Positions 1 through 32,000 of a stretch of DNA of 32,000 nucleotides are shown piece after piece. A program made the translations under genes and the position numbers. Each line of letters opens with the position of its first letter. Positions within the stretch are counted from its first letter, which is position 1. A model generated the notes under the pieces. The model was given only the letters and a program-made list of their open reading frames with translations, was not told where the DNA came from and did not search any database. Origin of the DNA: Candidatus Saccharimonadota bacterium (lineage in GTDB: Bacteria; Pseudomonadota; Gammaproteobacteria; Enterobacterales; Enterobacteriaceae); contig NZ_OZ060402.1 in assembly GCF_964059045.1 (NCBI RefSeq), positions 210,001 through 242,000 on the forward strand, in the 5' to 3' direction.

Positions 1-770
1 GAATGACGTTATGTAATATGGCTATTGAAATGGGTGCTAAATCAGCGATTATTGCACCAGACAATATAACATATAGTTATTTAAAAAATAAATTTTATTC
101 TCCTAAAGGAGATCACTGGCAGAAAGCATTAAATTTCTGGAAAACATTAAAGTCAGACAATAATGCTATTTTTGATAAAACTATTGTCATTAATGTTACT
201 AATATAGAACCTCAAGTAACGTGGGGGACTAATCCTGGACAAGTTAGTGCTATCAGTCACAATATACCTATGATAAATACTTTTTCTAATCCAATTGAAA
301 GGGAATCTGCTAAAAATGCTATTTCTTACATGCAGTTACAACCTGGAATTAAATTAACAGATATTTATATAGATAAAGTTTTTATAGGTTCCTGTACTAA
401 TTCTAGAATTGAAGATTTAAGATTAGCTGCTTCAATATTAAACAATAGACGAATAGATAAAAATATACAAGCTATTGTTGTTCCTGGATCTAAAAGTGTT
501 AAAATACAAGCTGAAAAAGAAGGTTTAGATAAAATTTTTATTAATTCTGGTTTTGAATGGAGACTACCAGGTTGCTCAATGTGTTTAGGTATGAATAATG
601 ATAGACTTTTACCTGGTGAAAGGTGCGCTTCAACAAGTAATAGAAATTTTGAAGGACGTCAAGGTAGAGGTGGTTTGACCCATTTAGTTAGTCCATCTAT
701 GGCTGCAGCAGCAGCTATTTTTGGTAGATTTGTTGATATTAGACAATTAAATTCAAGAGATAAAAATTAA
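1..770 (+). CDS. leuC: 3-isopropylmalate dehydratase large subunit (C-terminal part; the 5' end lies outside the window, reading frame starts at base 3)
   Basis: The ORF is open from the window edge. Its translation carries the LeuC/aconitase-family C-terminal motifs [24 protein letters not shown] and [14 protein letters not shown]. leuD follows 4 bp later. Confidence 0.95.
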
Positions 771-774
771 TTTT

Positions 775-1380
775 ATGGATAAATTTGAAGAACATACTGG
801 TATTATAGCACCTTTAGATATTTCTAATATTGATACTGATGCTATTATTCCAAAACAATTTTTACAAAAAGTTACACGGGAAGGCTTTGGTCAATATTTG
901 TTTCATGATTGGAGGTTCTTAGATACTCAAAGAAAAAAAGAAAATTGTAATTTTATATTAAATCAATCGCCTTATCGTTGTGCTAATGTTTTGTTATCAC
1001 GTAATAATTTTGGTTGTGGTTCTTCTAGAGAACATGCTGTTTGGGCCCTCATGGATTATGGTATTAAATTAATTATTGCCTCTAGTTTTGCAGATATATT
1101 TTATAATAATAGTTTTAATAATCATTTATTATTAATTACTTTAACAGAAGAAGAAATTGATAAAATTTTTTTAGTAGTAAAAAAAATTATAGGTATTAAA
1201 TGTTATGTAAATTTAGTTAAAAGTACAATTGAAATTAATAATCAATTATATAAATTTTTTATACCTGATTTTTATCGTGTTTGTTTATTAAATGGATTAG
1301 ATAATGTTGATTTAACTATGCAACATGAATCTTTAATTCAATGTTATGAACAGAAAATACCTATTTTTTTTCGTCATTAA
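775..1380 (+). CDS. leuD: 3-isopropylmalate dehydratase small subunit
   Basis: 201 aa, colinear with E. coli LeuD (HTGIIAPLD, NIDTDAIIPKQFLQKVTREGFG, NFGCGSSREHAVWAL, SFADIFYNNSFNN). Tightly coupled to leuC. Confidence 0.95.
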   Translation: MDKFEEHTGIIAPLDISNIDTDAIIPKQFLQKVTREGFGQYLFHDWRFLDTQRKKENCNFILNQSPYRCANVLLSRNNFGCGSSREHAVWALMDYGIKLIIASSFADIFYNNSFNNHLLLITLTEEEIDKIFLVVKKIIGIKCYVNLVKSTIEINNQLYKFFIPDFYRVCLLNGLDNVDLTMQHESLIQCYEQKIPIFFRH

Positions 1381-1640
1381 TAAATGTTTATGTTGTATCT
1401 TATTTTAAAATATTAATTAATATTGATATATAATATATACAACTATTTTTATATATACATAATTTTTTTGTAAAAGATATAATAAAATTTAATTAAATAA
1501 ATTGTTTTATTATTTATTTTATTTTTTTTAATAAGATAATTTATAAAAATATATTATATTATATAAACTATAATTTACTTATGAAATAAGCATTATTTAT
1601 TTATATTTCATAAACATGATTTGAATAATTTACATAGAAA

Positions 1641-1672
1641 TAGAGATTCAGTTCATAATATCTGAATCTCTA
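1641..1672. other. Perfect 11-bp stem / 10-nt loop hairpin in the leuD-leuA spacer (tagagattcag..ctgaatctcta)
   Basis: I checked complementarity base by base: 1641-1651 pairs with 1662-1672. It is the only G/C-containing structure in a 570-bp A/T spacer and is followed by acatatttt. It could be a leuD terminator or a leftover leader/attenuator; its function is unknown. Confidence 0.3.
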
Positions 1673-1956
1673 ACATATTTTGATATAAATTATATATTTT
1701 AATGTTTTATTATTGTTATAATTTAATTTTTACATATTTTTTATAATTACAATTATATATATTATCATTATATAATTATAAAAGCATATGTATACCTTGT
1801 TTGAATTCAATATTAATGTATTTGATGATCTATATTTGCAATAAATATTTTAATATATATTTATATATATAATATTTTTAATAAAAAGCATTTTTATCAA
1901 AAATAGTATATTATTTTTGGTTTTATTAAATTTATAAAATAACAGTAGGTATGAAC

Positions 1957-3498
1957 ATGAAAGAAAGAATTATAATTTTTGATACAACATTAAGAGATGG
2001 TGAACAAGCATTGCAATCTAGTTTAACTGTTTCACAAAAATTAGAGATAGCATTATCTTTAGAAAAAATGGGGGTTGATGTTATAGAAGTTGGTTTTCCT
2101 ATTTCTTCTCCTGGTGATTTTGAATCTGTAAAAAAAATTTCAAGTGTTATTAAAAATAGTCGAATCTGTAGCTTAGCTCGTTGTGTGGATCAAGATATTG
2201 ATGTTGCGGCTGAATCTATGAAAGATTCAGAAAAATTTAGAATTCATTTATTTTTAGGAACTTCTAAAATTCATGTTGAATCTAAATTAAGGAAGAATTT
2301 TAATGAAATAATAGATATGGCAGTACGTTCGATTATTAGGGCAAGTAAATATACTGATGATATTGAATTTTCGTGTGAAGATGCTGGAAGAACTTCTATT
2401 GATAATCTTTGTTTGATTGTTGAAAAAGTTATTAAAGCGGGAGCTACAACTATTAATATACCAGATACAGTTGGTTACACTATTCCAACAGAATTTAGTG
2501 AAATCATTCGGTTACTTGTATTAAAAGTACCCAATATTGATTCTGCTATAATTTCTGTTCATTGTCATAATGATTTGGGAATGGCTGTAGGTAATTCAAT
2601 TAGTGCTATTCAAAATGGAGCTCGTCAAGTTGAAGGCACTATTAATGGTATAGGAGAAAGAGCTGGCAATACGGCATTAGAAGAAGTAATTATGGCAATA
2701 AAGACTAAATCCGATGTTTTACAAAAATATACAAATATCAAAATAAATAAAATTTATGCTACTAGTAAAATAGTGAGTCAAATTTGTCAGATGCCAATTC
2801 CTGCAAACAAAGCGATAGTAGGTAGCAACGCTTTTTCACATTCTTCTGGTATTCATCAAGATGGTATGATAAAAAATAGAAATAATTATGAAATTATTTT
2901 CCCAGAAAGTATTGGTGCAAAAAATATATCACTAAATTTAACTTCACGATCTGGAAGAGCTGCTGTAAATTATAGAATGAAAGAAATGGGTTATAAAGTA
3001 TGTGACTATAGTATAGATCAATTATATAGTTCGTTTTTAAAATTAGCAGATCAAAAAGGTCAAGTATTTGATTATGATTTAGAAATATTAGCATTTGCAA
3101 ATGATAAGTATAAAAACTTAGATAATTTTTATCTTAAGTGTTTTACTATACAAAAGGATTATCAAGGGTGTTTTATTGTTTCAGTAATAATATCATGTGA
3201 TAATAAAGAAATTCAACAAACTTCAACTTCATATTATGGTCCAATAGATGCTATTTATTTAGCTTTAAATAAAATTGTTCAGTATCCAATTCAATTAAAA
3301 AAATTTGAATTATTATCTCAAGATTTAGGTGATAATTCTATTTCTCGAGTATCTATTATAGTAGAATATAATAATCGTGATTTTTATGGTTTAGGTATTG
3401 AAAAAGATTTTATTACATCTTCTGCTCAAGCTTTAATTAATGTATTTAATTATATATGGCGTTTAAAAACAATCTCGATAAAATTAAAAAATTTGTAA
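1957..3498 (+). CDS. leuA: 2-isopropylmalate synthase
   Basis: Colinear with E. coli LeuA throughout ([59 protein letters not shown], plus the C-terminal regulatory domain). The ORF track starts at ATG 1951. ATG 1957 matches the E. coli N-terminal length exactly and sits 6 nt after AGGT (1947-1950), so I prefer 1957. Confidence 0.95.
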
Positions 3499-3561
3499 AA
3501 TTAATGTTTATTTTTTAAAATATTATTTAAATTAATATATCTTTTAATTTAAATAATAATT

Positions 3562-3599
3562 TTTATAGATAGTTGCAATTTTAAAAAACTATCTATAAA
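3562..3599 (+). terminator. Possible leuA terminator hairpin (13-bp perfect stem tttatagatagtt / aactatctataaa, 12-nt loop)
   Basis: Stem 3562-3574 pairs with 3587-3599, about 65 bp after the leuA stop. No clean T-run follows. Confidence 0.3.
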
Positions 3600-4130
3600 T
3601 GATTATTAAATAAATATTTTTTTATAAAGAAATATTTATTTTTTCATTTTATCTAAAATAAATTTTTATATTTTATTTTTACATTATGAATTATTTTTTT
3701 AATAAATATTTTATTTTTTTGTATTGATATAATAAATACAATATCATTATATTGATATATATATTTAATATGATTCAATATTATTTATTTTTCTATTAAT
3801 ATATTTTTTGATATTTTTAAAATTTAAATCATATTGTTAAATATTGAGTTAAATTAAAATAATTTTTTTATATAATTATTTTAATTTTTTTTTGTAAAAA
3901 AAAATATATTTTTATATAAAATGATTTTAATTTTAATTTTATAAAATAATATTTATGAAATAATTAAATATATTTTTTTATATTTTATTTTTATATAAAA
4001 TCATTTTTTTAAAAATTTTTTAAATTTTATTTTTAATAAAAATATTTTTAACAATATATATTATTATATTGTTTCATGAATAATTAAAATAATTTTTAAA
4101 TAAAACATTGATTGTAATGAGAATCACAAT

Positions 4131-6695
4131 ATGATAATTAAATTACTAACAAAAATGTTTGGTAATCGAAATAATCGGTTATTACGTCGTATAAAACATA
4201 AGGTTGATATGATTAATAATTTAGAATCAGATTTTAAAATTTTATCTGATACTGAATTAAAAAACAAAACTAAAAAATTTAAAATTGCTATTAAAAATGG
4301 TGTAAAACTAGATATATTATTACCTGAAGCTTTTGCAACAGTTAGAGAAGCTAGTAAACGTGTTTTGAATATGCGTCATTTTGATGTTCAATTAATGGGT
4401 GGAATTGTATTACATCAACAATGTATAGCTGAAATGCAAACAGGGGAAGGTAAAACTTTAACTTCTACTTTACCTATTTATCTAAATGCTTTAATGGGTT
4501 ATGGTGTTCATGTTGTTACTATGAATGATTATTTAGCTAAAAGAGATGCAGAGAAGAATACACCTTTGTTTGAATTTCTTGGTTTATCAGTAGGATTAAA
4601 TTTATCTGGTTTATCTTTAGAAAATAAACGATTAGCTTATTTATCAGATATTACTTATGGTACTAATAATGAATATGGATTTGATTATCTTAGGGATAAT
4701 ATGGTAGTCAATAGTTATGATAGAGTTCAACGTAAACTATATTATGCATTAGTTGATGAAGTAGATTCTATTTTAATTGATGAAGCTCGTACTCCATTAA
4801 TTATTTCTGGTCCTATAGAAGAAAATACTGATATATATGTAAAAATAAATAATGTTGTTCCAAAATTAATTGCTCAATCAAAATATGATTTAGAATTGTG
4901 TAAAGATCAAGGCGATTATATAATAGATCAAAAAAATCGTCAGATTCATTTGACTGAACAAGGTTTAATTAAAATTGAAAAAATATTTATTAATGAAAAA
5001 ATAATAGATCATAATGCTTTATTTTATTCATCTAATTATATTATTTTAATGCATTATGTAATTGAGTCATTAAGAGCTCATAAATTATTTATTAAAAACA
5101 TTGATTATATTGTAAAAAATAATGAAATATTAATTGTAGATGAACATACTGGAAGAATTATGAAAGGGAGACGATGGTCTGATGGTTTACATCAAGCTAT
5201 AGAAGCCAAAGAACAAGTTTTTATACAAAATGAAAATTATACTCTTGCTGCTATTACTTTTCAAAATTATTTTCGTTTATATGAAAAATTATCAGGTATG
5301 ACAGGTACCGCTTCTACTGAATCATTCGAATTTTATACAATTTATCGGTTGGATACCGTTATTATACCTACTAATGCTCCTATGATTAGACAAGATTTAC
5401 CAGATTTAGTATATATGACAGAAAAAGATAAATTTAATGCTATTATATCAGATATACAATTATGTATAAAAAAAAAACAACCTGTATTAGTTGGTACAAT
5501 TTCAATTGAACAATCAGAAATTATTTCAAAAAAATTAAATATACTAAAGATTAAACATAATGTTTTAAATGCAAAATATCATACTAAAGAAGCAGAAATT
5601 ATTGCTCAGGCAGGAAAATTAGGTGCTGTTACTATTGCAACAAATATGGCCGGAAGAGGAACTGATATAGTTTTAGGTGGTAGTTTAGAATTGGATAATA
5701 TAAATATAAAAAAGTCTTGTAATAAAAATATCATATTAAATTTAAAAAACAATTGGACAAAAGAACATAATTTAGTATTAAATGCAGGAGGTTTGCATAT
5801 TATTGGAACTGAAAGACATGAATCTAGACGAATTGATAATCAATTACGTGGTAGATCTGGTCGTCAAGGTGATTGTGGATCTTCACGTTTTTATTTGTCT
5901 ATGCAAGATACTTTAATGAGAATGTTTATTTCTAATACTATCATTAATATGATTAAACAGTTAGGTATGAAATCTGGGGAATCTATAGAACATATTTTAG
6001 TAACAAAAGCAATATCACGTGCTCAAAAAAAAGTAGAAAATAGAAATTTTGAGATTAGAAAACAATTATTAGAATACGATGATGTGATTAATGAACAAAG
6101 ACGTGTGATTTATCGTCATAGAAATGAATTAATTGATTCAAAAAATATTAAAAAGATAATATTAAATTTTTTAGATGATATTTTTAATAGAGTGTTAAAT
6201 ACTTATATATCTTATAGCACGTTTCAAAAAAAATGGAAAATAAATGATTTAAAAAAATGTTTAATACAAGATTTTAATTTAAATTTAAAAATTTTTAATG
6301 ATTCTGAAATAATTCAAACATATAATCAAAATAATATATTTACAAAAATTATCACTGAAATTAAGTTATATTATTTTCATCGAGAAATGTTAATTAGTGC
6401 TCCAGTCATGAGGAAATTTGAAAAAATATTATTAATATCTACTTTAGATTCTTTTTGGAAAGAACATTTATCTTCTATGGATTATTTAAAAAAAGGTATA
6501 CATTTAAGAAGTTATGCACAAAAAGATCCTAAACAAGAATATATACGTGAATCTTTTATTTTATTTAAATCTATGATTGATTCTTTTAAATATGAGGTGA
6601 TATCAGTTTTATTTACTATTCCAATAAAAAATTTAGATTTAAATTACGATAATGTATTAAAACAGATTAATTTGATTAAATTTAGAAATTCTTAA
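4131..6695 (+). CDS. secA: Preprotein translocase ATPase SecA (C-terminal tail shortened)
   Basis: 854 aa, colinear with E. coli SecA from [11 protein letters not shown]. It has Walker A MQTGEGKT and the [58 protein letters not shown] and [11 protein letters not shown] motifs. It ends about 25 aa after KYEVIS, with no CPCGSGKKYKQCHG-type zinc motif. Confidence 0.97.
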
Positions 6696-6981
6696 TTAAA
6701 TCAATCATGATTAAAAATTTATTAAATTATGTTTTTATTATAATAAATTAAAAATATTTTGATGAATTGATTTATTTTAATTAAATAAATATATTTTATT
6801 TATTTCAAAATGTATTATATAAAAAAAATAAATTTTTATTTTTATGATTTTGAATTTTGAGACGTTATTTATTTTATAAATAAATTTATAAAGTATATTA
6901 ATATTAATTAATTTAATTTTTTTATTAAATATAATATTTTTATAACAAAAAATATTATATATATATTTTATATATTTAAAA

Positions 6982-7614
6982 TCAATCAAATAATTTCTTA
7001 TGTTTTTTTTTGATTTTTTTATTGGCTAAAATTTTATAAGATAAATTTAAGTAATTAATATATAAATTAATTTCCATTTGATTAATATTATTATTGATTA
7101 TATCATTTGCTAATGATAATCTTTTTTTTCTAGTTGTTTGACATTTTAAAATTTTTTTTACTAATCTTTTTTTAATGTTATCTCTTTTTATAGTTCTTTC
7201 TATTTGAACTTTAATAGGTACATCTACTACTAAAATTCGATCTACTGATTTATATAATTTTTTTTCTATTAGTAAAGGGGTAACCCATAAACACCAAATA
7301 GATTTTGATGCATTTATTTGTTTTTTTGTTTCGATATGAATGTAAGGGTGCAATATTTTTTCTAACCATACTCGATTGTCAACATAATTAAAAATTTTTT
7401 TTCTTAAAGTTAATCGATCAATACAACCATTTTTTTGAAGAATATTTGATCCAAATTTTTTTATGATGGCTTCTATAATGGTTTTATTAGATTTTATAAT
7501 ATTTTTTCCTATTAGATCTGAATCAATCACATCAATCCCTAAATTTTTAAATGCATTGGAAATTGTACTTTTACCACTTCCAATGCCTCCAGTCAGTGCT
7601 ACAACATAAGTCAT
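6982..7614 (-). CDS. coaE: Dephospho-CoA kinase
   Basis: 210 aa. The N-terminus MTYVVALTGGIGSGKSTISNAF matches E. coli MRYIVALTGGIGSGKSTVANAF (P-loop). The position between secA and guaC is the same as in E. coli. Confidence 0.9.
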   Translation of the reverse strand: MTYVVALTGGIGSGKSTISNAFKNLGIDVIDSDLIGKNIIKSNKTIIEAIIKKFGSNILQKNGCIDRLTLRKKIFNYVDNRVWLEKILHPYIHIETKKQINASKSIWCLWVTPLLIEKKLYKSVDRILVVDVPIKVQIERTIKRDNIKKRLVKKILKCQTTRKKRLSLANDIINNNINQMEINLYINYLNLSYKILANKKIKKKHKKLFD

Positions 7615-7750
7615 AATTTTATTTTAATTTTAATATTATTTTTATATTTTTATATAAATATGATTTTGATAAAATACATTATTGCATTACATAATATTCG
7701 TATGTATAACATATATTATATATCATTTTTAATGGTTGGAATATAATACA

Positions 7751-8803
7751 ATGCGTATTGAAGAAGATATCAAATTAAGTTTTAAAGATGTTTTAATACG
7801 TCCTAAAAGATCAATTTTAAGAAGTAGATCTCAAGTTGAATTAAGTCGAAAATTTATTTTCAAACATTCATGTATTAGTTGGTCTGGTATACCTATTATA
7901 GCATCTAATATGGATACTGTTGGTACTTTTACAATGGTAAAAGTGTTGTCTAAATTTGAAATATTAACAGCTATTCATAAATATTATACTATTGATCAAT
8001 GGATTAATTTTATCCAATCAGTATCTGTACAAACTTTAAATTATATTATGGTCTCTACTGGTACATCTGATTCAGATTTTTCTAAAATTAAAGCAATTTT
8101 ATCATTATCAGATGAATTAAAATATATTTGTATTGATGTAGCTAATGGTTATTCAGAACATTTTGTATCTTTTTTAAAAAAAGCTAGAGATACTTTTCCA
8201 AATATTATTATTTGTGCAGGTAATGTTGTAACAGGAGAAATGGTTGAAGAATTAATATTAGCAGGTGCAGATATTGTAAAAGTTGGAATTGGTCCAGGAT
8301 CAGTATGTACAACAAGAAAAAAAACAGGTATTGGTTATCCTCAATTATCTGCAGTCATAGAGTGTGCTGATGCTGCACATGGTTTAGGTGGTAGGATAAT
8401 TAGTGATGGAGGTTGTATAGTACCAGGTGATTTGGCAAAATCTTTTGGTGGAGGAGCTGATTTTGTTATGTTAGGTGGAATGTTAGCTGGACATGAAGAG
8501 AGTGAAGGTTCGGTATTAGAGAAAAATGGAAAGAAATTTATGATATTTTATGGTATGAGTTCTGATATTGCTATGAAAAAATATATTGGTAGTATTGCAA
8601 AATATAGAACTTCGGAAGGTAAAATAGTTCTTTTACCTTTTCGAGGTAGTGTTGTTGATACTATTAAGGATATATTAGGTGGATTACGTTCATCTTGTAC
8701 TTATGTTGGAGCTGAATATTTAAAAGAATTAACTAAAAGAACTACTTTTATTCGTGTATCAGAACAAGAAAATTGTATTTTTAATCATCAAGAAATGATT
8801 TAA
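7751..8803 (+). CDS. guaC: GMP reductase
   Basis: Colinear with E. coli GuaC ([63 protein letters not shown]). The ORF track starts at TTG 7736. ATG 7751 reproduces the E. coli N-terminus MRIEED. Confidence 0.95.
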
Positions 8804-9259
8804 TTGATTTAAAAAAGGATATTTTTTTTAAATAATGCTTTTATGATATAACAAATAATTATTAAAAATATTTATATATGTAGAATATTCATTCTATATC
8901 TACATTATATATATACATTTATATTGATATAAATTTTATTTTTAAAAATTTATAATATATTGATCTATGAATATAATTGATTTTTAAATATATTATTTTA
9001 GATGTTTGTATTATCTAATTTCATATTGATATATTTTAATAATAAAAAAACAAAAAAATAAAAACACCATAAAAATTTTATATTTTACATCATAGATAAC
9101 ATTTTTGATTACTATAGTTATTTTATGAAAATATATAAATAAAATATTTATTTTAAATATTAATTTAAATTTTATTTTTTAAATATTGCTATTATAAAAA
9201 TATATCTTTATTGATTGTATTTATTTTATTAAATAAAAATATTTTTTTTAAAAAACTAC

Positions 9260-9287
9260 AATGGTTTTCCCCATTTTTTATTTTTTT
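9260..9287 (+). terminator. Orphan terminator-like hairpin (aatgg-ttttcc-ccatt followed by ttttattttttt)
   Basis: A 5-bp stem with two G:C pairs (9260-9264 / 9271-9275) is followed by a long T-tract. It lies about 460 bp after the guaC stop and about 110 bp before the aceE start, and it is one of the few G/C islands in the spacer. Confidence 0.25.
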
Positions 9288-9395
9288 GTATTGTCAGATA
9301 TAATTATTGATTGTACATAAAAATAATATTTAAAAGTTTTAATTTAATATAAGATATATATCTTATAAATTAGTTTGATAAATAGGTAATAAAAC

Positions 9396-12059
9396 ATGTT
9401 AAAAAATTTATCTAATGATTTAGATCCCATGGAAACTCTTGATTGGGAAGAATCAATCGAAAATGTTATTTGTAAAGATGGTATACATAGAGCTAAATTT
9501 TTAATAAATCAATTAATCCGAAAGATTCAAAATAATACGTCCAATAATTTTTGTAAAATAATCAATAGTGATTATATTAACACTATTGATGTTAGTAATG
9601 AATTAGAATATCCTGGTGATTTAGACATAGAAAGGAAAATTCGTTCAGCTGTTCGTTGGAACGCTATTATCATGGTTCTGCGTGCTTCAAAAAAAAATTT
9701 AGATTTAGGAGGTCATATTTCCTCTTTTCAATCATCAGCTACCATTTATGAAGTGTGTTTTAATCATTTTTTTCGTGCTATGAATAAAAATGATGGTGGT
9801 GATCTTGTTTATTTTCAAGGTCATATTTCACCTGGTATTTATGCTAGAGCTTTTTTAGAAGGACGTTTAACTAGATTGCAATTAGATAATTTTAGACAAG
9901 AAGTTAACAAAAATGGGTTATCTTCTTATCCTCATCCTCAATTAATGTCAAATTTTTGGCAATTTCCTACAGTCTCGATGGGATTAGGTCCAATTTGTGC
10001 GATATATCAAGCAAAATTTTTGAAATATTTAAAATTTCGTGGATTAAAAGAGACATCTAATCAAACAGTATATGCTTTTTTAGGAGATGGTGAAATGGAT
10101 GAACCTGAATCTAAAGGAGCGTTATCAATAGCTGCTCGTGAAGAATTAGATAATTTAATTTTTATTGTGAATTGTAATTTACAAAGATTAGATGGACCAG
10201 TTATTGGTAATGGAAAAGTTATTGATGAATTAGAAAATATTTTTAATGGAGCAGGTTGGGCAGTTATTAAAGTGATATGGGGTAGTGGTTGGGATAAGTT
10301 ATTACATAAAGATAGTGATGGGAAATTAATACAATTAATGAATGAAACGATTGATGGAGATTATCAGACATTTAAATCTAAAGATGGTAATTATGTTAGA
10401 AAAAATTTTTTTGGAAAATATAAAGAAACCTTAGAATTAGTTAAAAATATGTCTGATAATGAAATTTGGAAGTTAAATCGTGGAGGTCATGATCCTAAAA
10501 AATTATACAATGCTTTAAAATTAGCATTAAACATTCAAAAACAACCAGTGGTAATTTTAGCACATACTATTAAAGGATATGGTATAGGTCAATTAGCAGA
10601 AGGTAAAAATATTGCACATCAGATCAAAAAAATAGATATAAATACTTTATTTTATATTCAAAAACGTTTTGATATTCCATTAAACAAAGAAGAAATAGAA
10701 TCATTATCTTATTTGAATTTTTCCAAAGACTCTGTAGAATATAAATATTTACATAAACAAAGAAATAAATTAGGAGGATATTTACCCACTAGATTATCTC
10801 ATTTTACTACAAAAATTATTATACCTAATTTAAGTGATTTTCAAATTTTATTAGATAAACCTAGTAAAAAAATATCTACTACTATAGCATTTGTTCGTTT
10901 TCTCAATATTTTATTAAATAACGTTTTAATAAAAGATAGAGTTGTACCAATTATTGCGGATGAAGCACGAACTTTTGGCATGGAAGGTTTATTTAGGAAA
11001 ATAGGTATTTATAATTTTAAAGGACAGAAATATATATCACAAGATCAAGATATTTTAGCATGTTATAGAGAAGATCAAAAAGGTCAAATTTTACAAGAAG
11101 GAATCAATGAATTAGGAGCAGGAGCTTCTTGGATAGCTGCTGGTACTTCATATAGTACTAATAATTTTCCTATGATTCCATTTTACATATATTATTCTAT
11201 GTTTGGATTTCAAAGAATAGGAGATTTATTATGGGCTGCTGCTGATCAACAAACTCGAGGTTTTTTAATTGGGGCAACTTCAGGTCGCACTACTTTAAAT
11301 GGAGAAGGATTACAGCATGAAGATGGACATAGTCATATTCAATCATTGACAATTCCAAATTGCAAATCTTATGATCCAGCATTTGCTTATGAATTAACAG
11401 TTATTATGCATGATGGAATAAGAAGAATGTATGGTTCTATGCAAGAAAATATATACTATTATATTACTACTGTTAATGAAAATTATGATATGCCTGGTAT
11501 GATTGATAATATTAGTGATGGAATTTGTAAAGGAATATATAAATTAGAAAGTTTCCCAGGTAATAAAAATAAAGTACAATTATTAGGATCTGGTTCTATT
11601 TTGAGAATGGTAAGGGAAGCTGCTAGTATACTATCATTAGATTATAATATTGCTTCAGATGTATATAGTGTAACTTCTTTTACTGAATTAGCAAGAGATG
11701 GTCAAGATTGTGAAAGATGGAATTTATTGCATCCAACAAAAAATAGAAAAATACCTTATGTAGAAACAATTATGAATAAACATCCTGCTATTGCTACTAC
11801 CGATTATATGAAATTATTTGCTGAACAAATCCGAGGTTATGTTCCGGCTGTTTCTTATCATGTCTTAGGCACTGATGGATTTGGCCGTTCTGACAGTCGA
11901 GAAAAATTAAGAACTCATTTTGAAATTAATGCTTCTTATATTGTAGTATCAGCATTGTTTTCATTAGTAAAATTTGGAAACATAGATAAAAAATTAGTAT
12001 CTAACGTGATAGATAGATTTAATATAGATATTAATAAATTAAATCCACGTTTAGTTTAA
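9396..12059 (+). CDS. aceE: Pyruvate dehydrogenase E1 component
   Basis: 887 aa, colinear with E. coli AceE over the full length (GGHISSFQSSATIYEVCFNHFFRA, YAFLGDGEMDEPES, NCNLQRLDGPV, RGGHDPKK, GLQHEDGHSH, GTDGFGRSDSRE). Confidence 0.97.
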   Translation: MLKNLSNDLDPMETLDWEESIENVICKDGIHRAKFLINQLIRKIQNNTSNNFCKIINSDYINTIDVSNELEYPGDLDIERKIRSAVRWNAIIMVLRASKKNLDLGGHISSFQSSATIYEVCFNHFFRAMNKNDGGDLVYFQGHISPGIYARAFLEGRLTRLQLDNFRQEVNKNGLSSYPHPQLMSNFWQFPTVSMGLGPICAIYQAKFLKYLKFRGLKETSNQTVYAFLGDGEMDEPESKGALSIAAREELDNLIFIVNCNLQRLDGPVIGNGKVIDELENIFNGAGWAVIKVIWGSGWDKLLHKDSDGKLIQLMNETIDGDYQTFKSKDGNYVRKNFFGKYKETLELVKNMSDNEIWKLNRGGHDPKKLYNALKLALNIQKQPVVILAHTIKGYGIGQLAEGKNIAHQIKKIDINTLFYIQKRFDIPLNKEEIESLSYLNFSKDSVEYKYLHKQRNKLGGYLPTRLSHFTTKIIIPNLSDFQILLDKPSKKISTTIAFVRFLNILLNNVLIKDRVVPIIADEARTFGMEGLFRKIGIYNFKGQKYISQDQDILACYREDQKGQILQEGINELGAGASWIAAGTSYSTNNFPMIPFYIYYSMFGFQRIGDLLWAAADQQTRGFLIGATSGRTTLNGEGLQHEDGHSHIQSLTIPNCKSYDPAFAYELTVIMHDGIRRMYGSMQENIYYYITTVNENYDMPGMIDNISDGICKGIYKLESFPGNKNKVQLLGSGSILRMVREAASILSLDYNIASDVYSVTSFTELARDGQDCERWNLLHPTKNRKIPYVETIMNKHPAIATTDYMKLFAEQIRGYVPAVSYHVLGTDGFGRSDSREKLRTHFEINASYIVVSALFSLVKFGNIDKKLVSNVIDRFNIDINKLNPRLV

Positions 12060-12073
12060 AAGGTACAATAGAT

Positions 12074-13333
12074 ATGACGATTGAAATTAAAATTCCAGAT
12101 ATAGGAGTAGATGCAGTAGAAGTTATTGATATTTTAGTAAAAATAGGTGACTCGATAAATTTGGAACAGAGTTTAATTGTGGTAGAAGGAGATAAAACAT
12201 CTATGGAAATACCTTCTTCACATACTGGTGTTGTAACTAAAATCAAAGTTAAAATAGGTGATCAAGTAAACACAAATTCGGTTATTATGTTAATTGAAAA
12301 AAAAATTGATCAAAATTCAAAAAAAATTATTAATGAATCTAATAAAAAATTATGCTTTCAAGAAAAACCTTTCATTATAGAAAAAAATATTCATGATAAT
12401 TTTAAAACCATTCTTCAAAACAATGATTTATGTTATACAACACCTCTTATTCGTAAATTAGCTAGAGAGAAAAACATTGATTTATCTTGTATTCAAGGTA
12501 CAGGGCGAAAAAATAGAATTATAAAAGAAGATTTAGATAAATATATTATAAGTAAAATAATAAATATAGATAATCAGTTGGATGGTAAAAGTTGCAGTCA
12601 ATCTTATATTAATGAGATTGCTAATAAAAATTCTGTTTTAGATATTAACATAATTAAGTTAAATAAAATTCAAGTGATTGCAGGTAGAAATTTATTAAAT
12701 AATTGGAAAAATATTCCACATGTTACGCATTTTGATGAAGTAGATGTGACAAATTTAGATGAGTTTCGGAAAAAATATAATTTAGATATTATAGAAAAAA
12801 CTAAAAGAATAACTTTATTGTCTTTTTTAATAAAAATAATAATCAAAACATTAGAATATTTTCCTAAATTTAATAGTTCGATATCTGTGAATCAAGAAAC
12901 AATTGAATTAAAAAAATATATTAATATTGGTATTGCAGTTGATACTTCAGAAGGATTATTAGTTCCTGTACTAAAAAATATTCAAGATAAAAATATATTA
13001 GAAATTTCTGATTTATTAAGCACAATTTCTAAAAAAGCTCGATCTAATAAATTATTATTATCGGATTTACAAAATGGAACTTTTACTATATCTAATTTAG
13101 GCGGTGTGGGTAGTATGCATTTTACACCTATTATTAATTCTCCAGAAGTAGCTATTTTAGGTGTATCGAAATGTTTTATAAAATCTGTATGGATTAAAAA
13201 TAGTTTTCAACCTAGGTTGATTTTACCATTATCATTATCTTATGATCATCGTGTTATTAATGGAGTAGAAGCTGCTAAATTTATAAATTTCATTACTAAA
13301 TATTTAAATGATATTAGATTATTAACAATTTAG
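12074..13333 (+). CDS. aceF: Pyruvate dehydrogenase E2, dihydrolipoamide acetyltransferase (single lipoyl domain)
   Basis: 419 aa with one lipoyl domain (VEGDKTSMEIPS), a subunit-binding domain (TPLIRKLAREKNIDLSCIQGTGRKNRIIKEDL) and a catalytic domain (SLSYDHRVINGVEAAKF). It starts 14 bp after aceE, after AAAGG. Confidence 0.93.
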   Translation: MTIEIKIPDIGVDAVEVIDILVKIGDSINLEQSLIVVEGDKTSMEIPSSHTGVVTKIKVKIGDQVNTNSVIMLIEKKIDQNSKKIINESNKKLCFQEKPFIIEKNIHDNFKTILQNNDLCYTTPLIRKLAREKNIDLSCIQGTGRKNRIIKEDLDKYIISKIINIDNQLDGKSCSQSYINEIANKNSVLDINIIKLNKIQVIAGRNLLNNWKNIPHVTHFDEVDVTNLDEFRKKYNLDIIEKTKRITLLSFLIKIIIKTLEYFPKFNSSISVNQETIELKKYINIGIAVDTSEGLLVPVLKNIQDKNILEISDLLSTISKKARSNKLLLSDLQNGTFTISNLGGVGSMHFTPIINSPEVAILGVSKCFIKSVWIKNSFQPRLILPLSLSYDHRVINGVEAAKFINFITKYLNDIRLLTI

Positions 13334-13475
13334 TTATATTGTATCGATAGTATCTATAAAATAATAAATATATATTATTTAATTGATTCAATATGTATTC
13401 AAATTATTTTTTATTTTTGATTGAAGATACTATCTTAATTTTTATTATCTGAAAAAATAAATTGAGATTGTGATT

Positions 13476-14897
13476 ATGAACAAAGAATTACATACACAGG
13501 TAGTAGTAATTGGAGCAGGTCCGGCAGGATATACAGCTGCATTCCGTTGTGCTGATTTAGGTTTAAATACGGTTTTAATCGAAAGATATAATACTTTAGG
13601 TGGAGTATGTCTTAATGTGGGTTGTATTCCATCTAAATATTTATTAAATATATCTCAAGTGATTAATAATTCAAAAAAATTATCTTTTCAAGGAGTTGAG
13701 TTTCAATTTCCTAAATTAGATTTATTGAAAATTAATTTTGAAAAAAATAAAATTATAGATGGTTTGACTAATAACTTAAAAATAATGTCTAAAAAAAGAA
13801 ATATTCAAATTATACATGGAAAAGCTGTTTTTAATGATAAAAATAGTATTTTCGTAAATGATAATAACGTAAAATATTTAATTTATTTTGACTATGCTAT
13901 TATTGCTACTGGTTCTAAATCTATAAAATTATCACAATTACCTAATGATGATTCCCGTATTTGGGATTCTACAAATGCATTAGAAATATCTATGATACCA
14001 AAACGGTTATTAATTGTTGGTGCTGGTATTATAGGATTAGAAATGGGTACTTTTTATAGTTCAATAGGTTCTAATGTAGATATTATTGATTCATGTGATA
14101 AATTACTACCGCTATTAGATCGTGATATTATTAACATTTTTGAAAAAAGTATTAAAAAACAATTTAATATAATTTTAAATAGAACAATTTTATCAGTAGA
14201 AAACAAAGTGAATGGAATTTTTGTCACTATGATTGACAAAAAAAATGTAACTCATACTATTTGTTATGATATTATATTAGTAGCTGTAGGAAGAAATCCT
14301 ATGACACATCATTTAAATCTTGAAAAAATAGGAATTGTATTAGATCAACGTGGTTTCATAAATGTAGATAATCAATTAAAAACAAATATTTCAAATATTT
14401 ATGCTGTAGGTGATGTAGTAGGTTTTCCTATGTTAGCACATAAAGGAATTTATCAAGCGTCTATTGCTGCAGAGGTTATTTCTGGTCAAAAACATTATTT
14501 TAATCCAAGAATAATTCCATCAATAGCATATACTTATCCTGAAATAGCTTGGGTAGGAATTTCTGAATTAGATGCTCAAAGATTAAAAATTGATTATCAT
14601 AGTGCAAATTTCCCTTGGAAGGCTTCTGGAAAAGCTTTAGCTTCTAATTGTTCAGATGGTATGACTAAATTAATTTTTGATAAAAATACTAATAGAATTA
14701 TAGGAGGTGCTGTTATTGGTGAGCATGCTGGAGAATTATTAGGTGAAATAGGATTAGCAATTGAAATGGCATGTGATGTAGAAGATATAGCTTTAACAAT
14801 ACATGCTCATCCTACTTTATATGAATCTATTGGTTTATCTGCTAAAATATTTTCAGGTACTATTACTGATCTTCTTAATCACAATAAAAATAAATAA
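13476..14897 (+). CDS. lpdA: Dihydrolipoyl dehydrogenase (E3)
   Basis: Colinear with E. coli Lpd (VVVIGAGPAGYTAAFRCADLGL, GGVCLNVGCIPSK, AHPTLYES). The ORF track starts at GTG 13470. ATG 13476 gives the E. coli-length N-terminus. Confidence 0.95.
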   Translation: MNKELHTQVVVIGAGPAGYTAAFRCADLGLNTVLIERYNTLGGVCLNVGCIPSKYLLNISQVINNSKKLSFQGVEFQFPKLDLLKINFEKNKIIDGLTNNLKIMSKKRNIQIIHGKAVFNDKNSIFVNDNNVKYLIYFDYAIIATGSKSIKLSQLPNDDSRIWDSTNALEISMIPKRLLIVGAGIIGLEMGTFYSSIGSNVDIIDSCDKLLPLLDRDIINIFEKSIKKQFNIILNRTILSVENKVNGIFVTMIDKKNVTHTICYDIILVAVGRNPMTHHLNLEKIGIVLDQRGFINVDNQLKTNISNIYAVGDVVGFPMLAHKGIYQASIAAEVISGQKHYFNPRIIPSIAYTYPEIAWVGISELDAQRLKIDYHSANFPWKASGKALASNCSDGMTKLIFDKNTNRIIGGAVIGEHAGELLGEIGLAIEMACDVEDIALTIHAHPTLYESIGLSAKIFSGTITDLLNHNKNK

Positions 14898-14954
14898 ATC
14901 TTTTTGATATCAGATATAATAGAGTATTAAAAATATTAATTTATCTGCTTGATA

Positions 14955-14988
14955 TAAGATTATGCAGGTTTAGTACTGCATGATCTTA
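14955..14988 (+). terminator. Probable lpdA terminator hairpin
   Basis: taagattatgcag / ctgcatgatctta forms a 13-bp stem with one T:G position (a wobble pair in RNA) and an 8-nt loop gtttagta. It lies about 58 bp after the lpdA stop and contains G:C pairs in an A/T background. Confidence 0.45.
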
Positions 14989-15082
14989 GTAAATAAGTAA
15001 TATTGATTTAAATTATAATTATATATATAAAATGATTTTTTTATATTTTAATTAGATGGTTTTAAATAGATATATTATATTT

Positions 15083-15207
15083 ATAATAAAAAACATATCA
15101 TATAAAAAAATTTATCTTGGTATTCATAATGTTGAATAAAAATAATATTTTTATTCAACATTATGAATACCAAGATAAATTTTTTTATATGATATGTTTT
15201 TTATTAT
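15083..15207. repeat. 125-bp perfect palindrome (62-nt arms around a single central base at 15145)
   Basis: I verified pair by pair that 15145-k is complementary to 15145+k for k=1..62 with no mismatch. The match breaks at k=63 (T/T). Each arm includes 8 G/C positions. It lies between convergent lpdA and mtnN. Confidence 0.95.
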
Positions 15208-15268
15208 TGTTGTCTTGTACATTTTTATTTGCAAATAATATTTATATTTATATTAATAATTTTAAATA

Positions 15269-15985
15269 TTATGAATTTAAAATATGATTGTTTTGATTTA
15301 AGTATATAAGTATGTATTCAAGTATATTGAAATTATTTTTGCTAGAAAGAGTAATATATTTTTTAAAATTCATATATCCTGTTTTATTTGCATAATCAGA
15401 AATAGATCGAATAATTAAAAATGGAATATTAAATTTATAACATACATGTGCTATAGCAGCACTTTCCATTTCTACTGCAATAGCTGTTGGAAAATTTTTT
15501 TTGATAGTTTTTATTATTATTTGATTATTAACAAAAATATCACCAGTAACTAAATCACCTTCCATATACTGAAAATAATTTTTGATAATATTTTTTTTAT
15601 AAATTTTTAATAATTTATCATTTGCAGTAAAAAATTGAGGACAACCGGGTATTTGCCCTATTTTGTAATTAAAATCAATTAGATTTACATCATAGTAACT
15701 AATTAAATTAGGTATGATAAGATCACCTGGTTTAAGTAAATTATGAATACTTCCTGCTGATCCAATATTAATAATAATATTTGGTTTATATAACAAAATT
15801 AGTAAAGTAGTTGCAATACTAGCAGATACTTTTCCTATTCCAGTCTGTAAAACAATAATTTTAATTTTATGGTAATATCCAATATGAAATAAATATGAAT
15901 GATATATTTCTTTAGTTTTGTTATTAATTTTATTAACTAATAATAAGATTTCATCTTGAATTGCACCAACAATGCCAACGATCAT
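15269..15985 (-). CDS. mtnN: 5'-methylthioadenosine/S-adenosylhomocysteine nucleosidase
   Basis: 238 aa, colinear with E. coli Pfs/MtnN (MIVGIVGAIQDE, TGIGKVSASIATTLL, INIGSAGS, AVEMESAAIAHVC, IRSISD). Confidence 0.9.
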   Translation of the reverse strand: MIVGIVGAIQDEILLLVNKINNKTKEIYHSYLFHIGYYHKIKIIVLQTGIGKVSASIATTLLILLYKPNIIINIGSAGSIHNLLKPGDLIIPNLISYYDVNLIDFNYKIGQIPGCPQFFTANDKLLKIYKKNIIKNYFQYMEGDLVTGDIFVNNQIIIKTIKKNFPTAIAVEMESAAIAHVCYKFNIPFLIIRSISDYANKTGYMNFKKYITLSSKNNFNILEYILIYLNQNNHILNS

Positions 15986-16060
15986 ATTAATATCTCTGAT
16001 ATTTTATTTTCTATTGTTAATATATTTTTATAACATAAATTAATTTTTATTGATAAAATA

Positions 16061-16402
16061 TTATATACTAAAAGATAATCCACAACCACAAGTAGTTTTT
16101 GCATTTGGATTTATAATGATAAATTTAGATCCTTCTAAGTTTTCTTGATAATCTATTTTCCCTCCAATTAAATATTGTAATGTTATAGCATCAATTAAAA
16201 TTTTTACTCCTAATTTTTCTATTACATGATCATCTTTTTTTATTTTTCTATCAAATATAAAATTGTATTGAAATCCAGAACATCCTCCACCTGTAATATA
16301 TATTCTTAATTGTATATTTTTATTTTCTTGATTTTTAATTAAATCTTTGACTTTTTCAGCTGCTAAATTGCTAAGATCAATGGGTATATCTAAATTATTC
16401 AT
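16061..16402 (-). CDS. erpA: Iron-sulfur cluster insertion protein (A-type carrier)
   Basis: 113 aa, colinear with E. coli ErpA ([20 protein letters not shown], and a C-terminal [16 protein letters not shown] matching NPNAKSTCGCGSSFSI). Confidence 0.9.
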
Positions 16403-16573
16403 ATTTTTACTTATAATAGTTATATTGGTAATATCATTTTAAAATCAATAATGTCGTGTATTTTTACTGGTAAAAATTAATTTGTTATATATTTTAAAAA
16501 TTTATTCAAATTAAAATTTTTTTAATAAATTTAATTTATATTTTCAATTTTTTAATATTTTTCATTTTTGTTA

Positions 16574-17704
16574 TTAATTTTGTGATTTTCTTAAAAAAGT
16601 AGGAATATCTAAGTAATCTGATTCTTTATGATTTATAGTTTTTTTTAATTCTTGTTTTTTTTTTTCAAGATTATTAACATTTTTATACCGATAGTTCATA
16701 AAAACATCTTTTTTTTTGTTTTCATTTAATTGATTGTATTCTTCATTTTGTTGAATTGCAATACCAGTAGCAACAACAGTTACTCGAAGATCATCGTTCA
16801 TATCAGGATCTAATGATGTACCTATAACTACAGTAGCATTGTCTGATGAAAAAGAACGAATGGTATTACCTACAGATTCGAATTCATCTAATCTTAAATC
16901 AAAACCTGCTGTAATATTAACTAAAACACCTTTAGCTCCTGATAAATCAATATCTTCTAACAATGGACTTGAAATAGCTATTGCAGATGCTTCTTCAGCT
17001 CTATTATCTCCTGAGGACATACCTGATCCCATCATAGCATATCCCATTTCAGACATAACGGTTCTGACATCAGCGAAATCAACATTCATTAAACCAGGTC
17101 TAGTTATTAACTCTGCAATGCCTTGCACGGCTCCTTTTAAAACATTATTTGCGGCACCAAATGCATCTAAAAGAGAAATACCTCGAGATAATACTTTTAA
17201 TAATTTGTCATTAGGAATAGTAATTAACGAGTCAACATGTTTTGATAATTCGTTTAATCCTTGTTCAGCACAGGTCATTCTTTTTTTCCCTTCAAAATGA
17301 AATGGTTTAGTTACTACTGCAACAGTAAGAATTCCTAAATCTTTTGCTATTGCAGCGACTACAGGTGCTGCACCTGTTCCTGTTCCTCCACCCATACCGG
17401 CTGCGATAAATACCATATCAGAACCTTCTAAAGTTGATCTTAATTTATCTTTGTCTTCTTCAGCAGAAATTTTTCCTACTTCTGGATTTGCTCCAGCTCC
17501 TAATCCTTTTGTAATATTCATTCCTATTTGTATTGTTTGTGCTACTTCTATTTTTCTTAGTGCTTGAGCATCTGTGTTGATTGAAAAAAATTCTACTCCT
17601 TCAATTTTTTCTCTAATCATATATTCAACTGCATTACCACCTCCTCCTCCAACACCTATGACTTTTATAATTGCATTATTGCTTAATTCAATAGATTCAA
17701 ACAT
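16574..17704 (-). CDS. ftsZ: Cell division GTPase FtsZ
   Basis: Very high identity to E. coli FtsZ across the GTPase core ([42 protein letters not shown]). It keeps the C-terminal peptide [11 protein letters not shown]. The ORF track starts at TTG 17716. ATG 17704 reproduces MFE... and is preceded by GGAG 6 nt upstream (minus strand ttGGAGaaaaatATG). Confidence 0.97.
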
Positions 17705-17769
17705 ATTTTTCTCCAAATATTGTTTTTAATGACATTTTAGTAAATATTTTTATTTAATATTATTTGTTA

Positions 17770-19029
17770 TTATTTTTTTTTTTGGATCCAATAATTAATT
17801 TTTTTTAACCATATTTGAAAATAATTTTTTTTATTTATTTTTTTTTGTTGTTTTTGTATATAATGTTTTTTCCCATAATACAATAATCCAATTACAGTAG
17901 AATAATTAGGATCATTAAAATTGTTAATCAAACCAGGTATAGGATGAGGTAATCCAATTCTTACTTTTTTTTTAAAAATTTTTTCAGCACACATTTTTAA
18001 TGATTTTAGTTTAGCACTTCCTCCTGTTAATACAATTCCAGATAAAATTTGATATTTTTTACCATTTTCTTTCAGTTTTTTTTGTATTGCAATAATTTCA
18101 TTATTGACTATATTGAATAATTCACAACATCTTAGTTCTATTACTTCATTTAAGATACTTTTTTTAAATTTTTGTGTATTAATTCCAGATATATTCATAA
18201 CTTCAATATGTTCTGAATTTTCTATCATCAAACTATTTTCTATACCGTGTATTGTTTTTATGTTTTCAGCGTTAGTTTGAGAAGTGGATAATGCATATGC
18301 AATATCATTGGTAATAATATTTCCAGCATAAGGAATCACTTGACTATGTTGTAGTATACCAGCAATATAAACTGTGATATCTAAAGTACCACCACCCATG
18401 TCAATTAAACATACTCCTGATTCTTTTTCTTCATTATTTAAAACTGATTGACTAGATGCTAATCCTGAAAAAATTAATTGATTAACTTTTATTCCACATT
18501 GATTAATTGATTTAATAATATTGTTTTTGGTAGTTTTATGACATGTAATTAAATGTACATGAGCTTTCATTCTCATGCCAGACAAACCGATTGGATTTTT
18601 AATTTCTATTTGGTGATCTATTTCATATTCTTGAGGAATTACATGTAAAATATGATGTTCATGGTATATTTTTACTGATTTAGCTGTATAAATTACGTGA
18701 TTAATGTCATTTTTAGTAACTTCTTTATGTCTAATTGGAATCATTCCTATTTCATTTTGACAGTGGATATCTTTATTTGAAAAAGCTAAATAAATAGAAG
18801 AAACATGAGTTTTGGACATTATTTCAGCTTGATGAATAGATTTTTTTATGCATTTAGTTATGGATTCTAAATCGTTAATAGTACCATTATGCATTCCACG
18901 GGATAGACAATTACCTACTCCAATAATATTAATTGTACCATCAAGTAATATTTCTCCTATTAAAGTTGAAATTTTTGTAGTTCCGATATCTAACCCGACT
19001 ATTATTTTTTTTTCTGCTGATTGAATCAT
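17770..19029 (-). CDS. ftsA: Cell division protein FtsA
   Basis: 419 aa, colinear with E. coli FtsA (VGLDIGTTKIS, HVIPQEYEID, DMGGGTLDI, VLTGGSAKL). It keeps the C-terminal amphipathic helix region (IWLKKINYWIQKKK). AGGA lies 5 nt upstream of the ATG. Confidence 0.95.
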   Translation of the reverse strand: MIQSAEKKIIVGLDIGTTKISTLIGEILLDGTINIIGVGNCLSRGMHNGTINDLESITKCIKKSIHQAEIMSKTHVSSIYLAFSNKDIHCQNEIGMIPIRHKEVTKNDINHVIYTAKSVKIYHEHHILHVIPQEYEIDHQIEIKNPIGLSGMRMKAHVHLITCHKTTKNNIIKSINQCGIKVNQLIFSGLASSQSVLNNEEKESGVCLIDMGGGTLDITVYIAGILQHSQVIPYAGNIITNDIAYALSTSQTNAENIKTIHGIENSLMIENSEHIEVMNISGINTQKFKKSILNEVIELRCCELFNIVNNEIIAIQKKLKENGKKYQILSGIVLTGGSAKLKSLKMCAEKIFKKKVRIGLPHPIPGLINNFNDPNYSTVIGLLYYGKKHYIQKQQKKINKKNYFQIWLKKINYWIQKKK

Positions 19030-19659
19030 TTTTATCCTGTTTCTTATTTATAATGATTGTATTAATTAAATTAATTAAATAAATGATATTATTATTAATA
19101 ATTATCATTCACAGTTAATATAGAATCAAGATTGTTAATATTTATTTTATATTTTTTGATGATTAATGTAATATTGAAGTATTAAAAGAAATGTTCATTT
19201 TTTTATATTTTTATTTATAATGTAAAATAGATATAAATTTTATTTATTTTGTTTAAATTATCAGATTAATATAATAAAATTTTTAAAAATATTTTTGCTA
19301 AAAAATTATTGAATGAAAATTATTTATTTGTATTATGATCATTTTAATGAAAAAAATAATTTTTTATGAATTAATGTTTTGATATCATAATTAATATTTT
19401 TTTCAATTATATTTTTTTTAAAATGGATTTTTTAAGCATTGATTATAATTTTTAATTATGAATATGAAATAAAAAATAATTATAATCAATAAAAATATTA
19501 AAAATATTTCATACTGGATATATATAAATATATTTTTTATATTATATCATATATTATATTTATATTCTAAAATAGTTTGAAAATAAATAATTTATTATAT
19601 CGAACATTTTGATCATTTCATATTTTTAAATATTTTTTTTAAAAAAATATTTTTTTATA

Positions 19660-20598
19660 TTATTTAATGAGTTCAGCAATTCTTAAGGTTGCACTTCTAG
19701 ATCTTTTATTTGTATTTATTTCTTGTTTGGTTGGATTGATTTTATCTATTTTTTTAAATCTAAAATTACATTTTTCAGATAATATTGTTTCATTGATAGG
19801 TAGATTGATTGGTATTATTTTTTGATTACTGTTTTGATTGATAAAATTTTTTACAATACGATCTTCTAGTGAATGAAAAGTAATAATTAACAAACGACCA
19901 CCAGGGGTTAAAATATTTATAACATTTTTTAATAGTATTTTAATTTCTTCTAATTCATTATTGATGAATATTCGTATAGCCTGAAAACTTTTTGTAGCAG
20001 GATGTTTTTTTCGGTATTTTTTAGAAACAATTTTTTCAATTAAATTAGATAATTCTAATGTTCTGGTGATTGGTTTTTTTTTGTTTTGTTGAATAATGGC
20101 ACATGCTATTTTTTTTGCATATGATTCTTCACCATAATTTTTAAGAATTTTAAATAAATTATTTTCTTTGGTTTGCAACAACCATTTTGAAGCTGTAATG
20201 TTTTCTTGAGGATTCATTCTCATATCTAATGGTCCATCTTTCATAAAAGAAAAACCACGTTTTGGATTATCTAATTGTGGTGAAGATACTCCTAAATCTA
20301 TAATAATTCCATTAATTTTTTTTATAAAATTTAATTTTTTTGCATAATGATATATTTTAGAGAAATTACCATGAATAAAATGCAATCTAGAATCATTTAT
20401 AGTATTGGAGTATTTTTTACTTTCTGGATCTTTATCAATCGCAAATATTTTACCTTCTTTTCCTAGATTTTGTAAAATTTTTTTAGAATGACCACCATAT
20501 CCAAATGTAGCATCAAGATAAATGCCATTTTTTTTAATATTTAAAAATTTTATTACTTCATTTAACATTATTGGTATATGTAGTTGTTTATTTATCAT
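19660..20598 (-). CDS. rsmH: 16S rRNA (cytosine1402-N4)-methyltransferase
   Basis: 312 aa, colinear with E. coli RsmH/MraW (HIPIMLNEV, DATFGYGGHS, DLGVSSPQLD, RGFSFMKDGPLDMRM, SFHSLEDRIVK, RSRSATLRIAE). Confidence 0.93.
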   Translation of the reverse strand: MINKQLHIPIMLNEVIKFLNIKKNGIYLDATFGYGGHSKKILQNLGKEGKIFAIDKDPESKKYSNTINDSRLHFIHGNFSKIYHYAKKLNFIKKINGIIIDLGVSSPQLDNPKRGFSFMKDGPLDMRMNPQENITASKWLLQTKENNLFKILKNYGEESYAKKIACAIIQQNKKKPITRTLELSNLIEKIVSKKYRKKHPATKSFQAIRIFINNELEEIKILLKNVINILTPGGRLLIITFHSLEDRIVKNFINQNSNQKIIPINLPINETILSEKCNFRFKKIDKINPTKQEINTNKRSRSATLRIAELIK

Positions 20599-20685
20599 GA
20601 TAAAAATAATAATTTTATATAAAAATATTATTGTATCATAGTTTTTAGAATAGTTGTTTTAAAAATAATTTATTATTTTTAAAAG

Positions 20686-20746
20686 ATCAGTATGATTAAA
20701 GTTTTGTTAACTATCATAAATACAGTTAATTATGAATCACACTGAT
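20686..20746 (-). terminator. Possible ilvIH terminator: extended imperfect hairpin
   Basis: The outer stem atcagtatgatt (20686-20697) pairs with aatcacactgat (20735-20746) in 11 of 12 positions, four of them G:C. A nested ttaact/agttaa stem lies inside. On the minus strand the structure starts about 25 nt after the ilvH stop. Confidence 0.3.
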
Positions 20747-20772
20747 TATTAAATAATAAAGCTTTTGATTGA

Positions 20773-21249
20773 TTAATTTTTTGTAATTCCGATGATACCT
20801 GATCGAACTATTTCAAGTATTTTTGAAATTTCTTTTATTAAATTAATAAAAATATCTATTTTTTCGCTAGATTCAGATAATTGAATCACATAAGTACATG
20901 TTGTCATATTTACAATTTTACCTTGGAAAATATTTGTTATTCTATAAATTTCTGATTGATTTTTTTGGTTTTTTTGCACTTTAACTAACATGGTTTCTAT
21001 TTCTATATGTGTTTTTTTATCAATTTTTATAACACTTAGTACATCTATTAGTTTATGTAGTTGTTTTTCAATTTGTTCAATAACTTTTTCTTCGCCTATG
21101 GTTTGTATAGTCATTTTTGAAATAGTTGGATTATCAGTAGGAGCAACTGTAACACTTTCAATATTATAATTTCTTTGTGAAAATAATCCTATTACTCTTG
21201 ATAACGCACCAGATTCATTTTCTAGTAAAATTGATAAAATTTTTCGCAT
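20773..21249 (-). CDS. ilvH: Acetolactate synthase III small (regulatory) subunit
   Basis: 158 aa. [39 protein letters not shown] is nearly identical to E. coli IlvH. AAGGAG lies 6 nt upstream and overlaps the end of ilvI. Confidence 0.93.
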
Positions 21250-21258
21250 AATAACTCC

Positions 21259-22974
21259 TTAATTGTTTCTTAATAACATTTCGTTCATTCCACCACCTCT
21301 AATTTGCATAGGATAGACATGTTCCGAATGATCAATTTGTATATTTAAAAAAACTAAATTATTTTTTTTGACATAAAAAAGTGCTGATTTTAATTTTTTT
21401 TCTAGTTTATTTGGAGAATCAACATGCATACCAATATGTCCATATGATTCTACTAATTGAACGAAATCTGGTAATGATTTCATATATGAATGTGAGTGTC
21501 TACCTTCATAAATTAAATCTTGCCATTGTTTTACCATTCCAAGTGATTTGTTGTTAAGATTGATAATTAAAATAGGTAACTGATATTGTTTTGCTGTAGA
21601 TAATTCTTGAATATTCATTTGGATACTACCATCTCCAGTAATACAAATTACAGTTTCATTTGGAAATGCAAGTTTTACACCAAGTGCTGCAGGCAGTCCA
21701 AATCCCATTGTTCCAAGACCTCCAGAATTAATCCATCGTCTAGGTTGATTAAATGGATAATATAATGCTGCAAACATTTGGTGTTGTCCAACATCTGAAG
21801 TAATAAAAGCTTTTCCTTGAGTTAATTTCCAAATATATTGAATAACTGTTTGTGGTTTAATATTTTTTTCATCTTGATAATATTTTAAACTATTTTTAGA
21901 TCTCCATTGATTTATTAATTTCCACCATTCTGTTAAATTATTTTTTAAAATATTTTTTTTATTGTTTTTTAATATAGCAATCATTTCTTGAAGGATACAT
22001 TTTGCATCTCCGATAATTGGAATATCTGATGTTACTGTTTTAGAGATTGAAGTAGGATCAATATCTATATGTAATATTTTAGCGTTTGGACAATATTTTT
22101 CTAAATTATTGGTTGTCCTGTCATCAAAACGTACACCTATAGCAAAAATTAAATCTGAATGATGCATAGTCATATTAGCTTCATATGTTCCATGCATTCC
22201 TAGCATAGAAAGATTTTGAATATGATTACCAGGAAAACAACCTAAACCCATTAATGATGTGGTGACAGGTAGATTAAGAATTTCAGCAATATTTTTTAAT
22301 TCTTTGTGACTAGATGAACTAATAACGCCTCCACCAGCATAAATAACGGGTTTTTTTGCATTAATTAGTGTTTTTATTGCATTTTTAATTTGATTTTCTT
22401 GTCCTTTTTTGATGGGATTATAAGAACGGATATGTACATTATTTGGCCAAATATATGTGATTTTATGATTTGGATTTAAAATATCTTTTGGTAAATCAAT
22501 TACGACAGGACCAGGTCGACCGCTATTTGCTAAAAAAAAGGCTTTTTTAAATATTTCTGGAATGTCTTGTGTTTTTTTTACTAAAAAACTATGTTTAACT
22601 ATTGGTCTTGATATGCCTATCATATCACATTCTTGAAAAGCATCATATCCGATAAGAGATGAGGCTACTTGTCCAGATATAATGACCATTGGAATTGAAT
22701 CCATATAAGCAGTGGCTATACCAGTAATAGCATTAGTAGCACCAGGACCGGATGTCACTAAAACTACTCCTGTTTTTCCAGTAGCTCTTGCATAACCATC
22801 AGCCATATGAGTAGCACCTTGTTCATGTCTAACTAAAATATGTTTGACACCTCTGATTGTTTTTAAAGCATCATAAATATCTAATACAGCTCCTCCTGGA
22901 TATCCAAATATATATTTTATTCCTTGATCAATTAAAGATTGAACAACCATTTCCGCACCTGATAATATTTTCAT
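21259..22974 (-). CDS. ilvI: Acetolactate synthase III large (catalytic) subunit
   Basis: 571 aa, colinear with E. coli IlvI ([101 protein letters not shown]). GGAGA lies upstream of the ATG. Confidence 0.95.
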
Positions 22975-23298
22975 ATTGTCTCCAAATAAAATTAATATTA
23001 CATATTGTTTAAATGAATTTGTACTAATTAATATTCATTATTTGATATAGTTTATTGTTATTTTAAAATGTATATATGGAGTTAAAAAATTAATAATTTT
23101 TTTTATTAATTATTAATAATATTTATATTTTATTTAAGATAAATTTAAAAATAATTTATTATTGTATATTAAATGTAAAATTTTATTCTATTAGAATTAA
23201 TATTTATATTTATTGAAAATATCGAGAATTAATTTTTTGTTTTTTTGATTATTTAGTTATTCATAATTATTTTATTAATGTTTTATTTAATTTAATTA

Positions 23299-24328
23299 CT
23301 ATAACAAAAATTTTTTAAATTCAGGAGAATACCATATTGAAAAGTATTTTTTTTCCTTTTTAATTAAACAAACAGATAATTTCTCAAAAATAGCTATTTT
23401 TTTTGCTTCTTTAAAACCTAATATCATTAAAGCTGTATCCCAAGCATCGGCTTCTAGTGCAGAATTAGATATTATACTTACAGATAGTAAACTATTGTTT
23501 ATTGGTTTTCCAGTAACAGGATTAATCAGATGAGATATTTTTTTATTATTTAATTTGTAGTAATTATGATAGACACCTGAAGTGCTAATAGATTTTCCGT
23601 TTAAATTAACTATAGTGTTAATAGTATTTTCTTTTTCGAATGGAGATAATATTCCTACAGGAATAATTTTATTTTTATCTATTGAATGGCTGATAACTAC
23701 TCCTCCAATAGAAATAATATAGTTTTTAATTTTATAATTTTTGAGAATTTTTTTTATTTCTTCTGCAGCAAATCCTTCTCCCATTGTAGATAAATTAATT
23801 TTAATTTGTGATATATTTTTTGTAATATACGTTCCGGATATATTTTGAATTAATTGAATATTTTGTATTCCTGTTTTTTGAATAGTATTTTTAATTTTTT
23901 CTATTGAAGGATAATGTAGTATCTTATTTCCAGGACCAAACCCCCACATATTTATTAAATTTCCTATAGTAATATCTAATGCACCATGAGTTTTTTTCCC
24001 TATACACAGTCCTGTAAGAATTATTTTTTTTAAATTTTGATCGATTAATTTTGGTTGATTAGCTTTATATTGATTAAAAATAGATACAAATGATTTTTTA
24101 TTCCAAGATGAAATTTGTTTTTCATAAATATTTAGCTTATGAGTAATATTTTTTTTTATAATGTTGATTTTTTTTTTTAGTTTCGATTTCTGGAATTGTA
24201 ATTTTCCAATATGTACCCATTGTTTTACCTTGTATGGTCTGATATTTTTGTTTTATTTGGCATATATGAAGATTATATATTATGCAAAAAATATAAAATA
24301 ATAAGTTTAAATTAATTGTTGTTAACAT
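23299..24328 (-). pseudogene. apbE: FAD:protein FMN transferase (ApbE) interrupted by a single +1 frameshift in an A11 tract
   Basis: I translated the minus strand by hand. Frame A runs from ATG 24328 and encodes a signal-peptide-like N-terminus plus QGKTMGTYWKITIPEIE (E. coli EGKTMGTFWRASIPGID). It stops at 24137 after an A11 run (T11 on the + strand, 24168-24178). Frame B is open from before that run to 23299 and continues the alignment (SSWNKKSF, GALDITIGNLINMWGFGP, STMGEGFAAE, ISTSGVYHNYY, ALEADAWDTALM). The span is 1030 nt, which is 343 codons plus 1 nt. Removing one A from the run gives one continuous 342-aa ApbE. Confidence 0.85.
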
Positions 24329-24491
24329 GTATTGTTCACCATGGTTTTTATTAATACTAAATAGTATCTGTATTATATTTATGTAATAGAATAAATTATT
24401 AAAAATTAGAATATTATTTTGCAATATATTATAGATTATTACAGTTTTTACTTTTTAAAATATTATTCAATTATTTCATTTTTATTGGTTG

Positions 24492-24545
24492 TATATTTTT
24501 TAAAATAGATTTTTATTTTTCATAAAAACTATTTTAAAAAATATA
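24492..24545. repeat. Long A/T hairpin in the apbE-degP divergent spacer (17 bp perfect + 1-nt bulge + 7 bp, loop ttttc)
   Basis: 24492-24508 is exactly complementary to 24529-24545. After bulged A24509, 24510-24516 pairs with 24522-24528. The loop is 24517-24521. Confidence 0.5.
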
Positions 24546-24894
24546 TTTATGTTTAATTTTTTTAAAAATTGGAATTAATTTAATTATTTTTAATATAAAT
24601 ATTATTATATATAATGTTTATAATATTTAAAAAATTATTTTAAATTAATATTTATTAATTTATTTTAATAAAAAAAAATGTTTTTATTTCATTTTATTTT
24701 GTATTAATAATATTATTATATTTTATTAAAAAATTAGTTTTTTAATTATAAATACGATTTTTAACATAATTAATAGGATTATATAGAATATTCAGCAACT
24801 AAATAGGCTAATACAGTATATATTATTTTTTTATTGTATACTATTGTTCCAAATCTTACTTTTTTGGAATATATTGTAATTTGAGAATAGAATA

Positions 24895-26325
24895 ATGAAA
24901 AAAATATACATAATAGTACAGGTGTTATTGACCATAACACTATTAATGTTTTGTAATATAGCGTATTCTAGTAATTTAGAAAAATCTATTTTAAAACCAG
25001 TAATTCCAAGTTTAGCACCTATGTTAGAAAGAATTATACCTTCTATTGTAAGTATTAATGTAGAAGGTGTTGTCTCTATTCGTAAACATCGTTTATCAGA
25101 TTTTTCTCCATCATTATTCGATCCTAATTCGATTTTATATAAAAATACTTCTTTTTTACAATATTCATCTCTACATCTCAATTCTTATAAAAAAAATAGA
25201 ATTTTTCATAAAAATTTTCATGCTTTAGGATCTGGAGTTATTATCAATTCTAAAGAAGGTTATGTAGTTACTAATAATCATGTAGTTGAAAATGTTAAAA
25301 CAATAAAAGTAAATTTAAGTGACGGTCGTTGTTATTCAGCTAAGATAGTTGGCAGAGACCGTCGTTCTGATATTGCATTATTAAAATTAACAATAGCAAA
25401 TAATTTAACTGCTATTACTATATCTAATTCGGATTTGGTCAAAGTTGGAGATTTTGCGATAGCTATTGGTAATCCTTATGGATTAGGAGAAACAGTTACA
25501 TCTGGAATTATATCTGCTTTAGGTCGTAGTGGTCTGCATTTAAAAAATTATGAAAATTTTATTCAGACTGATGCAGCTATTAATCGTGGTAATTCTGGAG
25601 GTGCATTAGTTAATTTACAGGGTGAATTAATAGGTATTAATACGGCTATTTTAGCCCCTAATGGAGGTAATATTGGTATTGGTTTTGCAATTCCAAGTAA
25701 TATGATCAGGCATGTTACTCAGCAAATTATAAAATATGGTCGTGTAACAAGAATTAAATTAGGTATTATTGGGACTGAATTAAATGCAGATATTGCTAAA
25801 ATAATGAGATTAAATTCTTGTCGTGGAGCATTAGTAAGTGAAGTTTTAAAATATTCTTTAGCAGAGAAATCAGGTATAAAATCAGGTGATATCATTGTTT
25901 CAATTAATAAAAAATTTATATCTAATTTTTCAATGTTTCGTGCTGAAATGAGTATGTTTACCAAAAATACAAAAATTAGATTAGGAATATTAAGAAAAGG
26001 TTTCTTATATAAAATTGTATTTATATTAAAAGATGATATTAATCAGAAAATTTATTCTTTACAATCATATAAATTTCTTATAGGAGCTTTTGGTTGCAAT
26101 TATTACAATTTTAAAAAAAATCAATTTATTAAATTATATTATGTTTTAAAAGATAGTTTAGCTTATGATCAAGGATTTAAACAGAATGATATTATTATTG
26201 ATGTCAACAATTATATTATACATAATTTGAATAATTTAAAAATAATTTTATCTAAAAAAATTGATTTAGTTGTTTTTCATATCCAACGTGAAAATAACAT
26301 AATTTATTTAGTATTACAAGAGTGA
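24895..26325 (+). CDS. degP: Periplasmic serine endoprotease/chaperone DegP (HtrA family)
   Basis: 476 aa with an N-terminal signal peptide. Colinear with E. coli DegP (PSLAPMLERIIPSIVSINVEG, ALGSGVII, VTNNHVV, RSDIALLK, IQTDAAINRGNSGGALVNL, GIGFAIPSNM, two PDZ regions). The His/Asp/Ser catalytic triad context is retained. The gene ends in TGA. Confidence 0.93.
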   Translation: MKKIYIIVQVLLTITLLMFCNIAYSSNLEKSILKPVIPSLAPMLERIIPSIVSINVEGVVSIRKHRLSDFSPSLFDPNSILYKNTSFLQYSSLHLNSYKKNRIFHKNFHALGSGVIINSKEGYVVTNNHVVENVKTIKVNLSDGRCYSAKIVGRDRRSDIALLKLTIANNLTAITISNSDLVKVGDFAIAIGNPYGLGETVTSGIISALGRSGLHLKNYENFIQTDAAINRGNSGGALVNLQGELIGINTAILAPNGGNIGIGFAIPSNMIRHVTQQIIKYGRVTRIKLGIIGTELNADIAKIMRLNSCRGALVSEVLKYSLAEKSGIKSGDIIVSINKKFISNFSMFRAEMSMFTKNTKIRLGILRKGFLYKIVFILKDDINQKIYSLQSYKFLIGAFGCNYYNFKKNQFIKLYYVLKDSLAYDQGFKQNDIIIDVNNYIIHNLNNLKIILSKKIDLVVFHIQRENNIIYLVLQE

Positions 26326-26336
26326 TAATTCAAATA

Positions 26337-26367
26337 TAGTCCGCCAATTAAATATTCAGGCGGACTA
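26337..26367. terminator. Bidirectional rho-independent-type terminator between convergent degP and dapD
   Basis: tagtccgcc (26337-26345) pairs with ggcggacta (26359-26367). The 9-bp perfect stem has six G:C pairs and a 13-nt loop. It lies 12 nt after the degP stop and about 44 nt after the dapD stop, with T-rich sequence following on the + strand. It stands out strongly against the A/T background. Confidence 0.7.
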
Positions 26368-26410
26368 AAAATTATTTTTTAATATATTTTTATGATGAAG
26401 AATGTAATAT

Positions 26411-27235
26411 TTATTGAATTTCTCTTAATAATTGATTTAATTCAACTTTTTTTAAAGTTTTGTTGTCTACAGTTTTTACTATAACTGCACAATATAAATT
26501 ACATAATCCGGTTTTTGAAGGTAAAGTTCCTGAAACTACTACAGAATTTTTTGGTATTTTACCATAAAATATTTTATTTTTTTCTCGATCATAAATTTTA
26601 GTACTTTGTCCAATAAAAACACCCATAGAAATTACAGAACCTTCTTCAATGATTACACCTTCTACAATTTCAGAACGTGCTCCAATGAAACAATTATCTT
26701 CAATAATAGTAGGATTATTTTGCAAGGGTTCTAATACTCCTCCAATACCTACTCCACCTGAAATATGTACATTTTTTCCTATTTGAGCACATGAACCTAT
26801 TGTAGCCCAGGTATCAATCATGGTATTTTGGTCAATATAAGCTCCTATGTTAATGTATGATGGCATTAATATTGTATTTTTAGCAATAAAAGCACCATGT
26901 CGAACAGTAGCTTGAGGAACAATTCTGACTTGTTCTTGTTGAAATTGTTCTTCAGTATATCTTTGATATTTTAATGGAATTTTGTCAAAATATGATTGTG
27001 TATCATTTTTTATGATTTTGTTTTTATTAAAATAAAAATTTAACAAAATAGCTTTTTTTAACCATTGATGTGTGATCCACTGATTATTAATTTTTTCAGA
27101 AACTCTTAACTGTCCTGTATTTAACATATCAATAACATATTTTATTTGTTTTTTTTCTGATTGGATATTTTTTTTAGTAATAATTTCATTTTTATTATCA
27201 AATATTGTTTCAATTATTTTTTGGTATTGATCCAT
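26411..27235 (-). CDS. dapD: 2,3,4,5-tetrahydropyridine-2,6-dicarboxylate N-succinyltransferase
   Basis: 274 aa, colinear with E. coli DapD ([80 protein letters not shown]). AGGAT lies upstream of the ATG. Confidence 0.95.
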
Positions 27236-27330
27236 TTTTTATCCTGATGGTATTTTCTAATGTATATTTGATACATTTGTTCATGTATTATATTTAATAA
27301 ATTATATATTATAATTAATAAAGCATTTTT

Positions 27331-28119
27331 CTAGTTAATAAAAAATTTAGAAATATTTTCTTGATATTGTTTTGTTAGTACTTCACATCCGTTTTCAGTA
27401 ACTAAAATTGTATGTTCATATTGTGCAGATAAACTACGATCTTTAGTTTTTACAGTCCACTGATCTTTCATTAATTTTATTTCTCTGCTTCCAGTATTCA
27501 CCATGGGTTCAATTGTAAAAATCATATTTTTTTTTAAAACAATTCCTTGATCATCTCCTTCATAATGTAGTATTTGAGGTTCTTCATGAAAATTTTTTCC
27601 TATTCCATGTCCACAATATTCTTGAACTACTGAAAAATCATGTTTTTCGACATATTTTTGAATAGTTGTTCCAATTTTTTTTAAAGGTATGCCAGGTTTT
27701 ATAATAGATAAGGATAAATATAAACTATTTAATGTTATTTGACATAATCTTTTTCCTAATATACTAGTTTTTTGTACAATATACATTCTAGAAGCATCAC
27801 CGTAATATTGGTTTTTAAGTATAGCAATATCAATATTAACAATATCACCGATTTTTAAAATTTTTTTTGTATTTGGTATTCCATGACAAACAACATCATT
27901 AATGGAAATACATATTGATTTTGGATAACCTCGATATCCTAAACAAGCTGGTATAGCTTTTTGTACATTTTTGATATAATCATGACAAATTTGATTTATT
28001 TTTTCAGTATTCATATTAGGAATGATATATTCTTCAATCATATCTAAAACATTTGCAGCAAGTTGGCAAGATAATCTAATTTTTTCGATTTCTTGATTTG
28101 TTTTTATAGGAATTGTCAT
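27331..28119 (-). CDS. map: Methionine aminopeptidase (type I)
   Basis: 262 aa, colinear with E. coli Map (CLGYRGYPKSICISINDVVCHGIP, DIVNIDI, EYCGHGIG, FTIEPM, SAQYEHTI). Confidence 0.95.
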   Translation of the reverse strand: MTIPIKTNQEIEKIRLSCQLAANVLDMIEEYIIPNMNTEKINQICHDYIKNVQKAIPACLGYRGYPKSICISINDVVCHGIPNTKKILKIGDIVNIDIAILKNQYYGDASRMYIVQKTSILGKRLCQITLNSLYLSLSIIKPGIPLKKIGTTIQKYVEKHDFSVVQEYCGHGIGKNFHEEPQILHYEGDDQGIVLKKNMIFTIEPMVNTGSREIKLMKDQWTVKTKDRSLSAQYEHTILVTENGCEVLTKQYQENISKFFIN

Positions 28120-28287
28120 TTTTCAGAATTTTGAATAATTTATATGATTAAATATATTAATAGAAAAATATTTTAAAAAACATTTATATTTAAAATAATT
28201 AAAAATATGAATATAATTTTATAATTTTCATAATGAATAATTCATATTTTTTAATAGTTTTATTAAGATAATTTTTTATACTAACAA

Positions 28288-28316
28288 TTGTTAGTATCAT
28301 TAATTTCATTTATAAT
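28288..28316 (+). promoter_or_regulatory. Candidate sigma70-type promoter for rpsB-tsf (TTGTTA - 17 nt - TATAAT)
   Basis: The -35-like TTGTTA is at 28288-28293, followed by a 17-nt spacer and a perfect TATAAT at 28311-28316. This predicts a leader of about 150 nt before rpsB ATG 28477. TATAAT-like strings are common in this composition, so this is only a candidate. Confidence 0.3.
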
Positions 28317-28476
28317 ACATCAAATACAAAGATATTTGATATTATTAAATTTTTTTTTTGTATAATAATAATATATAATGAAAAAAATATATTTTGTTTT
28401 TTATTTAAAATTATGTTTTTATTAAAATAATAATTTTTTTGATTTATTAATTTTTTGATATATGGTTGAGGTTTAT

Positions 28477-29187
28477 ATGACAGTAATTTCGATGAGAGAT
28501 ATGTTAAAAGCAGGTGTGCATTTTGGTCATCAAACGCGTTATTGGAATCCTAAAATGAAACCATTTATTTATGGTTCTCGTAATAGAGTTCACATTATTA
28601 ATCTAGAAAAAACTTTACCTATGTTTAATATATCTACATCAGAATTAAAAAAAATTTTTTTAAAAAAAGGTAAAATTTTATTTGTTGGTACTAAAAAAGC
28701 AGCCAGTGAAGGAATTAAAAATATTGCAATTAATCTTAATCAATTTTATGTTAATCATCGTTGGCTGGGTGGTATGTTAACTAATTGGAAAACTGTACGT
28801 CAATCAATTAAACGTTTGAAAGATTTAGAATTAGAATCGAATGATGGCACATTTGAAAAATTAACTAAAAAAGAAGCACTTATAAGATACAGAGAATTAT
28901 ATAAGTTAGAAAATAGTTTAGGTGGAATTAAAAATATGGGTGGTTTACCAGATGCATTATTTATAGTTGATGCAGAACATGAAAATATTGCAGTGAAAGA
29001 AGCAAATAATTTGGGAATTCCGGTGTTTGCTATTGTTGACACCAATTCTAATCCTGATGGGGTTGATTTTATTATTCCAGGTAATGATGATGCTGTACGT
29101 GCTATCAATTTATATTTAACTAGTATTACTGCAATTTTATTAAAGCATTCTGATAATATTAATAAAATAAGTATATGTGAGGTTTAA
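28477..29187 (+). CDS. rpsB: 30S ribosomal protein S2
   Basis: Colinear with E. coli S2 ([89 protein letters not shown]). The ORF track starts at ATG 28462. ATG 28477 gives the E. coli-like N-terminus and is preceded by GAGG 5 nt upstream. Confidence 0.96.
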
Positions 29188-29341
29188 TTAACTGATCATA
29201 TTTCATTAAAATATTATTTTTATGATTAACATTTTATTATTCATGATTTAGTAATTTTTTATAAAATATCTTTAGTATATAATTTTTAGTATCAATGTTT
29301 TATTTTATTTATTGGATATAATTTTTTCAAGGAATTTAAAA

Positions 29342-30148
29342 ATGATTTATTGTGTTACAGCTGTTTTAGTTAAAGCATTGAGACAACGTACTGGTGTTGG
29401 TATTATGGAATGTAAAAGAGCACTTTTAGAAGAAAATGGTAATCTTGAATTAGCTGTTGATAATTTAAGAAAAAATGGTTTAACTCGAGCATTAGAAAAG
29501 CGATCAAAAATTGCGTCACAAGGGTCTATTTTTGTTTATGTCAATAATAATATAGGTGCAATTTTAGAAGTTAACTGTGAAACTGATTTTGTTGCTAGAA
29601 GCATTGATTTTTTAAAATTTGGAAAAGAAATTATTCGAACAGCAGTGTTAAAAAAAATTTCAAATCTTGATATATTGAAAAATACATTTGAATCATTAAG
29701 ATTAAATTTAATTGCAAAAGTTGCTGAAAATATTATTATTCGTAGATTTAAATTAATAGCAGGTCGTAATAAAATAGGTTCTTATGTTCATGTTTCTCGT
29801 ATTGGTGTATTGTTAAATTCTAATTTAAATGATCTTGATTTAGTTAAAAAAATAGCGATGCATATTGCAGCTAGTAAACCAGAGTATATAAGCATAGAAG
29901 ATATACCAAATGATGTTTTAGATCGAGAGAAAAAAATTCAACTGGATTTAGTAAAAAAATCTAAAAAATCTTTAATAATTACTCAAAAAATTGTTAATGG
30001 CAAGATGAGTAAATTTATGAGTGAAATTTCTTTATTAGAGCAAGATTTTATTTTAGATACTAAAATAAAAGTAAAAGATTTTTTAAATCAACATTCAGGA
30101 AGAGTGGAATCTTTTGTTCGATTTGAACTTGGCGATTCAATTAAATAA
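29342..30148 (+). CDS. tsf: Elongation factor Ts
   Basis: Colinear with E. coli EF-Ts (TAVLVKALRQRTGVGIMECKRAL, ILEVNCETDFVA, IAMHIAASKPEYI). The ORF track starts at TTG 29312. ATG 29342 matches the E. coli N-terminus and is preceded by AAGGA 8 nt upstream. It ends about 15 aa earlier than the E. coli protein. Confidence 0.93.
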   Translation: MIYCVTAVLVKALRQRTGVGIMECKRALLEENGNLELAVDNLRKNGLTRALEKRSKIASQGSIFVYVNNNIGAILEVNCETDFVARSIDFLKFGKEIIRTAVLKKISNLDILKNTFESLRLNLIAKVAENIIIRRFKLIAGRNKIGSYVHVSRIGVLLNSNLNDLDLVKKIAMHIAASKPEYISIEDIPNDVLDREKKIQLDLVKKSKKSLIITQKIVNGKMSKFMSEISLLEQDFILDTKIKVKDFLNQHSGRVESFVRFELGDSIK

Positions 30149-30231
30149 TTATTTTTAAAAATTTTTAATTATTACTTCTATTTTTATGAATATACATTTT
30201 CATATTTTTATTTAATTAGGTTTACACAATA

Positions 30232-30975
30232 ATGACCATTATGAAAAAAAATAAACCTATATATCGACGTATTTTATTAAAAATAAGTGGTCAAACATTA
30301 CAAAAAAACATTAATGGATTTGGAATAGATATTCAATCAATTGATCGTCTTGTCAAAGAAATTAAAATTTTAGTAGATTATGGTGTAGAAATTGGATTAG
30401 TTATAGGTGGTGGTAATTTATTTCGAGGTTTTCATTTAAAACAATTAGGAGTAAATAAAATTATTTCTGATCAAATAGGCATTTTATCTACTGTGATCAA
30501 TAGTTTAGCCGTGAAAGATGCAATTCATAGAGCATCTATGAATGTTCATTTAATGTCTGCAATTAAAATTAATGGTATTTGTGAAGGTTATGATTATGAA
30601 AAAGCTATTCATTTATTATCAAATCAACATGTTGTTATTTTTGCAGCAGGAATAGGAAATCCGTTTTTTACTACTGATTCAGCTGCATGTTTAAGAGGAA
30701 TTGAAATTCAAGCTGATATTCTTCTTAAAGGAACTAAAGTCAATGGAGTATATAATTTAGATCCAGAAAAAAATTTAAATGCTGTTATGTATAAACAACT
30801 AAGTTATCATACGGTATTAAAACATGAATTTCAAGTAATGGATTTATCAGCTTTTACTTTAGCCAGGGATCATTGTTTGCCAATTCGTGTTTTTAATATT
30901 AATAAATCTGGAGCTTTGCATCGTATTATATTAGGAGAAAATGAAGGTACATTAATTACTACTTCTAATAATTAA
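30232..30975 (+). CDS. pyrH: UMP kinase
   Basis: Colinear with E. coli PyrH ([72 protein letters not shown]). The alternative start ATG 30241 cannot be excluded. Confidence 0.94.
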
Positions 30976-31113
30976 ATTCATTTGAGTTTTTTAGATAATT
31001 AATAATTTTAAATAAAAAAATAATTTTTTTATTTTTTATTAGTAATAAAAATTGTCTTTAGTAAATATTTATATATTTTATTAAATAAAAATAAATCTTG
31101 GATAGGTATATAT

Positions 31114-31671
31114 ATGATATTGGAATTACAACAAGATGCTGAGAATAAAATGATTCACTGTGTTACGTTATTTAAAAATAATATTAATAAATTAAGAACT
31201 GGTAAAGCTTCACCAGAAATATTAGATAGTATTCATATTAAATATTTTGGTGTAAATAAATTATTAAGAAATATATCTAATATATCTGTCGAAGATTCTC
31301 GTACTTTAAAAGTGCATGTTTTTGATAAATCAATTAGTATTTTAGTACAAAAATCCATTATAAATGCTGATTTAGGTTTAAATATTAGTCTTTTAGGAGA
31401 TATAATTCGTGTTTCATTTCCAATTTTAACAGAAGAAAGAAGAAAAAAATTAATTAAATTAGTTCGTTTAGAAGCTGAGCAAAGTAGAATTGCTATTCGT
31501 AATATTCGTAGATTATTTAATGAAAAAATAAAAAAACTTTTAAAGAAGAATATTATAACTAAAGATTTAGATCATAGTAGTCAAATAAATATTCAAAATA
31601 AAACTAATCAATATATAAAAAATATAGATTGTGTTTTACTTAGTAAAGAAAAAGAGTTAATGACGTTTTAA
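31114..31671 (+). CDS. frr: Ribosome recycling factor
   Basis: 185 aa, the same length as E. coli Frr and colinear with it (INKLRTGKASPEILD, VEDSRTLKVHVFD, LTEERRKKLIKLVR.EAEQSRIAIRNIRR, KEKELMTF). Confidence 0.94.
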   Translation: MILELQQDAENKMIHCVTLFKNNINKLRTGKASPEILDSIHIKYFGVNKLLRNISNISVEDSRTLKVHVFDKSISILVQKSIINADLGLNISLLGDIIRVSFPILTEERRKKLIKLVRLEAEQSRIAIRNIRRLFNEKIKKLLKKNIITKDLDHSSQINIQNKTNQYIKNIDCVLLSKEKELMTF

Positions 31672-31868
31672 ATTTAGAATTGATGTTCTATGTTAGAAAA
31701 AGTATTATATTAATTTTTTATCAATATATAACATTTCATATATTAATGATAATGAATAATTTATTTTTATTTTGGAATGGCATTTTTTTTTTATAAATAA
31801 TTATTTTTGTTACATTTAATAAATTCTTAATTAAATGATTATTTTTAGAAGGGTATTATTTTTTATTT

Positions 31869-31929
31869 TAAATATATACAATATTTTTAAAAAATTTTTT
31901 CAATTTTTTAAAAATATTGTATATATTTA
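31869..31929. repeat. 61-nt perfect hairpin (28-bp stem, 5-nt loop ttttc) downstream of frr
   Basis: I verified pair by pair that 31869-31896 is complementary to 31902-31929 with no mismatch. The loop is 31897-31901. There is one G:C pair; the rest are A:T. It lies about 200 bp after the frr stop. Confidence 0.9.
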
Positions 31930-32000
31930 TTTATCATTAACATTATTTAGAATTTTATATTTTTTAAAAAAATTAAAAATATTAATATTTAATAAAAATA

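Follow-up and report, generated by a model that had tools for sequence, protein, structure and literature searches.

The lpdA-mtnN spacer and its palindrome

The window, that is, the whole stretch of 32,000 nucleotides analysed here, comes from Buchnera aphidicola of Eriosoma grossulariae, to whose entries, on a contig of 606,948 bp, the encoded MtnN and Frr proteins are 100% identical. The gene order around the locus is aceE-aceF-lpdA followed by mtnN-erpA-ftsZ-ftsA, and the two genes that face each other are lpdA (dihydrolipoyl dehydrogenase; positions 13470-14897, forward strand) and mtnN (MTA/SAH nucleosidase; 15269-15985, reverse strand), both annotated by NCBIfam. The spacer between them (14898-15268) measures 371 bp, has a G+C content of 14% and is an eroded speD-speE remnant. 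It harbours a 125-bp palindrome (15083-15207), the location of which between convergent genes, as put forward in the original prediction, agrees with the gene coordinates: the lpdA stop codon lies 185 nt upstream of the palindrome, and the mtnN stop codon lies 61 nt from its right arm.

The palindrome is composed of two arms of 62 nt, neither assigned to a strand, which are 100% complementary and separated by 1 nt, as established by an inverted-repeat search and a base-by-base check. The left arm (15083-15144; 33 A, 21 T, 4 C and 4 G) contains an A6 run at 15088-15093 and an A7 run at 15104-15110. A single unpaired central A at 15145 marks the symmetry axis, and the right arm (15146-15207) is the exact reverse complement of the left, with the matching T7 and T6 runs at 15180-15186 and 15197-15202. 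From the sequence, an inner stem part of 34 bp (15111-15179) can be delimited, with A7 on its left and T7 on its right. The arm length, the single central base, the lack of any mismatch and the eight G/C positions per arm (four C and four G in each) had all been predicted and were borne out pair by pair. The accompanying statement that the bases read identically on both strands holds for the 124 of 125 positions that are symmetric, but not for the central A, which is not self-complementary. Beyond the arms, 20 of 40 positions are complementary, which is the chance level.

The palindrome is a real sequence feature and not a product of chance. At the composition of the spacer, the chance of pairing per position, calculated as 2(pApT + pGpC), is about 0.375, close to the value of about 0.4 given earlier, and 62 consecutive pairs would have a probability of about 1e-26. 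In 200 random 32-kb sequences of spacer composition, with loops of up to 10 nt allowed, the longest perfect stem was 12-18 nt, in line with the earlier argument that 62 successive matches cannot be accidental. When the whole spacer is folded as RNA, the full palindrome stem is the predicted structure on both strands (z = -14.1 and -14.9), and as single-stranded DNA the palindrome is likewise predicted to form the full stem (-58.2 kcal/mol, z = -19.5). The innermost pair is open in the predicted folds, leaving a 3-nt loop.

The orthologous locus was compared from eight other Buchnera, namely those of E. lanigerum (L006), E. harunire (L007), Meitanaphis (L008), Kurisakia (L009) and A. pisum (L015, CP002302.1), together with L010, L011 (OZ060413.1) and L014 (CP186013.1). 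The genes speE and speD are intact between mtnN and lpdA in the Buchnera of E. harunire and A. pisum, as had been stated for less reduced strains, and the parallel statement for E. coli is also correct: in K-12, speD and speE lie between lpd and mtn with about 40 other genes. The nearest available relative of the window, E. lanigerum Buchnera, with 62% MtnN identity, has a stretch of 1124 bp between mtnN and lpdA without a called gene, in which a relic of the speD N-terminus is detectable (tblastn E = 2.8e-5; 3 of 200 shuffles). In L008, L009, L010, L011 and L014, mtnN and lpdA are directly convergent, with spacers of 5-275 bp. No residual similarity to SpeD or SpeE was found in the window spacer, since 165 of 200 shuffles scored at least as high for SpeD and 146 of 200 for SpeE, the E. 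lanigerum relic being the positive control for this comparison. Because no such signal is left, the speED relic should be old, and the palindrome, being flawless, is therefore most simply taken to be much younger than the relic in which it lies. The locus had also been described as a deletion junction; this is correct insofar as the palindrome lies inside an eroded speED-relic spacer, but nothing links the origin of the palindrome to the deletion.

The lpdA 3' hairpin and its long versions in other Buchnera

A separate, ancestral hairpin is located 3' of lpdA (14955-14988, forward strand), and its 13 pairs and 8-nt loop correspond to the conventional G/C-containing hairpin that was noticed nearer to lpdA in the original prediction. 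Six Buchnera lineages share its core, AAGATT(A/G)T ... A(T/C)AATCTT, without change except at two variable positions that keep their pairing; the copy in the window lies at 14956-14987, outside the palindrome. Hairpins align at the same place 3' of lpdA in all the other lineages tested, and in A. pisum Buchnera the hairpin is followed by T8, which is the canonical form of an intrinsic terminator. With this conserved and separate hairpin in place, the view that the palindrome is not the lpdA terminator is upheld.

Long versions of the lpdA hairpin occur in two of the compared lineages. In L011, the conserved lpdA core within the lpdA-mtnN spacer forms the basis of a palindrome whose 47-nt arms have 2 mismatches and enclose a 3-nt loop, and an orthologous palindrome with 46-nt arms (93% complementary) is present in L014, which is a different species from a different submitter, with 66% MtnN identity to L011. 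Of the core pairs of the two stems, 34 of 41 are identical; six pairs have changed on both sides and are still Watson-Crick pairs, one is a wobble and one is broken. At the same time, neutral sites between L011 and L014 are saturated: four-fold degenerate sites are 28-56% identical, and the remaining spacer is 40% identical compared with 38% expected by chance. Because the stem has been kept while neutral sites were saturated, the L011/L014 hairpin is, judged by these alignments, old and under constraint. Long A/T-rich hairpins are thus real components of Buchnera genomes, and they can arise when a short hairpin is extended.

The palindrome of the window shares with these long lpdA hairpins (36-47-nt arms) the A/T-rich composition and the location in the spacer between lpdA and its convergent neighbour. 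However, the lpdA hairpins have the conserved AAGATTAT...ATAATCTT core at their centre, are old and sequence-constrained, and carry mismatches (2 of 47 pairs in L011, 3 of 46 in L014 and 5 of 36 in A. pisum), whereas the window palindrome is perfect, has no sequence in common with them and has its centre 174 nt from the window's own copy of the core.

Origin and age of the palindrome

No inverted repeat comparable to the palindrome is present in the E. lanigerum or E. harunire spacers. At the nucleotide level, no homolog of the palindrome arm was found in the spacers of six relatives (150 of 300 shuffles were as good against L006), whereas the conserved lpdA hairpin, used as a control for the same search, was detected with 0 of 300 shuffles as good. 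The arm scored marginally against the L010 spacer (4 of 300 shuffles), which was discounted allowing for six tests, and showed no similarity to the L011 or L014 spacers. The relatives' spacers cannot be aligned outside the conserved lpdA hairpin, and the suggested alignment of orthologous spacers, meant to reveal one arm as ancestral, did not do so, as neither arm aligns to any relative. The spacers are saturated, and the nearest MtnN is only 62% identical. Further copies of the arm were found neither in the window (allowing up to 3 mismatches) nor in JGI metagenomes or IMG/VR.

Several other identities for the element were considered and rejected. A mobile or repeated element (REP/BIME, MITEs or IS ends) does not fit a sequence that occurs as a single copy in the window and is flanked by TATTT and TGTTG, which form no direct repeat. 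In Rfam, only a plant microRNA-precursor model matched, with 27 bits against a gathering score of 139.7. A small open reading frame (15117-15287; 56 aa, TTG start) has no family match, overlaps mtnN in antisense and is regarded as spurious. Promoter-like sites number 7, compared with 10.8 in shuffled sequences, which speaks against a promoter region. As for a replication terminus or dif site, E. lanigerum Buchnera carries the orthologous locus at about 225-237 kb of its 627 kb, a position not opposite the origin, and no skew switch occurs at the palindrome in the window.

A speD fragment was also considered. Both arms weakly matched SpeD residues 6-25 in tblastn, a match that looked promising as E. 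lanigerum keeps exactly that N-terminal piece; 165 of 200 shuffles were as good. With the N-terminal 45 residues of SpeD alone, 147 of 500 shuffles were as good, and the fragment was rejected.

The explanation that we favour, with a probability of about one half, is that the palindrome is a young, lineage-specific inverted duplication, produced by template switching or fold-back copying in unconstrained relic DNA. A recent inverted duplication is the best fit among the four options of the original prediction, while its added proviso, that the arms have been kept perfect by intrastrand conversion, is needless for a young element. In the proposed mechanism, the 14%-G+C relic of speD-speE would be rich in short chance palindromes, of which the present centre, AAAAATA-A-TATTTTT, may be an example. 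At such a seed, the nascent strand would fold back or switch to the complementary strand during replication, about 55-62 nt of adjacent sequence would be copied as the reverse complement, and synthesis would then return to the original template. A single copying event of this kind would yield a perfect hairpin-forming repeat. The directly adjoining, 100% complementary arms are what a perfect reverse-complement copy beside its template would look like, and the lack of such a repeat in the relatives' spacers is consistent with a lineage-specific event.

Tolerance of the palindrome would follow from the lack of coding constraint on the spacer combined with the absence of RecA and, probably, of SbcCD. 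The SbcCD hairpin nuclease is not known from Buchnera in general and would presumably be missing from this particular genome as well. RecA is absent in both Buchnera and Blochmannia, and Buchnera is reported to be without nearly all homologous-recombination proteins (PMC1193525); SbcCD loss in symbionts has been discussed (PMC4948707). Template switching, which makes perfect hairpins in one step, is established in bacteria (PMC8794818, PMC5453318); it both creates and repairs stems and has been proposed to maintain them (PMC8794818). Transcripts entering the palindrome from either side would fold into a 62-bp hairpin, at a distance of 61 nt from the mtnN stop codon. The palindrome may in this way hinder transcription further or provide a structure at the RNA 3' end, which is treated here as a side effect and not as the cause of its existence.

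The age of the palindrome was judged by its mismatches. With 0 mismatches in 62 pairs, compared with the mismatches carried by the demonstrably old hairpins listed above, the palindrome is most simply read as evolutionarily young; at a mismatch level of 5%, 62 clean pairs would be expected about 4% of the time. If substitution rates in Buchnera are taken as about 1e-8 to 1e-7 per site per year, one of the 124 paired bases should have acquired a first substitution within roughly 0.1-1 million years. Indels in the A5-A7 runs would bring the first change forward, and the divergences between the Buchnera species compared are far older than 0.1-1 million years.

Inverted duplication may also be a more general process in these genomes. 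The window contains a second perfect hairpin (31869-31929; 28-nt arms, 5-nt loop) 198 nt after frr, and this too lies in a gene-loss spacer, between frr and bamA, where relatives have 1.3-1.7 kb without a called gene; it is not conserved in the frr-bamA spacers of those relatives. Together with the growth of the 13-bp lpdA hairpin to 46-47-nt arms in L011 and L014, it would fit a recurrent process. A hairpin census covering the window and the eight loci (117 kb of Buchnera DNA, a small sample, evaluated against a block-shuffled null) gave five hairpins above the null, with arm lengths and mismatches of 62/0, 44/1, 28/0, 22/0 and 22/1. Partly decayed long hairpins were absent from these 117 kb, which suggests either fast loss of palindromes or homogenisation of their arms. 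The same absence counts against the favoured explanation, as birth followed by neutral decay predicts some decayed palindromes, and the constrained long hairpins in the same spacer of two other lineages raise the prior that the palindrome is useful.

Less probable than a young inverted duplication, and held only tentatively, is the reading that the palindrome may be a selected terminator or insulator, or an RNA 3'-end hairpin, that serves the mtnN side and backs up lpdA. On this reading, the loss of speED would let mtnN transcripts enter lpdA in antisense, and the palindrome, having arisen by the same copying accident and now being kept by selection, would stop or process transcripts in both directions. 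Like bidirectional intrinsic terminators, the palindrome is a hairpin between convergent stop codons, at distances that fit such an element (185 nt from lpdA and 61 nt from mtnN), with an A-tract before and a T-tract after the inner stem, so that T7 comes after the 34-bp stem whichever strand is read, and the full hairpin is predicted in the transcripts of both strands. The comparative record adds to this with the six compensatory pair changes and saturated neutral sites of the L011/L014 hairpin in the same spacer, the T8 tail of the A. pisum lpdA hairpin, and the occurrence of a long palindrome in this spacer in two of the approximately six independent speED-less lineages examined. The authors of the Blochmannia study argued that spacer palindromes would decay without selection (PMC3017870).

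Other observations argue against such a selected role. The palindrome is missing in the speED-less E. lanigerum Buchnera and in the Buchnera of Meitanaphis, Kurisakia and L010, and other convergent pairs in the window (secA/coaE and degP/dapD) have no long hairpin. A conserved conventional hairpin is already present 95 nt from the palindrome, and this 13-bp hairpin could serve both genes, as in relatives. Whereas canonical intrinsic terminators combine a short G+C-rich stem with an unpaired U-tail, the palindrome is 62 bp long with 8 G/C pairs (13% G+C), and the T7 (U7 in RNA) after the inner stem pairs with A7 in the predicted full fold. After the full stem, the flank on the mtnN strand is A-rich (AAATATAA) and not U-rich, and a scan with a consensus terminator model lists no terminator at either the palindrome or its inner 34-bp stem. 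Selection in Buchnera is probably too weak, given drift, to keep all 62 pairs perfect, and the truly constrained hairpins (L011, L014 and A. pisum) carry mismatches.

A doubtful but broader proposal joins copying and function. In RecA-less Buchnera, a class of long A/T-rich hairpins might be made, lengthened and kept paired by ongoing copying from arm to arm, and might be recruited at gene ends as terminators or insulators while G+C erodes. The window palindrome would then be a recent arrival in this class, on the mtnN side, with the L011/L014 lpdA hairpins as old members, and the six double-sided changes between the latter would be copying events and not stepwise compensation, for which this one species pair offers a hint.

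Unlikely, too, is an older palindrome whose arms have been homogenised by hairpin-templated repair or repeated template switching, so that its perfection would reflect concerted evolution. Such homogenisation would account for the finding that six of the eight differing stem pairs between L011 and L014 changed on both sides, three of these six double changes (AT to CG once and AT to TA twice) having no wobble intermediate, as expected from copying. It would also suit the census, in which none of the five above-background hairpins in 117 kb has more than one mismatch and decayed intermediates are lacking, and the maintenance of stems by template switching has itself been proposed (PMC8794818). 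However, survivorship, with palindromes being deleted before point mutations accumulate, explains this small sample equally well. The old hairpins keep 2-5 mismatches each, which means that homogenisation, if any, is slow or incomplete, and the window palindrome has no counterpart in its closest relatives.

It is very unlikely that the palindrome is a scar of the same event that deleted speED, through the repair of a hairpin-capped break or a template switch between the two ends of the deletion. One template switch is able to bring about a deletion and an inversion together (PMC5453318), and the palindrome does lie inside a spacer that has shrunk to 371 bp from about 2 kb (as in E. harunire) or 1.1 kb (as in E. 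lanigerum). Against this, the inactivation of speED seems much older than the palindrome, with flawless arms in a spacer devoid of SpeD/SpeE signal; no junction microhomology or ancestral sequence is identifiable at the palindrome; and the spacers of five other speED-less lineages, at 5-275 bp similar in length or shorter, have no palindrome of such origin.

Least probable is an assembly, amplification or library chimera of a genome that is in reality single-armed: although the sequence is known from one assembly only, an exact-protein look-up yielding no independent contig that encodes the same MtnN, and assembly and Sanger sequencing are known to suffer from palindromes (PMC3017870), fold-back chimeras would run on backwards while the unique flanks of the palindrome continue correctly into lpdA and mtnN, an artefact would need two independent junctions, the independently assembled L014 has a diverged ortholog of the L011 palindrome, and PCR sizing and reads both bore out the Blochmannia palindromes (PMC3017870).

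Relation to known systems

The closest known counterparts are the palindromes of Blochmannia, an endosymbiont of ants, in which 6-20 near-perfect palindromes of 62-136 bp were catalogued per genome, all but two of them at least partly in intergenic spacers (Williams and Wernegreen, 2010, BMC Genomics 11:687; PMC3017870). Under a criterion of the Blochmannia type (arms no shorter than 30 nt, with up to 3 mismatches and no more than 20 nt between them), the window palindrome has 62-nt arms, 0 mismatches and a 1-nt gap over 125 bp, and it lies, as those do, in an intergenic spacer of a reduced, AT-rich genome of an obligate insect symbiont. By analogy, it is best regarded as an unusually clean example of a kind already catalogued in Blochmannia. 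It differs from the Blochmannia palindromes in its Buchnera host, its flawless arms and its 1-nt centre, and the link to a gene-loss spacer and the absence from sister species, given here, are not in the Blochmannia paper (PMC3017870). The searchable literature yielded no account of similar palindromes from Buchnera. The 32 kb of the window hold two perfect hairpins, namely the 62-nt-arm palindrome and the 28-nt-arm hairpin after frr.

In mechanistic terms, the nearest relatives are template-switch mutations and quasipalindrome correction (the Ripley model; Loytynoja and Goldman, 2017, PMC5453318; Monttinen and Loytynoja, 2022, PMC8794818), in which a reverse-complement copy is laid down beside its template in one step. 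Template switching of this kind creates or extends a perfect stem and brings about changes of several bases at once that look compensatory, resembling those between L011 and L014. The search by Loytynoja and Goldman (2017) considered copied fragments of 10 bp or more (PMC5453318), and the 62-nt arm of the palindrome exceeds the events detected in the template-switch work (PMC5453318, PMC8794818), so that its membership of this class is inferred from the product only.

If real, the palindrome represents a natural one-step mutation that made a long perfect hairpin, caught before its decay, in a genome presumed to be nearly free of recombination. It overturns nothing on its own, as the Blochmannia catalogue dates from 2010 and the mutational mechanism is established. 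Considered alongside the lengthened lpdA hairpins, it points to inverted duplication and arm extension as continuing processes in symbiont spacers, and these could supply raw material for terminators and RNA structures during gene loss. Palindromes of this kind can also interrupt both assemblies and Sanger reads, with the risk of being taken for artefacts.

Long palindromes in E. coli are reportedly unstable in an SbcCD-dependent manner, as described by Leach in 1994 and in later work. In the wild type, it is palindromes longer than roughly 150-200 bp that are severely unstable. The window palindrome would belong to the same class of SbcCD substrates, which form a hairpin on the lagging strand or a cruciform, and with 125 bp it is near the tolerated range. 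Its persistence had been called notable in view of this instability, a point that is weakened by the existence of the Blochmannia palindromes (PMC3017870), by the absence of RecA (PMC1193525) and by the 46-47-nt-arm hairpins of L011 and L014. Unlike E. coli, Buchnera has been reported to be without most recombination functions (PMC1193525).

Erosion of speED between mtnN and lpdA

The mtnN-lpdA interval of Eriosoma Buchnera records the loss of speED (speD plus speE) in stages. In the Buchnera of E. lanigerum, an unannotated 1.1-kb speED relic (positions 6694-7817 of its orthologous locus, L006) is an intermediate between the intact genes of the E. harunire symbiont and the 371-bp spacer of the E. 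grossulariae symbiont, and SpeD residues 3-39 are still detectable within it, at spacer positions 414-524 (E = 2.8e-5). Kurisakia Buchnera, with a genome of 509 kb, has only 5 bp between the mtnN and lpdA stop codons (positions 5694-5698 of locus L009), which leaves no space for an intergenic hairpin under convergent transcription of the two genes.

A hairpin shared at the 3' end of lpdA

The hairpin downstream of lpdA, at 14955-14988 in the window, recurs at about 7725-7760 in the E. lanigerum locus and about 8710-8742 in the E. harunire locus (L007), and its stem in Eriosoma Buchnera is 13 bp. Longer forms are found in OZ060413.1 (locus positions 5849-5945) and CP186013.1 (5853-5947), both with arms of 46-47 nt, and in A. 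pisum Buchnera (CP002302.1; 6733-6805), with 36-nt arms and a T8 tail. An invariant AAGATT.T / A.AATCTT core is common to the Buchnera hairpins at all these loci. Between OZ060413.1 and CP186013.1, six double-sided changes preserve pairing, in a comparison where neutral sites are saturated.

Hairpins and gene-free spacers elsewhere

A second perfect hairpin, with 28-nt arms, a 5-nt loop and an almost pure A/T composition, lies at 31869-31929 in the frr-bamA spacer, 198 nt downstream of frr. This spacer too is one of gene loss, because the corresponding 1.3-1.7 kb in the symbionts of E. lanigerum and E. harunire carry no called gene; the hairpin itself is not conserved in either stretch. Two shorter hairpins also exceed the shuffled background, one at window 24492-24545 (22-nt arms, one mismatch) and the other in the ftsZ-erpA interval of E. 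harunire Buchnera (L007 5401-5461; perfect 22-nt arms, 17-nt loop).

The 630-bp ftsA-rsmH spacer (19030-19659) contains no ORF of at least 90 aa, and the same gap is gene-free in the three Eriosoma Buchnera, in Kurisakia Buchnera and in another Buchnera lineage (L010). Cell-wall and division genes occupy the rsmH-facing side of ftsA in other Buchnera, namely murC-ddlB-ftsQ in that of Meitanaphis and murC plus fragments of ddlB in CP186013.1.

Coding remnants and leucine genes

The apbE-like ORF on the minus strand (23299-23949) looks N-terminally truncated or in ongoing erosion, since it spans only 216 aa and covers profile positions 131-346 of 351; the adjoining 23950-24894 holds no ORF matching any family. 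At 3-3498, the chromosomal leucine genes run from the 3' part of leuC through leuD and a 570-bp gap to leuA in the same orientation, with secA next. This order is unusual: leuA-B-C-D is the usual operon order, and the leucine genes are plasmid-borne in many Buchnera.
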